Origin: an uncultured Desulfobacter sp.
GTDB taxonomy: Bacteria > Desulfobacterota > Desulfobacteria > Desulfobacterales > Desulfobacteraceae
DNA length: 64,000 bases
Direction of reading: 5' to 3'
Assembly (NCBI GenBank): GCA_963665095.1
Contig: OY762069.1
Span: 1,696,001-1,760,000, forward strand
Shown: positions 1 to 64,000 of the stretch, piece by piece
Position numbering within the stretch: position 1 is the first letter of the stretch
Layout: each line of letters begins with the position of its first letter
Translations under genes and position numbers: made by a program
The notes under the pieces: model-generated
What the model was told of the DNA's origin: nothing
Database searches by the model: none
What the model saw: only the letters and a program-made list of their open reading frames with translations

Positions 1-723
1 ATTGGTGCGCATGATCACCCGGGAGTCTGTGGGCATGCCTTTTTCTTCGTGTCCCCAGTAACATAAATCCCAGTGTTGGATGGTATTATTCACCACCCCG
101 CCCTTCACGGCATGGCGCGGGGTATCAGCCCTGCCAAGGGTTCCGTCTGTGAGCAAAATGGCCGCAGCCCCGGAACCGCCGGTCATGGTGGCAACAGCCT
201 CCCGGTAGAAATCAATGCTTTTGTGCAGGTTAATCTCTGTGATGGTGGCATCCACGATCTGCCGGGCGGATTCACAGGAGGTGACAAGCCCTGCTTTAAT
301 GTGGCCAAGCTGAATCTCATTGGCCACGTGGACCATGCCGGTAATCATGCCAAGACAGGCAGATTTAACATCATATACATGGGCACCCGGCCCCACCCCG
401 ATCTTATCGGCCACAGCACAGGAGGTGGCGGGTTCATACCCGTCCTGACACACCCCGCAAAAGCACAGTGCACCAAGGTCTTTGGCACTGATACCCGCTT
501 CATCAAGTGCCCTTTGGCCGGCCACGGCCGCATGCTCTGCCAGGGTATGGTCCACATCCCAGTAGCGCCGTTCCCGAATCCCGGTCAGGGCCTCCAGCTG
601 GCCGGGCTTAAACCCCACGGTATCGAAAAACGGCTGCAGTTTTTCATCTATCTCCAGGCTGGTCACGATATTGGGTGCCAGCTCATAGCCAAAGGATTCA
701 ATAAATACCTTGTCGTATCTCAT
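1..723 (-). CDS. oleA: OleA-type thiolase/FabH-superfamily condensing enzyme (olefin biosynthesis), 5' part; runs off the window
   Basis: Translated by hand from ATG at 723, which overlaps the upstream stop (ATGA): MRYDKVFIESFGYELAPNIVTS...GQLEALTGIRERRYW...YEPATSCAVA...YDVKSACLGM...ATMTGGSGAAAILL. The frame is open to position 1. The EP(A/S)T, ACLG and GSGAAA motifs are typical of OleA. Confidence 0.85.
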   Translation of the reverse strand, partial: MRYDKVFIESFGYELAPNIVTSLEIDEKLQPFFDTVGFKPGQLEALTGIRERRYWDVDHTLAEHAAVAGQRALDEAGISAKDLGALCFCGVCQDGYEPATSCAVADKIGVGPGAHVYDVKSACLGMITGMVHVANEIQLGHIKAGLVTSCESARQIVDATITEINLHKSIDFYREAVATMTGGSGAAAILLTDGTLGRADTPRHAVKGGVVNNTIQHWDLCYWGHEEKGMPTDSRVIMRTN

Positions 724-3700
724 CTTTTTCTCCAATATTCCTCAAGACATTCACGGGATGCACCGGAAAGTTTCATCCCCATATCTTTGTACAATACAAT
801 CTCAAGGTCGTCGGAAAACATATGGGCATCGGCCGTCACAAAGGGAACCGGGTCAAAACCCATTGTCTTTATTTCAATATCATACCGGGCCTTTTGGGTG
901 TAACGCGTCACAGGTCCACGGCATTTCAGGTCACTTTCATTATCCGCCAGCACATCATAGTGGACGTCATCATCCGGCAGTATCCAGCCCATGCGCTGGA
1001 CAAACACCCGCAGGGTATGGGCGCAGCACTCGTACATCAAGGTGCCCGGCATCACCATGTCATCAATAAAATGGCAGGTTAAAAACCAGTCGTCCGGATG
1101 GATATCTGCTTCGGCCACAATACGCCCTAAGCCAAACCGGCCGCCTTCGGGATCAAGGTCCAGCACCCGGTGAATCAGTCGCATCCGTTCGCCGGGCAGC
1201 CACTGGTTCCGACCAGTGCGCTTTCCTTTAAAATCGGGTCCGAATGCTGTTTCAAGATCACCATTACGTAAGGCGTCCACCTGCTGATCTGTACAGGAAA
1301 TCCGTTTTACCGGGGCAATCCAAAGTGGGCGCTGCTCTGCAGGACTCTGTTCTTTGTCCTCTTTTTTGAGGATAATGCCGCCGGAATTTTCAACTTCCGC
1401 TTCGGTGAAAAATCCTGCACATCCGTCTCGCATGGATATAAAAGGCAGCTGGTCGATATAGCCTTTATAGTGAAAAAAAAACAGATAAATCTCGCCCTGC
1501 CGTAAAAACCGGTCTATCTCAATGTGATATTCGATTGTTTCCCCGGGATCGGGCAGGGTGCGGTGAAAGGTCACCCTGGCATCCAGAAGTCTGTATTTTC
1601 GTTTTCCCTTGACCACATGGTCGATGCCTAGCCAGGAACACAGAAACAGATCGGCCTGGCCCGCCTCGATGGAGATGGACACAGGGGTTTTCCCGCCATC
1701 CAGGTACCATGCATTTTCATGCACATCGTGCTGGGTAACTACTTTGCCCCGGGTTAAAGAAAGCTTTTCTCCTTCCACTGAGATGATCCGGTCCACCAGC
1801 ATCAGGGGATCATCCGGCAGCCGGACCCGGACCGGATAGGTGTCAATGATTTTAAAATCGTCACCCAGGACATTGCCGGCCTTTCCCACGGCAAATTCAC
1901 GGCACTGATCGCGGTCCATGAACACCCTGGGTGCTTCAACCGGCATTACATCCTGTGCAGGCGCTTTGGAGATCACAGGGTCCGGTTGAAAGGGCGCCAT
2001 GCCATGGCCGGTCAGAGGCCCTGCATTGGCAATGGCTGCAAGCTGTTCGGCCATGGCCCGGGTATTCCGGCTTGAAAAGGTTAAAAACTGTTCATGGGCT
2101 CTTGCTGTGGCCGCCTGGGTTTCAACAAACAGGGCAGTAACGCTGTCGGAAATCACCTGAGAAGGTATTTCAGGAGGGTCAGCCAGCGACATGAGGGTTA
2201 CGTCGTCCGAACCGACCTGGATACTATTATTTGTATCTGTAATTTTTCGGGCATATAGTAACGACTCTGGAATCACAGGCCGGGTCACAGGAATCCGGAC
2301 CACTGTCCCCGAATCTTTATTCGTGGCATTTTTTTGCAGGTTGGAAGATAGGTGCGACCCCAAAGACTCTTTTCCTGTTTTGCGACCACTTGTTTCAGGG
2401 CAGGCTGTCAGAACAGCATGGGCCGCAGCCCCGTCCCGGGTCAGGCACCCGGCCATCACGGTTTGCGGGGCATCGGCGCTTTGGGACAAAGGGCAGGGAT
2501 TGTACCCGGTGTAAAGGCAAAGTGCCGCTGTTGCAAGGGTAAAAAGCCCTGCCGAAGCGCCGGTGTGACCGATGAGCGAGGCAGGACAAAATACCGGCAC
2601 CGATGGATCTTCAGAACCGGTGTGCCCGAATCCGGCCAGTTCTCCGGCACCCAGGAAATGGGAACGGCTGTGGGTCACCGCACCGAAGCTGATGTCAGAG
2701 AAATGAACCCCTGCGCTTTCAAGTGCCTGCTGCAGGGAACGCTTTACGGCATCTGCTGCGGGCCTGAGCTGCCGTCCGTTGTCTTCGCTTGCCAGGGGGG
2801 CACCCCCGGCCCGCCCTGCCCCGTTGACCACGGCATAAATCCGGTCCTGATCCCGCAGCGCTGCATCCAGCGGTTTCAGCACCAGGGCGGCCGCCCCTTC
2901 TGACGGCAGCGTCCCTGGATCCAGGCCGGACAGGGCCATATTCCGGGTAAAGCTGCGAATATCCCCGGCAAGGTCCACGGCCGCGCATAAAAAGAGGTCT
3001 GTCTCCCGGGCAGACAATGATTTAATGGCCACATCAACAGCAGCAAAGCCGGATGCCGCATCCGCAGACAGGGTAAAACAAGGACCGCCAAGTTTAAAAG
3101 CCCGGGCCAGACGTGAGGCCACAATACCGCCAAGCGCGCCCAGGGTGGTGTCAAAATCCAGGGCCGGCCCTATTTGCTCTAAAAGCTCGGCCGGAACACT
3201 TTGTTTATGATTTTTGATCTGCCATCGCAAATGATGGTCTGTAGCCCCAAAATCAAATTCAATGCCCACAGCACAGCCCATGTTTTCCCTGCAGGGGTCC
3301 AAAGCGGTCGGTTTGGGCGAAATCCCTGCATCTTCAAGAGCAGTCCGGGCAGCATTGAGCATGACCAGGTGCTGGGGCAGAATCCGGGAAAGCTGGTTGG
3401 GCGGAATATTAAAATTTTTGAGATCAATGCCAACATCCTCCATGAACAAGCTTTGGGCATTGAGTAGTTCCGGAGGCAGATGATCCGCTCTTCGCCAGCG
3501 GGAATGACCCGGTCGGGATTCAAGCTTTTTTTGTTCCTGCAGCAGGTCTGCAAAATCGGCAAGCGTATCACCCGCACCGGAGACCATTCCCATGCCCACA
3601 ATGGCACAGGGGATGGTGGGCGCAATCCTAACGGGCGCGGCCGACACCGGGTAGCGGCAGGCGTCAGGTACAAAACCTTCCACCAAAAGATGGGCATTGA

Positions 3701-5048
3701 TGCCGCCAAATCCAAAAGCAGAGACAGCGGCCCGCCTAAGCCCGTTATTCTCTCCGGGCCTCCAGGGTTCCGGCGTCTCCTGAACGTGGACACCTGTACC
3801 GTTTAGCGGACTGTCATCAGGCAGGCAGGAAAAATTCAGGGACGGCGGCAGCATTTCGTCTTCCATGGCCATGATGGTCTTGATAAATCCGGCAGCCCCT
3901 GCGGCTGTCAACAGATGACCAATATTGGATTTTACCGACCCTATGGAAAAACCAGCCCCTTTGCAATGGTGTCTCTCCAGCATATTGCAGATGGTCTGTG
4001 CCTCCACCTGGTCGCCTTTGGGGGTACCGGACCCATGGCACTCCATATACTGGATATCCCCCACAGACCAGCCCGCCATTTTATAGGCCGCAGACATGGC
4101 TCTGATTTGGCCGTCGCTGGCCGGGGCCACCAGGTTCCCCTCAATATCATTGCTCACGCCCCACCCCTTGATCACGGCGCGGATGGTATCTCCGGCAGCC
4201 AGGGCATCGTCCAGGCGTTTGAGCAGAACAAGCCCTGCCCCCTCTCCCACCACCAGGCCGTCGGCATCCCGGTCAAAGGGAGCGCACCGCCCCGATGAGG
4301 ACAATGCCTGCAACTGAGTAAAACCCACCTGGGTATATAAGGATTGGGGCCGGGATACCCCGCCTGCCACCATGGCGTCCGAGCGGCCGAGCTGCAGTTG
4401 TTCGCAGGCAAGCTTAATGGAAAACAGAGAGGATGCACAGGCCGCGTCCAAAGTAAAACTGCCTCCTTCAAGTCCCCATACCCGTGCGGCAAGCGCAGCA
4501 GGAAAAGAGAGCATGCTCGCCCCGAAGGCCTTGGGTCCTGTGAGCATCATAGGGTTGGCGTCCAGGAAAAGATGCCGGGTAAGATCCGTTGCACCCGGCG
4601 TGGGAAGTGCAATGGCCGCAAGGATTACACCGGTGCGCCGCCGCACCTCCCGGGAAAGCCGGGCATTGGCCATAAGCCGTCCCCCGGCTTTAAGAACCAG
4701 GTGATGAACCGGATCAAGGTCAACGAAAAAATCGTTATCCAGACCATGCCCGGGGAATTCTGGTTTTATAGGATGTGCATCAGATAAAAAAGGGGTTAAA
4801 GGGTCAAACAAGGCCGTAGTAATCAAACCGGCAAAGGGGCTGCGTGCCAGATCCGGCCCCGGGGTACCCGAACCTTGATCCACCATCATCTCCCGGCATC
4901 CGCCCCAGCGGTCATCCGGCACCTGGATCACGGCACTTTTTTTCGCCATGACATTGGCACTGAACTGCTCAACATTCCCGGCACCCGGAAAGATGCCGGA
5001 CATCCCCACAACTGCTATATCAACGGGTTTTAAGCTCATGGAGCCCAT
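720..5048 (-). CDS. PfaC/PfaBC-like iterative PUFA synthase subunit (KS - chain length factor - tandem FabA-like dehydratases)
   Basis: KS with DAACASS, ECHGSGT and NIGHLL; second KS-like domain lacking the Cys (SADAASG), i.e. CLF; C-terminal hot-dog DH motifs (DPLMLVDRI, WFLTCHFIDDMVMPGTL). No GxSxG AT motif seen. Confidence 0.85.
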   Translation of the reverse strand: MGSMSLKPVDIAVVGMSGIFPGAGNVEQFSANVMAKKSAVIQVPDDRWGGCREMMVDQGSGTPGPDLARSPFAGLITTALFDPLTPFLSDAHPIKPEFPGHGLDNDFFVDLDPVHHLVLKAGGRLMANARLSREVRRRTGVILAAIALPTPGATDLTRHLFLDANPMMLTGPKAFGASMLSFPAALAARVWGLEGGSFTLDAACASSLFSIKLACEQLQLGRSDAMVAGGVSRPQSLYTQVGFTQLQALSSSGRCAPFDRDADGLVVGEGAGLVLLKRLDDALAAGDTIRAVIKGWGVSNDIEGNLVAPASDGQIRAMSAAYKMAGWSVGDIQYMECHGSGTPKGDQVEAQTICNMLERHHCKGAGFSIGSVKSNIGHLLTAAGAAGFIKTIMAMEDEMLPPSLNFSCLPDDSPLNGTGVHVQETPEPWRPGENNGLRRAAVSAFGFGGINAHLLVEGFVPDACRYPVSAAPVRIAPTIPCAIVGMGMVSGAGDTLADFADLLQEQKKLESRPGHSRWRRADHLPPELLNAQSLFMEDVGIDLKNFNIPPNQLSRILPQHLVMLNAARTALEDAGISPKPTALDPCRENMGCAVGIEFDFGATDHHLRWQIKNHKQSVPAELLEQIGPALDFDTTLGALGGIVASRLARAFKLGGPCFTLSADAASGFAAVDVAIKSLSARETDLFLCAAVDLAGDIRSFTRNMALSGLDPGTLPSEGAAALVLKPLDAALRDQDRIYAVVNGAGRAGGAPLASEDNGRQLRPAADAVKRSLQQALESAGVHFSDISFGAVTHSRSHFLGAGELAGFGHTGSEDPSVPVFCPASLIGHTGASAGLFTLATAALCLYTGYNPCPLSQSADAPQTVMAGCLTRDGAAAHAVLTACPETSGRKTGKESLGSHLSSNLQKNATNKDSGTVVRIPVTRPVIPESLLYARKITDTNNSIQVGSDDVTLMSLADPPEIPSQVISDSVTALFVETQAATARAHEQFLTFSSRNTRAMAEQLAAIANAGPLTGHGMAPFQPDPVISKAPAQDVMPVEAPRVFMDRDQCREFAVGKAGNVLGDDFKIIDTYPVRVRLPDDPLMLVDRIISVEGEKLSLTRGKVVTQHDVHENAWYLDGGKTPVSISIEAGQADLFLCSWLGIDHVVKGKRKYRLLDARVTFHRTLPDPGETIEYHIEIDRFLRQGEIYLFFFHYKGYIDQLPFISMRDGCAGFFTEAEVENSGGIILKKEDKEQSPAEQRPLWIAPVKRISCTDQQVDALRNGDLETAFGPDFKGKRTGRNQWLPGERMRLIHRVLDLDPEGGRFGLGRIVAEADIHPDDWFLTCHFIDDMVMPGTLMYECCAHTLRVFVQRMGWILPDDDVHYDVLADNESDLKCRGPVTRYTQKARYDIEIKTMGFDPVPFVTADAHMFSDDLEIVLYKDMGMKLSGASRECLEEYWRKR

Positions 5049-5105
5049 ATAGATGAGTCAGTAAAAGATTGCAACACCGGTATGTAAAACTTGTGTAAAA
5101 CGGTT

Positions 5106-5816
5106 TTATTTCAATACCAGCACCAGGCCCTGGACCACGGCCCGAACCAGAAGGAATCCTGTGAACAGGCAAAGCCCGGTACAGATTATCGTGTCCGGAA
5201 GGCTTGATTTTCTCCGGCGTTCATGCCCGAAAAAAAAGGCAAGCAGATAACCGGCCGCGAACCCGCCCCCATGGCCCCAGTTATTGATATTGGGCAGGAT
5301 CAGCCCGATGAGAATGAGGCTGAATATCCACGACTTGGTCTGTTTAAATACCATGCGTCCCCACATATCCCCCTGGGAGCGGCCAAAATAGAACAATGCA
5401 CCAATGAGGCCGCACAGCCCGGCAGAGGCGCCAATGGTCAAGGGCACCCCCCCCAGACAGGAGAGGTAAAAACCGCCGGCACCGGACAAGATATAGATGG
5501 ACAACATCCGGCTGGTGCCGAACTCTTTTTCCGTTAGTGGTGCAAGGGTGCGCAGCGCCATCATATTAAACAGAATATGAAGCAGACTGCCGTGAAGCCA
5601 GTTGGCCGTAAAAATACTTGTCCAGTCATGGAACCGGGCCAGAGGAATGGTGCCGGACGCCCCAAGAAAAATCAGGGCATTGCTGGAGGGTGCCAGGGCA
5701 TTAAAGGGATTTATTGTAAAATGAACTCCCCGTGAAAGGAGCAAAGAGACCACATACAGGATCACATTGATCCAGATAAGCGTGTTCACCACCTGTCTGC
5801 TGCGAATATTTATCAT
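5106..5816 (-). CDS. Rhomboid family intramembrane serine protease
   Basis: HGSLLHILFNM, GASAG (catalytic Ser) and WGHGGG (catalytic His); hydrophobic helices. Confidence 0.9.
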   Translation of the reverse strand: MINIRSRQVVNTLIWINVILYVVSLLLSRGVHFTINPFNALAPSSNALIFLGASGTIPLARFHDWTSIFTANWLHGSLLHILFNMMALRTLAPLTEKEFGTSRMLSIYILSGAGGFYLSCLGGVPLTIGASAGLCGLIGALFYFGRSQGDMWGRMVFKQTKSWIFSLILIGLILPNINNWGHGGGFAAGYLLAFFFGHERRRKSSLPDTIICTGLCLFTGFLLVRAVVQGLVLVLK

Positions 5817-5837
5817 ACGGTAACTTATATTGGGAAC

Positions 5838-6407
5838 TTAATGAATAGTGACGTCTTTAATCGTTACGGCTGCCAGGTACTCTTTGACGGCGCCAAGTGT
5901 CAAAGCAAACATCTTGGTACCGCACAGAATCACCAAAGGGTCCTCCGCTGCATTGCAGGCCCTTGCAAATACAGGTCCCATTACGGCTGTGGGATCGGCA
6001 TCAGCGGCTGCGTTTTCCTGCATCTGCTGCACAAAGGTATCCAGCCGCTCCTTGAGGATGGCAAAATAATCAATCCGGGTGCCTGTGGTCGTTTCAGTCA
6101 GGGTGGAGACATTATTGGAAATCTGGCGGATCTGCTCCCAGAAGGTCTGGGTCAAAGGGGCCTTGTTCGGGTCTGTGGCCGCCATAAAAAAGGCAAGCCC
6201 CCATCCCACGCTTAAAATTTTAAGAATCGCCAGTTCATACTCAAGACGGGTCAGATCAATGGTGTGATCTTTTGGAAGCGAGGCCATCAGAGTTTTAAGA
6301 TCGGCCCTGTCAATGGCAAAGGCTGCCAGGTTTTCAGCAATCTGCTCAATGGTCAGCGTTCCTGCAGGGTTTCCTTCGGATGCCGGTTGTCCCTTATCTG
6401 CATTCAT
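5838..6407 (-). CDS. Hypothetical helical protein
   Basis: 189-aa ORF, co-oriented with the rhomboid gene, normal composition, no recognised motif. Confidence 0.7.
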   Translation of the reverse strand: MNADKGQPASEGNPAGTLTIEQIAENLAAFAIDRADLKTLMASLPKDHTIDLTRLEYELAILKILSVGWGLAFFMAATDPNKAPLTQTFWEQIRQISNNVSTLTETTTGTRIDYFAILKERLDTFVQQMQENAAADADPTAVMGPVFARACNAAEDPLVILCGTKMFALTLGAVKEYLAAVTIKDVTIH

Positions 6408-6521
6408 CTGTGTTTAATTTACCTTTACGCCCTATGGAAATACAGTTATTTTTAATCTTCAAATATCAAAATAACAATCCCCGGGACACGTGTAAACCCC
6501 AATGAAATAAATCAGCAACTG

Positions 6522-6800
6522 TTGAATCAAAGGATTAGAATGCGATATCACATGACAGGATTGTCGGAGCAGGACACCAGTAATTATATTATGTCACGAC
6601 TTAAATGGGCCGGCTGTTCAATTCCTATATTTAAAGAGGATGCTTTAGCGGCCATCCGGGAATACTTATACGATTTTCCAAGGCTGATCGGGAATATCTG
6701 CGAAGAGGCCCTGACCTATGCCATGTTCTGTGAGCGGAAAACAGTGGATGCGGACATGATACTAAAAATTAAGATGACAGACGATATGACTACAAATCAA
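6522..6800 (+). pseudogene. C-terminal fragment of an ExeA-like AAA ATPase (transposon helper type)
   Basis: NQRIRMRYHMTGLSEQDTSNYI..RLKWAG...IF..DAL......PRLIGNICEEAL resembles the ExeA/AAA_22 lid region; no Walker A/B present. Confidence 0.65.
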
Positions 6801-6837
6801 AATTATTGGCTCAACCGAAAACAGCATAAAATTCAAG

Positions 6838-7035
6838 TCAACACCTGTGGTAACGGTCAATGGGACGTTCGTCTATGCCGGTATGCAGTTTATGGTGATA
6901 ATCGTCATGCAGCCACAGGTCAAGGGCTGCATTGAGTTCTTCCAGTGTCAGTTTTTCGGTAAGGGATGACAAAAACCGGTCCCGGACCGTACGAAAGACC
7001 CTCTCAATTTTCCCTCGGGAAGGTGAATCATAGGT
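6838..7035 (-). pseudogene. Fragment of a DDE (IS481/Mu-like integrase core) transposase
   Basis: YDSPSRGKIERVFRTVRDRFL...LEELNAALDLWLHDDYHHKLHTGIDERPIDRY is the GKIERxFRT / YxxxxH segment of rve-type transposases; truncated on both sides. Confidence 0.8.
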
Positions 7036-7411
7036 TTTTCGCCGGCGTCTCACTTACCACTGAGGTTGGTGCCTTTTCAGCAAACTTTAAACCCTTATAT
7101 AGGATAAATCCAACACATTTCTTAAAAGCGCTCAAACTGAGCTGATAGAAATAAATGTCGCCTTTTCCGGGGGGGTCACCAGAGGCGGGAGTATAATATA
7201 TTAAATTTACTGGTGGCGTTTCCGGGCTGACACAATATATGGTGGCCGGGGATTTTTTGAAAAAGTGTTCAATCATACCGGTACATTACAAAATGATTGA
7301 TGGCGTGAATTTGTAAGAGAATTTCATTCAATCTCACACAGAGTCACGACTCAATCATTTTGAGGTAATAGTTTCGCTTTTCCTCTGAATTTTTAATTTT
7401 TGAATTCAAAC

Positions 7412-7509
7412 AGTGAAGCTCCTCATAAACAAAAATTACCATCCATAAATGGTGATATTCTTAAGATCAATCTGCAATAAAGCAGTTGAATGTTATAAGG
7501 AGCTTCACT
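7412..7509 (+). promoter_or_regulatory. Leader hairpin occluding the recombinase ribosome-binding site
   Basis: Perfect 12-bp inverted repeat AGTGAAGCTCCT (7412-7423) / AGGAGCTTCACT (7498-7509). The right arm contains AGGAG and abuts ATG 7510. Confidence 0.6.
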
Positions 7510-8958
7510 ATGAAAAAAAGAAACATTTTTCAAAATCAAAGTCAAGAAATCCTTACTCTTTTTGAAATGGCAAAAGACAGGTCCAAGGTCATGTGCATCC
7601 CTATGGATTATGCCAAAAAAGATCATGTGGCCATGTTTTGCAATGGGAATGGAAAAATCCTTCGAAAGCCCTTTTCCATAAAAAACACACCTGAAGGAGT
7701 GGAATATTTAATTGATCAAGTCACAAAATCTTGTCACCATCATGGGATTGATATTAAAAACACTCTTTTCGGCGGGGAGGATTGCGGGACATATGCGAAT
7801 AATTTCATTGAAGCTCTACGTTCGGAAAATTGGCTGGTGGCAGGGGTAAATGCACTTGATGCCAAAAGACACCGGGAAAATATTCAAGCGAGCACGGACC
7901 GGTTAGATCTATTGGGTATCAGTAAAATGCTTCTTAACTGTAGTGGGAATTGTTCTCCGGCTCAATCCGGAATTTATTGGAATTTGAGAACGCTTTGTCG
8001 AGAAAGACAGAAATTGGTGGTCACGAAAAGCGGTGTGAAAAACAGGGTTCACACCATTGTAGATCAGATTTTCCCGGGCTTTTTAAATGAAGCCAAAAGT
8101 GGAATTCCTCCATTTTCACCGGCATCATTAATATTGATGGAAGACCGATTCAGTGTGCATCAGATCCGGCGCCGAAGGCCAGCCGCATTAGTGAAAAACC
8201 TTGCTAAACAAGGTTTACCGAATCCAGAGATCCGTGCAGAAAAACTTCAACGTTATGCCTCCCAGGTCCTCAGACCCCAAAAAGATCATATTGTTACATT
8301 GCAGATGTCATTAAAACAGCAAGTCAGATTAATTCTATGCCTCCAAGAAAGCACTGACCAATTAGAACGAGATATCGCGGCACATTCAGCGCAGACCCCA
8401 GGCGCATTCTTAACCACCATTCGAGGAATAGGTTTAATTTTAGCTGCCGGTGTAAGTGCTGAAATTGGAGATCCCGATAAGCAGAAATCTTTGACCAATC
8501 TGGTGTCTTATGCCGGCATAATTCCGCAAATAAAACAGACCGGAGGGGAACAAGGGAAAACTCAAGTGATTAGAGTCGGTAAGCGGTGTAATCGTATTTT
8601 AAAAAATTATGTCGTCCAGTCCGGCTTGCATATGGGGATTCATGGCCCCGACGAATTAATTGCCGACTATAAACGAAGAGAAGCCCGGGATCAGCATGCT
8701 GATTTCGGCATGGCAAGAAGATTTCTGAGAATGGCAATGTGTTTGATGCGGACCCACCAAGCTTATTTGCCAAAGCGCTTAAGAAGCCAACAGTGCCCGA
8801 TGGAAGAACGAGGCCGTTATTACCAAGAGGCTTGGCCGTTACTCATGGATAAATGGAGAAGGGTCAAGAAGTTAGATATTGCCTTCGATAAAAAAATGCC
8901 CTTGGGGCAATGGCGCAACATGATACAGGAGCTTTATGACATACAATTAAGGTTGTAG
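7510..8958 (+). CDS. IS110-family DEDD transposase/recombinase, long variant
   Basis: RuvC-like DEDD residues (PMDYAK, GGEDCG, STDRLD), coiled-coil segment, Tnp domain TIRGIG...AEIGD...SYAGIIP..KQTGG. AGGAG precedes ATG 7510. Confidence 0.92.
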   Translation: MKKRNIFQNQSQEILTLFEMAKDRSKVMCIPMDYAKKDHVAMFCNGNGKILRKPFSIKNTPEGVEYLIDQVTKSCHHHGIDIKNTLFGGEDCGTYANNFIEALRSENWLVAGVNALDAKRHRENIQASTDRLDLLGISKMLLNCSGNCSPAQSGIYWNLRTLCRERQKLVVTKSGVKNRVHTIVDQIFPGFLNEAKSGIPPFSPASLILMEDRFSVHQIRRRRPAALVKNLAKQGLPNPEIRAEKLQRYASQVLRPQKDHIVTLQMSLKQQVRLILCLQESTDQLERDIAAHSAQTPGAFLTTIRGIGLILAAGVSAEIGDPDKQKSLTNLVSYAGIIPQIKQTGGEQGKTQVIRVGKRCNRILKNYVVQSGLHMGIHGPDELIADYKRREARDQHADFGMARRFLRMAMCLMRTHQAYLPKRLRSQQCPMEERGRYYQEAWPLLMDKWRRVKKLDIAFDKKMPLGQWRNMIQELYDIQLRL

Positions 8959-9009
8959 ATAAAACATAAGCTTGATTTGTTGTCTCATATCAAAATTTTA
9001 ACGATTTTT

Positions 9010-9186
9010 GCGGACGGGATGGCTTCGTTGATACTGTCGCATTGGCTCAGACTAACGAGTCTCATTGACGGCTACTAATAGAATGTCCACCATGTCCGCT
9101 CCAATACTTTCATTATGGCTCAAAGGTGCTCTGATCCTCGGAAATTATGCCGAGAGATCTTGTTATACCAGTATGCCAAATTTTGG
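9010..9186 (+). ncRNA. Predicted bridge RNA/seekRNA (target-binding loop ~9010-9099, donor-binding loop ~9101-9186)
   Basis: Two stem/internal-loop/hairpin units of parallel design. GGTGCTCT (9125-9132) is identical to 9345-9352, and ACTAATAG (9074-9081) is the reverse complement of 9351-9358. Confidence 0.75.
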
Positions 9187-9499
9187 ATTTGTAGGGCATG
9201 GTCTTCCACCAGTAACGCAAATTATTTAAAATCGATGACTTTGGGATACAATTGATCTTATTGTGTATCATTAAAAAACCGATCATATCGGACAGGGATG
9301 GTACGTCTCAAAAAAATATTGAAAATATTCCTTGTTTTCTCTCTGGTGCTCTATTAGTGCTTGGTCAACTATGTGACAAATTGAAGAAAAAAATTGCAAG
9401 CATTTTCAGATGATGTTAATGACTTTATCATTATTAGTTTGAATATTAATACAATTCTGACTATGCTTACTTTTTACACCTACCAGAGACAACCATAAT

Positions 9500-12469
9500 A
9501 TGAGCAGCTTGATCGACAACACTTTCAGAAATGAATTGAACCGTATGGAAATGCTTCGCCCTGAAGAGGAGTTGTCGAGTCTTTATTTTGTCGCTGACAA
9601 AAATGAAGTACAACCGTGTATACGTATTGCTCTTGAACAGGCTGAGCGTTATAAGGCTGACGCAGTTTTTTTCCGAATTTTTCCTATTGGTGACAACCGT
9701 TCCCCGCTTCCCCAGATTTATATTTATTATGACACTGCGCTGTCCCTTGACGATACCTATTATGCCGGGATACACCGCCGCCTATGGAATGCGGGCATTC
9801 CCCCATTAGTATTCATCCTGACTGCCGGGCAGGTGAAAATCCTCAATTGTCGGCAGAAACCTGAAATTGACAAAGACTCCAAAAAACCTGTCTTCACTCC
9901 ATTCCGTACACTTGAAAGGGTAATAGCCGTCGAACGGGCATTTGCCGCTCGGGAAATTGCAGCCGGAACACTCTGGGAAAATACAAAATTTAAGAGTGAC
10001 TTCGTACTTGAAAAAACCGCTTACTTCGAGTTACTTACTCACCTCAAGTCGTTCCGACAGAAACTGCTTTTATTAAAAATTTTGTCAGAGCCTACTGTCA
10101 ACCGAATCTTGGTTATGGCGATTTTAGTCAAATATTTGAATGATCGCCAGGATTCTTCAGGAAACCGTGTTTTCGCGGAAGGGTTCCTGCGTCGATTTTC
10201 CAGTGCGAATAATGATGATATTGAATCTCTCTTCATAGAGAAGGGGAGTTGTATTAAGCTGTTTGATCATTTAAGCAGGCATTTTAATGGTGGCATTTTC
10301 GAATTGACCGATAGTGAAAAAAAGGAATTGTATCAGGCTGATCTCTCACCGATTGCGGTCTTCCTGAAAGGAGATCAGGACCCGACAGGTCAGATGCTCT
10401 TTTGGCCGCTCTATTCGTTTGAAGACCTTCCGGTTGAGTTAATCAGCAATATTTACGAGGAGTTTCTGGCAAAAAAAGAGGATGGTAACGGTGTGGTTTA
10501 CACGCCACCAATGATGGTTGATTTTCTTATAGATCGTTGCTTGCCTCTTGAAGCAAGTACGCTTTCCCGAAAAATTCTCGATCCTGCATGTGGTTCCGGT
10601 GTTTTCCTGGTTGGCGCTTTCAAACGCTTGATACAATGCTGGCGTGTGGCCAACGACTGGAAACAGCCGACTTATCGTGATTTACAGGCAATTCTTAAGA
10701 ATAGCATTTTCGGAATCGACAAAGCGCCCGAAGCAGTTCTGGTAACGGCTTTCAGCCTCTGCGTTGCGCTTTGCGATGAATTGGAGCCGTTGATTATCTG
10801 GAATGAACTTAAATTCGACAACCTGCAAAATAGTAATCTCCAGGATAGAGATTTTTTTGAAATTGTTGAATCTGGGGAATTCAATAATCACTTCGAGTTA
10901 ATTATCGGCAACCCTCCGTTTGACAGCAAACTGACGACTAATGCCGCCAAGCGGATTGAGAAAACTGAAGCCAAAGTTCGTCCCAAACTCCCAGATACTC
11001 AACTTGCGCTACTTTTTCTTGAGCAATCCTTCCGACTTGCCCGTAAGGATGCAACGGTCTGCCTGATTCAACCGGCGGGGCCGCTGCTGTACAACGGTAA
11101 CGCACTGCCTTTCCGCGGCCACCTGTTTGAGCAATTCGCCATTAATCAGGTATTTGATTTCACTCCGCTGGAAGGGGTTCTTTTCAAAGCAAAGGTTGCG
11201 GCAGCGGCGATAGTTGGCTTAAATAAGCCCCCATCGACAGAGAAAATTCAGCATATAACAGTACGTAGAACCAAGGCGCTCAAGGAAAAACTTCTGTTTG
11301 AGTTGGACCCCTATGATTTCCACTGGATACCTCGTGAATCCGTAAAGCAGAAACAATATGTATGGAAAACCAATCTGCTTGGCGGCGGAAGGCTTCACCG
11401 AATGATGGATCGCCTAATTACCGGCGTTAAAACATTGGGCGAGTATCTGGCAGAGAAAAAGGATAATAAAGGCTGGCAATTTGGTGAAGGTTTTAGTGTC
11501 GGATGCGGAAGTTATTTAAATGAGTTGTCCAACGCAAAAGAATTAGCAAAATTATCGCCCAAAAAACTAACGTACCAGTTTAAATTAAAAAGACCCCCTA
11601 AGCTTGCTTCTTGGATAACAGGGAAAAACAATGTTCCGCCAAAAGCTTTGACAAAAGATGGCATTGATTGGAATTCAGTAAAGAGTATCAATAAACTTTT
11701 TTTTGAAGAACCACGCAGGACGACTCAACTCATTTTCTCCGCTCCACATGTGTTAATCAGAGAAAAAGTTGATGGATTGGCTATCCCCGCTGTTTACACG
11801 GACAAAAAATTGGTGTTCACTAATCAAGTTATTGGGGTGTATGCACCTGAGAATGAACAGAATCATTTGAAAGTTCTTGCTGAGCGCTTAAACGACTCCA
11901 AACTCTTTGGGATTCTATCCATATTGCTTAGCGGGAGAATACTGGTCGGGCGATCAAACTCTTTGTATGCAAGAGATATCATGGCATTACCTTATCCTGA
12001 TGATCTGCAGGATATAGATCTGAATTTCTGGGAGCAAGCCCTTGTCGATGACATTGATAACTATCTCGTCGATTTTCGGCGCAGCGGTGAAAAGGCCGCA
12101 ATTTTATCCGAAACAGATGAATCCGACCTGCACAATTTCGGCAAAATGTACTGTAGTATTCTTAACCCTGTGTACAAACAATTCCGCCCCTTAGACCCAA
12201 TTCAAATTGGTTCCTTTATCTGTTACCCTTTTTGCTACGGAGATACGCCCACGATTGAAATGCCTGAAGAAAACAAGGTCGTTCCATTTCTTGATAGTTT
12301 GTTACACTGCCAACAAGGCAGCCGCCTGTTTGTAAACCGCATACTTCGCATGTACGAACAAAACGTAATCTTTATGATCAAACCGAATCAGAAGAGGTAC
12401 TGGCTACGTTCTATAGCTCTTCGCGACGCTGACGAGACATTAGTTGATCTCTTGGAACAAGGATATTGA
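9500..12469 (+). CDS. N6-adenine DNA methyltransferase, Type IIG/Eco57I-like architecture with C-terminal target recognition region
   Basis: VELISNIYEEFL, GVVYTP, motif I ILDPACGSGVF, motif IV IIGNPPF. Confidence 0.9.
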   Translation: MSSLIDNTFRNELNRMEMLRPEEELSSLYFVADKNEVQPCIRIALEQAERYKADAVFFRIFPIGDNRSPLPQIYIYYDTALSLDDTYYAGIHRRLWNAGIPPLVFILTAGQVKILNCRQKPEIDKDSKKPVFTPFRTLERVIAVERAFAAREIAAGTLWENTKFKSDFVLEKTAYFELLTHLKSFRQKLLLLKILSEPTVNRILVMAILVKYLNDRQDSSGNRVFAEGFLRRFSSANNDDIESLFIEKGSCIKLFDHLSRHFNGGIFELTDSEKKELYQADLSPIAVFLKGDQDPTGQMLFWPLYSFEDLPVELISNIYEEFLAKKEDGNGVVYTPPMMVDFLIDRCLPLEASTLSRKILDPACGSGVFLVGAFKRLIQCWRVANDWKQPTYRDLQAILKNSIFGIDKAPEAVLVTAFSLCVALCDELEPLIIWNELKFDNLQNSNLQDRDFFEIVESGEFNNHFELIIGNPPFDSKLTTNAAKRIEKTEAKVRPKLPDTQLALLFLEQSFRLARKDATVCLIQPAGPLLYNGNALPFRGHLFEQFAINQVFDFTPLEGVLFKAKVAAAAIVGLNKPPSTEKIQHITVRRTKALKEKLLFELDPYDFHWIPRESVKQKQYVWKTNLLGGGRLHRMMDRLITGVKTLGEYLAEKKDNKGWQFGEGFSVGCGSYLNELSNAKELAKLSPKKLTYQFKLKRPPKLASWITGKNNVPPKALTKDGIDWNSVKSINKLFFEEPRRTTQLIFSAPHVLIREKVDGLAIPAVYTDKKLVFTNQVIGVYAPENEQNHLKVLAERLNDSKLFGILSILLSGRILVGRSNSLYARDIMALPYPDDLQDIDLNFWEQALVDDIDNYLVDFRRSGEKAAILSETDESDLHNFGKMYCSILNPVYKQFRPLDPIQIGSFICYPFCYGDTPTIEMPEENKVVPFLDSLLHCQQGSRLFVNRILRMYEQNVIFMIKPNQKRYWLRSIALRDADETLVDLLEQGY

Positions 12470-13170
12470 GCTCCATGAAAAAACATCCAACCGGACGGAT
12501 GCTTGCAGGCACAGGCACCTTACTTGGTCCATCTCAAAATACACAATTCAGCATGGTTGTTACGTTTATCAAGGCAAAACTTCCCATATTTGCGGAATCC
12601 ATTTTGAAAACTAAAATTTGTAGTGAAAATGGCCTAAACAGCCGACTTTCTCGTTTTATTACCAATGCTGCCGCCCAAGAATTTTTTTTTGCGAATCGTG
12701 AGTGTATGGAAGATGAAACCTATGGAAGCAGTCCCGCAGTTGATATCGGCGTTTATCTTAAAATGGATGATACTGAAATCGATCCCCCAATGATTACGGT
12801 TTTTGAAGGGAAAAGGCTTACAACAAAATTGACTAAAAAACGACGTCGCGAATATGTCATAGGGCATGAAGAAAGTGGGAAACATATTCGCTGCGGCGGC
12901 ATAGAGCGTTTTAAGCTTGCCATCCACGGAGCCAGACTCAATCGTGCCGGAATGATAGGTTATATTCAAGATGGGACATCTGACGATTGGCAAAAGAAAA
13001 CCAATACATGGATTTGCGAGCTATGCAACCAGCCTTTTAATCCGGTATGGTCAGAGCGTGAACAGCTTACGCGGCAAAAATCCGATGAACGAGTTATTGA
13101 ATATTCATCAATTGTAAACCGTATCGACAGCGTACTTCATCTGGCTCACCTGTGGATTGACCTTTCCTAA
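12466..13170 (+). CDS. Putative PD-(D/E)xK-like nuclease partner of the methyltransferase
   Basis: Start overlaps the MTase stop (TTGA; alternative ATG 12475). E(SENGLN)...PAVDI...VFEGKRL pattern. Confidence 0.6.
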   Translation: MSSMKKHPTGRMLAGTGTLLGPSQNTQFSMVVTFIKAKLPIFAESILKTKICSENGLNSRLSRFITNAAAQEFFFANRECMEDETYGSSPAVDIGVYLKMDDTEIDPPMITVFEGKRLTTKLTKKRRREYVIGHEESGKHIRCGGIERFKLAIHGARLNRAGMIGYIQDGTSDDWQKKTNTWICELCNQPFNPVWSEREQLTRQKSDERVIEYSSIVNRIDSVLHLAHLWIDLS

Positions 13171-13405
13171 TAACGTGCCGTTCGAAAGTGAACTATTCCA
13201 TATTAGGTTCGGCCATTAGATTTCCAGAGATGGTGATACTCAATTTCTAACCCCAAAAATCACTGGACAAGCCGGTAATTTTGCGTTGACTTTGTCTATT
13301 AGTCCTGTTTTTTTTGTAAAACGGTTCACCCCTATATGTTGTGCCTGCTTTGAAAAGCCCAGAATCAATTTAATAGAACAAATTATAGACTCAGGGTGGG
13401 TAGAG

Positions 13406-13441
13406 AAAAAGGCCCCGGCAGTAAACTCCACTGCCGGGGCC
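13406..13441 (-). terminator. Rho-independent terminator of gdhA
   Basis: 12-bp stem GGCCCCGGCAGT/ACTGCCGGGGCC followed by T5 on the minus strand. Confidence 0.85.
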
Positions 13442-13490
13442 GGACGGCTATCAGGACGAAAATCTTTCAGAGCTACAATAGAAAATTGAG

Positions 13491-14840
13491 TTAAACAATA
13501 CCCTGGTCCATCATGGCGTCGGCCACTTTGACGAACCCTGCGATATTGGCGCCGTTCACGTAGTTGCCGGGGGTGCCGTACTCTTCGGCAGCGTCCAGGC
13601 AGGCGTGGTGGATGCTTTGCATGATGCCTTTGAGCTTGGCTTCGACTTCTTCTCTGGTCCATTTGATGCGCATGGAATTCTGGGACATTTCCAGGCCGGA
13701 AACAGCCACGCCGCCGGCATTGGAGGCTTTGCCCGGTGCATAGAGCAGCTTGTGATCCAGGAAAAGGTCAATGGCTTCGGGTGTGGAGGGCATATTGGCC
13801 CCTTCACACACAAGATAGACACCGTTGTTTACCAGGTTTTCGGCATCTTCTCCATTGACTTCGTTCTGGGTGGCGGAAGGGAAGGCGCAATCTGCTTTGT
13901 GATCCCACAAAGGATTGCAGTCTTCACTGCCGTCAATGGCGGCATATTTGGCTGAGGGGTATTTCTGGGCATACTCTTTGATGCGGCCGCGCTTGACGTT
14001 TTTCAGATACATCACCCAGGCAAGTTTGTCCTCATCAATGCCTTCCTCATCATAGATGTAACCGGAGGAATCAGACAGGGTCACAACCTTTCCGCCGAGC
14101 TGGTTGATCTTCTGGGTGGTGAACTGGGCGACGTTGCCGGAACCGGAAACCAGACAGATCTTCCCTTCAAGGCTTTGACTGCGGGTGGCCAGCATCTCAT
14201 CTGCAAAGAAAACAGAGCCGTATCCTGTGGCTTCGGGCCGGATAAGAGATCCGCCCCAGTTCAGCGCTTTGCCGGTGAGAACCCCTGTAAACTCGTTTTT
14301 CAGTTTTTTATACATACCGAACAGATAGCCGATTTCACGTCCGCCCACGCCGATGTCCCCAGCTGGGACGTCTGTGTCATGGCCGATGTGACGGTAGAGT
14401 TCAGACATGAAACTCTGGCAGAAACGCATTACTTCGAAGTCGGACTTTCCCTTGGGATCGAAGTCGGAACCGCCTTTACCGCCCCCCATGGGAAGGGTGG
14501 TCAACGCGTTTTTGAACACCTGCTCAAAGGCCAGGAACTTCAGAATGGACAGGTTCACGGAAGGATGGAACCGCAGCCCCCCCTTATATGGTCCGATGGC
14601 GGAATTCATTTCAATTCTGAACCCGCGGTTTACCTGCACCCTTCCCTGGTCATCCACCCAGGGCACCCGGAACTGGATGATCCTTTCCGGTTCCACCATA
14701 CGCTCCATGATACCGGCCTGCCGGTATTCAGGATTTTTATCCAGCACTGGTTTTACAGATTCCGCGACCTCATGAACGGCCTGGTGAAATTCTTTTTCAA
14801 AAGGATCTCTTTTGCTGACAACATCCATAATGGTTCCCAT
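13491..14840 (-). CDS. gdhA: NADP-specific glutamate dehydrogenase
   Basis: GPYKGGLRFHPSVN, MGGGKGGSDFDPKGKS, DVPAGDIGVG, RPEATGYG, EGANMP. Confidence 0.97.
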   Translation of the reverse strand: MGTIMDVVSKRDPFEKEFHQAVHEVAESVKPVLDKNPEYRQAGIMERMVEPERIIQFRVPWVDDQGRVQVNRGFRIEMNSAIGPYKGGLRFHPSVNLSILKFLAFEQVFKNALTTLPMGGGKGGSDFDPKGKSDFEVMRFCQSFMSELYRHIGHDTDVPAGDIGVGGREIGYLFGMYKKLKNEFTGVLTGKALNWGGSLIRPEATGYGSVFFADEMLATRSQSLEGKICLVSGSGNVAQFTTQKINQLGGKVVTLSDSSGYIYDEEGIDEDKLAWVMYLKNVKRGRIKEYAQKYPSAKYAAIDGSEDCNPLWDHKADCAFPSATQNEVNGEDAENLVNNGVYLVCEGANMPSTPEAIDLFLDHKLLYAPGKASNAGGVAVSGLEMSQNSMRIKWTREEVEAKLKGIMQSIHHACLDAAEEYGTPGNYVNGANIAGFVKVADAMMDQGIV

Positions 14841-14904
14841 CTTACGCTATCTCCTGTTGAGTAATAAATAGTGTCTGAAAAATGACGTTGTGTTCGAACA
14901 ACAG

Positions 14905-15270
14905 TTATTCTGTTTCCAGATGTGCTGCTGAAACAAAAATTTTCTTGGCAAAGTCGTCCACCACCCAGGTGACAGGGGTGCCTTTGGGTACTACAAAGGC
15001 GTCACCGGCCTTGAATTCATGGGTAGGGCCGTCTTTTTCAATGATTTTTACACTGCCTTCCATGATGATGCAGAACTCAAGTTTGGGGTGCAGATGCGTC
15101 CAGGATCCTGCGGTGCAGGTCCAGATGCCGGACTTGAAGTTGCCGGAAGCATGCTCGAAATAGGTCCAGTTATTGGCCACGGGCGCACCGGATGCCGGGT
15201 TCTTTTTGGGACCTTCGGTGTGATGCAGCACTTCTGATTTATCAATAACGACGATTTTTCCTTCGCTCAT
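14905..15270 (-). CDS. Cupin domain protein (DUF861/EutQ-like)
   Basis: SGIWTCTAG...EFCIIMEGSV...FKAGDAFVVPKG...W pattern. Confidence 0.85.
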   Translation of the reverse strand: MSEGKIVVIDKSEVLHHTEGPKKNPASGAPVANNWTYFEHASGNFKSGIWTCTAGSWTHLHPKLEFCIIMEGSVKIIEKDGPTHEFKAGDAFVVPKGTPVTWVVDDFAKKIFVSAAHLETE

Positions 15271-15290
15271 ATCTGTTTCTCCTAGGGGTT

Positions 15291-15322
15291 GTGCCTGTCC
15301 GTAGATTGGGGCGGACAGGCGC
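15291..15322. other. Intergenic GC-rich hairpin inside the operon
   Basis: GCCTGTCCG / CGGACAGGC stem; no U-tract on the coding strand. Confidence 0.5.
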
Positions 15323-15341
15323 TGGTTCGGTTTACTTTTTT

Positions 15342-16466
15342 TTATGCGGCTTTGGTCTCAAACCGGTCGGGCCGGAATACATCCAGGGGAATTTCCGGTT
15401 CCTGCCCTGTCACCAGCTGGCACATGAGACGTCCCATGATGGGGGCCAGCTGAAAGCCGTGGGCGGAAAATCCGCAGACATGGAAAAGACCCGGTACTTT
15501 GACCGATTCGCCCACAATGGGCACCTTGTCGGCCAGGCACCCTTCAAAGGCGGCCCAGCAACGGATCATCTGGGCTCTGGAAAGCTTTGGCAGAATTTCA
15601 ATCATCAGCTTGGAGGCCTTGGTCATCTGCATGGGATCAATCCAGATCATCTCCCGGTCCAGATCCAGGGGAGACCGATAGCCACCACCCACGATAATGG
15701 TACCGTTTTTTGCCGCCATCAGTCCGAGCAGGCGTCCTGTCAATCCCAAAGAGGTACCGTTCATGAAACCGGGTACCCGGCTGGTCACCATCATGGTGGG
15801 GGCTGCGGCAAATACAGGCAAGGGATCATCCAGCATGTTTGAAAACCGGGCAGCCCAGGCACCTGTGGCATTGACCAGCACTTCGCTTTCAAACACCTCA
15901 CCGGCTGCCGTTTTTACCCGGAAACCGTTTGCTGTGGTCCGGGCTTCCACCACCCGGGTTCTGGAGTGGATTTTCACCCCTTTGTTCTCGGCGGTTTTGG
16001 CATAGGCTTTGGACGTAAGCAGGGGGTTTGCCAGGCCGTCGGTGTAGCAGACCAGCCCGCCCACAACATGTCCGGAAAGGTTGGGAGACAGCTTCATCAC
16101 CTGGTCGCGGTCCACCATGACTTCATGGTCATACCCCAGATCCCTCAGGGTTTTACACCGTTTTTCAAGTTTTTCCAGCTCTTCTTCGGATTCTGCCAGA
16201 CGCAGCCGGGGAGAGACATGGAAACCGCAGTCGGAATTCACGGTTTTTTCATGCAGGTCCCACAGTTTTCTGGAGGCAAGGGCCATGGGAATTTCCCGGA
16301 CATCCCTGCCCTGGCACCGGACACCGCCGGAGTTATGGCCCGAGGCATGACGGCCGGGCACATCTTTTTCCAGAATGGTGACGGACTTTCCTTTTAACGC
16401 AAGCTCCAGGGCTGTGGCACATCCCATCAACCCGCCGCCCACGATTAATACATCACTTTTCATCAT
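15342..16466 (-). CDS. FAD-dependent DAO-family oxidoreductase (HcnC/OoxB-like catalytic subunit)
   Basis: IVGGGLMG, ASGHNSGG, GFSAHGFQLAP; start overlaps the upstream gene. Confidence 0.9.
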   Translation of the reverse strand: MMKSDVLIVGGGLMGCATALELALKGKSVTILEKDVPGRHASGHNSGGVRCQGRDVREIPMALASRKLWDLHEKTVNSDCGFHVSPRLRLAESEEELEKLEKRCKTLRDLGYDHEVMVDRDQVMKLSPNLSGHVVGGLVCYTDGLANPLLTSKAYAKTAENKGVKIHSRTRVVEARTTANGFRVKTAAGEVFESEVLVNATGAWAARFSNMLDDPLPVFAAAPTMMVTSRVPGFMNGTSLGLTGRLLGLMAAKNGTIIVGGGYRSPLDLDREMIWIDPMQMTKASKLMIEILPKLSRAQMIRCWAAFEGCLADKVPIVGESVKVPGLFHVCGFSAHGFQLAPIMGRLMCQLVTGQEPEIPLDVFRPDRFETKAA

Positions 16467-17865
16467 CCCCTCCCAGTTGTGCGTTGGCCATCTCCCCAAG
16501 GGTTACGGGTTTGATTGGCGGGCGGACTCTCAAGGGCCGGTTGGCTTCCGGATTGGTGTTGGATGCGGCAGCCACAATTTCCACCAGGGCCGGGCCGCAC
16601 ATGCGTCCCTGACAAGGTCCCATTCCGCACCGGGCAATGGATTTGATCTCGTTATGATCGGTAAAGCCCTGGGCCACAAGTTCCCGGATACTGCCTGCAG
16701 TCACCCCTTCACACCGGCAGACAATGGTATTGTCCGGCACCTGATACAGGTGGGTGGCCGGCCGGTACATCTCATCCACAAAAGGCCGTGGCAAAAGTTC
16801 CTTGGCCAGGGCCTTTCGCAAAGGCGCGGCCTGTTTTTCATATTCGCCCTGGGTGAAGCTGCGCATCTCCCGCTCAATGGCAAGCGCAGTTAACTGCCCT
16901 TTGATCCGGGCAGGTTCTCCACCATGGACAAAGGCCCCGTCACCAGGGATAAAAATCTGTTCCTGGCTGGTGCGTCCGTCCGCATCGGTTTTGGGATGCC
17001 AGTACCGCTGTACCGGATTCCAGATATGACGGCAGCCTGCCTGGCGTAACAAAGAGGTATTTGGGATCACGCCCTCATGGATCAGCAAGGTTGCCACCTC
17101 AAACTCCAGGGGCTGTCCCTTTGACTGGGCCGTGACCCGACACACAGCATCCTTGCCATGGGCGGCAAGGCCTGTAACCTTATTATAAATGGGAACCTTG
17201 GCTTTTTTTGCAGCAAGCTTTGCCGCCCCCATGAGCACCACGCCTTTGGAAAGATACAGCGGTCGCATCATGGCCTTGGGCATCTGTTTCATCGCGCCAA
17301 AGGGAGGCAGGCTGCCGGAACCGGTATTCAAAATCGCCTTGATGGGGGCGTTAAGATCCAGAAGATGTTTGGCCACCAGCCAGAACAAGGGGCCGGAACC
17401 TGCCATGACAAGGGGATTGGAAGGATAATAGCCAGAATCCTTGAACAGGTTTGAAATCCCGCCGCAGGTCATGACACCGGGCAGGGTCCATCCCTCAAAG
17501 GGTACCGGACGCTCCATGGCACCGGTACCCAACACCAGGTACTTGGCTGTAAACTTTCCGGAAGCCCCGTTCCTGGACCAGAAAATATCGCCGTTAGGCT
17601 CTGCCTGCCAGACACGGGTGGCCGGCAGGTAGTCCAGTTTGGAGGCGGAAAAGCCCTTCAATACGGCAAGGCCGGCTGCATAATCTTTGCCAAGTACCTT
17701 ACGCTGGGCAGATGAGGAGCCGGCAAGGTTCCTGTAAATCTGCCCGCCGGGCTTGGCCTGTTCGTCCAGCAGTGCCACCTCAAGCCCCTTGCTGCAAAGC
17801 TCAGTGGCACAGGCCAGACCCGAAGGCCCTGCGCCTGTAATCACCACATCATATGTGTGTTTCAT
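16453..17865 (-). CDS. FAD/NAD(P)-binding oxidoreductase with BFD-like [2Fe-2S] domain (HcnB/OoxA-like)
   Basis: GAGPSG, GGQIYR, GAMERPVPFEGWTLPGV, VCRCEGV...RCGMGPCQGRMC, RPPIKPV. Confidence 0.92.
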   Translation of the reverse strand: MKHTYDVVITGAGPSGLACATELCSKGLEVALLDEQAKPGGQIYRNLAGSSSAQRKVLGKDYAAGLAVLKGFSASKLDYLPATRVWQAEPNGDIFWSRNGASGKFTAKYLVLGTGAMERPVPFEGWTLPGVMTCGGISNLFKDSGYYPSNPLVMAGSGPLFWLVAKHLLDLNAPIKAILNTGSGSLPPFGAMKQMPKAMMRPLYLSKGVVLMGAAKLAAKKAKVPIYNKVTGLAAHGKDAVCRVTAQSKGQPLEFEVATLLIHEGVIPNTSLLRQAGCRHIWNPVQRYWHPKTDADGRTSQEQIFIPGDGAFVHGGEPARIKGQLTALAIEREMRSFTQGEYEKQAAPLRKALAKELLPRPFVDEMYRPATHLYQVPDNTIVCRCEGVTAGSIRELVAQGFTDHNEIKSIARCGMGPCQGRMCGPALVEIVAAASNTNPEANRPLRVRPPIKPVTLGEMANAQLGGDDEK

Positions 17866-18176
17866 GATTCCTGCTCCACCTTTTGCTGACGTTTAATCTG
17901 CATGCCGTCGACCACCTGCTCCAGACAGGCCTGCCGGTTGGGAACCCCGTCGATTTCACACAGGCACTCAAAGCAGACCCCCATAAGACAGTGGGGGCTG
18001 CGCTTGTCATGGTCGGCTGCGGAGTGGCAAAAGTGTTCTGCATCCTTGTTCAGGATGGCGGCGGCCACAGTGATGCCGGCAGGTACCTGCATGGGCCGCC
18101 CCTCCACATGGATGGTGACAGTCTTTTCCGGCGTGTCCATGGAAACCCTGTTGAATGTGCGTTTATTATCTGTCAT
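17862..18176 (-). CDS. [2Fe-2S] ferredoxin subunit (HcnA/OoxC-like)
   Basis: CLMGVCFECLCEIDG...QAC. Confidence 0.92.
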   Translation of the reverse strand: MTDNKRTFNRVSMDTPEKTVTIHVEGRPMQVPAGITVAAAILNKDAEHFCHSAADHDKRSPHCLMGVCFECLCEIDGVPNRQACLEQVVDGMQIKRQQKVEQES

Positions 18177-18214
18177 ATGCCTATCATCCTTTGCTTGGCC
18201 ATTTTTCCAAAGAC

Positions 18215-19330
18215 CTAAACAGCGTAGGGTTCATCCCAGAGTACCAGTTCCTGGCCAAGGCCTTTTTCCAGCGCATTTTCATAAAGCGTCATGGCCCAGG
18301 CGATATCCTGAAGGATCATGCCGTTGGAGACAAAGTATTTGCGTTTGGCACTGTTACGATCCACTTTGAAATTGCCGGCTACGACCTGGCCCAGGTCATG
18401 GATATCGCTGTCTTTGATTTTTCCGGCATCCACAAGATCATGCAGCTGGGGATGGGGATAGGTCTGCTCACCTTCGGGCAGCATGCGGCCTTCAATTTTA
18501 TAGGTTTTCTGCATTTCCCAATTATCCGGCACAATGTAGGCACTCATCAGATAGCTGTCTTCCACATTGACCCTGCCGGGAAGCGTCAGCAAAGAGCCCT
18601 CTTTCAGGCAGCGGTCTTCAAGCAGCGGGGAGTGATCGCCGGAAATAGCGGAAGTAACGACATCCATCCCTTTATATGCATCTTCATGATTATCACAGAT
18701 CACCACTTCCACGCCGAATTTTTCGGTCATCTCTTTGGCAAAACGTTCAGACGCATCGGTGTTGATATCAAATACCCGAACCTGTTTGATGGAAGGAAGT
18801 GCTGAAAGTATGGCGATGGTGGAGTATCTGGCAATGGGACCTGCGGCAATGACGCCTAAGGTTTCACTGTTCTCAGGGGCAAGATAGCGGGCGGACAGGC
18901 CGACCACGGCGCCGGTACGCATGCCGCTTAGGATGTTGGCCTCCATGATGGCAAGCGGGCGGGCAGTTTCTGCTTCGTTCAGGGTCATCAGCAGAATGGA
19001 GCGGGGAAGACCGTGATTTTTAGGATTAAAAATATTGGAACCATACCATTTGTTGCCGCACACTTTGAAACGGCCGCCAAGGTATCCCTGCAGTCCCATG
19101 AACCGCTGGTCCGGGCCGCCCTTGGGCATGCCCTCAAACTTGGGCTCTTTGGGAAACCACACCCGTTGACCGTGGGAGTTCCGGGTGGAACCGCCCATGA
19201 CATAATCGCCCTGTCCAAGCAGGGTGAATGCTTCTTCCATAACATCAATGCATTTTGCAATATCTGTAACACCGGCCTCAATCATATCTTTCTGGCCCAA
19301 AAATTTCATAGCCAATCTTGATGAACCCAT
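18215..19330 (-). CDS. Ornithine cyclodeaminase/mu-crystallin family protein ('tyramine oxidase subunit B'-like)
   Basis: DYVMGG..NSHG...FP, YLGGRF...KWYGSN, LPRSIL, LSGMRTGA, GMILQDIAWA. Confidence 0.85.
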   Translation of the reverse strand: MGSSRLAMKFLGQKDMIEAGVTDIAKCIDVMEEAFTLLGQGDYVMGGSTRNSHGQRVWFPKEPKFEGMPKGGPDQRFMGLQGYLGGRFKVCGNKWYGSNIFNPKNHGLPRSILLMTLNEAETARPLAIMEANILSGMRTGAVVGLSARYLAPENSETLGVIAAGPIARYSTIAILSALPSIKQVRVFDINTDASERFAKEMTEKFGVEVVICDNHEDAYKGMDVVTSAISGDHSPLLEDRCLKEGSLLTLPGRVNVEDSYLMSAYIVPDNWEMQKTYKIEGRMLPEGEQTYPHPQLHDLVDAGKIKDSDIHDLGQVVAGNFKVDRNSAKRKYFVSNGMILQDIAWAMTLYENALEKGLGQELVLWDEPYAV

Positions 19331-19358
19331 GATGTTTTCCTCTCTTTACCTGAAATTG

Positions 19359-19483
19359 TGTTTGAATGTAAAGGCACTCACCTGCGGCGTTGCTTCACAA
19401 CATTCAAATCCTCACGTACTAAAGTACGCTTGCGGTTTAAATATTGCTTGCGCCTTGCATCTGAGCACCTTTCCATCCAAACA
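19359..19483 (+). repeat. Palindromic MITE/REP-like interspersed element, copy 1
   Basis: Terminal IR TGTTTGAATGTAAAGG / CCTTTCCATCCAAACA (14/16), internal hairpin CGTACTAAAGTACG; related copy at 54889-55003. Confidence 0.7.
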
Positions 19484-19611
19484 GGCTGCAGTTTCAGGCT
19501 CTATTTTTATTGTTAGTTGTTGATCCGGTCGCTATCGTCCCGGTTATTTTTTCTCAAACCTGTTTTGTTCCGCCCCGTCAGGCTACGGCCATACCGAAGC
19601 GGGTTCACTTT

Positions 19612-21390
19612 TTATGCGCCTTGCTGGGGTCTCATGTCTGCTTTATCAATGCCGGCTACGGCAACCGGTTTTTTCATGGCATCCCGGCGGAACGGTTCGC
19701 CAAGTTCCATGTTGGTCATGACCTCGATGAAGGTGGTTTTGCCCTCTTCCATCTGGCGTTTGACGGCTGCTTCAAGCTCTTTTGTCACATCATCCATGCT
19801 CCAGGCCTTTACGCCTTCAACCCCGCACGCCTTGGCAATTTCAGAGTAGTGAACGTCGCGGTCAAGCTCGGTGCCCACAAAGTTGTCGTTGTACCAGAGG
19901 GTGGAGTTTCTCTTTTCCGCACCCCAGTGGTAATTGCGGAAAACCACCATGGTGATGGCCGGCCACTCGTCACGGCCGCAGGCAGCCATTTCGTTCATGG
20001 AAATACCAAAGGCACCGTCACCGGCAAAGCCCACCACCGGCACATCAGGACAAGCGATTTTGGCACCCAGGATGGCGGGAAAACCGTAACCGCAGGGTCC
20101 GAACATGCCAGGTGCCAGGTATTTTCGGCCTGCTTCAAAACAGGGATAGGCATTTCCAATGGCGCAGGAGTTGCCAATATCGCAGGACATGATGGCCTCC
20201 TTGGGCAGCGCCTTGACAATGGCACGCCATGCCATTCTGGAGGTGATCTTTTCAGGGTCGGCGGCCTGGGCACGCTGGTTCCAGGTGGTACCGGGATCGT
20301 CCTGTTCATGGTCCATGCCTTCAAGCTCTGTGGCCCACGCTTCTTTGGTGGATGCGATCAGCGCCATTCTGGCTTCACGGCCGGCATCACCGGCGGTATC
20401 GGACAGGTTGGCAAGAAGGGTGTCGGCCACTTTTTTGGCATCCCCCACAATACCAACGGAAACGGGCTTGGTCAGTCCGATGCGGTCGGGGTTGATGTCC
20501 ACCTGGATAAGGGCTGCATCCTTGGGCCAGTAATCAATGCCGTAGCCGGGCAAGGTGGAGAAGGGGTTGAGCCGGGTGCCCAGGGCCAGAACCACGTCCG
20601 CCTTGGAGATCAGTTCCATGCCTGCCTTGGAGCCGTTGTAGCCCAAGGGCCCTGCAAACAGGGGGTGGGATCCCGGAAAAGCGTCATTGTGCTGGTAGCC
20701 GCAGCATACCGGGGCAGCCAGTCGTTCAGCCAAAGCTTTGGAGGCCTCAATGGCACCGCCGATGACAACTCCGCCGCCGTTCAGGATCACAGGGAATTTT
20801 GCATTGGAAAGCAGGTCGGCAGCTTTGGCAAGGGCCTCTTCTCCGCCGGAAGGCCGTTCAAACTCAACAATGGGGGGCAGCTCAATGTCAATCACCTGGG
20901 TCCAGAAGTCCCGGGGCACGTTGATCTGGGCAGGGGCAGAGGCCCGTTTTGCCTGGAGGATGACGCGGTTGAGAACTTCAGCCATACGGGAAGGATGCAG
21001 GACCTCTTCCTGGTATGCCACCATATCTTCAAAAGCCGCCATCTGGGGCACTTCCTGGAAACCGCCCTGCCCCATGGACATATTGGCGGCCTGGGGCGTG
21101 ACCAGCAGCAGCGGGGTGTGGTTCCAGTAAGCTGTTTTCACAGGGGTTACAAAATTGGTGATGCCAGGCCCGTTCTGGGCGATCATCATGGACATTTTAC
21201 CGGAAGCTCTGGTAAAACCGTCCGCCATCATACCGGCATTGCCTTCATGTCCGCAGTCCCAGAACGTGATCCCGGCCTTGGGAAAAAGGTCTGACACCGG
21301 CATCATGGCAGAACCGATAATTCCGAATGCGTGTTCAATTCCGTGCATCTGGAGCACTTTAACAAAGGCTTCTTCCGTGGTCATCTTCAT
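19612..21390 (-). CDS. xsc: Sulfoacetaldehyde acetyltransferase (ThDP-dependent)
   Basis: MKMTTEEAFVKVLQMHGIEHAFGIIGSA, AQNGPGITNFVT..KTAYWNHTP, GDGAFG, WGAEKRN, ELGEPFRRDAMKKP are characteristic of Xsc. Confidence 0.95.
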   Translation of the reverse strand: MKMTTEEAFVKVLQMHGIEHAFGIIGSAMMPVSDLFPKAGITFWDCGHEGNAGMMADGFTRASGKMSMMIAQNGPGITNFVTPVKTAYWNHTPLLLVTPQAANMSMGQGGFQEVPQMAAFEDMVAYQEEVLHPSRMAEVLNRVILQAKRASAPAQINVPRDFWTQVIDIELPPIVEFERPSGGEEALAKAADLLSNAKFPVILNGGGVVIGGAIEASKALAERLAAPVCCGYQHNDAFPGSHPLFAGPLGYNGSKAGMELISKADVVLALGTRLNPFSTLPGYGIDYWPKDAALIQVDINPDRIGLTKPVSVGIVGDAKKVADTLLANLSDTAGDAGREARMALIASTKEAWATELEGMDHEQDDPGTTWNQRAQAADPEKITSRMAWRAIVKALPKEAIMSCDIGNSCAIGNAYPCFEAGRKYLAPGMFGPCGYGFPAILGAKIACPDVPVVGFAGDGAFGISMNEMAACGRDEWPAITMVVFRNYHWGAEKRNSTLWYNDNFVGTELDRDVHYSEIAKACGVEGVKAWSMDDVTKELEAAVKRQMEEGKTTFIEVMTNMELGEPFRRDAMKKPVAVAGIDKADMRPQQGA

Positions 21391-21456
21391 GGGTTTTCCT
21401 CCATTTTTTTAATTGCCTGCCTGATTGGCGGCCGGCAAATTTAATTCATCAAGCTC

Positions 21457-21508
21457 TCTGATACATCTAATATCTGGCACATCTGATATCTGATATCTGA
21501 TATATCAG
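21457..21508. promoter_or_regulatory. Tandem ATCTGAT heptamers ending in palindrome CTGATATATCAG upstream of xsc; probable GntR/FadR-type operator
   Basis: Three exact ATCTGAT units (21481-21501), degenerate copies upstream, and a 12-bp palindrome at 21497-21508. Confidence 0.55.
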
Positions 21509-21875
21509 CTATGTTGTATTTTCTCTATATAGCCTTTTATTTTAAATGTAAACAATTTCTGTGCCGATTTTCTTCACGCACACAGAAAAAAAACATCACT
21601 GCGGAAAAGCCCTTATTCACCGCCTTTCTTAAAAGTACCCATGGATAGAAACGCCAACTGGCCAGAACCAAAGGAATCTGCATACAGGGCATTTTTGCCC
21701 CTTATTTTCATTGAGCCGCTTCTGATACGCCGACGCATCCTGCACTAACCTGCTGGTTTACAAAGAAATCCGCAGGAATAATATCGTATGGGGCAATTTA
21801 GACCCGGTAAATTTATCAGCATTTATCAATTTAACAATCTGAAAACAAATATAATATCGACGTATGTCCCGAATA

Positions 21876-22061
21876 TGCTGGGGCATAAATACCCCGCCGT
21901 TAGGGGAAAACCTCTTCATTGCCTCGGGCATTGCCAATGTCAGCATTGAGGAGATATCGCTTAAAGCAATTCCCTTCTCCATTGTCGCCGTCATTGCGGT
22001 CTTTATCATTGCCTTTATCCCCGAGATCACCCTGTGGCTTCCCAGAATGATGAGATATTGA
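21876..22061 (+). pseudogene. C-terminal remnant of a TRAP transporter large permease (DctM)
   Basis: GINTPPLGENLFIASGI...SIEEI....IPF...IAFIPEITLWLP is the DctM C-terminus; the remainder of the gene is missing. Confidence 0.8.
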
Positions 22062-22252
22062 TTCTTTCAAGCGTTTCCGCCGCAGGGATCGCCTTAAAAA
22101 AGACGCGGTCCCCGCAGCGGAAATCCATGAACAACAATCCAGGCAGTTAACATCCTTTGAAGTCACACTTTGTGACCTTAAGCTGATCATATATCAAGAA
22201 CACAATTTGTATGGTATGATGCCGGGACAACCTTTACAAAGAGGACGCTTTA

Positions 22253-23170
22253 ATGCCAGGTAAAAAAACAAACTTTAAAAATCCATGGGACCAGTCACAA
22301 AAGCAGACGGGTAATGCCAGTAACCCGGAGAATAAGACACGTATCAAAATTGGCAGCTATAATCGACTGGGTGTCCAAACCAAATCAGATTTCGGCATGT
22401 ATTTAGGCACTGCCAATGACCGGGTGCTTCTGCCCAATAAATATGTTCCCAAAAACCTGTCAGCTGGAGATTTCATTGATGTCTTTGTGTATACGGATTC
22501 CGAAGACCGGCTGGTGGCAACCACTTTAAAACCCATGGGCGTGGTGGGTGATTTCGTTTTTTTAATCGCAAAAGATGTTGCCCCTTTTGGCACCTTCATG
22601 GACTGGGGATTGGAAAAAGATTTGCTGGTACCCAGAAATGAACAGCAGAACAGGATGGAGTCCGGGAAAAAATATTTAGTCAAAATCTGCCGGGATGACA
22701 GAACCCACAGGGTGTATGGAACCACGCAGATTTCCGCCAATTGTGACAAAGACACCAGCGGTTTAAAAGTCGGGCAACAGGTTGACATCCTTGTTCACTC
22801 AATTACAACCATTGGCATCATGGCTGTTGTTGATAATAGATACTATGGCATGATGTACCTGAACGAAACCTTTCAAAAACTATTTATCGGGGATACGTGC
22901 AAAGGATATATCGTCCGGATCCGTGAGGATGGAAAAATTGACCTCAGCTTAAAAAAGCCCGGATACTCATCGGTTCCTAAATCTGCAGAAGTCATTTTAT
23001 ATCGCTTAAATAAATCCAAAGGCTTTATCCCCTGCCATGACAAGAGTTCGCCTGAAGAGATCCGCAAGCGATTTTCCATGAGTAAAAAAGAATTTAAAAG
23101 GGCTGTGGGCAGTCTGTATAAGAAAAGAATGATTGAAATAAAAGACAATGGAATCGGCCTGTTAAAATGA
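22253..23170 (+). CDS. CvfB/YitL family S1-domain RNA-binding protein
   Basis: VLLP.KY, VFVYTDSEDRLVATT, FMDWGLEKDLLVP, DKSSPEEI...FSMSKKEFKRAVG.LYK. Confidence 0.92.
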   Translation: MPGKKTNFKNPWDQSQKQTGNASNPENKTRIKIGSYNRLGVQTKSDFGMYLGTANDRVLLPNKYVPKNLSAGDFIDVFVYTDSEDRLVATTLKPMGVVGDFVFLIAKDVAPFGTFMDWGLEKDLLVPRNEQQNRMESGKKYLVKICRDDRTHRVYGTTQISANCDKDTSGLKVGQQVDILVHSITTIGIMAVVDNRYYGMMYLNETFQKLFIGDTCKGYIVRIREDGKIDLSLKKPGYSSVPKSAEVILYRLNKSKGFIPCHDKSSPEEIRKRFSMSKKEFKRAVGSLYKKRMIEIKDNGIGLLK

Positions 23171-23206
23171 ATAGAGATGATGTGTTGTGAAGGATAATGT
23201 ACCGCA

Positions 23207-26134
23207 TCAATCGCTGTCTTTTTCGATCACCACCCTGTTTCTTCCGCTGTTTTTAGCCCGATACAGGGCATTGTCAGCCTTTGTGAGAAACATATCCAGG
23301 GTTTCATTTTCCCCGGGAACTTTACTGAACACACCTGCGCAGATATTGATTGACAGGACTGTGCCCTGAAAATTCAGTTCCTGCTCTGAGATGACATGGC
23401 GTACTGTTTCCATCCGTAAAGGCAGCTCTTCCTGTGTATCTCCGGCAAGATAGACCAGAAATTCTTCTCCGCCATAACGAACCACTGTGTCGGTTTGCCG
23501 CCGAAAATGCTTCAGCAGTGTATCTGCAAGATATTTCAGACATTCATCACCAATACCGTGTCCGTAGGTATCGTTTACCCTTTTAAAAAAATCGATATCA
23601 ACCATGGCGATGGAAAAGGACATTTTGTTCCTCTTGCAGATGTTGAAGCCTGCCCGGGCATTGTCAACAAAATAGTGTCTGTTGTAAAGACCGGTCAGCT
23701 GGTCATGGTTGCCGAGATGCTGCAATTTTTCGTTGGCTTGGTTCAGCTCGCGGTTCAGATGTTTAAGCTTGCCGGAGCGATACCAGATACCCATGATGAC
23801 CAGGAGAAAGACGCCGGTGATTTCCCACAGGGTTCGATAGTCTATGGCTTGCTCAAAACGCACACTCATCCATGCGCCGGCTATCCGGGTACGGTCTTTT
23901 TCCCGCACGCTGGCAACTGTTTTTTGAAGAATGTGTGTCAGCAGCGGTTCACCCTTCTTCACCCACACAGAAAGGGTCATATCCTTGGGGATACGTCCGG
24001 AGATCTTGATATCGGAAATCCGTTTCTGCTGAATTTGATAGCCGATCCCCAGCATGCTGCCTGCATAGCCGAATATGGTGCCGTCACGCAGTTTTGCAAT
24101 CCCCTCCTCATCATCTTTTACAGGGATGAGTTTTATGTCTGCCACACTGGCCTTCAGATAGGCAGACAATGGAGACTCTTTTATTACGCCGATGGACTTT
24201 CCGCCTACATCTTTCATATCCGTGATAAAAAGATCACTGATGGACGTGGCAATAACGTACGGAGAGGAAAAAAATGTCCCTGCATTTACCATTGACCCTG
24301 CAGGTTTTACTGAAGGTGCACTGTCCAACACTGCCAGTTCACACCGGCCCTCCTGCAGGGGCAGGTGTCCGGACTCAGTAACCGGCATAGATGTGGCCTG
24401 TATCTGCACACCGGAAATCTCTTCAAAAAAATCGATGAAATCAGGTATGATTCCTGCGATATCACCATTTTTGCTACGCGTACTGAAAGGGGCCTGTGCC
24501 GTGCCGACGCATACGGAAAATGGACCGTGTTTTTGAAGAAAGCGCGCCTCTTCTCCTGTCAGGGCAATGGTGGAAACATCCTGTTTCTGGGGTTGAGAGG
24601 AGAGCCATGTCTCTTCGATGGCCTGCTTTTCCTCCTGGGAGATACGCGCCATTGATTTCTCCAGGATGGCGTGTAATTCGGGAAAGCGAAAGTTGACCCC
24701 AAAGCACAAATCTTCCATTGCCTTATCCGGGAAAGTAATTTCTCCTGCAACCTGAATGTTAACCAGTCCCAGCTTGCGTTTCATATTGGTGGCCGTATTC
24801 AATGAGCAGATCACAGCATCCGTCTTGCCAAAGGCCAGCGAGCGCAAAAGCGCGTCTTGCTCGGTATATTCTACAACTGAATTCCCAAAGTGCGCCTGGA
24901 TATAGTCTGCGTAAAAAATGTTTTTTATTATACCGATCCGTTTGCCCTTCAGGCTGACAGGGGAGTCGTAGTGACCAAAGTCATCCCGAATAAATACGAC
25001 CACGGGAATGTGGTAATAGGCCTTGGTAAAAAGAGTGTATTTGCTGCGCTCCTGAGTCACGGACATATTTGCAACGACATCCAGCCGGCCGTTTTTCAAG
25101 TCGTTGATCTGCTCATACCACGGCCTGACCACAAATTGAAAATGCAGACCACTGTAACTGCTGATGAGATCAAGCAGGGAGCGGGTGTACCCATAGACAT
25201 CATCATGGACAAAAAAACTGAACGGTGCGTAATCCGGTTGCATGCCAATGGATACCACCGGATGATTTCTGAGAAACTGCTGTTCCTTTTTGGTAAATGC
25301 TGTCTCCATGTCTGTATTTATGTTGTTGATGTGCAACCATTTTATGGCAATGTCATTTTTTGTTTTCTTTGTCAGGGCCTCTACGGATTTATTTAGAATC
25401 CGGTGCAGTACCGGGTTGCCCTGCAGAACACCTATACGAAAATCTTCCTCGCCAATACCCGGAATCTTTACAGGGCCCGCCACTGTGATATTTGAAAGGC
25501 TGCAGGCACGTAACGTATAAAGGCCTGTAAACTCGCTTGCCACAACAATATCTATCCAGCCAAATGCCAAAGATTTCATCAACTCGGGGTAAGTGCGGTA
25601 TTCCACCACATCGATGTCCGGCAGGTTTTCAATTATATCCTGGTAATAGATGCCGCGTATTATTCCGATGCGCAGAGGTTTTTCAGCCGTAGATTCAAAA
25701 GAGTGTATAGGGTTGTCTGCACGGGAAAAAATAACTGTTTTTCTCGTGGTATAAGGCTCTGTGAACGATATGGTTTTGCTGCGTTCACCGGTATACGAGA
25801 TGGCGTCAATGGCGTCCAGTCTTCCCTGAATAAAGGAGTCATATATCTCACTCCAGTTACCCATCCGATATTCAAATGTCAGTCCGGAGATAGCAGATAT
25901 ATTTTCCAGAATATCATGGGAGTAACCCTGGTATTGCCCATGATTCATAAAAGAGTAAGGCTCATCATCAGCCGGAATACCTATGGAGATCCTTTTGTGC
26001 TCTAAGATATACTGCTGCTCTTCCCGGGTGAATTCCACGGCGCCGGCAAAATTCCAGTCAAACAACTGGATGATGCACATCAGGGGAAGAATAAAAAAAA
26101 CCTGTTTAAAAAAAACAGTCGTTGTCCTGTGCAT
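23207..26134 (-). CDS. Diguanylate cyclase with three periplasmic PBPb sensor domains
   Basis: Three SBP_bac_3-like repeats, a TM helix, DQLTGLYNR, DIDFFKRVNDTYGH, RYGGEEF. Confidence 0.92.
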   Translation of the reverse strand: MHRTTTVFFKQVFFILPLMCIIQLFDWNFAGAVEFTREEQQYILEHKRISIGIPADDEPYSFMNHGQYQGYSHDILENISAISGLTFEYRMGNWSEIYDSFIQGRLDAIDAISYTGERSKTISFTEPYTTRKTVIFSRADNPIHSFESTAEKPLRIGIIRGIYYQDIIENLPDIDVVEYRTYPELMKSLAFGWIDIVVASEFTGLYTLRACSLSNITVAGPVKIPGIGEEDFRIGVLQGNPVLHRILNKSVEALTKKTKNDIAIKWLHINNINTDMETAFTKKEQQFLRNHPVVSIGMQPDYAPFSFFVHDDVYGYTRSLLDLISSYSGLHFQFVVRPWYEQINDLKNGRLDVVANMSVTQERSKYTLFTKAYYHIPVVVFIRDDFGHYDSPVSLKGKRIGIIKNIFYADYIQAHFGNSVVEYTEQDALLRSLAFGKTDAVICSLNTATNMKRKLGLVNIQVAGEITFPDKAMEDLCFGVNFRFPELHAILEKSMARISQEEKQAIEETWLSSQPQKQDVSTIALTGEEARFLQKHGPFSVCVGTAQAPFSTRSKNGDIAGIIPDFIDFFEEISGVQIQATSMPVTESGHLPLQEGRCELAVLDSAPSVKPAGSMVNAGTFFSSPYVIATSISDLFITDMKDVGGKSIGVIKESPLSAYLKASVADIKLIPVKDDEEGIAKLRDGTIFGYAGSMLGIGYQIQQKRISDIKISGRIPKDMTLSVWVKKGEPLLTHILQKTVASVREKDRTRIAGAWMSVRFEQAIDYRTLWEITGVFLLVIMGIWYRSGKLKHLNRELNQANEKLQHLGNHDQLTGLYNRHYFVDNARAGFNICKRNKMSFSIAMVDIDFFKRVNDTYGHGIGDECLKYLADTLLKHFRRQTDTVVRYGGEEFLVYLAGDTQEELPLRMETVRHVISEQELNFQGTVLSINICAGVFSKVPGENETLDMFLTKADNALYRAKNSGRNRVVIEKDSD

Positions 26135-26664
26135 TAAGTTCTCACTTTGTTAAAAACAATTAAGATGGGACACAGGTCTTATGCCCCATCACGGTGTCCT
26201 TTTACCTTTACCGCATCAAGGAAGTCAACACCCTCAAAAGAGCTATTGTAACCTATTGCCCGTAGATTTCAGAATTCTATTTTGAATCGGCCTGAGTTGC
26301 TTTATTTGACCAAAGAGTTATCCGGCCAATCTGGCCCCCTATCTGATTCCAAAATTAAATAGTGCCTGCACGCAGGCATGTCCAGCAGATGTTGACATCG
26401 ACATCAAACTGCGGGAAAGTTTTCTCATGTTGCTGCGCAAGATCTGCCAGAACGCTTTGCTTTACCTTTTTTTTTGTGTATCTTATTTTGGATTCCATTT
26501 GCATACATGTTGACAAATCAAACATAGTCATTTCAAAAAGGCCAAGCTATTTTCGCAGGCAGGCCTGGACGGCATATGTTCATGTAAATGATTGAAGCGG
26601 TATGTCGCAGGATCAAAAAGGCATTAACAAAGAAAGACGCAGAGCATATGCGCAGAAGGTTGCC

Positions 26665-29600
26665 ATGAAGCTGGGTAAATATGAGATCCTAGAAATTTTC
26701 AAAACTGAAAAATACAAAACCATCTATTCCGCACAGGCTGACAGGAAGCGTTTTCTCGTGCATGAATATCGGAATGCCCAGATGGCAGACCATGAGGAAA
26801 AGATAACCGCCTGCCTTTCCGGATGTCATGTGGATCAGTTCATCGATTCATATCAATTTAAAGGGAAAAAGCTGCTGGTTCAAAAAATTTATACCGGTGT
26901 CACTTCAGACCAGTATTTCAATGATCACTCTTTGCTTGCGGAAAAAATCGCTATTGCCAGGTCTGTGCTGGCCACACTAAAAAAAATTCATGACGCAGGG
27001 GTGATTTATAATAACCTGTCATTAAAAAATATCACTATTGAGCCATCCGGCAATGTCATGCTGCATAATTTTTTACCGGCTGTCCTCTCTGGAGATGACG
27101 CCATTCATGAATTCAACAATCTGACAGATCCTTGTTTTACGGCGCCTGAACAAACGGAGAGAATGGAAGGAAAGACGTCCTTCAGCAGCGATTACTATTC
27201 CTTTGGCATCTTTATGTATTGGCTTCTCACCAAAAGACTTCCCTTTAATGCGGAGGATCTTTCCGCACTGATCTTGCTGCATGTGGCCCAGCAGCCGACC
27301 AGGCCGTCACGGGTTGACGAACAGATTCCTGAAAATCTTTCCAGTATCGTTGAAAAGCTGCTGGAGAAGGCGCCCTCAAACAGGTACAGATCCATTGAGG
27401 GTATCTTACACGATTTAGATCACTTTTTTGATCCGAACTTCCAGTTAGCCGGGATGGATATGGACATCCAATTTAGGGTCTGTGCCAAAATATACGGCAG
27501 GGAAGAGGAAGCGGACCGGCTAAAAAAGGCAGCAGACTCACTTAAAGAGGGTAAGGTCAGCCTGGTCAGCATTTCAGGCTATTCGGGCGTGGGCAAGTCA
27601 ACCCTTGTGCTTGAATTTCAAAAATCCATTGCCGCCCGTACGTTTCGGTTTATCTCAGGTAAATTCCAGCAATATAAAAAAGATACGCCTTACTTTGCGC
27701 TGATTGAAGCCTTTGACAGCCTTTTTGACATGCTCCTTTTATCAAAACAGGCAGTGCTGGATGAATTCTGCATGTCTTTTAAAATGGCCATAGGGGATCA
27801 GGGACAGGTCCTGACATCCGTCTTTCCTAAACTGGAACTGATTGTCGGCACACAGAAACCTGTGGAAGAGCTTGTGGGGGAAAATGCCCAGAACCGATTT
27901 AACTATTGTTTTATCATATTCATCAACCTCATTGCCACCCGCCAACGTCCCCTGATCCTTTTTCTGGACGATCTTCAGTGGACCGACCTGGTATCTTTGA
28001 ATGTATTGCGCGCTGTATTCCAGCATATGACCGGGTTTCTGCTGGTGGTACTGTGCCACCGTTCCAATGAAGTGGGCCCCCACCATCCCTTCCGGCAGTG
28101 GCTGAATGACATCGGCACGCTTCAAATCCCGTATGAACGGATCACTGTGACAGATTTGCGGCCGGGAGATGTTTCTGCCCTGGTGGCAGACAGTTTGGGC
28201 CGGCCCAACCCGGAATTAAGCCGGATGGTATTCGAGAAGACCAATGGGAATGCCTTTTTTATCCATCAGCTGCTGAATGGTATGGCAGATGACAACTTTT
28301 TTATCCGGGATGTAAAAAACAAAGCCTGGCAGGTTGACCTGAAAAAGGTCTCGTCTTTAAAAGTCTCCAGCAATGTAGTTGAACTTATGCAGGCACGGCT
28401 GACACGTTTGCCGGCAAAGGTGGCGAATCTGATAAAGGTCATTGGCGCCGTGGGCCACAACGTGGATCTTGATGTACTGGCCATTGTTACAGCCAAAAGC
28501 ACGGATTATATTAGGCAGACCCTGAGGCAGCCTTTTGAATACGGGCTCCTGGTTCTGAAAAAAAACCGGCTTTATTTCACCCACGATAAAATCCAGCAGG
28601 CCTGCTACCAGCTCAACATGCCTGAAGACCTTCCCCGGCTGCACTTTACCATTGCAGACACCCTTATGCGAAACAAACTGAACCAGCGACTTGATGATCT
28701 TTTCAATCTTGCGGGCCATCTGGACAAAGGGTTTGACCACATATCCGATAATTTAGAAGAATATATCAAAATTTACATGAAGGCGGCCCTTAAAAGCAAA
28801 GAGATCTCGGCGTATCATAAGTTCCTGCACTATATGGAAAAGGCGTTGTCCCTGCTGGAAAAAAACCATCCTGAATCCCTTAGGAACAAGATATGCTGCC
28901 AGTATCATATCGCTTTGTACCTGAACAGTCGGTTTAAAGAGGCAGACGCCTTTTTTAACGATAAACTGAGCCGGATTCAGGACCATCTGACGTTAAGGGA
29001 AAACTATTTCGCCAAGGTCTCCCAGGACAGCATGCTGAAAAATTATAAACAGGCTGTTGAACTGGGAATGGAAGTTTTAAAACCCTTTAGAGTTTCGCTG
29101 ACCGCAGATCCTTCGGCTGAACAGTTGATTCGGCTGATGGATGAGATGGGATCGGGCTTAAAACAGTGTGGTATAACCAGCATTTCAGATCTTCAGAAGA
29201 TTAAGCAACAAAATAAAGATGAGATGGAATTTATCTGTGGGATCATTATGGCCATGCTGCCGGCCTCCTATTTTTATAACCCCAAAATTTCATGTCTGCT
29301 CTTTTTTGCCACGGTTCAACTGGCACTTAAAAACGGCGTTTTTGAAACCATGGCATATGCCTTTGCCATTGCATCCATGCCGTTTATCCTGATCAAAAAC
29401 GATTACCGTTCCGCCTTTCAGTATGTGGAATTTGCCGTACAGGCAGCCGGGGCCAACAAACGGGCTCTGGGCAATGCCAAACATATATTGATCCTGGTAA
29501 CCTGGCACTGGAACAGACCCATGAAAGACGATACCGCCCTGGAAATTGCCAGGGACGCCCACCATCTATTAGTGCAGGGTGGTGATATTCAGATGGCGGG

Positions 29601-32439
29601 ATACACCTATTTTGACACGGTGTCATATATGTGGGAACGAGGAGATGCCTTGCTAAACGTCCTGGCAGAAACCGAAAAGACAATTGAGTTTAACGAAAAG
29701 ACAAAAAATATTCATGGGACCACCATTATTCTGCCCTTTTATCAGATAGTGAAAACACTGATGGCAGGGGATGGGGATTTCTGCAATTTCAGCCAGGACG
29801 GATTCAGTGAAAAAGAGTACATTGAGACCAATGAGGGAAACCCCATGGCTCTTTGTTTTCTTTATGTGTATAAAACCCAGCTGGCCTATATGGGCGGTGC
29901 TTTTAACGAAGCTTACGCCTTTGGGGTAAAGGCCCGGGCTCACCTCCTTTATATCACCGGAATCATTTCAGCCCAGACAGGAATTTTTTACGCAGCCCTA
30001 AGCGCCTGTGCGGTGCTGGCCCCGGACAGCGACCAATGGGACACCGTCACCCGGGCCTTGGAGCAGATGCATGAGTGGAGTAAGGGATCTTCCGACAATT
30101 TTAAACATAAATTTCACTTCCTGGAAGCAGAGATTGCCAGAAAAAAGGGGGATATTACGCAGGCCATTCGATGTTATATCCAGGCGATTCTGGCAGTCAG
30201 ACAGAACCGCTTTCTGCATGAAAAAGCCTTGATCTGTGAAAGGTTTGCCGCTTTCTGGGAGGAGCAGGAGAATACGGAGTTAAGTGAGTATTACGTAAGG
30301 GAGGCCATCCAGGATTACGAGGAATGGGGCGCAACGCTAAAGAGCCGGCAGCTAAGGCAGAAATACCACAAGATCCACTTTGAAAGCCAGTCCCATGGCC
30401 TGGATCTCTTAAGCGTCATCAATGCCCAGAATGCCCTTGCCCAGGAGACCAATATAAAGGCCCTTTTAAAACAGATGATGCAGATTCTTCTTGAGGTGTC
30501 CGGTGCTGAACGAGGATTTCTGATTCTTAAAGACACAGCGTGGTGTATTGAGGCGTTCAAAACCATTGAAGGTGAAGAAATTTTTCTGGAAAGCCTGCCT
30601 TTAAGCGAAAACATGCTCTGCGTTGACATGGTCAACTACGTGATCCGTACCGGCCAGACTGCCAACCTTGAACAGCTGCCAGTCCATCTGGAGGATCCTT
30701 ATCTGAACCGTGTAAAGCCGCAATCCCTGATTGCCCTGCCTGCGGTTGTCAGCTCCAGAATCATTGCCGTGATCTATCTGGAACACAGGCGGATTAAAAA
30801 TATATTTACCGCCAGCCGTAAAGAGACAATCAAACTGTTGTCCACCCAAATCGCCATATCCCTGAACAATGCCCAGATTTACAACCAGCTGGAGCAGCGG
30901 GTCCAGGAGCGGACCCGGGAGCTGGCCGCCCAGAACGAAGCGCTTAAGGTTGCCCGCAGAAAAGCGGATGAGGCCAATGAGGCCAAGTCGGAATTTTTAA
31001 ACAACATGAGCCATGAACTGCGTACGCCGCTGATTGCGGTCACGGGTTTCAGTGAACTTTTATCCACTTTGGTTTCCGACCCCAAGCAGAAAAGCTATCT
31101 GGAAGCCATCAAAACCGCGGGAAAAAATCTGGTCACCCTGGTAAACGATGTGCTGGATCTGTCAAAAATTGAGGCAGGCAAGATGGAGCTTGCCCCCGCA
31201 CCTGTAAATCTGAAAACCATTTTCATGGAGATCGAGCAGATTTTCAGAATAAAATGCAAGGCAAAAAAGATAGGTTTTCTTATATCCCATTGTCCGGGAC
31301 TGCCCGACCGTCTCTTTCTTGATGAAATCAGGATCAGACAGATCCTGTTAAACCTTGTGGGAAATGCCGTAAAATTCACGGATAAGGGTGAGGTGACGCT
31401 CTCATCACGGATAAAAAAAACAGATGAAAACAAACTGGCATTAACCATATCCGTCCAGGATACAGGAATCGGAATCGCCAAAAAGGAACAGGAGAGCATT
31501 TTTAACTCCTTTGAGCAGCAGAAAAACCAGAACACAGCCAAGTATGGGGGAACAGGCCTTGGCCTTGCCATCACCCGGCGGCTGGTGCGCCTGATGGAGG
31601 GCAGCATTTCCGTCGCAAGTACACCCGGCAAAGGCAGCCGGTTTGATGTCCGGCTTTTTGATGTGAAAAAGGCCGGAGCCGGCGATCCGGGGCCTGAGAT
31701 CCCCGCCAGCCCCCTTGAAAATATCGAGTTCAACCGGGAAAGAATACTTGTTGTGGATACCACTGATGCCAACCGCCTCTTTCTGCAGGAGGCCCTGTCT
31801 AAAATGAATCTGGAAGTGATGACAGCCAATAATGGACATGAAGCCCTGCTGCTTTCCATTGAGCTGATACCGGACCTCATTTTAATGGATATCAGAATGC
31901 CGGTAATCAGCGGTTTTGAGGCTGTCGAACTATTGAAAAATCGCCCGGAAACCAGACAGGTGCCTGTTATCGCATTATCCGCTTCTCCGACCAGGGAAGA
32001 AAAAGAAGCGGCTTTATCTGAAGGGTTTGACGGTTACCTGTCAAAACCCATCCATCTTGACACACTGTTATCTGTATTATCCCAATATCTGACCTACAAA
32101 ACCCTTACTGCCGCACCGGGTGCAGTTGCAGGCCCCTGCGACCGGCTGCCTATAGGAAAAGCGGATCAGCCGGACGTCCTTTGCCGGCACTTGAGAAATG
32201 ATATATTGCCCTTGTTTGACAACCTGAAAAATGCCTTTATCGCAAGTGACTTTAAAAAGCTGGGGGAAAACCTTGCTAAAACGGGAGAAGAGTTCAACAT
32301 AAAAGAATTTTCTGACCTGGGAAGCCACATGCTTGACCTTTTAAACGCCTTTGACATCAAGAAAATGCAGGACTGTCTGCAAAGATATGCTAAAATCATT
32401 GAAACATCCATCCCCAACCTGGAGAGGCCCCATGAGTGA
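26665..32439 (+). CDS. HstK-like multi-domain sensor: Ser/Thr kinase-like - AAA - TPR-like - GAF - histidine kinase - receiver
   Basis: GYSGVGKS, LFLDDLQW, KTNGNAFF, FTHDKIQQA, MSHELRTPL, NLVGNAVKFT, GTGLGL, ILMDIRMP. Alternative start 26602. Confidence 0.9.
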   Translation: MKLGKYEILEIFKTEKYKTIYSAQADRKRFLVHEYRNAQMADHEEKITACLSGCHVDQFIDSYQFKGKKLLVQKIYTGVTSDQYFNDHSLLAEKIAIARSVLATLKKIHDAGVIYNNLSLKNITIEPSGNVMLHNFLPAVLSGDDAIHEFNNLTDPCFTAPEQTERMEGKTSFSSDYYSFGIFMYWLLTKRLPFNAEDLSALILLHVAQQPTRPSRVDEQIPENLSSIVEKLLEKAPSNRYRSIEGILHDLDHFFDPNFQLAGMDMDIQFRVCAKIYGREEEADRLKKAADSLKEGKVSLVSISGYSGVGKSTLVLEFQKSIAARTFRFISGKFQQYKKDTPYFALIEAFDSLFDMLLLSKQAVLDEFCMSFKMAIGDQGQVLTSVFPKLELIVGTQKPVEELVGENAQNRFNYCFIIFINLIATRQRPLILFLDDLQWTDLVSLNVLRAVFQHMTGFLLVVLCHRSNEVGPHHPFRQWLNDIGTLQIPYERITVTDLRPGDVSALVADSLGRPNPELSRMVFEKTNGNAFFIHQLLNGMADDNFFIRDVKNKAWQVDLKKVSSLKVSSNVVELMQARLTRLPAKVANLIKVIGAVGHNVDLDVLAIVTAKSTDYIRQTLRQPFEYGLLVLKKNRLYFTHDKIQQACYQLNMPEDLPRLHFTIADTLMRNKLNQRLDDLFNLAGHLDKGFDHISDNLEEYIKIYMKAALKSKEISAYHKFLHYMEKALSLLEKNHPESLRNKICCQYHIALYLNSRFKEADAFFNDKLSRIQDHLTLRENYFAKVSQDSMLKNYKQAVELGMEVLKPFRVSLTADPSAEQLIRLMDEMGSGLKQCGITSISDLQKIKQQNKDEMEFICGIIMAMLPASYFYNPKISCLLFFATVQLALKNGVFETMAYAFAIASMPFILIKNDYRSAFQYVEFAVQAAGANKRALGNAKHILILVTWHWNRPMKDDTALEIARDAHHLLVQGGDIQMAGYTYFDTVSYMWERGDALLNVLAETEKTIEFNEKTKNIHGTTIILPFYQIVKTLMAGDGDFCNFSQDGFSEKEYIETNEGNPMALCFLYVYKTQLAYMGGAFNEAYAFGVKARAHLLYITGIISAQTGIFYAALSACAVLAPDSDQWDTVTRALEQMHEWSKGSSDNFKHKFHFLEAEIARKKGDITQAIRCYIQAILAVRQNRFLHEKALICERFAAFWEEQENTELSEYYVREAIQDYEEWGATLKSRQLRQKYHKIHFESQSHGLDLLSVINAQNALAQETNIKALLKQMMQILLEVSGAERGFLILKDTAWCIEAFKTIEGEEIFLESLPLSENMLCVDMVNYVIRTGQTANLEQLPVHLEDPYLNRVKPQSLIALPAVVSSRIIAVIYLEHRRIKNIFTASRKETIKLLSTQIAISLNNAQIYNQLEQRVQERTRELAAQNEALKVARRKADEANEAKSEFLNNMSHELRTPLIAVTGFSELLSTLVSDPKQKSYLEAIKTAGKNLVTLVNDVLDLSKIEAGKMELAPAPVNLKTIFMEIEQIFRIKCKAKKIGFLISHCPGLPDRLFLDEIRIRQILLNLVGNAVKFTDKGEVTLSSRIKKTDENKLALTISVQDTGIGIAKKEQESIFNSFEQQKNQNTAKYGGTGLGLAITRRLVRLMEGSISVASTPGKGSRFDVRLFDVKKAGAGDPGPEIPASPLENIEFNRERILVVDTTDANRLFLQEALSKMNLEVMTANNGHEALLLSIELIPDLILMDIRMPVISGFEAVELLKNRPETRQVPVIALSASPTREEKEAALSEGFDGYLSKPIHLDTLLSVLSQYLTYKTLTAAPGAVAGPCDRLPIGKADQPDVLCRHLRNDILPLFDNLKNAFIASDFKKLGENLAKTGEEFNIKEFSDLGSHMLDLLNAFDIKKMQDCLQRYAKIIETSIPNLERPHE

Positions 32440-33013
32440 AGAGACCACCTTAATCCTGATTGTCGATGACAATCCGGAAAACATTCAGTTTTTAGGCAGT
32501 TTATTAATGTCCAACGGGTATGAGGTGGGTGTGGCCCATAATGGGATTGAGGCGCTGACCTTTTGTGAAAAAAAACTGCCGGATCTGATTCTGCTGGATG
32601 TGATCATGCCTGAGATGGATGGGTATAAGTTCTGTGAAGAGCTGAAAAATAATTTAAGAACCAGCCACATTCCGGTCATTTTTTTAACGGCCAAAACAGA
32701 GACCCGGGACATTGTAAGAGGATTTAATGTGGGCGGCGTTGATTATGTTGCCAAACCATTTATCCCGGAAGAACTTCTGGCCCGGGTCAAAACCCACGTT
32801 GAGATGAAGCACTTAAGACATCTGATTCCCATCTGTTCTGTCTGTAAAAAAGTCAGGGATGTGAACGGCTACTGGGAAAGCCTTGAGGCATATGTTGAAA
32901 AATATTCAGATGCATCCTTCAGCCACGGCATGTGCTCCGATTGCGGGGACAAGTTATATGGAAAAGAACCGTGGTATATTGAAATGAAAAAAAATGCCAA
33001 GGGGCCGTCTTGA
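32432..33013 (+). CDS. Response regulator with C-terminal Cys-rich (CxxC...HxxCxxC) domain
   Basis: ILIVDD, LILLDVIMP, KPF; IPICSVCKKVRD..GYW...FSHGMCSDC. Overlaps the kinase stop. Confidence 0.9.
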   Translation: MSEETTLILIVDDNPENIQFLGSLLMSNGYEVGVAHNGIEALTFCEKKLPDLILLDVIMPEMDGYKFCEELKNNLRTSHIPVIFLTAKTETRDIVRGFNVGGVDYVAKPFIPEELLARVKTHVEMKHLRHLIPICSVCKKVRDVNGYWESLEAYVEKYSDASFSHGMCSDCGDKLYGKEPWYIEMKKNAKGPS

Positions 33014-33158
33014 TTTTCCTTTAATTTATTTAAAATTTTGTCTATAAACCCCAGCGCTGTATTAAATTCACCCAACACTGTATAAAGTTCAGGTTGGGAT
33101 CGGATGTATGGATATGCTACCGGTATTTCAGCATGTCTAATCCCTTTAAAAAATTCTT

Positions 33159-34502
33159 ATGCAACGTCGGGGGAAACACCCTTCCGGAAATGAAAGTCAG
33201 ATCAGAGGTCAAACGTTGAAAATTTTGGATCTGGGCGCAACTGAGAAAAATGTATTTGCCCGCCACCTTGTCTATTCACTCATCGAAGGAATTCTGGCCG
33301 GTATTGTGGTCCTCAACGAGTTCGTGTTTATCAAAAGCCTGAACGGATCACAGATGCAGCTGGCCGTTCTTTTTCAAACCAGCATCATTGTGTTTCTTTT
33401 CTCTGTTGTGATCCATGAGCTGGTCAAACGGTTTAAAAAGAAGACAACCCTTAAAGCAACAGCCTTGATCACCCGTGTCCCTTTGCTGCTGACCCTGTTT
33501 TTCCCGAAAACAGCGCTGCCTCCCCGGGAAATGGTGCTGTATCATTATCTGTTTGTGCTGATTTTTCTTTTTTATTACCTCTCCATGCCCATTGTGTATC
33601 CGATTATCAACAGCATTTTGAAAAACAACTACAGCCATGCCCATTTTGGGACGTTATACAGCTATGCCACCATGACCAATAAAATTGTCATGATGATCAC
33701 AACCCTGATTTTTGGATGGATGCTGGATGCCAACCCCTTTTCATTTGTTTATGTTTACCCTGTCATGGGAATTCTTGGAATCATCTCCCTGTTTCTGTTA
33801 TCCGGGGCGGTCAGAGTGGACTATTTTCAGTCAAAGGATGAGACCCTTTCTTTGACAGCCTCCCTTGGCAAGTCATTACGGGATATGAAGACCATTATCC
33901 AAACCAACAGGCCCTATCGCGATTTTGAACTGGGGTTTATGCTTTACGGCTTTTCATTCATGCTCACGGCATCGGTGATCACGCTCTTTCTGGTTGAAGC
34001 GCTCAAGCTGAACTACACAAGCATTGCATTTTACAAAAACGCCTATAATGTCATAGCGATTCTGCTACTGCCGTTTTTCGGCAATCTTATCGGCCGGACA
34101 GAGCCAAGAAAATTTGCCGCATTCACCTTTTCAACCCTGCTTTTACATCTTTTTTTCATGGGGCTGACAGAATACTTTCCCTGGTTTTGGGATGTCGGGG
34201 CATACCGATTTTATCTCTTTGTGGTGATCTCCTTTGCCTGGAACGGTGTGTTTGCCGCAAGCATGCCGCTGTTGTGGAATATCGGTTCCGCCTATTTCTG
34301 CAAAGATGATGATGCCGCAGTTTACCAGTCAGTCCATCTGAGCATGGTCGGGGTCAGGGCGCTGATTGCGCCGCTGTTCGGCATCTGGCTCTACCAGGAT
34401 ATCGGATTCACAGGGGTGTTTGGCCTGGGCATATTGCTGCTGGCCTTGTCTGTCCTGGTCATGTTCTGGTCCATGAGACACAATCAAAAAATCCCCAGAT
34501 AG
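33159..34502 (+). CDS. MFS-type transporter
   Basis: About 12 hydrophobic segments in two halves with a central loop; start uncertain. Confidence 0.75.
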   Translation: MQRRGKHPSGNESQIRGQTLKILDLGATEKNVFARHLVYSLIEGILAGIVVLNEFVFIKSLNGSQMQLAVLFQTSIIVFLFSVVIHELVKRFKKKTTLKATALITRVPLLLTLFFPKTALPPREMVLYHYLFVLIFLFYYLSMPIVYPIINSILKNNYSHAHFGTLYSYATMTNKIVMMITTLIFGWMLDANPFSFVYVYPVMGILGIISLFLLSGAVRVDYFQSKDETLSLTASLGKSLRDMKTIIQTNRPYRDFELGFMLYGFSFMLTASVITLFLVEALKLNYTSIAFYKNAYNVIAILLLPFFGNLIGRTEPRKFAAFTFSTLLLHLFFMGLTEYFPWFWDVGAYRFYLFVVISFAWNGVFAASMPLLWNIGSAYFCKDDDAAVYQSVHLSMVGVRALIAPLFGIWLYQDIGFTGVFGLGILLLALSVLVMFWSMRHNQKIPR

Positions 34503-34655
34503 TGCCCTTCGGGGCAGCAGCACACGGCGCTCACCATAACCAAATCGAAAAAAAACTTGCTTTTTCCCTGAAAAAACGGCAGGATGCGAACCTTTGCCAA
34601 AGCCTTTCGGGCATTGCCCGAATTTTGCCATGTTAATTTAGGAAAGACCATATAA

Positions 34656-36272
34656 ATGATTTTCGCAGATAACATCTCCCTTGCCTATGGCAAGCGGGTC
34701 CTGTTCAAAGATGTCAACATCATGTTTAAACCGGGGAACTGTTACGGCCTCATTGGAGCCAACGGGGCCGGGAAAAGTACCTTTTTAAAAATTCTTGCAA
34801 ACGAGATCGAACCGGATACCGGTACTGTATCTGTTGGTCCAAAGGAACGGATTGCCGTGTTACGGCAGGATCATTTTGCCTTTGACAACGAAAAGGTTCT
34901 CGACACGGTCATCATGGGCCATGAAACGCTTTACCGGCTCATGGCCGAACGGGATGCACTGTATGCCAAACCAGACTTCTCCGAAGCGGACGGAATCCGT
35001 TCCGCAGAGATAGAGGTGACGTTTGAAGAGATGAACGGATATGAGGCAGAGTCCGAAGCAGCTGTTCTCCTGAAACACTTAGGCATTGATGAAGCGCTGC
35101 ACACAAAAAAAATGAAAGAGCTGGAAGGCGGTGAAAAAGTCCGCGTTCTTCTCGGACAGGCCCTGTTCGGCAACCCCGATGTCCTGCTCCTTGACGAGCC
35201 CACCAACAACCTGGATATCGACTCCATTACCTGGCTCCAGGAATTCCTGTTCCGGTTCAAGAATACCGTGATTGTGGTTTCCCATGACCGGCATTTCATG
35301 AACCAGGTCTGCACCCACATCGCAGATATTGATTTCAGCAAGATCTCGGTCTATGTGGGCAACTATGATTTCTGGTACCAGGCAAGCCAGCTGAACCTGA
35401 AACAGAAACTGGCAGACAACAAACGCATGACAGACAAAGCAGAGGACCTCAAAGCCTTTATCCGCAGGTTTTCCTCCAATGCCTCCAAATCAAAACAGGC
35501 CACCTCCAGAAAAAAACTTCTGGAGAAGCTGACCATTGAGGAGCTGCCTGTCTCCAGCAGGAAGTACCCTTTTATACGATTCACTCCGGAACGGGAATGC
35601 GGCAATATTATCCTTGAAGTGGAAGGTCTTTCCAAGACCATTGAGGGGGAAAAGGTCCTGGACAATGTGAGCTTCCGGGTGAATGCCGGGGATAAAATCG
35701 CCTTTGTGGGCCCCGACAGCCTTGCCAAAACCGCGCTTTTCGATATCCTGTCCGGAAAGATGCAGGCGGATCAAGGCAGCTTCAGATGGGGTGTCACCAT
35801 CAGCCATTCCTATTTTGCCAAAGAACACGGTGACTTCTTTGAAAAAGACCTTGACCTGATCCGTTGGCTGCTCCAGTTTGCCCCGCCAACCGAGGGCGAA
35901 AGCTTTGCCAGAACCTTTCTGGGCCGGATGCTTTTTTCCGGTGAAGATGCCTTGAAAAAGACCCATATGCTTTCCGGCGGGGAAAAGGTCAGATGCATGT
36001 TTTCAAAAATGATGCTGGCCCAGTCCAATGTCCTGATGCTGGATGAGCCCACCAACCACCTGGATCTTGAGTCCATTACCGCCCTGAACGACAGCCTTGT
36101 GGCCTTCCCCGAAGTGGTGCTGTTCACCTCCCACGACCATGAATTTGTCAACACCATTGCCAGTCGTATCATTGAGATAACACCCGATGGAATCATCGAC
36201 CGGCTCATGTCCTATGACGACTACCTCGAAAGCCGGGAGGTCAGTCGGACACGGGAAAAATTAAGCGCTTAA
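34656..36272 (+). CDS. ABC-F family ATPase (YbiT/YkpA-like)
   Basis: GANGAGKST, LLLDEPTNNLD, VSHDRHF, second LSGGE/DEPTNHLD; no TM segments. Confidence 0.95.
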   Translation: MIFADNISLAYGKRVLFKDVNIMFKPGNCYGLIGANGAGKSTFLKILANEIEPDTGTVSVGPKERIAVLRQDHFAFDNEKVLDTVIMGHETLYRLMAERDALYAKPDFSEADGIRSAEIEVTFEEMNGYEAESEAAVLLKHLGIDEALHTKKMKELEGGEKVRVLLGQALFGNPDVLLLDEPTNNLDIDSITWLQEFLFRFKNTVIVVSHDRHFMNQVCTHIADIDFSKISVYVGNYDFWYQASQLNLKQKLADNKRMTDKAEDLKAFIRRFSSNASKSKQATSRKKLLEKLTIEELPVSSRKYPFIRFTPERECGNIILEVEGLSKTIEGEKVLDNVSFRVNAGDKIAFVGPDSLAKTALFDILSGKMQADQGSFRWGVTISHSYFAKEHGDFFEKDLDLIRWLLQFAPPTEGESFARTFLGRMLFSGEDALKKTHMLSGGEKVRCMFSKMMLAQSNVLMLDEPTNHLDLESITALNDSLVAFPEVVLFTSHDHEFVNTIASRIIEITPDGIIDRLMSYDDYLESREVSRTREKLSA

Positions 36273-36306
36273 AAAGGGATCCGGAAAGGTCAGACAGAAA
36301 AACAGG

Positions 36307-37494
36307 ATGCGATCAGAATACGACGTGGTGATCATCGGTGCCGGTGCTGCGGGACTGATGTGCGCAGCCCAGGCAGGTCTTCGGGGGCGGCGGGTAAAGG
36401 TCCTTGATCACGCCCCAGAACCCGGACGCAAAATCCTTATGTCCGGCGGTGGCCGGTGTAATTTTACAAACCGCCAGGTCAGTGCACAGAACTATATTTC
36501 ATCCAACCCGCACTTTGTAAAATCCGCCCTGAGCCGATACGAGCCCCGGGATTTCATAAAACTTATCCAGGGCCACGGCATTCGGTTCAGCGAACGGGAA
36601 CATGGACAGCTTTTCTGCACAGGCAGCGCCAGGGAGATCCTTTCCATGCTGCTTTCAGAGTGCAACCGTGCGGGCGTTGTCTTTGGATTAAACACGGACA
36701 TCACCGGAATAGAGCGGCTGGATCCGGGCCCTGGTTTCAGGCTCAATACAGCCGGGGAAGAACTCATGGCCTCTTCCCTGGTCATCGCCACCGGCGGGGT
36801 CTCCATCCCCGGTGCAGGAGCCACCCCCTTTGGCTACAAGGTGGCAGAACAGTTTAAAATTCCGGTGGTGCCTCCCAGACCGGGGCTTGTCCCGTTAACG
36901 CTTCAGCCCGGGGACAAGGCAGTGCTTGCCCCCCTGGCCGGGATCTCAGTCAAAGCCCGGGTCAGGTCAGGATCCGCCTGCTTTGAAGAGCAGCTTCTGT
37001 TCACCCACCGGGGTCTCAGCGGCCCTGTGATTCTCCAGATCTCCTCCTTCTGGCAGCCGGGGACAGCTCTGACCATTGACCTGTTACCGGATGAAAATTT
37101 AGCACAACGACTGGAGACAGAACAGAAAACCCGGCCCAAACGCCACCTGAAATCGGTTCTGGCCGAACGACTCCCCAAACGCCTGGTTCAGATCCGCATG
37201 ACAAAAAAACAGTTGAACCGTCCTGTTGGCTCAATTTCCCATCAGGAGATCCAAATGGCCGCAGACGCAATCCATGCCTGGCAAATTCAGCCGGGCGGCA
37301 CTGAAGGATACCGGACTGCCGAAGTGACCGTGGGCGGCATTGACTGCCGCAGATTTTCTTCCAAAACAATGGAATCCAGGGACATTCCCGGGCTGTATGC
37401 CATCGGCGAAGTTCTTGATGTCACGGGCTGGCTGGGCGGTTACAATCTTCAGTGGGCCTGGTCTTCGGCCTGGGCTGCGGGCCAGGTGGTCTGA
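36307..37494 (+). CDS. HI0933/YhiN (BaiN-like) flavoprotein
   Basis: GAGAAG, GRKILMSGGGRCNFTN, LFTHRGLSGP, GWLGGYNLQWAWSS. Confidence 0.95.
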   Translation: MRSEYDVVIIGAGAAGLMCAAQAGLRGRRVKVLDHAPEPGRKILMSGGGRCNFTNRQVSAQNYISSNPHFVKSALSRYEPRDFIKLIQGHGIRFSEREHGQLFCTGSAREILSMLLSECNRAGVVFGLNTDITGIERLDPGPGFRLNTAGEELMASSLVIATGGVSIPGAGATPFGYKVAEQFKIPVVPPRPGLVPLTLQPGDKAVLAPLAGISVKARVRSGSACFEEQLLFTHRGLSGPVILQISSFWQPGTALTIDLLPDENLAQRLETEQKTRPKRHLKSVLAERLPKRLVQIRMTKKQLNRPVGSISHQEIQMAADAIHAWQIQPGGTEGYRTAEVTVGGIDCRRFSSKTMESRDIPGLYAIGEVLDVTGWLGGYNLQWAWSSAWAAGQVV

Positions 37495-37622
37495 ACACTT
37501 CTTTACCGCAGTTGTTGTAAAATAGTATCCCATTTAATTTCGTAACCATTTTACTATCTTTACATTCGTTTCGATCCTATTTAAAATACGGATTGTTAAC
37601 AAAAACACAACGCGCTTCTCCA

Positions 37623-40031
37623 ATGACATATATACAGATTGAAAACCAGCAGCTCGTCTCCCTGGCGGTTAAATGCAAGTTCATTTCTGCAAGTCAGGAA
37701 CAACAGGTATTGTCCGGACTGATTGAAGCCTACCAAAATGATCCAGAGCATAGCGTCGTAACGATCTTCATAGAAAAACAGATCCTTACCCAGGAAAAGA
37801 TCAACGCCCTGATTGCCTTGAGAAAACACCTCAAAGTAAAAATGCTCGACAAGCGGTTCGGAGAAATCGGCATCAGTAACAGGTTTATCACCCCCACGCA
37901 TGTGGAAAATGCTCTGAATGCCCAGGATGCGTTTTTCCGGGAAAACCAGGAAAGTAAAAAAATCGGCGATATTCTTGTGGAGAAAAATGAGATGAGCCAG
38001 GCCGACAGAACGGCCATCCTTCTCACCCAGGACAGGATCGAGGATGACATTCTAGAACAGGCCATCTACGATATTGCCACATCTGAAATGGAACGGATGA
38101 CCATTAACAAGCGCTTTGGGGCCATTGCAGTTAAATATAATTTCATCACCATTGAACAGTTGAACCAGGCGTTAAGGGTTCAAAAAAATAAGGCTGGCCC
38201 GGAAAACAGTAAGCAATATCTGGGTAAAATACTGCAGGAACTTTTTAAACTGACGGACCGGGATATTCTTTCCATTTTAAAAATTCAGAAACAGTTTGAA
38301 AAGGATCGATTATCCCTTGAAAAGGCTGTCACGCTTTACAAATCGGAAATCAGTTCAAGCAAACGATTTAATCAATTATTTGAATTCACCATTTCCAGGA
38401 ATAAAATGCAGGCTTTTGTCCAGCGCAAAATAGAATCCGTTGAACAGATGGAACCCGCCCATTTTTATAACTGGTTAAAGCTCAATGGGATTCGATTCGG
38501 CCTGATCAATAAGGAGTTAATCAAGGTGTTTCTGTCTGACTCCGAAACCGGTGAAAAAATAACCATCGCCAAGGGAAAGCCCCCGACACTGCCAAGTGAC
38601 GAAATCGTTCAGCTTCATTTTGATACCTCAGTGCCCACGGATGAACAGAGTACCAGTCGGCCTCAGGTTAAAAAAGGGACGGTTATAGCGACAATCCAAC
38701 CCCACAAGCCGGGGAAACCCGGGACGGACGTAATGGGACATGTCATACTCCCTTCCGAACCCAGGATGCATCTTCTGATGTGCGGCAGAGGTGTAGTGAA
38801 AAATGGGGAGAAATTTATTGCGGACCAGGATGGTGTGCCACTGCTTTTCAAGCAGAGAACCCTGTTTATTGAGCCTTGCAGCAGTGACCGGCAAACCAGA
38901 AGAGTTAAGGGACACATTGAGACCGACACAAAAGAAAGTTATCTTGATGTGAACTTAAAGGTTGACGGCAGTATCACACAGGGTGGTGCGGTGGCCTGCC
39001 ATGATCTGTCAATCACCGGGGATATACTTGGAAAGGCTGATGCCTCCGGTGATATCGATATCAGAGGGAATATCGGGGAAAATGAATCCGTTGTCCATAA
39101 GTCGGAATATCACACCGTTGTCATATCCGGCGGCAATCTAAAGGTAAAAAAAGATATCTCCCAGGCCAGGGTCGTGGCATCCCGGAATGTGACCGCCCCC
39201 AATGCCAGTGTATTCTCAAGTGACATCCATGCCATGGAAAGCATTGTCTTAAATAATGTCCACTCCAGTGAGATGCACCCTTCGGTTCTTGAGATCGGGC
39301 ACATTCCCAATTTCAGGATAGAGGCTGTTAACCGCTCCATAGATAAGGAAATGGCTGTTTTAAGAACACTTCAAAATCAGGACGAGCTGGATGAGCTGGC
39401 CTTGAAATTACAAAATTATTTCAATGTTCAAAATGAGTATCTGGAAAAAAGGCAGATCCTGACATATCTTCTTAAAATTCTGGAAGCAGATAAATTAAAA
39501 CACATAGCGTCTCTTGGAAACAAAATTCAACTGTACGAACCCGAGCCGTCAGACAATGGGGATGTGCTGTTAAACAGTGAGAATGCTTTGGCCTATATGG
39601 ACGAAGAGGTAAAACAGGTTGAAGGTCTCAGCCCTGACCAGCAGAAGGAGCGCCTGTCCCGGCGACGGGTGGATGTCTCCAAGCTCTACCGGGCCGCTGC
39701 CAACAGGGTAGAGCGGTATTCGGCTGAATACCGGGCCAGACAAAAAATTATATTGGACAAAGTAGCTGAAAAGCAGCATGAAATAAATCAGCAGAGCCAG
39801 AAAATTGACGACTTAAGGATTCAAAAAGATTTTCTTCTCAGTAAACAACCGGAAGCGCAGTCTTTCAAACCCATGATCCGTGTTAAAAACATGATTGAAG
39901 AACATACCGTCATTAAAGGCCCGCATGCTTCAGTGGTTATCAAAAAATCCATCTACGGTGTTAAAATAAGAGAGATAAAAGATGCCGTTTCCGGCAATTT
40001 CGAAATCGCCATAGAGGGATACTATGATTAG
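37623..40031 (+). CDS. FapA/DUF342-family protein with N-terminal MshEN/GspE_N-like repeats
   Basis: RFGEI...FIT...AL..Q, KIGDILVE, RFGAIAV...FIT.EQLNQAL..Q, YLGKIL; then GIRFGLI, IAKGKPP, VKKGTVIA, GKPGTDVMG, a beta-helix-like region and a coiled coil. Confidence 0.75.
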   Translation: MTYIQIENQQLVSLAVKCKFISASQEQQVLSGLIEAYQNDPEHSVVTIFIEKQILTQEKINALIALRKHLKVKMLDKRFGEIGISNRFITPTHVENALNAQDAFFRENQESKKIGDILVEKNEMSQADRTAILLTQDRIEDDILEQAIYDIATSEMERMTINKRFGAIAVKYNFITIEQLNQALRVQKNKAGPENSKQYLGKILQELFKLTDRDILSILKIQKQFEKDRLSLEKAVTLYKSEISSSKRFNQLFEFTISRNKMQAFVQRKIESVEQMEPAHFYNWLKLNGIRFGLINKELIKVFLSDSETGEKITIAKGKPPTLPSDEIVQLHFDTSVPTDEQSTSRPQVKKGTVIATIQPHKPGKPGTDVMGHVILPSEPRMHLLMCGRGVVKNGEKFIADQDGVPLLFKQRTLFIEPCSSDRQTRRVKGHIETDTKESYLDVNLKVDGSITQGGAVACHDLSITGDILGKADASGDIDIRGNIGENESVVHKSEYHTVVISGGNLKVKKDISQARVVASRNVTAPNASVFSSDIHAMESIVLNNVHSSEMHPSVLEIGHIPNFRIEAVNRSIDKEMAVLRTLQNQDELDELALKLQNYFNVQNEYLEKRQILTYLLKILEADKLKHIASLGNKIQLYEPEPSDNGDVLLNSENALAYMDEEVKQVEGLSPDQQKERLSRRRVDVSKLYRAAANRVERYSAEYRARQKIILDKVAEKQHEINQQSQKIDDLRIQKDFLLSKQPEAQSFKPMIRVKNMIEEHTVIKGPHASVVIKKSIYGVKIREIKDAVSGNFEIAIEGYYD

Positions 40032-40045
40032 GTTTTCTCAGCGTT

Positions 40046-40852
40046 TTATGCAAAAACCGTTGTGGTCTGGTAGCTCAACACAGCCAGGCGGTCCTCAGGG
40101 TCCCAGACAGTGCTGCGCTCATGAACATAGCCCCTTTCAGCGCTGTCAACGGTGCAGTGATATGCCCACCATTCATTTTCAGAGCAGGTGATACGGTTCA
40201 GATGGACAAATTCAAGTGCCCATGTCATTGTGCTGGCTGCGGCGGGCTGCGTCAACATGGCCAGCACAGGCGTGGGCCAGGCATCGGCCAGGGCCACCAG
40301 CCACTCTTCGGTCAGACAGTCCGTCTCTTCCCGGAAATTGATCCAGCCGCCAAGTGCATCACCGCCTTTGCCGGAAAATGGTAAATCCCCCACAGCCCAC
40401 CGATAATCAAAATGGCGGGTAAATGCCGGTGTCAGGTCTTTAATATAAGGCAGCTCAAGGGCCTTTGACGGGGCAGGCATCTCCAGTCGTTTCACTGGTG
40501 CGATCTGGATTCTGGAGTCACGGTCTCCGCCAAAACTTCCCACAGCGGTCGAGCAGATGTTATCGTTCTGAATGACTCTTGACTCAATGGTTGTCACAGA
40601 TTTCCCGGAACGTAGTACCCGGGTCTGGATGAAGAAAGGATCTGAATTCAAGGGCCCGATAAAGGTAAACAAAAGCGTGCGGATCTTTCTTTCCTGCGGT
40701 ACATGCCCCCGCATGGACTTTAAAACCATGGCAGCCACCAGGCCACCATATACAGTGCGTCCCTGCATCCAGTCCGGAGGAACGTTTAAAGGGATTTTCC
40801 CTGTTATGTCCTGAACTTGATCCATCAAATCGGCAAATGTCGTATCAGCCAT
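40046..40852 (-). CDS. TesB-like acyl-CoA thioesterase family protein
   Basis: WMQGRTVYGG, LRSGKS, LADAWP; double hot-dog pattern; AGGAG RBS. Confidence 0.88.
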   Translation of the reverse strand: MADTTFADLMDQVQDITGKIPLNVPPDWMQGRTVYGGLVAAMVLKSMRGHVPQERKIRTLLFTFIGPLNSDPFFIQTRVLRSGKSVTTIESRVIQNDNICSTAVGSFGGDRDSRIQIAPVKRLEMPAPSKALELPYIKDLTPAFTRHFDYRWAVGDLPFSGKGGDALGGWINFREETDCLTEEWLVALADAWPTPVLAMLTQPAAASTMTWALEFVHLNRITCSENEWWAYHCTVDSAERGYVHERSTVWDPEDRLAVLSYQTTTVFA

Positions 40853-41069
40853 ATTCTCACTCCTTATCAGATAATTCCACGTTGAAGCCATTTAAAACCA
40901 GACACCATTTTATTCCCGATTAAGAATATACATTAAGCACAGCTTCATGGATATCAATGCCGGGCACCACGCTTATTTTTTTTACCCTGCCTGTTTCAAG
41001 GTGATCCAGATGATCGAAAGGCCTCTATCCATCTTGTAAGGCCTTAAAGAATGGTATAAAAGTCTTGCT

Positions 41070-42583
41070 GTGATGCGTTTTATTTACAAGTACCGGTTTG
41101 CGGTCATTGCAGCGGCTGCATGCCTTTTAATTGCAGCGATTATCTATGCGGTCCGCTCCCCTGAGGATCGCCCGGAACTTAAGCGTGCGTCTTTTACCCT
41201 GCCCCAGGAGGATAAAGATTGGATCTGGAACAACCCCAAAGTGACCGTTGGGGTGGATCTTGACTTCGCCCCCATTGAACAGCTGGACCACAACGGCCGT
41301 TATGTGGGTGTTACTGCCGACTTTCTGGCCCTGGTCACGGAAAAAACCGGGCTGAAATTCACTATTGACGCAGACAGCACCTGGGCCTAGAGCCTTGCCC
41401 GTATCAAGGAGGGTAAAATCTATATGCTCGGGGCAGCCGGTTTTTCTTTACCCTGCCCCTTAGGGTGCTGTCGGGAAGTGCGGCTTTAGAGCCACCATCA
41501 GGCACTGCCCTGCCCCCGGGAGGCTACCGGGCCCTGCTTAAGGGGAAACGGATTCTGGTGGCAGAAGATACCCCCACCAACCAGGAGATCATCCTGGCAG
41601 TGCTGGATCTGGCCGGTGTTAAAACCGTTCTGGCCGATACCGGAGAGAAAGCCGTTGCCCAGGCCGCAGCCAGCCGGTTTCATGCCGTGCTCATGGACCT
41701 CCAGATGCCGGTGATGGACGGATTTGAGGCAGCCAGGGCCATCCGGAAGCAGGCGCATGGCCGGGATATACCCATCATCGCGATGACAGCCCACGCCCTG
41801 AAGGAGGATGAAGCACGCTGCCTGGCCGCCGGCATGGACGCCTATATCTCCAAGCCCATCAACCAGGAAAAGCTATTCTCCACCCTGATCCAACACATTT
41901 ATGCCACAGATACTGACACCTTGCCCGGGACGGAGCCGATTCCGGTCCTGAACGCTTTGGACAATACAGATATTGTTCTGCCTGAAAAGCTGCCCGGCAT
42001 AGACATTGGCCGGGCCATGGCGGCGTTAGGCGTTTCCTCCCCGGTATTCCTGCGGATTTTATCTACCTTTCTGCGGGATATCCCCTCTGTGCTGGAGGGT
42101 ATCAAATCCGCATGGGGAACAGATGACAAAGAGCGGGTCATCCGCCTGACCCACAGCCTGAAAGGCAGTGCCGGCGGTATCGGCGCAATAAAAACCCATG
42201 AGATTGCTCTGGAGATGGAGATCCTGTGCCGCAACGCCGCCTGCCTTCCCCGGATGAATGCAGCCGGAATAACAGAACTGAAAAAGGCTGTTAACGAAGT
42301 GCTTACCGCCATCTGCACCATAATGCCCTCCCCGGAATCAGACGCCCTCCCCCCGGCCCTGGACAACGGTGGTCCTGACGCTGAAAAACTGGCAACGCTT
42401 CTAAATAAGCTCGCGCATGCTCTGGAATTTCCGGAGCTGACCGAACTTGATCTCCTTCTGGACCAACTCGATGCCTTTGCCACCCATTCCGAGATTAGCC
42501 GGCTTAAGGACCAGATTCTCTCCCATGATTATGATCCAGCCAGACAGACTGTACAAAAACTTCAAACGATATTTAATGGATAG
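41070..42583 (+). pseudogene. Disrupted hybrid sensor kinase: PBP N-terminus with premature TAG (41388-41390), kinase core deleted, REC-Hpt C-terminus retained (41465-42583)
   Basis: PBP-like reading continues past the stop (SLARIKEGKIYMLGAA), then jumps to ILVAED...LMDLQMP...KP and HSLKG (Hpt). No HisKA/HATPase present. Confidence 0.75.
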
Positions 42584-42586
42584 CCC

Positions 42587-44364
42587 ATGAACCAGCATCT
42601 GATCATGATCGTGGACGACAGCACCACAAACATAGATATCCTGGCCTCCACCCTTAAAGACCAGTACCGGATCACCATTGCCAAAAGCGGGGAGACCGCC
42701 CTGAGCCGCCTTGAAAAACAGATACCGGACCTTATTCTGCTTGATGTGGTCATGCCGGGCATGGACGGGTTTGAGGTGTGCCGGCGCCTGAAAATAGATC
42801 CAGCCACCCGGCAGATCCCGGTGATCTTTATTACGGCCATGGAGGAGGCGGAGCAGAAAACAAAAGGCTTTTCCCTGGGTGCTGTGGACTATATTGTCCG
42901 TCCCTTTCACGCCGCCGAAGTGCGGGCCCGGGTAAAAACCCATCTGTCCCTGCAGGACCTGATCAAGGCCCTGGCACTTCAGAACCGGACGATCAACCAG
43001 GCGCTTAAGGAAAAAAGCCGGCAGCTGGATGCCCTGATTGCCAATCTGCCGGGCATGGTCTACCACTCCCGGTGTCATGACGGCTGGCACATGGAGTTTG
43101 TCAGTGACGGATGCAGGGAACTGACCGGCCATGCCCCGGACTATTTCCTGGATAAAACCGTAGACCACTATGCCCTCATGGCAGATCCCGCAGCCTGCGA
43201 CCAGGCACGGAAAACCAGAGAAACCGCACTGTTAAAACACGCGCCCTTTGCCATCACCTACGCCATCCGGACCGCCGCCGGCCACAGACGATGGGTGCTT
43301 GAGCAGGGCATGGGCGTTTACGACACCGAGGGGGATCTCATTGGCGCAGAAGGCGTCATCTGCGATGTCACCGAAAGGCAGCAGAAGGCGCTGGCCCTGG
43401 AAAATGAAAATCGGCATCTTAAATCAGGCATCATGCCCAGAAACCAGTTTGGAGACATTGTGGGCAGTTCCCAGGCCATGCAGCTGGTTTATGACCGGAT
43501 TATCAAGAGTGCCGCCTGTAATGATTCCGTGATTATCTATGGTCCTTCAGGTACGGGCAAAGAACTTGTGGCAAGGGCAATCCACAAAAACAGCCGCCGC
43601 AGTAACCAACCCTTTATCCCCATCAATTGCGGGGCCATCCCTGAGGCACTCATTGAAAGCGAATTTTTCGGCCATGCCAGGGGGGCATTTTCCGGTGCCA
43701 ATACCGACAAGCAAGGGGTGCTCGATATGGCCGACGGGGGCACGTTGTTCCTGGACGAATTAGGGGAGATCTCCATGGCAATGCAGGTCAAGCTTTTGCG
43801 GGTCATGGACGGCAACGGCTATATTCCTGTGGGCGGACCACCCTTAAAAAGCCGGATATCCGGTTTATCAGCGCCACCAACCGGGACCTTCAGCAGCGGG
43901 TCAGGGAGAAAAAACTGCGGGAGGACTTTTTCTTCAGGGTTCACATCATTCCCATCACCCTTCCGGCACTGAAGGAACGGAAAGAGGACATCCCTTTGCT
44001 CATCGAACATTTTTTAAATTCCTACCCCGATCATAGCGGCAGGGACGCACTGACCCCGGAGATGCTGAACACCATGCAGGCATATGCCTGGCCCGGCAAT
44101 GTCCGCCAGCTGCAAAACATGATTTACCAGTTCCTGGTTTTAGGAAAGATGGATTTTCCCGATATTTCCACCCTGTCCAGGGGGGCCGCGCCCACCCACC
44201 CCGCCGCCTGCCTGCCCCTGAAAACAGCTGTGCAGGAATTTGAAAAAGAGTATATTGCAAAAACGCTTGCCAGCAACAACGGGAAAAAAGGAAAAATCGC
44301 CGGGCTGCTGGGTATGGACCGCAAAACCCTGTTCAGAAAAATGAAACGATACGGCCTGGATTAG
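42587..44364 (+). pseudogene. Sigma54-dependent REC-PAS-AAA-HTH regulator, frameshifted near 43836
   Basis: [22 protein letters not shown] in one frame; the continuation [14 protein letters not shown]...REDFFFR...[11 protein letters not shown]...WPGNVRQL...HTH lies in another frame. Confidence 0.85.
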
Positions 44365-44568
44365 TCGCTTTCATAACATGTTACAAAAAATCCATCCAGA
44401 CCGGAGAAAAAAATCAAAAACCCTAACCCTTCCCAAAAGCCGGCTACAGGATGGCGGGCTGATATACGCTTGATTTAAGATGACCGGGCTGATAAAAATC
44501 AGGAAGATCAACAGCTGGCCGGGTTATTCCCAACCTTGCATAAAAGTTTTATAAAAAAGGAATCCATT

Positions 44569-45981
44569 ATGACCAGAGAATTTGAGGTGGCGATTATCGG
44601 AGCGGGTACGGCCGGACTGACTGCCCAGGAAGAGGTGGTAAAGCACACGGACAGTTACGTACTCATTGATGACGGACCTTTGGGCACCACCTGCGCCCGG
44701 GTGGGCTGTATGCCGTCCAAGGCCCTGATTGCCGTGGCCAACGACCTGCACAAATGCGATTTCTTTAATGAGTACGGCATTGACGGCGCCGAAAACCTGA
44801 CCCCGGATTATGCCCGCATCATGGCCCGGGTCCGGTCCATGCGGGACGAGTTTGCCGGCGGCGTGGTCCATGACATGGCCGGCTTCATGGACAAGGTGAT
44901 CCGCAAACGGGCCCGGTTCCTTGGCCCCAACACCCTGGATCTTGGAGATGAAACCATCCGGGCAAAAAGCATCATCATCGCCACGGGCTCAAAGCCCTGG
45001 ATCCCGGAGCATTGGCTGCCTTACAAGGATTTTATCATTGATACGGACCAGTTCTTCGAGCTTGAAACCCTGCCCCGGACCATGGCGGTGTTTGGATTAG
45101 GTGTCATCGGCATCGAATTAGGCCAGGCACTGCACCGGCTTGGGGTAAAGGTAACCGCAGTCAGCCGCCGGAAAACAGCCGGCGGCCTGACCGATCCCAT
45201 ACTTGCTGAATACGCCTTTGACCATTTTTCAAAGGAGATGCACATTGAACAGGGCACTGCAGAGATACTGGAGCGAACCGAAACCGGCCTTACCGTGGGA
45301 TGTGGCCACAAAAGCTGGCCCGTGGACCGGGTGCTCCTGGCCACGGGCAGACGGCCCATGCTCCAGGGGCTGGGCCTGGAAAATCTCGGGGTTGGCCTGG
45401 ATGCAAAGGGAATGCCGGTCTTTGATCCGGAAACCCTTCAGGTGGGCAACCTGCCTGTTTTCCTGGCAGGGGATGTGAACGGCCTGAAACCCATCCTCCA
45501 TGAAGCTGCGGATGACGGCACCATTGCAGGATATAATGCCTGTGCCGGCACCATGGCCCGGTTTAAAAAACGCACCCCGCTTCAGATCACCTTCTCATCA
45601 CCGGATATCGCCATTGCAGGCGTTTCTCACAAAGTCCTGACTGAAAAAGGTGTTGATTTCCTGGTGGGAGAAGCCTCCTGGGAGGCGCTGGGCAGGGCAA
45701 GGATGATGCTGGGCAGGGCTGCCGGAAGAGCACGAATTTATGCAGAACCCGTTGAGGGCCGGCTGCTGGGTGCAGAACTCATGGCCCCGGGAGGGGAACA
45801 TATGGCCCATCTTTTATCCTGGGCCATGGGAGCGGGCCTTACCATCAAAGAAATTCTGGGCATGCCCTTTTACCATCCCGTGCCTGAAGAGGCGCTGCTG
45901 GACGCTTTTCTTCAGATTGCGTCACAGATTTCACACCCTGTATCCGGGCCGGTGCTTGACATGACCCGGGGAAAACAGTGA
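44569..45981 (+). CDS. Dihydrolipoamide dehydrogenase-like pyridine nucleotide-disulfide oxidoreductase
   Basis: GAGTAG, GTTCARVGCMPSK, GLGVIGIE, FYHPVPEE. Confidence 0.9.
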   Translation: MTREFEVAIIGAGTAGLTAQEEVVKHTDSYVLIDDGPLGTTCARVGCMPSKALIAVANDLHKCDFFNEYGIDGAENLTPDYARIMARVRSMRDEFAGGVVHDMAGFMDKVIRKRARFLGPNTLDLGDETIRAKSIIIATGSKPWIPEHWLPYKDFIIDTDQFFELETLPRTMAVFGLGVIGIELGQALHRLGVKVTAVSRRKTAGGLTDPILAEYAFDHFSKEMHIEQGTAEILERTETGLTVGCGHKSWPVDRVLLATGRRPMLQGLGLENLGVGLDAKGMPVFDPETLQVGNLPVFLAGDVNGLKPILHEAADDGTIAGYNACAGTMARFKKRTPLQITFSSPDIAIAGVSHKVLTEKGVDFLVGEASWEALGRARMMLGRAAGRARIYAEPVEGRLLGAELMAPGGEHMAHLLSWAMGAGLTIKEILGMPFYHPVPEEALLDAFLQIASQISHPVSGPVLDMTRGKQ

Positions 45982-46034
45982 ATCAGCGCGCCCGGCCACA
46001 ATAACATCAGTCTGTAACCAAAGGGGCTGAACCA

Positions 46035-47141
46035 ATGGAGACAAATGAATCAAAGGGTGTGAACCAGTTTTTATCCACAACCCGGTGCCATATCAAAAAG
46101 CACGGGATTGATACCCTGGTTTTTGGGAATGAGGCGACCGATCTCGACTCCGTGGTATCAGCCATTGGCCTGGCCTGGGCGTTAACCCTTGATGCCCCGC
46201 ATTGCAGTGCGCTGCCCCTGATTCCCATTGAACGCCCTGATTTCAGACTGAAGACGGAAAGCCGCTGGGTGCTGGCCCAGGTTGGGATTGATGAGGATCG
46301 TCTCTGTTTTCTGGACGATGCCGTCAGGAGTGACAGCACTTTAGATCAATTCATGACCGGAATCAAAGAGCTGGCCCTGGTGGACCACAACCAGCTTTCT
46401 GTGAAATTTTCCACCTATAAAAACAAAGTGCGTCTCATTGTGGACCACCATGAGGACCAGGGCCTGTACCCAAAGGCCCGACGCCGGATCGCCCGGGTGG
46501 GGTCCTGTGCCACCCTGATCGGTGAAATACTGATCCACCGGAAAGACACCCCTGTGCCCGTGGACCTGGCGACACTGTTGTTGGGGGCCATACTCATTGA
46601 CACAGTGAATCTTGATCCCATGGCCGGTCGGGCCACCCCCAGGGACAGGAATGTTGCCGGTGTTCTTATCTCGCTTACCGGTATGGACAGAGACAAATAC
46701 TATCAGGGGATCTGCCGGGCAAAATCAGATATCGCAGATCTGGACACTGTCGACCTGCTGCGGAGGGATGAAAAAACGTTCCAATTCGGCAACCTTCTTT
46801 GTAGTATATCCTCGGTCCCCCTCTGTCTTGATCAATGGATAAAAAAAGACCCTAAGCTTGTTTTGAACCTTGAGACCCGGCGCAGGGCAATACAGGCAGA
46901 TATACTTATTACCATGAACACCTGTAATACACCTGAATTTTCAAGGGATATGGCCATCACAGGCAAAGATCCCGCGCTTCTTATCCCCCTTTTAAAAATG
47001 CTATCCTCAAACGGACTTGATCTGACACCCATGCACCAGACCACGCAGGAAAGCGACGGCAACACCTTATTTTTCAATCAGAAAAACCCAGCAGTTTCCA
47101 GAAAAAAACTTATCCCCATGCTGGCGCGCCACTTTTCCTGA
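46035..47141 (+). CDS. DHH/DHHA2 exopolyphosphatase or pyrophosphatase (PPX1/Prune-like)
   Basis: GNEATDLDS, LVDHN, IVDHH, VGSCATL, ILIDTVN, LLRRDEK, SRKK. Confidence 0.85.
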   Translation: METNESKGVNQFLSTTRCHIKKHGIDTLVFGNEATDLDSVVSAIGLAWALTLDAPHCSALPLIPIERPDFRLKTESRWVLAQVGIDEDRLCFLDDAVRSDSTLDQFMTGIKELALVDHNQLSVKFSTYKNKVRLIVDHHEDQGLYPKARRRIARVGSCATLIGEILIHRKDTPVPVDLATLLLGAILIDTVNLDPMAGRATPRDRNVAGVLISLTGMDRDKYYQGICRAKSDIADLDTVDLLRRDEKTFQFGNLLCSISSVPLCLDQWIKKDPKLVLNLETRRRAIQADILITMNTCNTPEFSRDMAITGKDPALLIPLLKMLSSNGLDLTPMHQTTQESDGNTLFFNQKNPAVSRKKLIPMLARHFS

Positions 47142-47474
47142 TCCCGCATGGAAACCCGATAAGCTGCCAATCACCTCAGCAGTGCCCTGAAAAACCTCAT
47201 TTGTTCATCAACATTTTCTAACCCGTCTCTAACCCGACACCTATAGATAGAGCATTTGTACAGTTTAAATTCAGTTCATCACGTAATGACATTGTAGTTC
47301 AGGCTTCGGGTTGCAGTGCTGTATCAGCCACGCAGCAGGTATAGTGCCAGAAATTTTATCCGGCACCTGTGTAACCAGGCTGTCACAAGGTGTTAAAAAA
47401 AAGAAAATGAACTGAAATAACCGTAAAAGGGAGACACAGAGTCGTATAATTTTTAAAAAAAGGAGAAGAGTGCA

Positions 47475-50400
47475 ATGAGAACATTGCAAAAACAATTATG
47501 GTGCCTGCTTCTGATGGTCTTTCTGGCCATTATAAGCAGTTGTAATGGCAATAATGACAGCGATAACAGCTCAAATACAGAATCAAACAATCTGAGCCTG
47601 ACCATCATGCATATCAATGATACCCATTCCTATGCAGAAGGAGACTCCCTCACCCTTGACATTGATGGCACTGAGACAACTTTTGAGGCAGGCGGTTACC
47701 CGAGACTGGTCCAGAAGGTGAATGAAATCCGGGCAGAATCGTCCAATACACTGCTGCTGCACGCAGGTGATGCTGTCCAGGGCACTTTATATTTCACGGC
47801 CTATGAAGGAGAAGCAGACTACGAATTTCTCAATGAGATGGGCGTTGACGTCATGTGCGTGGGCAACCACGAATTTGACAAGGGACCGGAATACCTTGAC
47901 AAATTCATTGATTATGCTGAGTTCCCCATCATCTCGGCAAATATTGATGCTGCCGCAGATGACTACCTGGCCGGTGAACTTGAGCCCTATGTCATTAAAG
48001 AATATGACGGAGAAAAGGTGGGAATCATCGGGTTGACCACCACCACCACGGCCGGGACGTCCAGCCCCGGAGACAATGTTGTCTTTAACGATGTTGTTGA
48101 TACGGTGAATACCTACGTGGCAGAACTGGAGGGTCAGGGCGTCAACAAAATCATTCTTCTGACCCATCTGGGCTATGATGAGGATGTGGCACTTGCCGCA
48201 GAGGTTGACGGCGTAGACATCATTGTGGGAGGCCATTCACATACCCTTCTGGGTGGCGAGGAGCTGGAAAGCTTAGGATTAAGCCCCAGTGCCGCCTACC
48301 CCACGGAGGTTGAAAACTTAAGTGGAGAAAAAACCTATGTTGTGCAGGCCTATGAGCACACCCTGGTACTGGGAAAGCTGAACGTCGAATTTGACGGGGA
48401 CGGTGTTGTCACCAGCATTGACGGCACCCCCATTCTGGTGCTGGGCGAAGGCAATATTACCCAGGAGGATGAAAACGGGGATGATGTCGAATTAACCGGC
48501 GAATCCCTTGAAGCAGTTCAAAACGCCATCGCCCAAATCAGTTGTGCGGAACTGGTTGCCGAAGATATCAACGCCGCCACAGCACTTGAGCCGTACAGTG
48601 CCGGCATTGCTGAAAAAGAGGCAGAGGTGGTTGCCTCCGCCTCCTCCAACCTTTACCACACGCGGGTTCCCTTTACTGACAAGTACTCGGAAGGCGTCCC
48701 CCTGCCCTACGGCAGCTACATTGCGCCCATTGTGGCGGAAGGCATGCTCTGGAAGGCCAATGGGGTGGGGCAGGCATGTGATTTCGCCCTGATTAATGCG
48801 GGCGGCCCCAGAAAAACCATCCCCAAAGGAGATATCACCATCGCTGATGTATATGAACTCCTGCCTTTTGGGAACACCTTGTTTGCACTTGAGTTAACCG
48901 GTGCCCAGTGGAAAGCGGCACTTCAGCTCGGAGTGACAGAAGGGGCAGACGGTTCCGATACCGGGGGCTATCCCTACGTGGCCGGCTGCCGTTACATTGT
49001 GGATGCCCTGACAAATCCGGACAACCCCGAGGTGACAGCGGTTCAAACCCAGGATGACGACGGGAACTGGGTTGACATTGATGATGATGAAACCTACAGA
49101 ATTATCACCATTAACTATCTGGCAAATGGCGGTGATTACTATGATGTGCTGAAAAATTCCAGCGGATATCGCTATGACACCGGTTTTATCGATGCAGAGG
49201 TATTCCAGGAATATGCAGAACACCTTGGCACCCTGGACAGACCGGATTCCACCAATTTGATTTATACCACTGAGGCAGTGGTATTAAAGATGGTTGAAAC
49301 AACGGATGTTCACGGTTCGCTGCTGCCCTATGATTTCATTGAGGCAGAGGCAATTGTCCACTCATTGACCCAGATCAACACCTATGTGACCTCAGAAAGA
49401 GAAAAAGCGTCACAAAGCTCTCAAAGCAGTGTGATCCTCCTTGACGGCGGTGATATTCTCCAGGGCCAGCCCATTGTTAACTACTATAACTATGAAAGAG
49501 ACACCCTGGACAACCATATTATCCCGGACGTCATGAATTATATGGAATATGATGCAGGGACGGTGGGCAACCACGATATTGAACCGGGCAAAAGCGTTTA
49601 CGACGCTGTAAACACCCAGTTCAACTTCCCATGGCTTGCTGCCAACTGCGTGGACACCACTACCAATGAGCCCTATTTCGATCCCTATACCATCATAGAA
49701 AAAAACGGGATCAGGATTGCTGTCCTCGGGTTGATTACACCGGGCGTTCCCTCCTGGCTGCCTGAATCAGTCCGGGAGAACATGGCGTTTGACGACATGA
49801 TCGAATCGGCACAAACCTGGGTCTCCTATATTCAGGAGAATGAAGATCCGGATCTGATTGTGGGCCTTTTCCACTCCGGCACCGACTATACGTACAGCGG
49901 GACCGAAACCTCGGAAAAAAATGAAAACGCATCGGAACTGGTTGCCAAACAGGTTCCCGGATTTGACATCGTTTTCACAGGTCATGACCATGACAACCAT
50001 GCCTATACCGTGGAAAACACAGAAGGCAAAACCGTCTGGATTCTGGGAGCGACCAATGCAGCCAACTATCTGGCTGATGCAACAGTGGTTTTGACACCCG
50101 ATGATAACGGATCCTATACCGTGGAAGTGGACGGACTTTATAAGGATGCCACGGTGTATGATATTGATCAGGACATGTACAGCTATTTCGGTTATGCTGA
50201 AGATGCCACCAATGGGTATGTTGATGAAGCCATTGGTACCTTCACGGCATCAACCACATCAAGGGATGCCATGTTCGGGGATTCCAGCTTTAATGACCTG
50301 ATTCATGACCTGCAGTTCACAGTTGCACAGAACGTCATCGGCCAGTCCGTTGATGTCTCCTTTGCAGCCCCGCTTCAGTTTGACAAAACCATTGATGCAG

Positions 50401-51017
50401 GTACGGTGTATGTGCGTGATATGTACAAGCTGTATAAGTATGAAAACACCCTGTATGTCATGCAGCTGACCGGTGCTGAAATTGATGCGGAACTGGAGTA
50501 CTCCTATGCAAACTGGACCAACCAGATGACCAGTGCCGATGACCACCTCATCAACTTCACCTCCATTGACGAAGAGACCGGTGAATACGAACAGGCCACC
50601 CGGTACTACAACTATGACTCTGCCGCAGGAATTATATACACCGTGGATGTAAGTCAGCCGGCATATGACAGGGTAACCATACAGGGGCTGGATGCAAATC
50701 TGGATGGTGTGGTTGACGAAGGTTCCCAATGGGACGAAACCGCCACCTATAACTGTGCTGTCAACTCCTACCGGGCCGGCGGCGGCGGCGGCCACCTGAC
50801 CACCGGTGCCGGCATTGATGAAGATGCACTCACAGACCGCCAGGTGGGTGTAACTGCCAGAGACCTGCGCTATTATCTCATCGAAGAGATAAAAGACCAG
50901 GGAACCGTGACACCTGCGCCCATCGGGAACTGGGAATTTATTCCCGCAGACTGGGCCGCAGCCGGTGCGGAAAGGGATCATGAAGTCCTTTACGGCACCA
51001 GTGACGGGGATCATTAA
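47475..51017 (+). CDS. Lipoprotein with tandem 5'-nucleotidase (UshA-like) and 2',3'-cyclic-nucleotide phosphodiesterase (CpdB-like) modules
   Basis: Lipobox-like ISSC; module 1 HINDTHS, HAGDA, GNHEFD, GGHSH; module 2 ETTDVHG, DGGD.LQG.P, GNHD, GHDH, YNYDSA. Confidence 0.9.
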   Translation: MRTLQKQLWCLLLMVFLAIISSCNGNNDSDNSSNTESNNLSLTIMHINDTHSYAEGDSLTLDIDGTETTFEAGGYPRLVQKVNEIRAESSNTLLLHAGDAVQGTLYFTAYEGEADYEFLNEMGVDVMCVGNHEFDKGPEYLDKFIDYAEFPIISANIDAAADDYLAGELEPYVIKEYDGEKVGIIGLTTTTTAGTSSPGDNVVFNDVVDTVNTYVAELEGQGVNKIILLTHLGYDEDVALAAEVDGVDIIVGGHSHTLLGGEELESLGLSPSAAYPTEVENLSGEKTYVVQAYEHTLVLGKLNVEFDGDGVVTSIDGTPILVLGEGNITQEDENGDDVELTGESLEAVQNAIAQISCAELVAEDINAATALEPYSAGIAEKEAEVVASASSNLYHTRVPFTDKYSEGVPLPYGSYIAPIVAEGMLWKANGVGQACDFALINAGGPRKTIPKGDITIADVYELLPFGNTLFALELTGAQWKAALQLGVTEGADGSDTGGYPYVAGCRYIVDALTNPDNPEVTAVQTQDDDGNWVDIDDDETYRIITINYLANGGDYYDVLKNSSGYRYDTGFIDAEVFQEYAEHLGTLDRPDSTNLIYTTEAVVLKMVETTDVHGSLLPYDFIEAEAIVHSLTQINTYVTSEREKASQSSQSSVILLDGGDILQGQPIVNYYNYERDTLDNHIIPDVMNYMEYDAGTVGNHDIEPGKSVYDAVNTQFNFPWLAANCVDTTTNEPYFDPYTIIEKNGIRIAVLGLITPGVPSWLPESVRENMAFDDMIESAQTWVSYIQENEDPDLIVGLFHSGTDYTYSGTETSEKNENASELVAKQVPGFDIVFTGHDHDNHAYTVENTEGKTVWILGATNAANYLADATVVLTPDDNGSYTVEVDGLYKDATVYDIDQDMYSYFGYAEDATNGYVDEAIGTFTASTTSRDAMFGDSSFNDLIHDLQFTVAQNVIGQSVDVSFAAPLQFDKTIDAGTVYVRDMYKLYKYENTLYVMQLTGAEIDAELEYSYANWTNQMTSADDHLINFTSIDEETGEYEQATRYYNYDSAAGIIYTVDVSQPAYDRVTIQGLDANLDGVVDEGSQWDETATYNCAVNSYRAGGGGGHLTTGAGIDEDALTDRQVGVTARDLRYYLIEEIKDQGTVTPAPIGNWEFIPADWAAAGAERDHEVLYGTSDGDH

Positions 51018-51050
51018 AAACCGTTACCCGATGGGTATCATCTTAATTCC

Positions 51051-51084
51051 TCCTGCCTGAGGCAATGCCATGCCACAGGCAGGA
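51051..51084. terminator. Stem-loop after the nucleotidase gene
   Basis: TCCTGCCTGAGGCA / TGCCACAGGCAGGA followed by an A-run. Confidence 0.6.
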
Positions 51085-51154
51085 AAAAAACTAATGTCAA
51101 ACCAAAGCTTTTAAAAAGGCTTTGGTTTGACAGTTCGTTATCAGGCCATTTGTC

Positions 51155-52957
51155 ATGTCAGAAACCATGAAAACATCTACTGTGCTTCTATCTATTGTCA
51201 CAGCCATTACTGCAGTGAAATTTGTTTTATACTATGTATCCCACAGCAGTGCCGTACTTTCCGAAGCCTGGCACAGCTTTTCGGATTTGGCCACAACAGC
51301 GCTGGTGGTCTTTGCCATTTATCATCAGGAAAAAAAAAACAAAGCCAGGCAAACAGATTCACAGGCATCTGCCAACGGGTATGCCCCCAAAAGCAATTCC
51401 ATATCATCGCTCTATATCCGGGTCAGAAACATTAACTCGGAACTAAAAATAAGTGCTGCCATGGGCATGGCGCTGATGGCAGCTGCCAGCTCAATTTTAT
51501 GGCAGGCGGCAGGGAAAAACACCGTCCATATTTCCAATCCTCTGGTGACCGGCGCCATATTTATTGGCCTCTCCGGCATCTCCTATTTTGTATACCGGTT
51601 TGAAGCGTCCCTGGCCCAGCTTCAGAAATCAGCGGCTCTGGAAGCAGACAGCCTTCATAACCGTGCGGATATGATCATCTCCCTTTTAACCGGGATCTCT
51701 CTGATTGCCTATTACCTGGGGCACGATTTTGACCGGGTCCTCAGCATTGGTATTGCGTTGTATATATTTGCATTTGCCCTGGAGATAACGGTGAATTCCT
51801 TGTTAAGCATATTCAAAAAAGAGAGTAAGATCACCACCCGTTACAGATTTATGACCATCATATGGCGTTTTTTCAGCCCCCGGTTCTATGCAGGCTTATT
51901 TGGAAAAATCGATGCCCGGGCACAATTTTCACCGCGCGCAAAACAAATAATCAAGAATGTTTCCATACTGTTAAAAAAGCTCGCCTGCTGGGCACTTGGC
52001 ATTGCAGCCACAGGAGCGGTCCTTATGTATTGTTCCACTTTGTGCTTTACAGTCAAAGCAGACCAGCAGGCCATTTTGCTAAGATTTGGCAAAATGGTAA
52101 ATACCCATGCAACTTACGCTCCCGGGCTGCACTTCAAACTGCCCTGGCCCATAGACCAGGCCTGTTTTTTTACCACCCAAAAAATCCGCGAGATATCTGT
52201 GGGAAACCAGTCTTTTCCGGACAAACCGCTGATCTGGAATCAGGAACACGGGGACGACCGCATGTTCATTTCAGGGGATAACAACCTGTTTCTCCCCTAT
52301 GTTAAAATCCTGTACAAGCTAAAAAATCCTTTTGACTACTATATCTCTTTTAAACAGGGCGGTGCTGAAAAATTTCTGGAATATACCGCCTACCGGACAT
52401 TGATTCGCTTTTTTGCTGAAAATTCATTTTATGATATTGCCCTTTCCAGACGAAAAAGCTGGAGCGACCAGGTCAAAGCCAAAATTCAAACGGATCTGGA
52501 TGGCTATGCCACCGGACTTTTTATTGTTGACGTCTGTATTGACGACCTGCATCCGCCCCTGGAAGTGGCCGAATCCTATGAAGATGTTGTGGCGGCCTTT
52601 CAGGTCAAAGAAAAATTTAAAAACAGTGCCCAGGGGTATGCTGTTTACAAACACACCCAGGAACGCAGTAACGGATTAAAAACGGTTGTCCAGGCCGACG
52701 CCGACGTATTCCAGAAAATTCAGACCGCCCAGGGTGAAGCGGTCAATTATCTGCTGCAATTGCAAGGATACAATGCCAATCCTTCCGTTATCAGGCAGTT
52801 ACTGACCCTGGAAACAACGGCCGAAGCCCTTGCCAAAAGGCCAAAAATCTTAATTGACCCCCAAAGCGGCATCTCACAGGACCTCATATATATGGAAAAC
52901 TATCTGATCAGAAAACACCCCTTAAAACAAGATACCATCAGCAGGCAGAAACAATGA
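51155..52957 (+). CDS. Cation diffusion facilitator membrane domain fused to an HflK-like SPFH domain
   Basis: CDF motifs EAWHSFSD and ADSLHNRAD; then LLRFGK, PGLHFKLPWPID, ISGDNN, DLHPP.EVA.SYEDV. Confidence 0.85.
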   Translation: MSETMKTSTVLLSIVTAITAVKFVLYYVSHSSAVLSEAWHSFSDLATTALVVFAIYHQEKKNKARQTDSQASANGYAPKSNSISSLYIRVRNINSELKISAAMGMALMAAASSILWQAAGKNTVHISNPLVTGAIFIGLSGISYFVYRFEASLAQLQKSAALEADSLHNRADMIISLLTGISLIAYYLGHDFDRVLSIGIALYIFAFALEITVNSLLSIFKKESKITTRYRFMTIIWRFFSPRFYAGLFGKIDARAQFSPRAKQIIKNVSILLKKLACWALGIAATGAVLMYCSTLCFTVKADQQAILLRFGKMVNTHATYAPGLHFKLPWPIDQACFFTTQKIREISVGNQSFPDKPLIWNQEHGDDRMFISGDNNLFLPYVKILYKLKNPFDYYISFKQGGAEKFLEYTAYRTLIRFFAENSFYDIALSRRKSWSDQVKAKIQTDLDGYATGLFIVDVCIDDLHPPLEVAESYEDVVAAFQVKEKFKNSAQGYAVYKHTQERSNGLKTVVQADADVFQKIQTAQGEAVNYLLQLQGYNANPSVIRQLLTLETTAEALAKRPKILIDPQSGISQDLIYMENYLIRKHPLKQDTISRQKQ

Positions 52958-53838
52958 AACGAATTATACTTTTATCCGGCACAATTTTAATAGCCATCGC
53001 ACTTTACGGCTCACTGTTCACCGTAAAGGAACAGGAAGATGTCATCATCACGCGATTTGGCAAACCCATGAGAACCATCTCAACCGCAGGCATTTATTTT
53101 AAACTGCCTGGATTCCTGGAAACTGTAAACCGGTTTGACAAACGCATCGACATGTTTGAGACCCGGCCTACCCAGATGCTGTTGGGCGATAAAAAACCTA
53201 TTATCATCAGCTGTTTTGTCGCCTGGAACATCCATGATCCCCTGCTCTTTTTTCAATCCCTGGGCAACGGGCAGAATGCAGTGCTGAAACTCAATGATAT
53301 GGTCAACTCCCGTTTAAGCATTGTTCTTGCCGAATATGCAGATGAAAATATTATAAATATTGACCATTCCCGAATACGGTTAGGGGAAATTCAGCAGCAG
53401 GTCATGCATGATACCAATGAAAATGCCCAGAACAAATACGGTGTCTCTGTCCTTGATGTGGGTATTCAGCGCCTGGCCTACCCTGCCGTAGTTATCAAAG
53501 CTGTTTACGAACGTATGAAATCGGAACGGCAAAAGGAAGCTGACAAAATAACCGCCGAAGGCAAGGAGGAAGCCAACAAAATCATAACCCAGGCGGATAA
53601 GGAGGCCAGGGAACTCAGGGCAGCCGCCCAGAAAAAGGCATTAATAATCAAGGGGGAAGGCGACCGCAACGCCATGGAAATTTACGCCAAAGCCTATGGC
53701 AAAGATGAGGAATTCTTTGATTTTCTTAAATCCCTGGAAACATACAGCAGTGCGTTAAAAGACGACACTACCCTGATTCTGTCCACCCAGTGTGAGTTAT
53801 TCAAATATCTGCAGATGCATAAAGGGGATGGCAAGTGA
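52954..53838 (+). CDS. hflC: HflC-like SPFH protein
   Basis: IITRFGKP, DKKPI, VYERMKSERQKEA, GEGD..A..IYA.AY.KD.EFF.FLKSLE.Y. Confidence 0.88.
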   Translation: MKRIILLSGTILIAIALYGSLFTVKEQEDVIITRFGKPMRTISTAGIYFKLPGFLETVNRFDKRIDMFETRPTQMLLGDKKPIIISCFVAWNIHDPLLFFQSLGNGQNAVLKLNDMVNSRLSIVLAEYADENIINIDHSRIRLGEIQQQVMHDTNENAQNKYGVSVLDVGIQRLAYPAVVIKAVYERMKSERQKEADKITAEGKEEANKIITQADKEARELRAAAQKKALIIKGEGDRNAMEIYAKAYGKDEEFFDFLKSLETYSSALKDDTTLILSTQCELFKYLQMHKGDGK

Positions 53839-54815
53839 CCGACAAAAGCAGAATTAAAAGGGCACTGGGGGTCTCTTTACATCAGTTGATGCACCACTAC
53901 CTGAAATGGCTGTTGCTTTTTTTCTCATGCCTTTACCTGGCCACAGGTATTTATAATATTGAGCGCGACCAGGTGGGCGTGCTGACGCGATTCGGGGCGG
54001 TCACAGCGCCCAGGATCCAACCGGGGCTTCACTACAAACTGCCCTGGCCCGTGGACCAGATCCATAAAATTGCCTTAAAACAGGTAAAGACACTGGTCAT
54101 TAATGATTTCACCCTAAAATATGCAACAGATGAAAGCGGCCGGGCCTATAAATTTCACAAGGCCACCTTTCTGGACCCCTATTGCATTACAGGGGACAAT
54201 AATATTGTTTCCTGTACGTTAACGCTGAAGTACACCATTAGTGATCCTGTCTCCTATTTGTTCAAAAACAGACAAAGCCAGGCATTTGTTCATCGGGCAG
54301 CGGCCTCCTGTGTTGTTCACCAGCTGGCACAGCTAAATGTTGATGATGTTTTAACAACCGGGAAAAAAGCAATAGAGTTTCAGCTTAAACAGGCCATAAA
54401 TAAAAAAATAGAGGCGTTGAAAACCGGCATCACCATCTCGTTTCTGGAAATTGAGGAGATCAGTCCCCCGTCCAAGGTTCAGGATGCCTTTAATAAGCTG
54501 ATCAATGCCAAAGTCCAGAAAAAGAAAATGATAAACCAGGCCCAGGGGTACCGTAACCGGACGTTCCCGGAAGCCAGGATGCTGGCCGATAAAATCATTC
54601 AGGAGGCAACTGCATATAAAAAAGAAAAAATGCTGCACGCCGAAGGTGAAGCGGCAAGCTTTCTTGACCGCCTGGCCGGCTATCAGACAAACCCTGTAGT
54701 CAACCGCAGAAAAATCTATCTTGATTTTATTAAGACACTTTACCCCGCTTTAAAAGAGATTCGCGTGGTGGATTCGGCAGAAGGCAAAACAAGCACCATT
54801 ATCCCCATTCAGTAA
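53835..54815 (+). CDS. hflK: HflK-like SPFH protein
   Basis: GVLTRFG, PGLHYKLPWPVD, ITGDNNIV, PP.KVQDAF, AQGY.N...PEAR, AEGEA..F. Confidence 0.88.
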   Translation: MTDKSRIKRALGVSLHQLMHHYLKWLLLFFSCLYLATGIYNIERDQVGVLTRFGAVTAPRIQPGLHYKLPWPVDQIHKIALKQVKTLVINDFTLKYATDESGRAYKFHKATFLDPYCITGDNNIVSCTLTLKYTISDPVSYLFKNRQSQAFVHRAAASCVVHQLAQLNVDDVLTTGKKAIEFQLKQAINKKIEALKTGITISFLEIEEISPPSKVQDAFNKLINAKVQKKKMINQAQGYRNRTFPEARMLADKIIQEATAYKKEKMLHAEGEAASFLDRLAGYQTNPVVNRRKIYLDFIKTLYPALKEIRVVDSAEGKTSTIIPIQ

Positions 54816-54888
54816 CCACAGCTTTTATGTACCAACGTATGGCAATCCACCGGAAACTCTATTCACAATAGCATCGGAACTTCCCCCT

Positions 54889-55003
54889 TGTTTGGCCGAA
54901 AGCTGCCCATATGCACAAATAATTTGCAGCCGGAAAAGCCTCGCGGTTGTGAGATTGCAAATTATTCTGTAACGCAGCAGATGGGTGACTTTAGGTCCAA
55001 ACA
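54889..55003 (-). repeat. Palindromic MITE/REP-like interspersed element, copy 2
   Basis: Ends TGTTTGGCCGAAAG / CTTTAGGTCCAAACA; internal AATAATTTGCA / TGCAAATTATT. The minus strand shares the CA(T/C)CTGC.GCGTT...AATC..CAC...GCAT.TG.GCA.CTTT layout with copy 1. Confidence 0.65.
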
Positions 55004-56410
55004 CTAAATAAAAATCACCGTTCCAAGGAGAATCACCCCCAGATAGAGTGCGCCGAAGATAAGGCCCAGCCCCCACCAGCGGGCCTGCGGGATGTAACCG
55101 GCCCCGTACCACATGGGAGAGGGGCCTGTGGCATAGGGGGTGATGATGCCCATGACACCTAGGCTACCTGCAAGAAGGATGGCAAAGGGCATCAGGTGTT
55201 CTGCCGGCATCAGCTTTGAGGCAATGGCCATGAAAATGGGCATCAATGCCGTGGTGTGAGCTGTGGTGGAGGCAAAAAAGTAGTGCAGCAGAAAAAACAT
55301 CACCAGCATGGCAATGATCAGCATGGCAGGCGTCAGGGAGGCAAGATAGATCTGGGTATTTTCCCCGATCCACTCCAGTATGCCCACCTCTTTAAGGCCG
55401 GATGCCATGGCCACAAGTGTTGCAAACCAGATCAGCACATTAAAGGCCGCCTTGTTTGAAATGACATCATCCCAGGAGATCACGTTGCACAGCGCCATGA
55501 CCGATACAATGGCAATGGCTGCCGTGGTGGCATCAATGCCGAACTTTGCACCAAATATCCATAAGATCAGGGCTGCCAGGGCAAAAAGACCCATCAGGAT
55601 CTCCTTATGTGTCACACCGCCGAGTTTTTCCAGCTCCTTTGCCGCCCAGGCCGGCGCTTCAGGGGATTTCTTCTGGGTGGGGGGATAAAGCAGGTACCCC
55701 AGCCAGGGTGTTATCAGAAACAACGGGATCATCAGCGGCATCATAATGGATGCCCAGGCTGTCCAGGAAATGGTATGTCCCGTACTTTGAGAAATCATGT
55801 CAACGGCAAGAAGATTCGGGGCCAAGGCCGTCATGAACATGGAACTTGTCACGCAGGTGGCTGAGATGGCCACCCAGCAGATATAGGCCCCAAGTTTTCG
55901 GGGCTCGTTCTCAGGGGTGGAGTTAAAAACCAGGGGGATGTTGGATGCCACCGGATATATGGTGCCGGCGCTTCTGGCCGTATTTGAGGGCATAAAGGGT
56001 GCCAGGATCAGGTCCGAAAGTGCCACGGCATAGCCCAGCCCTAAGGAGTGTTTTCCCATATACTTGATCATGATCAGTGAAATCCGCTTACCCAGCCCTG
56101 TTCTTTTATAGCCCAATGCAAACATGAAGGCGGCAAATATAAGCCAGATCACAGAATTTGAAAAGCCCGAAAGTGCCCAGGTAATGCTCTGTTTTGGCGA
56201 TCCCATCACCCCCAGTACCGCCACAAGGGAAATCCCTGCAAATCCCACAAGGGCGGCAGGTACCGGCTCCACAATCAGCCCAACCACCACAGCCATGAAC
56301 ACTGCCATAAAATGCCACGCCTGTGCCGAAAGGCCCTGGGGTGCTGGAATAATCCAGAACACCAGTAACACGGCGACTGGAATAATCATTTTAACTTTTT
56401 GTGCCGTCAT
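55004..56410 (-). CDS. DASS-family anion permease (CitT/TtdT-like)
   Basis: PSNTARSAG..YP, TSSMFMTALAPN, HYFFASTTAH, ITPYATGPSP. Confidence 0.92.
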   Translation of the reverse strand: MTAQKVKMIIPVAVLLVFWIIPAPQGLSAQAWHFMAVFMAVVVGLIVEPVPAALVGFAGISLVAVLGVMGSPKQSITWALSGFSNSVIWLIFAAFMFALGYKRTGLGKRISLIMIKYMGKHSLGLGYAVALSDLILAPFMPSNTARSAGTIYPVASNIPLVFNSTPENEPRKLGAYICWVAISATCVTSSMFMTALAPNLLAVDMISQSTGHTISWTAWASIMMPLMIPLFLITPWLGYLLYPPTQKKSPEAPAWAAKELEKLGGVTHKEILMGLFALAALILWIFGAKFGIDATTAAIAIVSVMALCNVISWDDVISNKAAFNVLIWFATLVAMASGLKEVGILEWIGENTQIYLASLTPAMLIIAMLVMFFLLHYFFASTTAHTTALMPIFMAIASKLMPAEHLMPFAILLAGSLGVMGIITPYATGPSPMWYGAGYIPQARWWGLGLIFGALYLGVILLGTVIFI

Positions 56411-56583
56411 ACCATCTCCTTTCTAACAATCAACTTGGGGACAAATGTATCAGTCATAGAATATCAACAGCCTTCTGTTATGACGTCCCATTCATATCAC
56501 ACAAAAATTAAAATTTCATTTCGTACCATTAAAAAATCGTCCTAAAGTTCAACCCTTGCCGATAAAAGGTAAAACAAACTCAT

Positions 56584-56653
56584 TATACTTTAACTACTTT
56601 TAAGTATATAGCTAACTTTTTTAATTGACATAACTATAGTCTGTTAATATAAG
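56584..56653 (+). promoter_or_regulatory. Palindrome TATACTT-N11-AAGTATA followed by a sigma70-like promoter for the TonB receptor
   Basis: Perfect 7-11-7 inverted repeat at 56584-56608; TTGACA (56625-56630), 17 bp, TATAAG (56648-56653). Confidence 0.5.
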
Positions 56654-56770
56654 AATATGGATTTTAGACAAAAGCCGCGATGGAGCTATATTTCTGGCTC
56701 ATAATAGCCAAATCAAATATGAAGCGATGTTATTATTTTTGATTGTCTTTTTAAAATAAAAGGAGAAAAA

Positions 56771-58651
56771 ATGAAAAAACTTATGCAGGTCATAGGGGCA
56801 GTTTGTCTGCTATTTCCACTGACGCTCAGGGCAGAGGTCAGCGTCGGCCCCACAGTGGTGACAGCCACCCTGTCGGAAAAATCACTTGAAGAGGCCCCGG
56901 GCTCGGTGGAGGTGATCACGGCCCTGGATATTGAACAGATGGGGGCAACCACCTTGAACGAAGCACTGGAACAGGCTGTCGGCCTTGTGGTGGCATCGGA
57001 TTCAGGGCGGGCACAGGTTGCCAATATCAGGGGCACCGGAAACAAAAGAAGCCTGATACTCATTGACGGCAGGCGCATGGCTGCCGGATACAAGGATTTT
57101 ACCGGGACGGAACAGATCCCGGTTGACATGATCCAGCGCATTGAAATTGTGCGGGGGCCGGGGTCTGCCATTTACGGCAGTGATGCCATTGGCGGTGTGG
57201 TGAACATTATCACGAAAACTGCGCCAGATGAAACAGCCGGCGGTGTAACCGTCCGGTACTCAAGCCACCTGGATAAGGATTCGGACGGCGGCATGGGCTC
57301 AGCCTGGGTGGGCTCCAAAATTGGAAAAACCCGGTATATTCTGTCCGGCTCCGCCCAGAGCAGCTCAGGATGGGACGCGGACGGGGAAACTCCGGACGAC
57401 GGCGATTCCAAAGATCTGAATGCGGCTGCCGGAAGGATTTCCCATGAATTGACAGATGCCTCAACCTTAAGTGCCGGCTTTGAATATTCAAACCTGGAAC
57501 AGCAGGGGGAACGCTATTACCAGAGTCAGAGCCGGGAGCGCAGCGCGGAAGATGAGCGTCTCAACTACTTTCTCCAGTACGATAATAAAATAAACCGGGA
57601 CGGAGTTCTCCTGGTCCGGGCCTACCGGTCCGAGCATCAGGATGAAATCGGGTTTACCCCCGCCGCTTCCACCACCGGCGAAGAGGATGCTGACCGCTGG
57701 CTGAACCAGGTTGAGGCAAGGTATACCGGCCCTGTGATGAACACCCATCTTTTGTCCGTCGGGGCCGAGTTCCGCCAGGAAGGCCGGGAGGACTGCACAG
57801 GTGGTGACGATGACCTGGACAACACCAGTTTATTTATCCAGGATGAATTCCAGATTTTCTCTCCTGTGTATATGACTGCCGGGCTGCGCTATGACAACCA
57901 TTCCGAATTCGGAGGCCAGTTTTCCCCCAAAGCATCCCTGATATACAGCATTTTGGACGAATTAAAACTCAAAGCGTCCATCGGCAAAGGGTTCCGCGCC
58001 CCGTCCATTTCAGAACTGTTTGTGATTTCTTACCGCAGCAAAGGCAAATATGTCTACAATCCCAATCCGGATCTTGAACCGGAGGAGTCCCTTTCCTATG
58101 AAATCGGTATTGAAGGGGGCACACAATCGTTTTCCGGCGGTCTCACCGCCTTTAGAAATGACATTGACAACCTGATTGATGCCGAGTTCATTAATGCCAC
58201 TGGGTCAGGAAAAAACAAAATCTCCTATTACCAGTACCGCAATATTTCCGAAGCCAGAACTCAAGGGCTGGAAGCCAGGGCAGACGTTGCCCTGCCCCTG
58301 CATCTGAAGGCCGCAGCCAGTGTGACCTGGCTGGACACTGAAAACAGGGAAACCGGAGAAGAGCTGGAAGGCAATCCGGATATCAAGGGCGTATTCAGCA
58401 TTACCTATTATCATCCGGAGTATAAATTTCGCGCTGGCACCCGGATCAATTATACGGGTGAGCAGTACATGTCCGATGCCGAAGATAAAAGTGACTATGT
58501 AACGGTCAACCTCTATCTGTCCAAGGATTTTTCAAACCAGATCCAGGTATTTGCCGGCATTGATAATCTTTTTGATGAAGAGAAGGCCTATGACGGTGTT
58601 ACCTATGTGGAGCCGGCCACAGCCTACGCCGGATTCAGTATTCAATTTTAG
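56771..58651 (+). CDS. TonB-dependent outer membrane receptor (BtuB/CirA-like)
   Basis: TonB box TVVTAT, IRG...LILIDG, RIEIVRGPGSAIYGSDAIGGVVNIITK, NLFD, C-terminal F. Confidence 0.95.
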   Translation: MKKLMQVIGAVCLLFPLTLRAEVSVGPTVVTATLSEKSLEEAPGSVEVITALDIEQMGATTLNEALEQAVGLVVASDSGRAQVANIRGTGNKRSLILIDGRRMAAGYKDFTGTEQIPVDMIQRIEIVRGPGSAIYGSDAIGGVVNIITKTAPDETAGGVTVRYSSHLDKDSDGGMGSAWVGSKIGKTRYILSGSAQSSSGWDADGETPDDGDSKDLNAAAGRISHELTDASTLSAGFEYSNLEQQGERYYQSQSRERSAEDERLNYFLQYDNKINRDGVLLVRAYRSEHQDEIGFTPAASTTGEEDADRWLNQVEARYTGPVMNTHLLSVGAEFRQEGREDCTGGDDDLDNTSLFIQDEFQIFSPVYMTAGLRYDNHSEFGGQFSPKASLIYSILDELKLKASIGKGFRAPSISELFVISYRSKGKYVYNPNPDLEPEESLSYEIGIEGGTQSFSGGLTAFRNDIDNLIDAEFINATGSGKNKISYYQYRNISEARTQGLEARADVALPLHLKAAASVTWLDTENRETGEELEGNPDIKGVFSITYYHPEYKFRAGTRINYTGEQYMSDAEDKSDYVTVNLYLSKDFSNQIQVFAGIDNLFDEEKAYDGVTYVEPATAYAGFSIQF

Positions 58652-58746
58652 TTGATACCCATCCGGAAGATCCGGAAAAAAGATATGAATCGTAAGCCGG
58701 CCGCCTGCCTGGACTGAATTAAACTTAGATTAAGGAGATAAAAAGT

Positions 58747-60249
58747 ATGCCGGAAAAAATGGCTAAAATGTTTATTCTTACCTCATTGCTGTTTCTTTTG
58801 ATCGGCTGTATTGAGGGCCTGATGTTTCCTTTAAAATTTTACTTTAAACCGGTGGCACAATCCCTGTTCCACATACCGCCGGACCAGATAAAAGCATTTT
58901 TCGGGTATTTTGTGACCAAAATCCACACCCACGTCAACCTTATCGGCTGGGTGAGTTCCGCACTCATGGGAACCCTTTATTATCTGGCCCCGAAAATCAG
59001 CGGCCGGCAGAGATATCTTGCCTGGGCGGCCTGGGGCAACTGGGGATGCCACAGTGCCGGGGTCCTGCTTGTGGCCGCAGGATTTCATATTATCGGCATT
59101 CTGGGGCTGACATCAGGGTTTGATCCCGGTTCCGTGGAATTCAGGGCTGCCGCTGTTCCGGGCAAGCAGCTGGTGGTCGCCGGCGGTGTTTTGATTATGC
59201 TGTCCATCCTGCTCTTCAGCCTGAACATGCTCAAAACCCTGCTGGTAAAAAAAGAGAGGCAGCAATCAACTGAGCCCGGGAATCTGTCGCTGCATAAAAA
59301 AATCGCCACCGCCACAGTCATTATCGCCGCAGGTATTTTCATCATCAATACCACCCCATGCAAGGCGTCCCCCCAGGCAGTCCTGGAAAAGGCAGATGTA
59401 ATCATCATCGGGGACCGGCTTGTGGATATTTCCTACAACCTGGGCGTGTTGCCTAAAGCCATGTCCGTCCGCTGTTCGCTGTGGCCGCTATGCGACACGT
59501 TAAAAACATCCACCCAGGTGCTGGGCTGCCCCAACTGCCTTAAAAAGAAAAAGGCCGGGCCCCTGATTCAATTTGCAAAAAAACACCAGATAAAAAAAGT
59601 AATCATTGAAAAGGGAAATCCCTTCTGTTGCCTGGTGCCGGAACTGCACCCGGAAGAGATGGCAGACATGCTCGAACAACAGGGATTATCAGTAACGGTT
59701 GTGGAATATTCCGGGAATCTGGGCCACACGGTAAACCAGATGGCAGTCCTGTTAGGAAAAGCAGATAAGGCAAAAGCCCTGCTTGACACCTATGAAAAAG
59801 AACTGACCAGGGTCATGGAAACGGTGAGCAAAAAAACCTTTGCCCAACGGGTGGTCATTCTTAACGGCGTATTCCAGGCAGCCTCCGGAAAATCCTTTTT
59901 ACGGGTGGAAAGCCCGGGCGGATATGCCGATAAGTTCCTGTTGTCTGTTTTAAAAAGCGTTAATGTGGGCAATGAGATGGTCACTGCCGGTACAAAACCG
60001 GCAAAGGGGCACTTTACCATCCGCAAACTCAATAAACTTCTAACAGCGGCTCCGGATGCCATCATCATCACCGGTGACGGATTTGCCGTTCAAAAAGCCC
60101 TGGACCGCGCCCTTGCCGACAACCCGGAACTGGCTAAGGTACCGGCCCTGAAAAACCAGGCTGTCTATAATCTGCCCGGTTTTGTCCAGTCCAGCCTGAT
60201 TGAATATCCGGCCATTCTATCGCAATGGGCCTTTGTGCTTGAACGCTGA
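58747..60249 (+). CDS. Fusion of a His-bearing 4-TM domain (cytochrome oxidase subunit I fragment-like) and a Cys-rich helical-backbone ABC substrate-binding domain
   Basis: KIHTHVNLIGWVS..LMG.LYY..P; internal hydrophobic stretch; then VDISYNLGV, RCSLWPLC, GCPNC, PFCC, PDAII, VPALKNQAVYNLP. Confidence 0.7.
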   Translation: MPEKMAKMFILTSLLFLLIGCIEGLMFPLKFYFKPVAQSLFHIPPDQIKAFFGYFVTKIHTHVNLIGWVSSALMGTLYYLAPKISGRQRYLAWAAWGNWGCHSAGVLLVAAGFHIIGILGLTSGFDPGSVEFRAAAVPGKQLVVAGGVLIMLSILLFSLNMLKTLLVKKERQQSTEPGNLSLHKKIATATVIIAAGIFIINTTPCKASPQAVLEKADVIIIGDRLVDISYNLGVLPKAMSVRCSLWPLCDTLKTSTQVLGCPNCLKKKKAGPLIQFAKKHQIKKVIIEKGNPFCCLVPELHPEEMADMLEQQGLSVTVVEYSGNLGHTVNQMAVLLGKADKAKALLDTYEKELTRVMETVSKKTFAQRVVILNGVFQAASGKSFLRVESPGGYADKFLLSVLKSVNVGNEMVTAGTKPAKGHFTIRKLNKLLTAAPDAIIITGDGFAVQKALDRALADNPELAKVPALKNQAVYNLPGFVQSSLIEYPAILSQWAFVLER

Positions 60250-60301
60250 TCAAGCCTATGAATTTCTCAGAATGTGAAACAGAACACGCACATGCGTGTA
60301 C

Positions 60302-60368
60302 GCCGGCAGGACAGTTCCCGTTATCCTGCCGGCACCACCTTTACCCGGGTTGCTCTGTTCAGCCCGGG
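60302..60368. terminator. Twin hairpins between convergent genes
   Basis: GCCGGCAGGA/TCCTGCCGGC and CCCGGG.../...CCCGGG. Confidence 0.55.
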
Positions 60369-60394
60369 ACTACAGCCGGATAAAGGGAACCAAA

Positions 60395-61237
60395 TCAGAT
60401 TTTCGGACTGTAATGGCGTTTAAGCCAGGAGCCTAAACCGTCAAGTCCGGGAAAAAGCACCCGTTCCGTAATATTGCATAAGTCCAGTTTGTCCCGGCAT
60501 TCCCATTTAAGTTCAGCCGGAATGATGATCCGCTGGAAAAGGTCCGGGTGAAGGTTGAGCCAGTCATCAATAATGCGGGCCGGGTTGGGCATTACTGAAA
60601 AAAGGGCATACTGGTTGACAATGCGTTCATCAATGGAGGGCGGTTCAAAAAAGAGCAGAAACTCATCCGGTGCGCCTAAGGCATCAAACTGGGTTAAAGT
60701 TTCCACATACCGGTGAAAGGTCTGGTCCCCGGCCCGGCACTCCTGACCCTCCTGCCCCATGCTGGTGAGCAGCTCCACCGTAAAGGCCTGGGCCCCTTCG
60801 GCGGCGAGCTGCTCTTTGAGCTCCGCCGGCAGCCGGTCATGGACCTGCTCATAATCCACGCGCCAGATCACCCCGTCAAGGTCAAACCGTTCAATATTGG
60901 CCAGGGCAAAATGCAGGGCAATATAGGGGGAATAGGTCCAGTCCATGAGCCGGGTAGGCAGCCCGTGGTGCTGGGCCACAGCCAGCAGGTGCCAGAAGGA
61001 GTCCGGGTCTTCCCCGCCCTGGGCCCGGGAATATTTTCGGAAGTTGCGCAGCAGATGCTTTTCAAGCTGCCAGTAAGGTCCGCCTAAACGCATCAAAGAA
61101 GTTTCAAGGCGATATGCGGCATCAGACAGCCCCCTGTAAACAAAAGGGGGCCGGTACCGCCGGATGGCATCGTTCCAGGATCCTTTAAACAATTCCTCCT
61201 GGAGCATTCCCCAGGACTTGGCAATGATGTCCGGCAT
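60395..61237 (-). CDS. FRG domain protein
   Basis: VYRGLSD, AQHHGLPTRLMDWT.SP.IAL.FA, RIVNQYALF, LFPGLDG. Confidence 0.92.
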   Translation of the reverse strand: MPDIIAKSWGMLQEELFKGSWNDAIRRYRPPFVYRGLSDAAYRLETSLMRLGGPYWQLEKHLLRNFRKYSRAQGGEDPDSFWHLLAVAQHHGLPTRLMDWTYSPYIALHFALANIERFDLDGVIWRVDYEQVHDRLPAELKEQLAAEGAQAFTVELLTSMGQEGQECRAGDQTFHRYVETLTQFDALGAPDEFLLFFEPPSIDERIVNQYALFSVMPNPARIIDDWLNLHPDLFQRIIIPAELKWECRDKLDLCNITERVLFPGLDGLGSWLKRHYSPKI

Positions 61238-61615
61238 AATCTTTCCCCTTTCCGGGCAGCCCCGTTCATCTGATTTTTCCGGCAACCGGAACTAACTGCG
61301 CATGGAAATTCATAATATTAAATCCTTAAGGTATATTGGATTTGATTAAATAATGATACGGTAAAAAATGCAATAGTTCGAATTCAAGGGAAGTCACGGT
61401 GTATCTAAAACCGCTCTTTAAAGTTCGGGTACAGCCACAGGATATTTTCATTTTCATCATAAATCAGTCTGCGGGCTTTGAAGCGCTGGGTAATAAAATA
61501 AATTTCCATTGAAATATTTTATGTGTGCCTTTGGTTAAAATTGAAATTTCACTTGAATTTAAACAAAAATTCCATTTTAAGATAGCTTCAGTGAAAACAA
61601 ACAAAAGGCGGGCAA

Positions 61616-61804
61616 ATGGCACACAACTGTGAGAAATGTAAATTCAGGGCAAAATACGACCAGAATCCAACCTCTTTTTTAGGCAAACTGTGGAGATGGC
61701 ATACAAACTGGTGTCCGGGTTGGAAGGGCTATATCACATCACTGCCGGATGAGGAACGGGCCAGCATCGCAAAGATGTATAAAATGGAAAAATTTCAACG
61801 GTAG
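61616..61804 (+). CDS. Small Cys/Trp-rich hypothetical protein
   Basis: 62 aa with CEKC...WRWH..WCPGW and an RBS-like AAGGCGG. Confidence 0.7.
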   Translation: MAHNCEKCKFRAKYDQNPTSFLGKLWRWHTNWCPGWKGYITSLPDEERASIAKMYKMEKFQR

Positions 61805-61856
61805 CCGGACGAGATTCTTCTCTGGCGGCAATGCGATTAGATTCATCAACGTGTTT

Positions 61857-62642
61857 TTATTCTTTGATGGAGCGGTTCAGCTTTCGGACGAACTCAACCG
61901 GCACGGCATAGGTGAGGCCGGACGGGTCTTTAAGGACATGTTCTTTCTTGCCTTTGATAAATACTTTATTAATCACCCCCACCACTTCCCCTGTGGCAAT
62001 TCGGTATACCGGGCTGCCGCTGTTGCCCGGAAATGCCACAGCATCAATCTGAATGATATCCCAGGGGGATTCCAGGTGTTTGATTAACTCTCCTTTGATC
62101 AGGCTTGCATGGGGGCTTGGCAGGATCACCGGTGTGATGGCGGACACAATGCCTGTGTGGGTGGTTGAATTCAAGCCCAGGACAAATCCGATGGGGTATC
62201 CTGTAAAGGCAACATGATGGCCTTCTTTGAGCATGCCGTCTTCCGCCAGGGGCAACGGTGCGACCCGGGCCTCCATGATAAGTATGGCCAGGTCATGGAA
62301 GGGGTCCTCGGCAGCCAGGACCGCCTTCACCCCTTTGGGCGGCAGGTCTTTGTGAAAAATGCGCAGGTGGAACATGCGGTCTTTATCCAGAATACTCTGG
62401 ATAACATGCTGATTCGTGACGATCCTTTTCCCGTCTCCAATGGCAAAGCCGGTGCCGCTGAATTGGGGCATTGGGATGTCGTTATAGTAATAGGTGCCCA
62501 CTGATACCGTGGAGGCCTTTACGTTTGACACCAGGGCCGCCATGTATGCATCCTGGTCCTGAAACAAGGCGTTTTCCCCGGCAGTTACCTGAGGTACGGA
62601 TAAAAGAATCAGAATCGCAGATATCGCTGGTAAGACTTTCAT
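61857..62642 (-). CDS. Secreted trypsin-like (S1) serine protease without PDZ
   Basis: Signal peptide; GTGF, TNQHVI (His), DLAIL (Asp), GNSGSP (Ser). Confidence 0.9.
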   Translation of the reverse strand: MKVLPAISAILILLSVPQVTAGENALFQDQDAYMAALVSNVKASTVSVGTYYYNDIPMPQFSGTGFAIGDGKRIVTNQHVIQSILDKDRMFHLRIFHKDLPPKGVKAVLAAEDPFHDLAILIMEARVAPLPLAEDGMLKEGHHVAFTGYPIGFVLGLNSTTHTGIVSAITPVILPSPHASLIKGELIKHLESPWDIIQIDAVAFPGNSGSPVYRIATGEVVGVINKVFIKGKKEHVLKDPSGLTYAVPVEFVRKLNRSIKE

Positions 62643-62905
62643 GGCATCTATTTACCGGTTAATGTAAAGGATGTCCATACGAACCTTGAGTTCGGCCATA
62701 GTTCTGAAAAATTACAGGAACAGGGGCATTTAAAACAGGGGCCGGGAAGCAGTAGTTGTCTTATCCGTGATAAGAATATCAAAAACGAACCACCCAAAAA
62801 CCAGCATTGAAAGAGTTCCTTTTAAATTGCCCCAAAAGATTTTGCTGCAACCAATTCTCGCCGCATTGGCTGAATGCAGATTCGGCGACACTCATGCCCT
62901 GGCCC

Positions 62906-63889
62906 TTATTTCCGGGAGGTGAAGGCCGAAGGGCTGATCCCGAACTGCCTGCGAAAGGCCTGGGCAAAATGGCTTGAGCTGCAGAATCCGGCTTCAAAGG
63001 CAGTCTCGGTGATACTGAGCCTGTTTTCCGAAAGCAGAATCCTGGCATAGGCCAGGCGCTCTTTTCGAAGATATTCAAACACGGTACACCCGAACACCTT
63101 TTTAAATCCCCGGGTCAGGCGGGTGTGGCTCATATCCACCTGCCGGGCCAGATCAGTCAGGGACGGAGGGTATTTCAGCCGGGAGACAAGGATATCCCGG
63201 GCGTTAAAAATGCGGTCCCGTTCATCATTCCGCACCACCGCACCCGGCTGCGCGGTGTCAAAGGCTTGCTCCAGGGTATAAGCCACAAGCTCCATGGCTT
63301 TGCTCTCCAGGAAAATCTGCCTGACCAGTCCCTGGTGGGGGCAGGCATACATCTGGTGAAGCACGGACTGCACGGCAAAATTCATGGTCTGGGAGCAGAA
63401 AAGACGGCCCTGGCCAATGGCAGCGGCCAGACGTTGCTGGGGCCCGGGTTCATGGGCCGGTCCCAAAAGGTGGGGAATGTTTTCCGCAGAAAACCGGATC
63501 ACCACGGCCTGAAGATCCTTTTCCCCGGCCGTGTGCCGCTCCAGGGCCGGGTCCTCAAAATAGCAGAGATGAACCTGGCCGGCTGTTATCCCCAAAGGCG
63601 AGGCATTGCAGGAATTCAGGGTATGGGTGATTCCGGACAGACAGAACACAAAGCACAGCTTGGGCGCAGGCCAGGAGACCCTGGCCAGATAGTCCCGGGT
63701 AAACCGGCAGTGGCTCATGCAGATTTCCATGCCAAAGCGGCAGTCCAGGTTCAAAAACCGTCCCTGGCCCAGCCCGGCCGGAACGGATCGCACCACCTCC
63801 CGGCACGGACCGGGAACGGCCGGTTCCCCCGGAAAGCAAATAAATTCACCTTTGGAATTTTTAATGGATACTTCAGAATTCATCACCAC
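62906..63889 (-). CDS. AraC-family transcriptional regulator (PchR-like)
   Basis: LESKAMEL, PPSLTDLARQV, GFKKVFG.TVF.YLR..RL, SHFAQAFRRQFG.SP. Confidence 0.92.
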   Translation of the reverse strand: MVMNSEVSIKNSKGEFICFPGEPAVPGPCREVVRSVPAGLGQGRFLNLDCRFGMEICMSHCRFTRDYLARVSWPAPKLCFVFCLSGITHTLNSCNASPLGITAGQVHLCYFEDPALERHTAGEKDLQAVVIRFSAENIPHLLGPAHEPGPQQRLAAAIGQGRLFCSQTMNFAVQSVLHQMYACPHQGLVRQIFLESKAMELVAYTLEQAFDTAQPGAVVRNDERDRIFNARDILVSRLKYPPSLTDLARQVDMSHTRLTRGFKKVFGCTVFEYLRKERLAYARILLSENRLSITETAFEAGFCSSSHFAQAFRRQFGISPSAFTSRK

Positions 63890-64000
63890 CCCTAAACACT
63901 TCTATATTTTATTTAAAGTTATGTATACCTAACCAACACCCCTTTTTCCAATATTTTTTTATTATTTTCCGGGGCGTCCCCGATATTCCATCTATTTTGC

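Follow-up and report, generated by a model that had tools for sequence, protein, structure and literature searches.

Threonine at the catalytic-serine position of a mobile, structured-RNA-encoding IS110-family element from Desulfobacter

The genome of an uncultured Desulfobacter sp. exhibits an ORF (482 amino acid long) corresponding to an IS110-family recombinase, in which the sequence SYAGIIPQIKQ-T-GG places a threonine at the position of the serine that defines the family. This raises the question of whether the gene is a damaged copy, or a member of a group in which threonine does the work of serine. A first-pass annotation, made from the sequence alone, had proposed both readings: a clade with threonine at the nucleophile position and extra protein parts, or a single-base inactivation (TCC or AGC to ACC) of this copy. 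Here we analyse the ORF and its surroundings in a stretch of 64,000 nucleotides (the window). The coordinates of all features, in window numbering, are given in Table 1.

Table 1. Positions of the element, its gene and its predicted RNA in the window
Feature	Position	Strand	Description and basis
Left target flank and left core copy	7269..7279	+	Flank TCAATCATA; core copy CC at 7278-7279; junction alignments, repeat copies, empty-site contig
Insertion sequence	7280..9352	+	2,073 bp including the right core copy CT (9351-9352); borders of homologous blocks, empty-site contig
Left end, non-coding	7280..7509	+	230 nt; sequence, inverted repeats, conservation over 100 sequences
Recombinase gene	7510..8958	+	Window translation; RuvC-like DEDD domain, coiled coil with inserted helical region, Tnp domain, C-terminal helical extension
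N-terminal extension (residues 1-25)	7510..7584	+	Predicted helix 12-21, pLDDT >90; no IS621 or ISCro4 counterpart
Four DEDD codons	7606..7908	+	D33 7606-7608, E90 7777-7779, D130 7897-7899, D133 7906-7908
Coiled-coil insertion (within residues 183-298)	8056..8403	+	HMM alignment, secondary structure, structural alignment
Thr344 codon ACC	8539..8541	+	Aligned with IS621 Ser241; Thr-Gly-Gly at the predicted tip of beta-hairpin 339-343/351-356
C-terminal extension (residues 426-482)	8785..8955	+	Predicted helices 431-451, 455-458, 464-476; Trp-rich; no IS621 or ISCro4 counterpart
Right end, non-coding	8959..9352	+	394 nt, holds the guide RNA gene; block-wise nucleotide conservation over 89 sequences, alignment
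Predicted bridge/seekRNA-type RNA core	9005..9220	+	RNAalifold, 47 sequences; the ends of the RNA may lie further out
Variable loop segment 1	9025..9033	+	TCGTTGATA; predicted left-target guide, same sense as left target flank
Variable loop segment 2	9074..9081	+	ACTAATAG; predicted right-target guide, reverse complement of CTATTAGT at the right junction (9351-9358)
Right target flank	9353..9360	+	ATTAGTGC; junction homology, empty-site contig

An AAGGAG ribosome-binding site (7497-7502) lies 7 nt upstream of the ATG, and the homologues of the recombinase have the same length of 482 aa and the same start methionine. Two Pfam domains were identified: DEDD_Tnp_IS110 (PF01548) at residues 32-189 (E-value = 3 × 10-20, 73 bits against a cut-off of 29) and Transposase_20 (PF02371) at residues 300-360 (E-value = 8 × 10-11, 42.6 bits against a cut-off of 21.3). 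The score against NCBIfam NF033542 (IS110 family RNA-guided transposase) is 122.2 bits, under the curated cut-off of 140. A weak match to NCBIfam TIGR_Tas_endo is also observed (E-value = 6 × 10-7, 29.6 bits against a cut-off of 100). The tetrad D33/E90/D130/D133 is invariant in 27 close sequences and 92-99% conserved in a 128-sequence alignment. It pairs with the DEDD residues of IS621 (D11, E60, D102, D105) in the profile alignment described below, so that these residues are intact as the first-pass annotation had stated. Because domains and fold match while Thr344-Gly345 occupies the site of the SG motif, the recombinase is an IS110-family homologue, variant at the defining serine.

For the comparison with IS621, the 128-sequence profile of the recombinase was aligned with PDB chain 8wt6_A (E-value = 9 × 10-22); IS621 residue numbers follow PMC11208158, from which the chain numbering is offset by 2 residues. 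The alignment sets ...vkqTGG against ...yeSGS, pairing T344 with S241 and G345 with G242. The match of the profile to ISCro4 in the PDB (E-value = 5 × 10-20) exhibits the same pairings as IS621, again with a serine at the aligned site (...yeSGS). The profile alignment, together with the hairpin-tip place of the residue in the predicted monomer, points to the equivalence of T344 and S241. The earlier reading of ACC as a threonine where IS621 has its catalytic serine is thus confirmed in the codon and in the profile alignment. The accompanying statement, that the homologous serine makes the covalent DNA intermediate, agrees with PMC11208158, in which S241 of IS621 forms a 5'-phosphoserine link to DNA and its mutation abolishes recombination. 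Position 344 is T or S in 118 of the 123 alignment rows. The annotation had also considered that a different serine might occupy the active site; in the same 123 rows, the finger loop around T344 contains no second conserved Ser, Thr, Cys or Tyr, and S333 is not retained in distant T-bearing relatives.

An AF2 model built from the 128 sequences (pLDDT 94.4, pTM 0.89) predicts T344 on the hairpin tip. It replaced a first model from the 27 close sequences, which was dropped for a pLDDT below 50 in the Tnp domain; a Foldseek search with that first model already ranked ISCro4 and IS621 at the top. With the 128-sequence model, Foldseek matches IS621 with an E-value of 5.6 × 10-11 and a target-normalised TM score of 0.76-0.78; for the IS621/ISCro4 fold as a whole these scores are 0.75-0.78. 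In VIA-align, the best structural match is ISCro4 (PDB: 9T56; Z = 23.6, rmsd 2.7 Å over 304 of 318 residues), followed by IS621 (Z = 23.4, rmsd 2.8 Å over 306 of 319 residues), the superposition that the first-pass annotation had suggested. These alignments span model residues 26-425 only, with 306 residues aligned within this 400-residue range.

The two terminal segments outside this range correspond to the extensions noticed in the first-pass annotation; both are conserved in the clade and unmatched in IS621 and ISCro4. The one at the N-terminus, described as about 25 aa, carries five residues invariant in 27 sequences (S11, Q12, E13, F18 and K26). The Trp-rich one at the C-terminus, described as about 65 aa, measures about 57 aa by structure (alignments stop at 423-425) and about 63-65 aa by HMM (stop at 418-419); it is predicted with pLDDT 92-98, and W442, K448, W449, W468 and R469 are invariant in the 27 sequences. 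A third addition had been overlooked. Residues 183-298 face just 42 residues of IS621 (chain 157-197), amounting to an insertion of about 75-90 aa, with short helices (194-252) interposed between the two long helices of the coiled coil. No added domain was recognised in the extensions by Pfam searched with the whole protein, and the C-terminal stretch 415-482 retrieved unnamed small clusters only from the ESM Atlas. The terminal helices and the enlarged coiled coil are additions specific to the clade, which might serve to hold the much longer RNA.

The recombinase gene lies within a discrete unit. Homology to relatives (70-82% nucleotide identity) stops at the element borders, and a contig of run X6, from a related organism, represents an empty site: it joins 7279 to 9353 and omits exactly 7280-9352. 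The left target flank belongs to a repeat, about 100-115 nt long, with further copies in the genome. An uninterrupted copy of this repeat (L002; ...CATACC/CTAAGTGCTTGG) differs by two substitutions from the reconstructed target and was set aside as a paralogous, imperfect site only. The core dinucleotide is CT or TT at the left junction of 72 of the 85 loci and at the right junction of 53 of the 55. The window's subfamily has CC on the left and CT on the right, a discrepancy that fits a mismatched target core. Two hairpins occur in the left end (7289-7300/7351-7362 and 7412-7428/7493-7509), the latter conserved and spanning the ribosome-binding site. The left end also holds a -10-like hexamer (TACATT, 7282-7287), and the right end exhibits a -35-like hexamer (TTGTTT, 9332-9337). 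Across joined right and left ends, the pattern TTGnnn-17-TAnnnT is present in 52 of the 57 distinct end pairs, as a potential of the sequence only. A right-end-to-left-end joint was not seen in any run, all runs being sets of contigs and hence uninformative on circles. Inverted repeats between the element ends, terminal or sub-terminal, were not found among the 25 longest of 134 pairs; the maximum in the clade consensus ends is a 5-bp match, GTACC, which is absent from the window's own ends.

Copies of the element are found at different sites. At locus L086 an element 99.4-99.5% identical over about 2.09 kb is bordered by unrelated flanks; this nearest copy carries a nonsense codon (R213*). 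Elements are shared with different flanks in three further sets of loci (L016/L093/L095, L009/L142 and L114/L115/L117). One genome (G001) contains three copies of at least 99.7% identity at three loci, all broken by other insertions, one in the left end and two in the gene. Contigs from runs labelled as four different organisms carry the window element itself in near-identical form, with no listed difference at 8539-8541. The recent multi-copy spread that the first-pass annotation had proposed to look for is thus seen in T-bearing, near-identical copies. We read the element as an IS110-family insertion sequence that is intact and has moved recently.

Downstream of the gene, the element carries a conserved structured RNA, in which two variable loop segments correspond to the target flanks on either side. 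The RNAalifold consensus contains 41 pairs, and compensatory changes support 19 of these. Over 53 distinct pairs of loop 1 and left flank, 248 of 466 positions are identical, against a mean of 147 and a maximum of 187 in 2000 permutations; between loop 2 and the right flanks, 219 of 330 positions correspond over 55 distinct pairs (permuted mean 97, maximum 125). In the window, loop 1 matches its own left flank at 6 of 9 positions and loop 2 its own right junction at 8 of 8. By eye, conserved RNA segments resemble or complement the element ends (GGTGCTCTG, TACCAG, CACCAG), the near-invariance of these ends precluding covariation. Contigs of relatives (90-99% alike) from RNA libraries cover 8995-9303 and 8791-9168; these give neither strand nor ends and may stem from DNA carry-over, so that they are a weak hint of transcription. 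Rfam, searched over 6900-9600 with E-values up to 1, returned no bridge-RNA family, and one chance match to a miRNA family (E-value = 0.65).

Threonine is the usual state at position 344 in this large mobile IS110-type group, and only serine alternates with it commonly. Among 121 close proteins, 108 have Thr and 13 have Ser. The 152 related loci covering the site, pooled from two collections without de-duplication so that some sequences are counted more than once (e.g. L044 = L130), divide into 129 with Thr and 23 with Ser; uninterrupted 482-aa matches among the loci divide into 92 and 14. All four Thr codons are in use (ACC 110, ACT 10, ACA 7, ACG 2), and the Ser codons are TCC (15), TCT (4), TCA (1), AGC (2) and AGT (1). 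The two residues are nearly balanced (22 Thr, 23 Ser) in 45 distant full-length relatives of 24-48% identity, where Q[T/S]GG is present in all except the most distant. At least 18 Thr/Ser swaps are counted on a tree of 164 proteins, and one pair, an S-bearing and a T-bearing protein, shares 91.7% identity. As a control, other IS110-family ORFs of the same genome and the best loci of 120 genomes of the same phylum were examined, and Ser is present in 31 of the 31 readable genes. The dN/dS values of the recombinase against two T-bearing relatives, 0.057 and 0.055, indicate strong purifying selection. Clade members were found mostly in metagenome-assembled genomes of sulfate reducers. The clade was not found in a plasmid collection, in which the best matches are about 25% identical.

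These results decide between the two readings of the first-pass annotation. Its check on the conservation of QTGG came out in favour of a clade whose nucleophile position holds Thr and whose extra parts are conserved, and the contrary outcome that it had named, Ser in all close homologues, is not what is observed. Thr344 is no one-off mutation, because most loci carry Thr, four codons encode it, swaps are repeated, selection is purifying and T-bearing copies have moved. The idea that a private change inactivated the window copy alone draws on ACC being one step from both TCC and AGC; it is refuted by the Thr majority among loci and close proteins, the window protein moreover conforming to all columns that do not vary across 27 clade members, and we regard its probability as negligible. 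A broader form of the same doubt is that Thr cripples catalysis throughout, T-bearing elements being decaying or moved in trans by Ser-bearing relatives. In enzymes built around a serine nucleophile, threonine often works less well in its place. The window element has one copy in its genome, L086 has its stop codon and the G001 copies are interrupted, two of them bearing the same nested insertion at different loci, possibly moved in trans. However, Thr is the majority state, with four codons in use and dN/dS of about 0.055. All eight readable clade copies in G001 have Thr, a protein search of that genome found no S-bearing clade member, and the 6.9-Mb genome of the window holds no other clade member. 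It is implausible that a rare active minority sustains a dead majority in hundreds of lineages that all have guides of their own, and we consider this explanation unlikely.

Somewhat less likely still is that residue 344 is not the nucleophile, cleavage being performed by another residue or by water at the DEDD site while Thr or Ser shapes the loop or binds phosphate. Free exchange of T and S would also suit a hydrogen-bonding role, and the extra domains could change the mechanism. Nevertheless the position, the following glycine and the hairpin are those of the S241 loop of IS621, where, according to PMC11208158, mutants are inactive and DNA is observed bound to the serine. Hydroxyl residues are the only common ones at 344 (118/123), and the finger loop offers no conserved substitute, S333 being lost in distant T-bearing relatives. 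Finally, the structural resemblance to TIGR-TasR and Nop5-family proteins, the weak TIGR_Tas_endo match and the NCBIfam score of 122 below 140 might suggest a domesticated or repurposed RNA-guided factor rather than a transposase. Such a factor is hard to reconcile with a delimited 2,073-bp unit that recurs at many unrelated sites, has flanks matched by its guides, is missing from an empty site and is present in multiple copies within genomes. Its protein also retains the whole DEDD tetrad and the finger with its hydroxyl residue; we hold this explanation very improbable.

Since Thr prevails in a group of such elements that is both large and mobile, it likely does the job of serine. Catalysis through threonine is likely from the sequence comparison, the model and the analogy to IS621, and for the window element, an intact and mobile one, we favour with good confidence the hydroxyl of Thr344 as the working nucleophile, giving a 5'-phosphothreonyl-DNA intermediate. 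Slightly less firmly, though still as the probable case, we extend this to the clade: a large and currently mobile group would exchange DNA strands through such an intermediate, with Thr and Ser interchangeable in nature, extra protein modules and an unusually long 3' bridge RNA. By analogy to IS621, excision would yield a circle, whose joined right and left ends would create a TTGnnn-17 nt-TAnnnT promoter directed at the gene. Bound by the recombinase, the RNA would pair with a target made up of left flank, 2-nt core and right flank. Thr344 of one subunit and the DEDD/Mg site of another would then cut and rejoin the strands beside the core. The real active site is composite and arises between subunits assembled on RNA and DNA; the prediction made here is that of a monomer.

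The closest characterised system is IS621 (PDB: 8WT6-8WT9; Hiraizumi et al. 2024, PMC11208158; Durrant et al. 2024, PMC11208160). The two have in common the overall fold, the DEDD tetrad, a hydroxyl residue followed by Gly at the hairpin tip of the Tnp domain, an element-encoded structured RNA with loops matching the flanks around a 2-nt core (mostly CT), and insertion into a repeated sequence. In contrast, the window enzyme has Thr for Ser241, exhibits just 15-19% identity, and is 482 aa long against 326 aa, the excess consisting of the N-terminal helix, the coiled-coil insertion (about 75-90 aa) and the C-terminal extension (about 57-63 aa). Its RNA, with a conserved core of more than 200 nt, lies 3' of the gene in the 394-nt right end; that of IS621 lies 5'. 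The same location sets the element apart from the IS110 group sensu stricto (e.g. IS621), whose guide RNA is in a long left end and whose right end is short. In ISCro4 the aligned residue is Ser, and none of the three additions is present. PMC11208160 gives the family a protein length of 300-460 aa, which the 482 aa of the window protein exceed.

A long non-coding region and guide RNA 3' of the gene, and a right end exceeding the left in length (394 nt and 230 nt in the window), are shared with the IS1111 group (Siddiquee et al. 2024, PMC11187229; PMC11208160). A promoter would arise on joining of the ends, as PMC11187229 reports for ISEc11. The sub-terminal inverted repeats of the IS1111 group, about 7-17 bp and mostly 11-13 bp long, were not found in the window element, and Thr replaces the Ser of the SG motif. 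More remote structural relatives are TIGR-TasR (PDB: 9MTY; Z = 18.0), with RuvC-like, coiled-coil and helical Nop-type domains in common, and Nop5/Nop56/58/Prp31 (Z of about 11-12), with the coiled-coil and helical Nop-type domains in common, the RuvC-like domain being shared by TasR only. Nop5 and Prp31 are described in PMC11213020 as having no beta-sheet finger with the catalytic serine, whereas the window protein retains the finger. It also differs from the TIGR-TasR and Nop5 relatives in being encoded by a mobile element with matched flanks.

Threonine hydroxyls attack phosphodiesters and carry nucleotidyl or DNA groups in other proteins, and relatives there differ between Ser and Thr. In the alkaline-phosphatase superfamily, NPP and autotaxin use a Thr nucleophile and alkaline phosphatase a Ser; some linear replicons have Thr-linked terminal proteins. 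To our knowledge, these are cases of unrelated folds and reactions, none of them a recombinase or transposase, and we know of no recombinase in which a phosphothreonyl-DNA link has been demonstrated. In the textbook view, recombinases and topoisomerases that become covalently joined to DNA do so through tyrosine or serine. Our literature search for IS110/IS1111 proteins with a threonine nucleophile found no paper describing Thr at this site, although supplementary alignments might show one, and a search for a Ser-to-Thr test in IS621 returned unrelated papers only. The word "threonine" occurs 0 times in PMC11187229, PMC11213020 and PMC11208160, and the last of these describes bridge recombinases with a "highly conserved serine". 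Annotation or mining rules that demand the SG serine, or the NCBIfam cut-off, will overlook the branch described here.

If Thr is the nucleophile, the recombinase would be the first threonine recombinase, and the known chemistry of DNA-rearranging enzymes would broaden. The natural Ser/Thr swaps, in pairs up to 92% identical, would then allow the effect of the nucleophile on the rate or reversibility of bridge recombination to be studied. A structurally distinct branch, with three added modules, a longer 3' RNA and readable guides, would likewise enlarge the pool of programmable recombinases.

The recombinase gene of the element is an open frame with an AAGGAG site 7 nt upstream of its ATG, and its product matches the Pfam models DEDD_Tnp_IS110 and Transposase_20 (Table), the domain pair of IS110-family recombinases. 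The NCBIfam IS110 model covers residues 32-417 at 122 bits, under its cut-off of 140. Searched alone against PDB sequences, the recombinase gave nothing strong enough to use; a profile of 27 sequences found IS621, and one of 128 sequences matched both IS621 (E-value = 9e-22) and ISCro4 (E-value = 5e-20). In the profile alignments to these two proteins, D33, E90, D130 and D133 stand opposite the DEDD residues, which are intact as the first-pass annotation had read them, and ...vkqTGG stands opposite ...yeSGS. The facing IS621 residues are D11, E60, D102, D105, S241 and G242 in the numbering of Hiraizumi et al. (PMC11208158). Thus, at the level of profile alignment, Thr344 occupies the catalytic-serine position, again as annotated. 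According to the available portion of the same paper, IS621 S241 forms a covalent bond with the 5' phosphate, no recombination occurs when this residue is mutated, and G242 bonds to D102.

A first AlphaFold model, built from 27 close sequences, had a poor Tnp domain; a second, from 128 sequences including relatives at 24-48% identity, reached a mean pLDDT of 94.4 and a pTM of 0.89. With the latter, Foldseek found the IS621 chains (E-value = 5.6e-11, target-normalised TM 0.76-0.78) and ISCro4 (TM 0.75). VIA-align superposed model residues 26-423 on ISCro4 (304 of 318 residues, Z 23.6, rmsd 2.7 A) and model residues 26-425 on IS621 (306 of 319 residues, Z 23.4, rmsd 2.8 A), the latter being the superposition that the annotation had proposed. 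In the model, strands 339-343 and 351-356 make up a hairpin that has Thr344-Gly-Gly at its tip. Since the structural aligners gave ranges and not residue pairs, we infer the structural equivalence of T344 and IS621 S241 from the profile alignment and the hairpin-tip position. Three segments have no counterpart in IS621 or ISCro4 (Table), each being conserved in the clade and folded with confidence in the model. The annotation had recognised the N- and C-terminal additions and missed the middle helical set.

Features of the element, its recombinase and its surroundings (window positions, or residues of the recombinase)
Feature	Position	Strand	Remarks
Recombinase ORF	7510-8958	+	482 codons
DEDD_Tnp_IS110 domain	residues 32-189		Pfam, E 3e-20
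Transposase_20 domain	residues 300-360		Pfam, E 8e-11
Thr344	8539-8541	+	codon ACC, context SYAGIIPQIKQ-T-GG
N-terminal helix	residues 1-25		
Short helices between two long coiled-coil helices	residues 183-298		opposite 42 IS621 residues
Three C-terminal helices	residues 426-482		
Left-guide segment (predicted)	9025-9033		after GGATGGCT; same sense as left flank
Right-guide segment (predicted)	9074-9081		after GACGGCT; reverse complement of right junction
Junction-promoter hexamer TTGTTT	9332-9337		
Junction-promoter hexamer TACATT	7282-7287		
Left core copy	7278-7279		CC
Right core copy	9351-9352		CT
Hairpin, 17 nt	7412-7428 / 7493-7509		94% complementary
Landing-site repeat	7182-7279 and 9353-~9366		~100-115 nt
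71-aa fragment	6838-7053	-	integrase core domain rve_3, E 2.6e-5, below cut-off
137-aa ORF	6522-6935	+	overlaps the 71-aa fragment; no Pfam match
Next downstream gene, 989 aa	9500-12469	+	Eco57I-type and N6_Mtase/MmeI methylase domains

The annotation had also considered a single-base inactivation private to this copy, and had asked whether homologues conserve QTGG or the close ones all have Ser. The private inactivation is refuted. The set formed by the query and its 120 best relatives (almost all of 482 aa, at 62-93% identity) has 108 Thr- and 13 Ser-bearing sequences, and Q343, G345 and G346 are invariant in it. Site 344 is covered by 152 of 160 loci fetched from genome and metagenome contigs (129 Thr, 23 Ser), and uninterrupted matches to residues 1-482 give 92 Thr and 14 Ser, both sets including some sequences present in both collections. 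All four Thr codons are in use at the 152 loci (ACC 110, ACT 10, ACA 7, ACG 2), as are both Ser codon families (TCN 20, AGY 3). Distant full-length relatives of at least 430 aa (45 of the 150 listed, 24-48% identical) are divided into 22 with Thr and 23 with Ser; most retain Q[T/S]GG, and the five most distant have Ser without GG. With the trait column taken out, a tree built by FastTree for 164 full-length proteins (128 with Thr, 36 with Ser) requires a minimum of 18 T/S changes, and one Ser-bearing protein shares 91.7% identity with a Thr-bearing one. As a control, a PF02371 search of the window's own genome and 120 same-phylum genomes gave 38 loci, whose ORFs we inspected at the aligned site. 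Seven ORFs do not include it; 31 have Ser, and the sole Thr is that of the window's own element, so that in this small one-phylum sample the aligned Thr characterises the long clade rather than the IS110 family at large.

The window's gene is under purifying selection relative to two Thr-bearing relatives (dN/dS 0.057 and 0.055, 88-89% amino acid identity), and recombinase genes come under such selection solely through the mobility that they give the element. Metagenome contig L086 (ORF 437-1882) carries the nearest copy of the window's element, 99.4-99.5% identical over ~2.09 kb within unrelated flanks; the gene of that copy has 5 nucleotide differences and a nonsense codon at residue 213 (R213*). 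Other Thr-bearing blocks of 2.07-2.11 kb are >99% identical with differing flanks (loci L016/L095, L009/L142 and L114/L115/L117), and L093 has guide segments and target motif in common with L016/L095 at a third site. One relative's genome, G001, holds three copies with at least 99.7% identity at three loci (L048/L166, L050/L167+L171, L051/L168+L172), all hit by other insertions: one, with an intact gene, has a 1.68-kb insertion ~50 nt into its left end, and in the other two, one and the same 1.5-kb insertion interrupts the gene at codon 364. As these two lie at different loci, either insertion and host element moved together or the nested element has a site specificity of its own. Thr is present in all eight G001 clade copies readable at site 344, and a protein search of that genome returned no Ser-bearing clade member. 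Ser-bearing elements are multi-copy too (L076/L077, 100% over 2,088 bp). The multi-copy spread that the annotation proposed to look for is found in Thr-bearing relatives; within its own genome the window's element is single-copy. Contigs of public runs from four differently labelled organisms contain it with 0-6 differences per piece, none of those listed at 8539-8541; the best matches among these may stem from the very source of the window and do not count as independent.

Homology to relatives, close and distant alike, begins at ~7270-7280 and stops at ~9352-9361. A contig of public run X6 joins 7279 straight to 9353, skipping 2,073 bases with ends GG..CT (depth 6, shorter arm of 41 letters), and run X8 has a similar joint with ACC between 7277 and 9353; the empty site reads ...TCAATCATACC|ATTAGTGC.... 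The X6 contig may be a paralogous unoccupied repeat from another locus, since the left flank belongs to a ~100-115-nt repeat that is very deep in those runs. The element lies inside this repeat, other copies of which in its own genome (L002 1482-1595, L003, L004) comprise pieces 100%, 84% and 89% identical. In contigs of related organisms its word depth is 300-1,100, versus 7-135 for adjoining sequence. The landing site of the window's subfamily looks like a dispersed intergenic repeat.

In the loci compared, the dinucleotide directly ahead of the left end is CT in 49 and TT in 23 of 85, and the one following the conserved right end is CT in 42 and TT in 11 of 55; TT at both junctions marks one subfamily, CT being commoner. 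A duplicated core would leave such matching dinucleotides on both sides. In the subfamily to which the window's element belongs (window, L086, L089), CC stands at the left and CT at the right, and the RNA has CT, not CC, directly after its left guide. We conjecture that a CT-core donor meeting a CC-core target would explain this mismatch.

The 394 nt 3' of the stop codon contain blocks better conserved at the nucleotide level than the recombinase gene, and RNAalifold predicts 41 pairs from 47 sequences, 19 with compensatory changes. The predicted left-guide segment is identical to the left flank at 248 of 466 positions (53 distinct pairs; 2,000 permutations, mean 147, sd 10, max 187), a value lowered by some left junctions mis-anchored by the search pattern. 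The right-guide segment matches the right junction at 219 of 330 positions (55 pairs; permuted 97, sd 8.8, max 125). The window's own matches are 6/9 and 8/8, respectively. A single helix separates the two segments, an arrangement like that of an internal loop. The element ends are almost invariant among relatives. Of 57 distinct end pairs, 52 would acquire TTGnnn-17 nt-TAnnnT if the right end with the core were joined to the left end; for ISEc11, such a promoter at the junction has been reported (available portion of PMC11187229). The RNA position and longer right end are IS1111-like, as far as the available portions of PMC11187229 and PMC11208160 describe that group, and an inverted-repeat search of the element found no long sub-terminal inverted repeats.

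RNA-library contigs from runs X15 and X17 (one study) match from 8995 to 9247/9303 at ~95%, and both continue upstream of 8995 with a shared, unrelated sequence, which suggests a relative with the RNA module behind a different 3' gene end. At the other end of the gene, a hairpin conserved across ~100 relatives places the ribosome-binding site, together with the sequence from there to the start codon, in a stem with a segment further upstream, and may restrain recombinase translation. Just upstream of the element lies debris of another mobile element, the rve_3 fragment and overlapping ORF of the Table; the next downstream product is probably a type IIG/IIL restriction-modification enzyme. Longer clade-bearing contigs are mostly Desulfobacterales-type. 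Short ones of ~2-4 kb (L009, L010, L015, L033, L040, L043, L049, L056, L073, L074, L083) come from bins assigned to Bacteroidales, Omnitrophota, Aenigmatarchaeota, Promethearchaeota, Anaerolineales, Planctomycetota, Gammaproteobacteria, Thermoguttaceae and Alphaproteobacteria, for which a mis-binned repeat is as likely as true spread.

The family and its mechanism are already known, the family being described with a "highly conserved serine" and proteins of 300-460 aa (PMC11208160, available portion). In the main texts of the IS110/bridge-RNA literature searched, a threonine at the catalytic site is not mentioned: the word "threonine" occurs 0 times in those of PMC11208160, PMC11187229 and PMC11213020, and the available portion of PMC11208158 mentions no Thr there. 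Unreported in this literature are Thr as the proposed nucleophile residue, the protein additions, and the occurrence of a 3' RNA in an element lacking long sub-terminal repeats.

A crippled Thr majority moved in trans fails to explain the codon usage at site 344, the dN/dS values and the Thr-only genome G001. Domestication of the recombinase is contradicted by the discrete, guide-matched insertions. For another residue as nucleophile, no conserved candidate exists: T or S occupies site 344 in 118 of the 123 rows covering it in the 128-row alignment, which has no other conserved Ser, Thr, Tyr or Cys in the finger, and S333, which close members all share, is replaced by Ala or Gly in several of the distant relatives with Thr. 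Since the site at the tip of the catalytic finger is Thr/Ser-only in genes under purifying selection, the simplest account is that either hydroxyl serves as nucleophile. Thr-nucleophile phosphodiesterases (NPP/autotaxin) and Thr-linked terminal proteins show that such chemistry is feasible. Thr344 would then attack the phosphodiester and carry the 5' end; the element would form a circle, and the extra protein modules may serve to hold the longer RNA. The window's element is a bridge-RNA-type insertion sequence that still works or did so until very recently.

Follow-up and report, generated by a model that had tools for sequence, protein, structure and literature searches.

A predicted bridge RNA in the right end of a divergent IS110-family element from an uncultured Desulfobacter

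Within the window (the whole 64-kb stretch of DNA from an uncultured Desulfobacter sp. that was analysed), positions 9010–9178 of the + strand very probably encode the bridge RNA of an IS110-family element that occupies 7280–9352. Loop 1 of this predicted RNA would pair with the site of insertion and loop 2 with the element's joined ends, and the 482-aa recombinase of the element would recombine both. Judged from sequence comparisons, the module and the matches between its loops and the flanks are far beyond chance, with the strongest support coming from relatives of the element. On the same comparisons, we regard the module and the element as a genuine, divergent example of a mechanism known since 2024; they represent no new kind of system and provide a good further example of the IS110 bridge-RNA mechanism.

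The whole insertion sequence (7280–9352, + strand) comprises 2,073 bp, with the right-hand CT counted once, and consists of a structured left end of 230 nt, the recombinase gene (7510–8958) and a right end of 394 nt. Its boundaries follow from alignments of relatives. Across 44 aligned downstream regions, conservation stops right after GGT[G/A]CT-[C/T]T, which is 9345–9352 in the window, and upstream conservation begins at [C/T]T-GGTAC. The left end of the window copy in this alignment is GGTACATTA, which starts with GGTACAT; its terminus GGTACATT (7280–7287, +) contains GGTA, the right-donor half that loop 2 is predicted to read. The right junction (9345–9358, +) is made up of LD GGTGCT (9345–9350), the CT dinucleotide (9351–9352) and RT ATTAGT (9353–9358). 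A reading made earlier from the letters of this DNA (the sequence-only reading) had placed the right end at 9350–9352, and homologous copies do end at the equivalent position. The element measures 2,056–2,112 bp in 22 of the 24 relatives for which both ends were found. Subterminal inverted repeats are limited to G[T/C]ACC(A), 5–6 bp, one base inside each end (24 loci), and there is no target duplication at the element ends outside the dinucleotide. DNA, protein and covariance-model searches of the same genome revealed neither a second copy nor an orphan RNA besides the window copy.

The recombinase gene (7510–8958, +) encodes a 482-aa protein with DEDD RuvC-like and Tnp domains, as seen from Pfam and profile matches; ATG 7510 was picked as its start because relatives begin with MKK or MRK at the same place. 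The N-terminal part matches PF01548 (DEDD_Tnp_IS110, RuvC-like; E = 3e-20, residues 32–189) and the C-terminal part matches PF02371 (Transposase_20, Tnp; E = 8.1e-11, residues 300–360). The nucleophile motif G-x2-P-x4-S/T-G is represented by G336-I-I-P339-x4-T344-G345, with Thr instead of Ser; G, P and G are invariant in 17 sequences, T is found in at least 90% of them, and the family profile aligns T344-G345 with S241-G242 of IS621. E90, D130 and D133 are also invariant and align with E60, D102 and D105 of IS621, and the first catalytic Asp is likely the invariant D33, outside the aligned stretch. The same profile detects IS621 (8wt6) at 3.3e-7 and ISCro4 (9t56) at 4.6e-4; a phmmer search of the PDB with the single protein gave no match, IS621 being reached with the family profile only. 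Against NCBIfam NF033542 (IS110 family RNA-guided transposase) the protein scores 122.2 bits (E = 2.6e-35, residues 32–417) with a cut-off of 140, so it is a clear relative of this family, yet under the equivalog threshold. The best matches listed in a tblastn search of 72,556 plasmids are 25–27% identical, and this figure, together with the NF033542 score, bears out the earlier suggestion of a divergent recombinase. For a protein model with a mean pLDDT of 65 and a poor C-terminal domain (below 50 for most of residues 297–420), the top Foldseek matches are ISCro4 9t56 and IS621 8wt6/8wt9 (E = 1.7e-4 to 9e-4, probability 1.00), with low TM-scores of 0.21–0.32.

Directly after the gene lie two parallel units of the predicted RNA on the + strand. 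The loop 1 module (9010–9099), the predicted target reader according to covariance and guide–flank comparisons, comprises stem P1 (9010–9018/9090–9099), the LTG guide (9027–9033, plus CT 9034–9035), stem P2 (9036–9041/9066–9072), a variable hairpin (9046–9062), the RTG guide (9074–9079, plus AG 9080–9081) and handshake nucleotides (9082–9083). The loop 2 module (9116–9178), predicted to read the donor on the basis of covariance and of its match to the element's own ends, comprises stem P4 (9116–9119/9175–9178), the LDG guide (9125–9130, plus CT 9131–9132), stem P5 (9133–9141/9150–9159), the RDG guide TACC (9166–9169, plus AG 9170–9171) and handshake nucleotides (9172–9173), and is followed by a conserved tail (9184–9215). 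The strings and coordinates of the sequence-only reading are all found in the sequence: in unit 1, the outer stem GCGGACG (9010–9016)/TGTCCGC (9093–9099), the left loop ending in GTTGATA-CT (9027–9035), the hairpin AGACT (9049–9053)/AGTCT (9058–9062) and the right loop ACTAAT-AG (9074–9081); in unit 2, the stem TGGC (9116–9119)/GCCA (9175–9178), the left loop GGTGCT-CT (9125–9132), the inner GATC-CTCGG/CCGAG-A-GATC (9133–9159) and the right loop TTATACC-AG (9163–9171). In place of its inner stem GTC/GAC we adopted GYCG/CGGC together with CA/TG, a version with 100% pairing among relatives.

The segment 9000–9200 folds at -59.5 kcal/mol (z = -2.77), a value reached by 2 of 200 shuffles. A covariance model built from 22 copies was positive in 41 of 54 related loci scanned, and the module directly follows the gene on the same strand in 41 of the 43 loci that contain the 3' end of the gene and at least 150 nt downstream; the two loci without it (L052 and L055) are short, weak protein matches. 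Over 27 stem pairs, 96.3% of the cells are paired, compared with 30–48% when the partners are slid, and 10 of the 27 pairs have been altered on both sides, a count that none of 500 shuffles equalled. At one stem position U-G is the commonest pair, which fits the + strand only. The 3' strand of P1 (9093–9098) has an equally conserved alternative partner at 9184–9189 (97.2% paired), and RNAalifold on the whole alignment paired these two segments and did not return P1, so the true fold may differ from that given here or may switch. A search of 6800–9800 against Rfam 15 with E up to 1 produced only a chance MIR395 match (E = 0.72), elsewhere and on the other strand. A promoter scan found no sigma-70-like consensus just upstream of 9010, the nearest + strand site being at 8920–8947.

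The arrangement of the guides is, as far as the sequences tell, that described for IS621. The 5' guide of loop 1 is in the sense of the left flank plus dinucleotide and thus would pair with the bottom strand, and its 3' guide is complementary to the top strand across the dinucleotide and the right flank. Similarly, the 5' guide of loop 2 is identical to the final 6 nt of the element followed by CT, and its 3' guide complements CT together with the element's first 4 nt. In the window, GGTGCTCT (9125–9132), which is LDG plus CT, recurs at 9345–9352 as the right end of the element; ACTAATAG (9074–9081), which is RTG plus AG, is the reverse complement of 9351–9358 (8/8); and TACCAG (9166–9171) is the reverse complement of the CT+GGTA of the left end. 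The first two matches overlap only on CT 9351–9352, and the 14-mer GGTGCTCTATTAGT that the loops jointly predict occurs once in the 64-kb window, at 9345–9358. With up to two mismatches, shuffled sequences contained a mean of 0.20 matches to it and at least one match in 19 of 100 shuffles; by simple arithmetic, an exact chance match to the 14-mer is far rarer than that.

Comparison of relatives extends this agreement to both flanks. On the right side, 106 of 150 guide positions match the flanks in 25 non-redundant loci (48.6 ± 6.0 when permuted), and on the left side 141 of 196 match in 28 loci (74.0 ± 8.1 when permuted); none of 10,000 permutations reached either count, with the proviso that loci from related genomes are not independent samples. 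This covariation between loop and flank was what the sequence-only reading had called for. Position by position, the match extends over the dinucleotide plus about 6 nt on the left and the dinucleotide plus 4–5 nt on the right, and it is poor in some relatives (1/7 in L003, 1/6 in L014, 2/6 in L009 and L011). The target guides are variable and track the flanks (mean entropy 1.54 bits for LTG and 1.64 for RTG), compared with 0.16 bits for LDG, 0.31 for RDG and 0.22 for stem P1; the conserved loop 2 guides match the element's own ends, and the roles originally proposed for the two units, target for unit 1 and donor for unit 2, stand on these grounds. Across relatives, LDG changes with the G/A difference at the right end. 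In the 28 loci with both sequences, the only disagreements between LDG and the right end are an RNA G against a top-strand A and never the reverse, a combination that would be tolerable because G-T wobble to the bottom strand is allowed. The loop 2 handshake nucleotides (9172–9173) covary with the final two nucleotides of the target: set against the last two of LTG, they are Watson–Crick complements in 24 of 27 cases (position 7) and 21 of 27 cases (position 6), and none of 10,000 permutations reached the observed value at either position. At the loop 1 handshake there is no variation, A9082 being opposite the last T of the element, which is invariant.

The left side of the window copy agrees less well with what had been predicted from the loops. 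For the right half of the donor, GGTATAA had been expected: CT+GGTA is correct and the remainder is not, the left end starting with GGTACAT. The left flank is actually AATCATA-CC and not the expected GTTGATA-CT, with which it agrees at four of seven positions; the window has no match to the composite left junction GTTGATACTGGTATAA, even with three mismatches allowed. The string CTGGTATAA with at most one mismatch was also considered and was rejected: it occurs 11 times for 9.1 expected, which is the chance level, and never upstream of the gene.

The left flank (7181–7279) belongs to a short repeat in which the insertion site lies, with LT AATCATA at 7271–7277 and the target-side dinucleotide CC at 7278–7279. 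This flank has six other matches in the same genome, and the right flank (9353–9499) has no other copy there. Uninterrupted copies of the repeat read ...TCAATCATA-CC-CTAAGTGCTTGG and ...CATCAATA-CC-ATTAGTGCTTG. The repeat is not the end of the DDE_Tnp_1 element that adjoins it in the related locus L062: that element has its own 25-bp inverted repeats (1592–1616 and 2884–2908), and the target repeat lies outside them. At the site in the window, RTG matches the right flank at 6 of 6 positions plus CT, and the left guide matches its flank at four of seven plus the C of the dinucleotide (CC in the flank vs CT in the guide); with G-T and U-G wobbles, 10 of the 12 loop positions can pair with the flank by manual count. 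In L067, a 98% identical element in another copy of the same repeat, RTG is ACTTAT and the right flank ATAAGT (6/6), and its left side, at a site independent of that in the window, again combines the flank AATCATA with the mismatched guide. The left guide of L069 also matches its flank at 4/7; the LTG of L068, a 92% copy, is ATAAATA and is identical to its left flank (7/7). The guide-predicted site GTTGATACTATTAGT has no perfect occurrence in 6.9 Mb and four with two mismatches, vs 19 such sites for the reversed control.

Metatranscriptome contig X1, which is about 95% identical and covers 8791–9168, carries LTG AATCATA, the exact left flank of the window copy. The module is covered by contigs from three further RNA libraries, in which the relatives are 90–95% alike; all these contigs are assembled and cannot show strand, ends or level, and contaminating DNA may be involved. 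The word shares of the metatranscriptomes holding the matches are small (0.07–0.18) and uninformative on habitat or expression level. Metatranscriptome contigs match the flank from exactly 9353/9354, the preceding sequence being unlike that of the window. We also observed the module without its usual upstream sequence, in a fragment in relative G020 and in contigs X2 and X3.

Both ends of the element contain further conserved features. A long covarying hairpin (7290–7361, +), which would be part of the mRNA leader, has 24 pairs in two runs; 15 of its 20 outer pairs have been altered on both sides, 92.5% of the cells are paired, and the G-U pairs are consistent with the + strand only. In the leader region (7412–7509, +), AGTGAAGCTCC (7412–7422) can pair with GGAGCTTCACT (7499–7509), and this predicted pairing can cover the ribosome-binding site. 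The resulting anti-SD helix is 79.4% paired, with 5 of 11 pairs altered on both sides, and a hairpin inside the region (7467–7489) is 98.4% paired, with 4 of 8 pairs so altered. In the right end, the hairpin CCGAT/ATCGG (9279–9291, - strand) is conserved and is preceded by an A-run on the + strand; it resembles an intrinsic terminator of the - strand. The -35-like hexamer TTGTTT (9332–9337, +), whose TTG keeps the same distance from the end across a 29-row alignment, would lie 17 nt upstream of the -10-like hexamer TACATT (7282–7287) in a circular form of the element.

A mechanism of the IS621 kind can be outlined from these data. The element would excise as a circle, in which TTGTTT of the right end and TACATT of the left end would make a junction promoter, by analogy with those reported for ISEc21 (PMC11187229) and IS621 (PMC11208158). 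The RNA would bind a recombinase tetramer, Thr344, at the place of Ser241 of IS621, would act as the nucleophile, and the top strands would be cut 3' of the dinucleotide. PMC11208158 describes both handshake guides and cleavage on the 3' side of CT. Such a cut would explain why the left junction keeps the CC of the target and the right junction the CT of the element. Since the left guide is GTTGATA and the flank AATCATA, and the genome has no perfect site, excision or re-insertion of this copy may be difficult. More tentatively, and with less probability than we would grant its negation, the Desulfobacterales-centred clade may be a separate lineage of bridge recombinases, in which the IS621-type RNA has moved to the right end of elements with Thr-nucleophile proteins of about 480 aa, the left end has been re-used for the 72-nt hairpin and for an anti-SD switch by which translation may be coupled to circle formation, insertion occurs naturally at CC sites despite the element's own CT, and unmatched left guides are tolerated or borrowed in trans. 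On this view, the four left-guide variants seen in copies of at least 90% identity would point to fast natural re-targeting.

Other interpretations account for part of the evidence. The element might belong to the IS1111 group, as the sequence-only reading had hinted, and use an IS1111-type seekRNA, its working RNA being a short species with loop 1 only. Insertion near the tip of a repeated element, known from IS4321 and IS5075, would favour this group. These two are common on enterobacterial plasmids, however, and the ten commonest genera listed by our plasmid tblastn search included Enterococcus, Bacillus and relatives but none of the enterobacteria, which counts against it. Published accounts place the RNA of IS1111 elements downstream of the gene, where it is found here, and give them long subterminal inverted repeats (PMC11208160; PMC11187229). 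The 394-nt non-coding right end that holds the RNA is long, as in IS1111, but so is the 230-nt left end; the TG nucleophile motif is a variant reported for IS1111 transposases, and loop 1 by itself (9010–9099, 90 nt) approaches the 74–96 nt reported for seekRNAs (PMC11187229). The subterminal inverted repeats, in contrast, are 5–6 bp long (24 loci) instead of the 7–17 bp given in PMC11208160, and, read 5' to 3', the bottom-strand guide comes before the top-strand one, as in IS621 and ISEc21 and the reverse of the tested IS1111 members (PMC11187229; PMC11208160). Moreover, the protein has 482 aa instead of 330–350 (PMC11187229) and the donor guides occupy a simple internal loop, not the multi-loop described for many IS1111 RNAs (PMC11208160). 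Guide polarity, short subterminal repeats and protein length thus appear to fit the IS621/IS110 type better than IS1111, despite the downstream position of the RNA, and we consider an IS1111 assignment improbable. We give even less credence, very nearly none, to the idea that the repeats (9125–9132, 9166–9171 and the flank-like strings) act as DNA, being protein-binding sites or relics of end duplication with no guide RNA involved. It is true that the loop 2 guides reproduce the ends of this element, which subterminal protein-binding repeats would also do, and that the promoter scan gave no match just upstream of 9010. Loop 1 strings, on the other hand, match DNA outside the element and vary with the insertion site, which end repeats cannot explain; the stems keep their pairing through compensatory changes, including G-U pairs that would be mismatches on the other strand, handshake positions covary across both loops, and the protein is akin to recombinases shown to use such an RNA.

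Whether the bridge RNA, if real, still serves transposition in this genome is a separate matter, and the window copy could be a stranded relic whose RNA no longer does so. Consistent with this, the element is single-copy, its LT match of 4/7 indicates that the left guide has drifted from its own flank, and GTTGATACTATTAGT has no perfect copy and fewer two-mismatch sites than the reversed control. Many relatives have a -10-like TATAAA or TGATAAA upstream of the RNA, where this copy has TAACGAT (by eye), and excision of IS621 is reported to use the bridge RNA on the flanks too (PMC13626964). Against it, the gene is intact with all catalytic positions present, every stem and donor guide is intact, and 10 of the 12 loop positions pair with the flank if wobbles are counted. 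Also, the left guide of L067 is the same, and its independent site is likewise flanked by AATCATA; hence the guide, or the RNA of a sibling in trans, evidently worked there. We regard a relic as possible, though less likely than not, and retain the bridge RNA as the preferred reading of 9010–9178.

RNA-guided bridge recombinases are under development for genome editing, and natural systems that are divergent and well annotated can usefully serve as a starting point. The present analysis supplies, for this clade, the exact ends, the guide registers, one handshake position and a covariance model. The clade also offers natural cases of re-targeting, in which copies 92–98% alike have different guides that match different sites, and natural insertions whose central dinucleotide is not that of the element, two kinds of case that are relevant to the specificity rules of bridge recombinases. 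For annotation, the 394 nt 3' of such recombinase genes should be treated as part of the element, with a predicted RNA gene that is absent from Rfam 15.

Compared with the known systems, the element most resembles IS621 and ISCro4 as described in PMC11208160 and PMC11208158 (PDB 8wt6, 9t56). It has the same DEDD RuvC-like and Tnp domains, and its predicted RNA module, like that reported for IS621, is about 170 nt long and carries the target loop ahead of the donor loop; its 5' guides face the bottom strand over the dinucleotide plus 6–7 nt and the 3' guides the top strand over the dinucleotide plus 4–5 nt. CT is common to all four guides, right-donor pairing is short or discontinuous, handshake nucleotides lie 3' of the 3' guides, and no target is duplicated past the dinucleotide. 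In contrast to IS621, the RNA follows the gene and is part of the right end, not the left; the protein is longer (482 vs 326–341 aa) and shows similarity with the profile only (3.3e-7); Thr stands in the place of the Ser nucleophile; the left end of 230 nt has a covarying 72-nt hairpin and anti-SD pairing and no RNA; and natural insertions occupy CC sites, whereas CT is what the guides read. ISEc21, a seekRNA system of the IS110 type (PMC11187229), shares the bottom-strand match 5' of the top-strand match, a target inside another repeated or mobile sequence and a circle-junction promoter, which is a putative one here. However, its RNA lies upstream of the gene, its transposase has 358 aa, and its working RNA was mapped by sequencing the purified complex, whereas the RNA described here is predicted from sequence. 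The IS1111-group elements ISEc11, ISPa11 and ISKpn4 (PMC11187229; PMC11208160) likewise have the RNA downstream in a long right end and the TG variant of the motif, but differ in the reversed guide order, in inverted repeats of 7–17 bp vs 5–6 bp here, in proteins about 140 aa shorter and in donor guides that, unlike those here, are not in a simple internal loop. Finally, ISPpu9/Ssr9 of Pseudomonas putida is, by its description in PMC12288879, an IS110-family element in a genomic repeat, in which the transposase gene is followed by a gene for a small RNA; by the same description it has extra copies of the RNA without the gene, which may be compared with the G020 fragment and contigs X2 and X3 described above.

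The non-coding DNA that follows the recombinase gene is a real, well-supported predicted bridge-RNA gene in a divergent clade of the IS110 family. All the strings and coordinates of the sequence-only reading, which had proposed a bridge RNA at 9010–9360 with guides matching its own junction around a CT core, are present in the window. Unit 1, the predicted target-reading loop, has the outer stem GCGGACG (9010–9016)/TGTCCGC (9093–9099) and carries GTTGATA-CT (9027–9035) on its 5' side and ACTAAT-AG (9074–9081) on its 3' side. Unit 2, the predicted donor-reading loop, is closed by TGGC (9116–9119)/GCCA (9175–9178) and carries GGTGCT-CT (9125–9132) and TTATACC-AG (9163–9171). As claimed, GGTGCTCT is found again at 9345–9352 and 9351–9358 is the reverse complement of ACTAATAG; the 14-mer predicted by both loops has a single occurrence in the window, at 9345–9358. 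The fold of 9000–9200 is more stable than those of shuffled sequences (z −2.77).

A covariance model of the homologous 3' regions, built on 22 copies of the module, recovered it on the gene's strand and directly 3' of the gene in 41 of 54 loci with relatives; in 11 of the remaining 13 the gene's 3' end is missing or fewer than 150 nt follow it, and the other two, L052 and L055, are short weak protein matches. A 37-row alignment supports four + strand helices, P1 (9010–9018/9090–9099), P2 (9036–9041/9066–9072), P4 (9116–9119/9175–9178) and P5 (9133–9140/9151–9159), with 96.3% of cells paired versus 30–48% when the partners are slid. Both-side changes occur in 10 of the module's 27 pairs (0/500 shuffles as high), and one pair is most often U-G, which assigns the fold to the + strand. 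Column entropy is 1.54 and 1.64 bits in the left and right target guides of loop 1; elsewhere it is 0.02 (GGATGGCT), 0.22 (P1), 0.16 (left donor guide) and 0.31 bits (right donor guide). The hairpin between the loop 1 halves (9046–9062) differs among copies both in sequence and in length. After loop 2, P1's 3' strand finds a second conserved partner (9093–9098 with 9184–9189; 97.2% of cells paired, both-side changes in 3/6 pairs). The two pairings are mutually exclusive; a conformational switch is possible, or the true fold may be another one. The RNA module was also seen without the full element: a fragment in the genome of a relative, G020 (L071 1749–1923), corresponds to window 8755–9226, and contigs of the RNA-library runs X2 and X3 cover window 8995–9303 with unlike sequence before 8995. 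Such copies could be orphan genes for guide RNA, or else remnants.

The 54 loci, found by scanning one genome per species, lie in their majority in Desulfobacterales-type MAGs and are 47–81% identical over the best segment (51–74% for full-length matches); 30 of 33 loci inspected have no in-frame stop. The right end recurs among these homologues: in 44 aligned downstream rows similarity extends for ~390 nt and ends directly past GGT[G/A]CT-[C/T]T, the equivalent of 9345–9352. Upstream, similarity begins at [C/T]T-GGTAC; in the window the left end reads CC (7278–7279), then GGTACATTAC from 7280. The element therefore spans 7280–9352 (2,073 bp), and 22 of 24 relatives with both ends located measure 2,056–2,112 bp. 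In one metatranscriptome, contigs begin to match the right flank at exactly 9353/9354 and carry unlike sequence before it, an independent mark of the right boundary. DNA, protein and RNA-model searches of the element's own 6.9-Mb genome found no other copies, making it single-copy. To its right lies a gene for a 989-aa Eco57I/MmeI-type fused restriction-modification enzyme (9500–12469, + strand; PF07669, PF02384, PF20473) and to its left one for a 71-aa rve_3 integrase fragment (6838–7053, − strand), a neighbourhood rich in mobile and defence genes. In one relative, L017, the element sits inside a tandem repeat, with AAAGGTGAAAG on its two sides.

The recombinase gene, upstream of the RNA stretch, runs on the + strand from an ATG at 7510 to a stop at 8958 and encodes 482 aa matching DEDD_Tnp_IS110 (3e-20) and Transposase_20 (8.1e-11) in Pfam. 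Against NCBIfam NF033542 ("IS110 family RNA-guided transposase") the protein scores 122 bits, under the cut-off of 140. As a single sequence it had no match in PDB; a 17-sequence profile retrieved IS621 (8wt6, 3.3e-7) and ISCro4 (9t56, 4.6e-4), aligning E90, D130 and D133 with E60, D102 and D105 of IS621 and placing T344-G345 opposite S241-G242. With an only fair AlphaFold model (pLDDT 65), Foldseek ranked the ISCro4 and IS621 complexes top and Nop5-type proteins next, all at low TM-scores. Among 72,556 plasmids, 637 records match the recombinase, all less than 60% identical and the best among the matches listed at 25–27%.

Covariation between loops and flanks is evident across the family. With guides and flanks extracted by pattern at each locus, the 6 nt of loop 1 that precede AG/AA, once reverse-complemented, agree with the right flank at 106/150 positions (25 non-redundant loci; permuted pairings 48.6 ± 6.0), and the 7 nt preceding the 5'-side dinucleotide agree with the left flank at 141/196 (28 loci; 74.0 ± 8.1); on either side 0/10,000 permutations were as high, related loci being non-independent samples. 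These counts include the poor matches of L003 (1/7), L014 (1/6), L009 and L011 (2/6 each), and L017, whose left guide was read in the wrong register and scored 0/7. By position, the match covers the dinucleotide and ~6 bases on the left, and the dinucleotide and 4–5 bases on the right. The dinucleotide itself covaries between guides and ends, being CT at the majority of loci and TT/AA in the L009–L016 group. The 5' guide of loop 2 tracks the right end where that end varies between G and A. Its sole disagreements with that end place an RNA G opposite a top-strand A, tolerable through G-T wobble to the bottom strand. The handshake, formed by the two nucleotides that follow the 3' guide of loop 2 (9172–9173), pairs with the last two left-target nt in 24/27 and 21/27 non-redundant cases (0/10,000 permutations at each position). 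The left flanks of L029 and L031 (AATTCAA-CT and AACTCAA-CT) are unlike their own left guides (CATAACA and CGTTACA) and identical to those of other members (L002, L004, L026), which is compatible with guides acting in trans or with copies having recombined.

In the window copy, the proposed target GTTGATA-CT-ATTAGT held for its right half, with full matches to the right end of the element (6/6), CT and the right flank (6/6), and failed for its left half: the real left flank is AATCATA-CC, matching at 4/7 positions and 1/2 of the dinucleotide. With G-T and U-G wobbles, 10 of 12 loop positions are pairable by manual count. The left flank (7181–7279) is a repeat of ~100 bp with six other matches in its own genome, and occurs at L058 (~1501–1611) and L062 (~1490–1580, − strand); in L062 it is not within the adjoining DDE_Tnp_1 element. 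Two uninterrupted copies, TCAATCATA-CC-CTAAGTGCTTGG and CATCAATA-CC-ATTAGTGCTTG, place the site ~12 nt from the repeat edge and give the native dinucleotide as CC, versus the CT read by the element's guides. CC is retained at the left junction and the element's CT stands at the right one. This pattern would result if top strands were exchanged 3' of the dinucleotide, the mechanism solved structurally for IS621 (PMC11208158), and we infer an IS621-like exchange here.

Close copies bear on the left mismatch. L067 (98% identical, same genus) is inserted in a different copy of the repeat, with flanks alike over only 49 and 122 nt; its left guide and AATCATA-CC flank are identical to those of the window copy, and its right guide ACTTAT fits its own flank ATAAGT at 6/6. 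In two copies at 92% identity from the same genus, L068 pairs left guide ATAAATA with flank ATAAATA-CC (7/7; right side 4/6) and L069 matches at 4/7 and 5/6. The G020 fragment carries guides ATAAATA and ACTAAT. A metatranscriptome contig ~95% identical to 8791–9168 has three left-guide changes and so reads AATCATA, identical to the flank in the window, and contigs of three other RNA libraries have ATAAATA; the right guide is constant in all metatranscriptome contigs examined, which come from relatives and possibly from DNA. Copies at least 90% alike thus have four left guides. The mismatch in the window copy may stem from tolerance of mismatches, from the RNA of a sibling copy acting in trans (loop 2 and the ends are identical in all guide variants) or from later drift. 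The element's own genome contains no perfect site for the present guides, and sites with two mismatches number 4 versus 19 for a reversed control pattern.

The element ends carry further conserved features. A 72-nt hairpin (7290–7361), starting 10 nt inside the left end, shows both-side changes in 15 of 20 outer pairs among 24 relatives, with G-U pairs consistent with the + strand. A second hairpin lies at 7467–7489, and on the + strand AGTGAAGCTCC (7412–7422) is complementary to GGAGCTTCACT (7499–7509), a pairing that spans the ribosome-binding site and start region before ATG 7510 and would mask the former. It is retained with other sequences in relatives (e.g. GGGATTCCCC/GGGGAACCCC), which suggests control of recombinase translation. 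In the right-end tail, an A-run and the hairpin CCGAT-CAT-ATCGG (9279–9291) are kept in relatives with differing stem sequences; together (9273–9291) they look like an intrinsic terminator on the − strand, which would halt transcription coming into the element from the right. The tail also contains a conserved TTG(A/T)TT box, which in a circle would stand 17 nt before the left-end TAC(A/C)TT. Junction promoters are reported for ISEc21 (PMC11187229) and IS621 (PMC11208158); the promoter inferred here from the two boxes would yield a transcript with hairpin 7290–7361 at its extreme 5' end.

The bridge-RNA kind is already known, and the present clade adds a few features of specialist interest. 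The RNA predicted here has the layout described for IS621 (PMC11208160, PMC11208158): the target loop precedes the donor loop, the bottom strand is paired by the 5' sides (8–9 nt) and the top strand by the 3' sides (4–7 nt) around a common dinucleotide, right-donor pairing is discontinuous, and handshake guides are present. IS110-type elements whose non-coding region lies downstream are noted by Siddiquee et al. (PMC11187229). The position of the RNA downstream of the gene (PMC11187229, PMC11208160) and the TG in the protein's motif are like those of IS1111 elements. Unlike IS1111 as characterized in those papers, the clade has subterminal repeats of only 5–6 bp (versus 7–17 bp), the protein has 482 aa (versus 330–350 aa, PMC11187229) and the donor guides lie in a simple internal loop. 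We file the element, on its sequence features, as IS110 family with an IS621-type RNA, its guide order being that of IS621 and ISEc21 and differing from that of the IS1111 members tested in PMC11187229.
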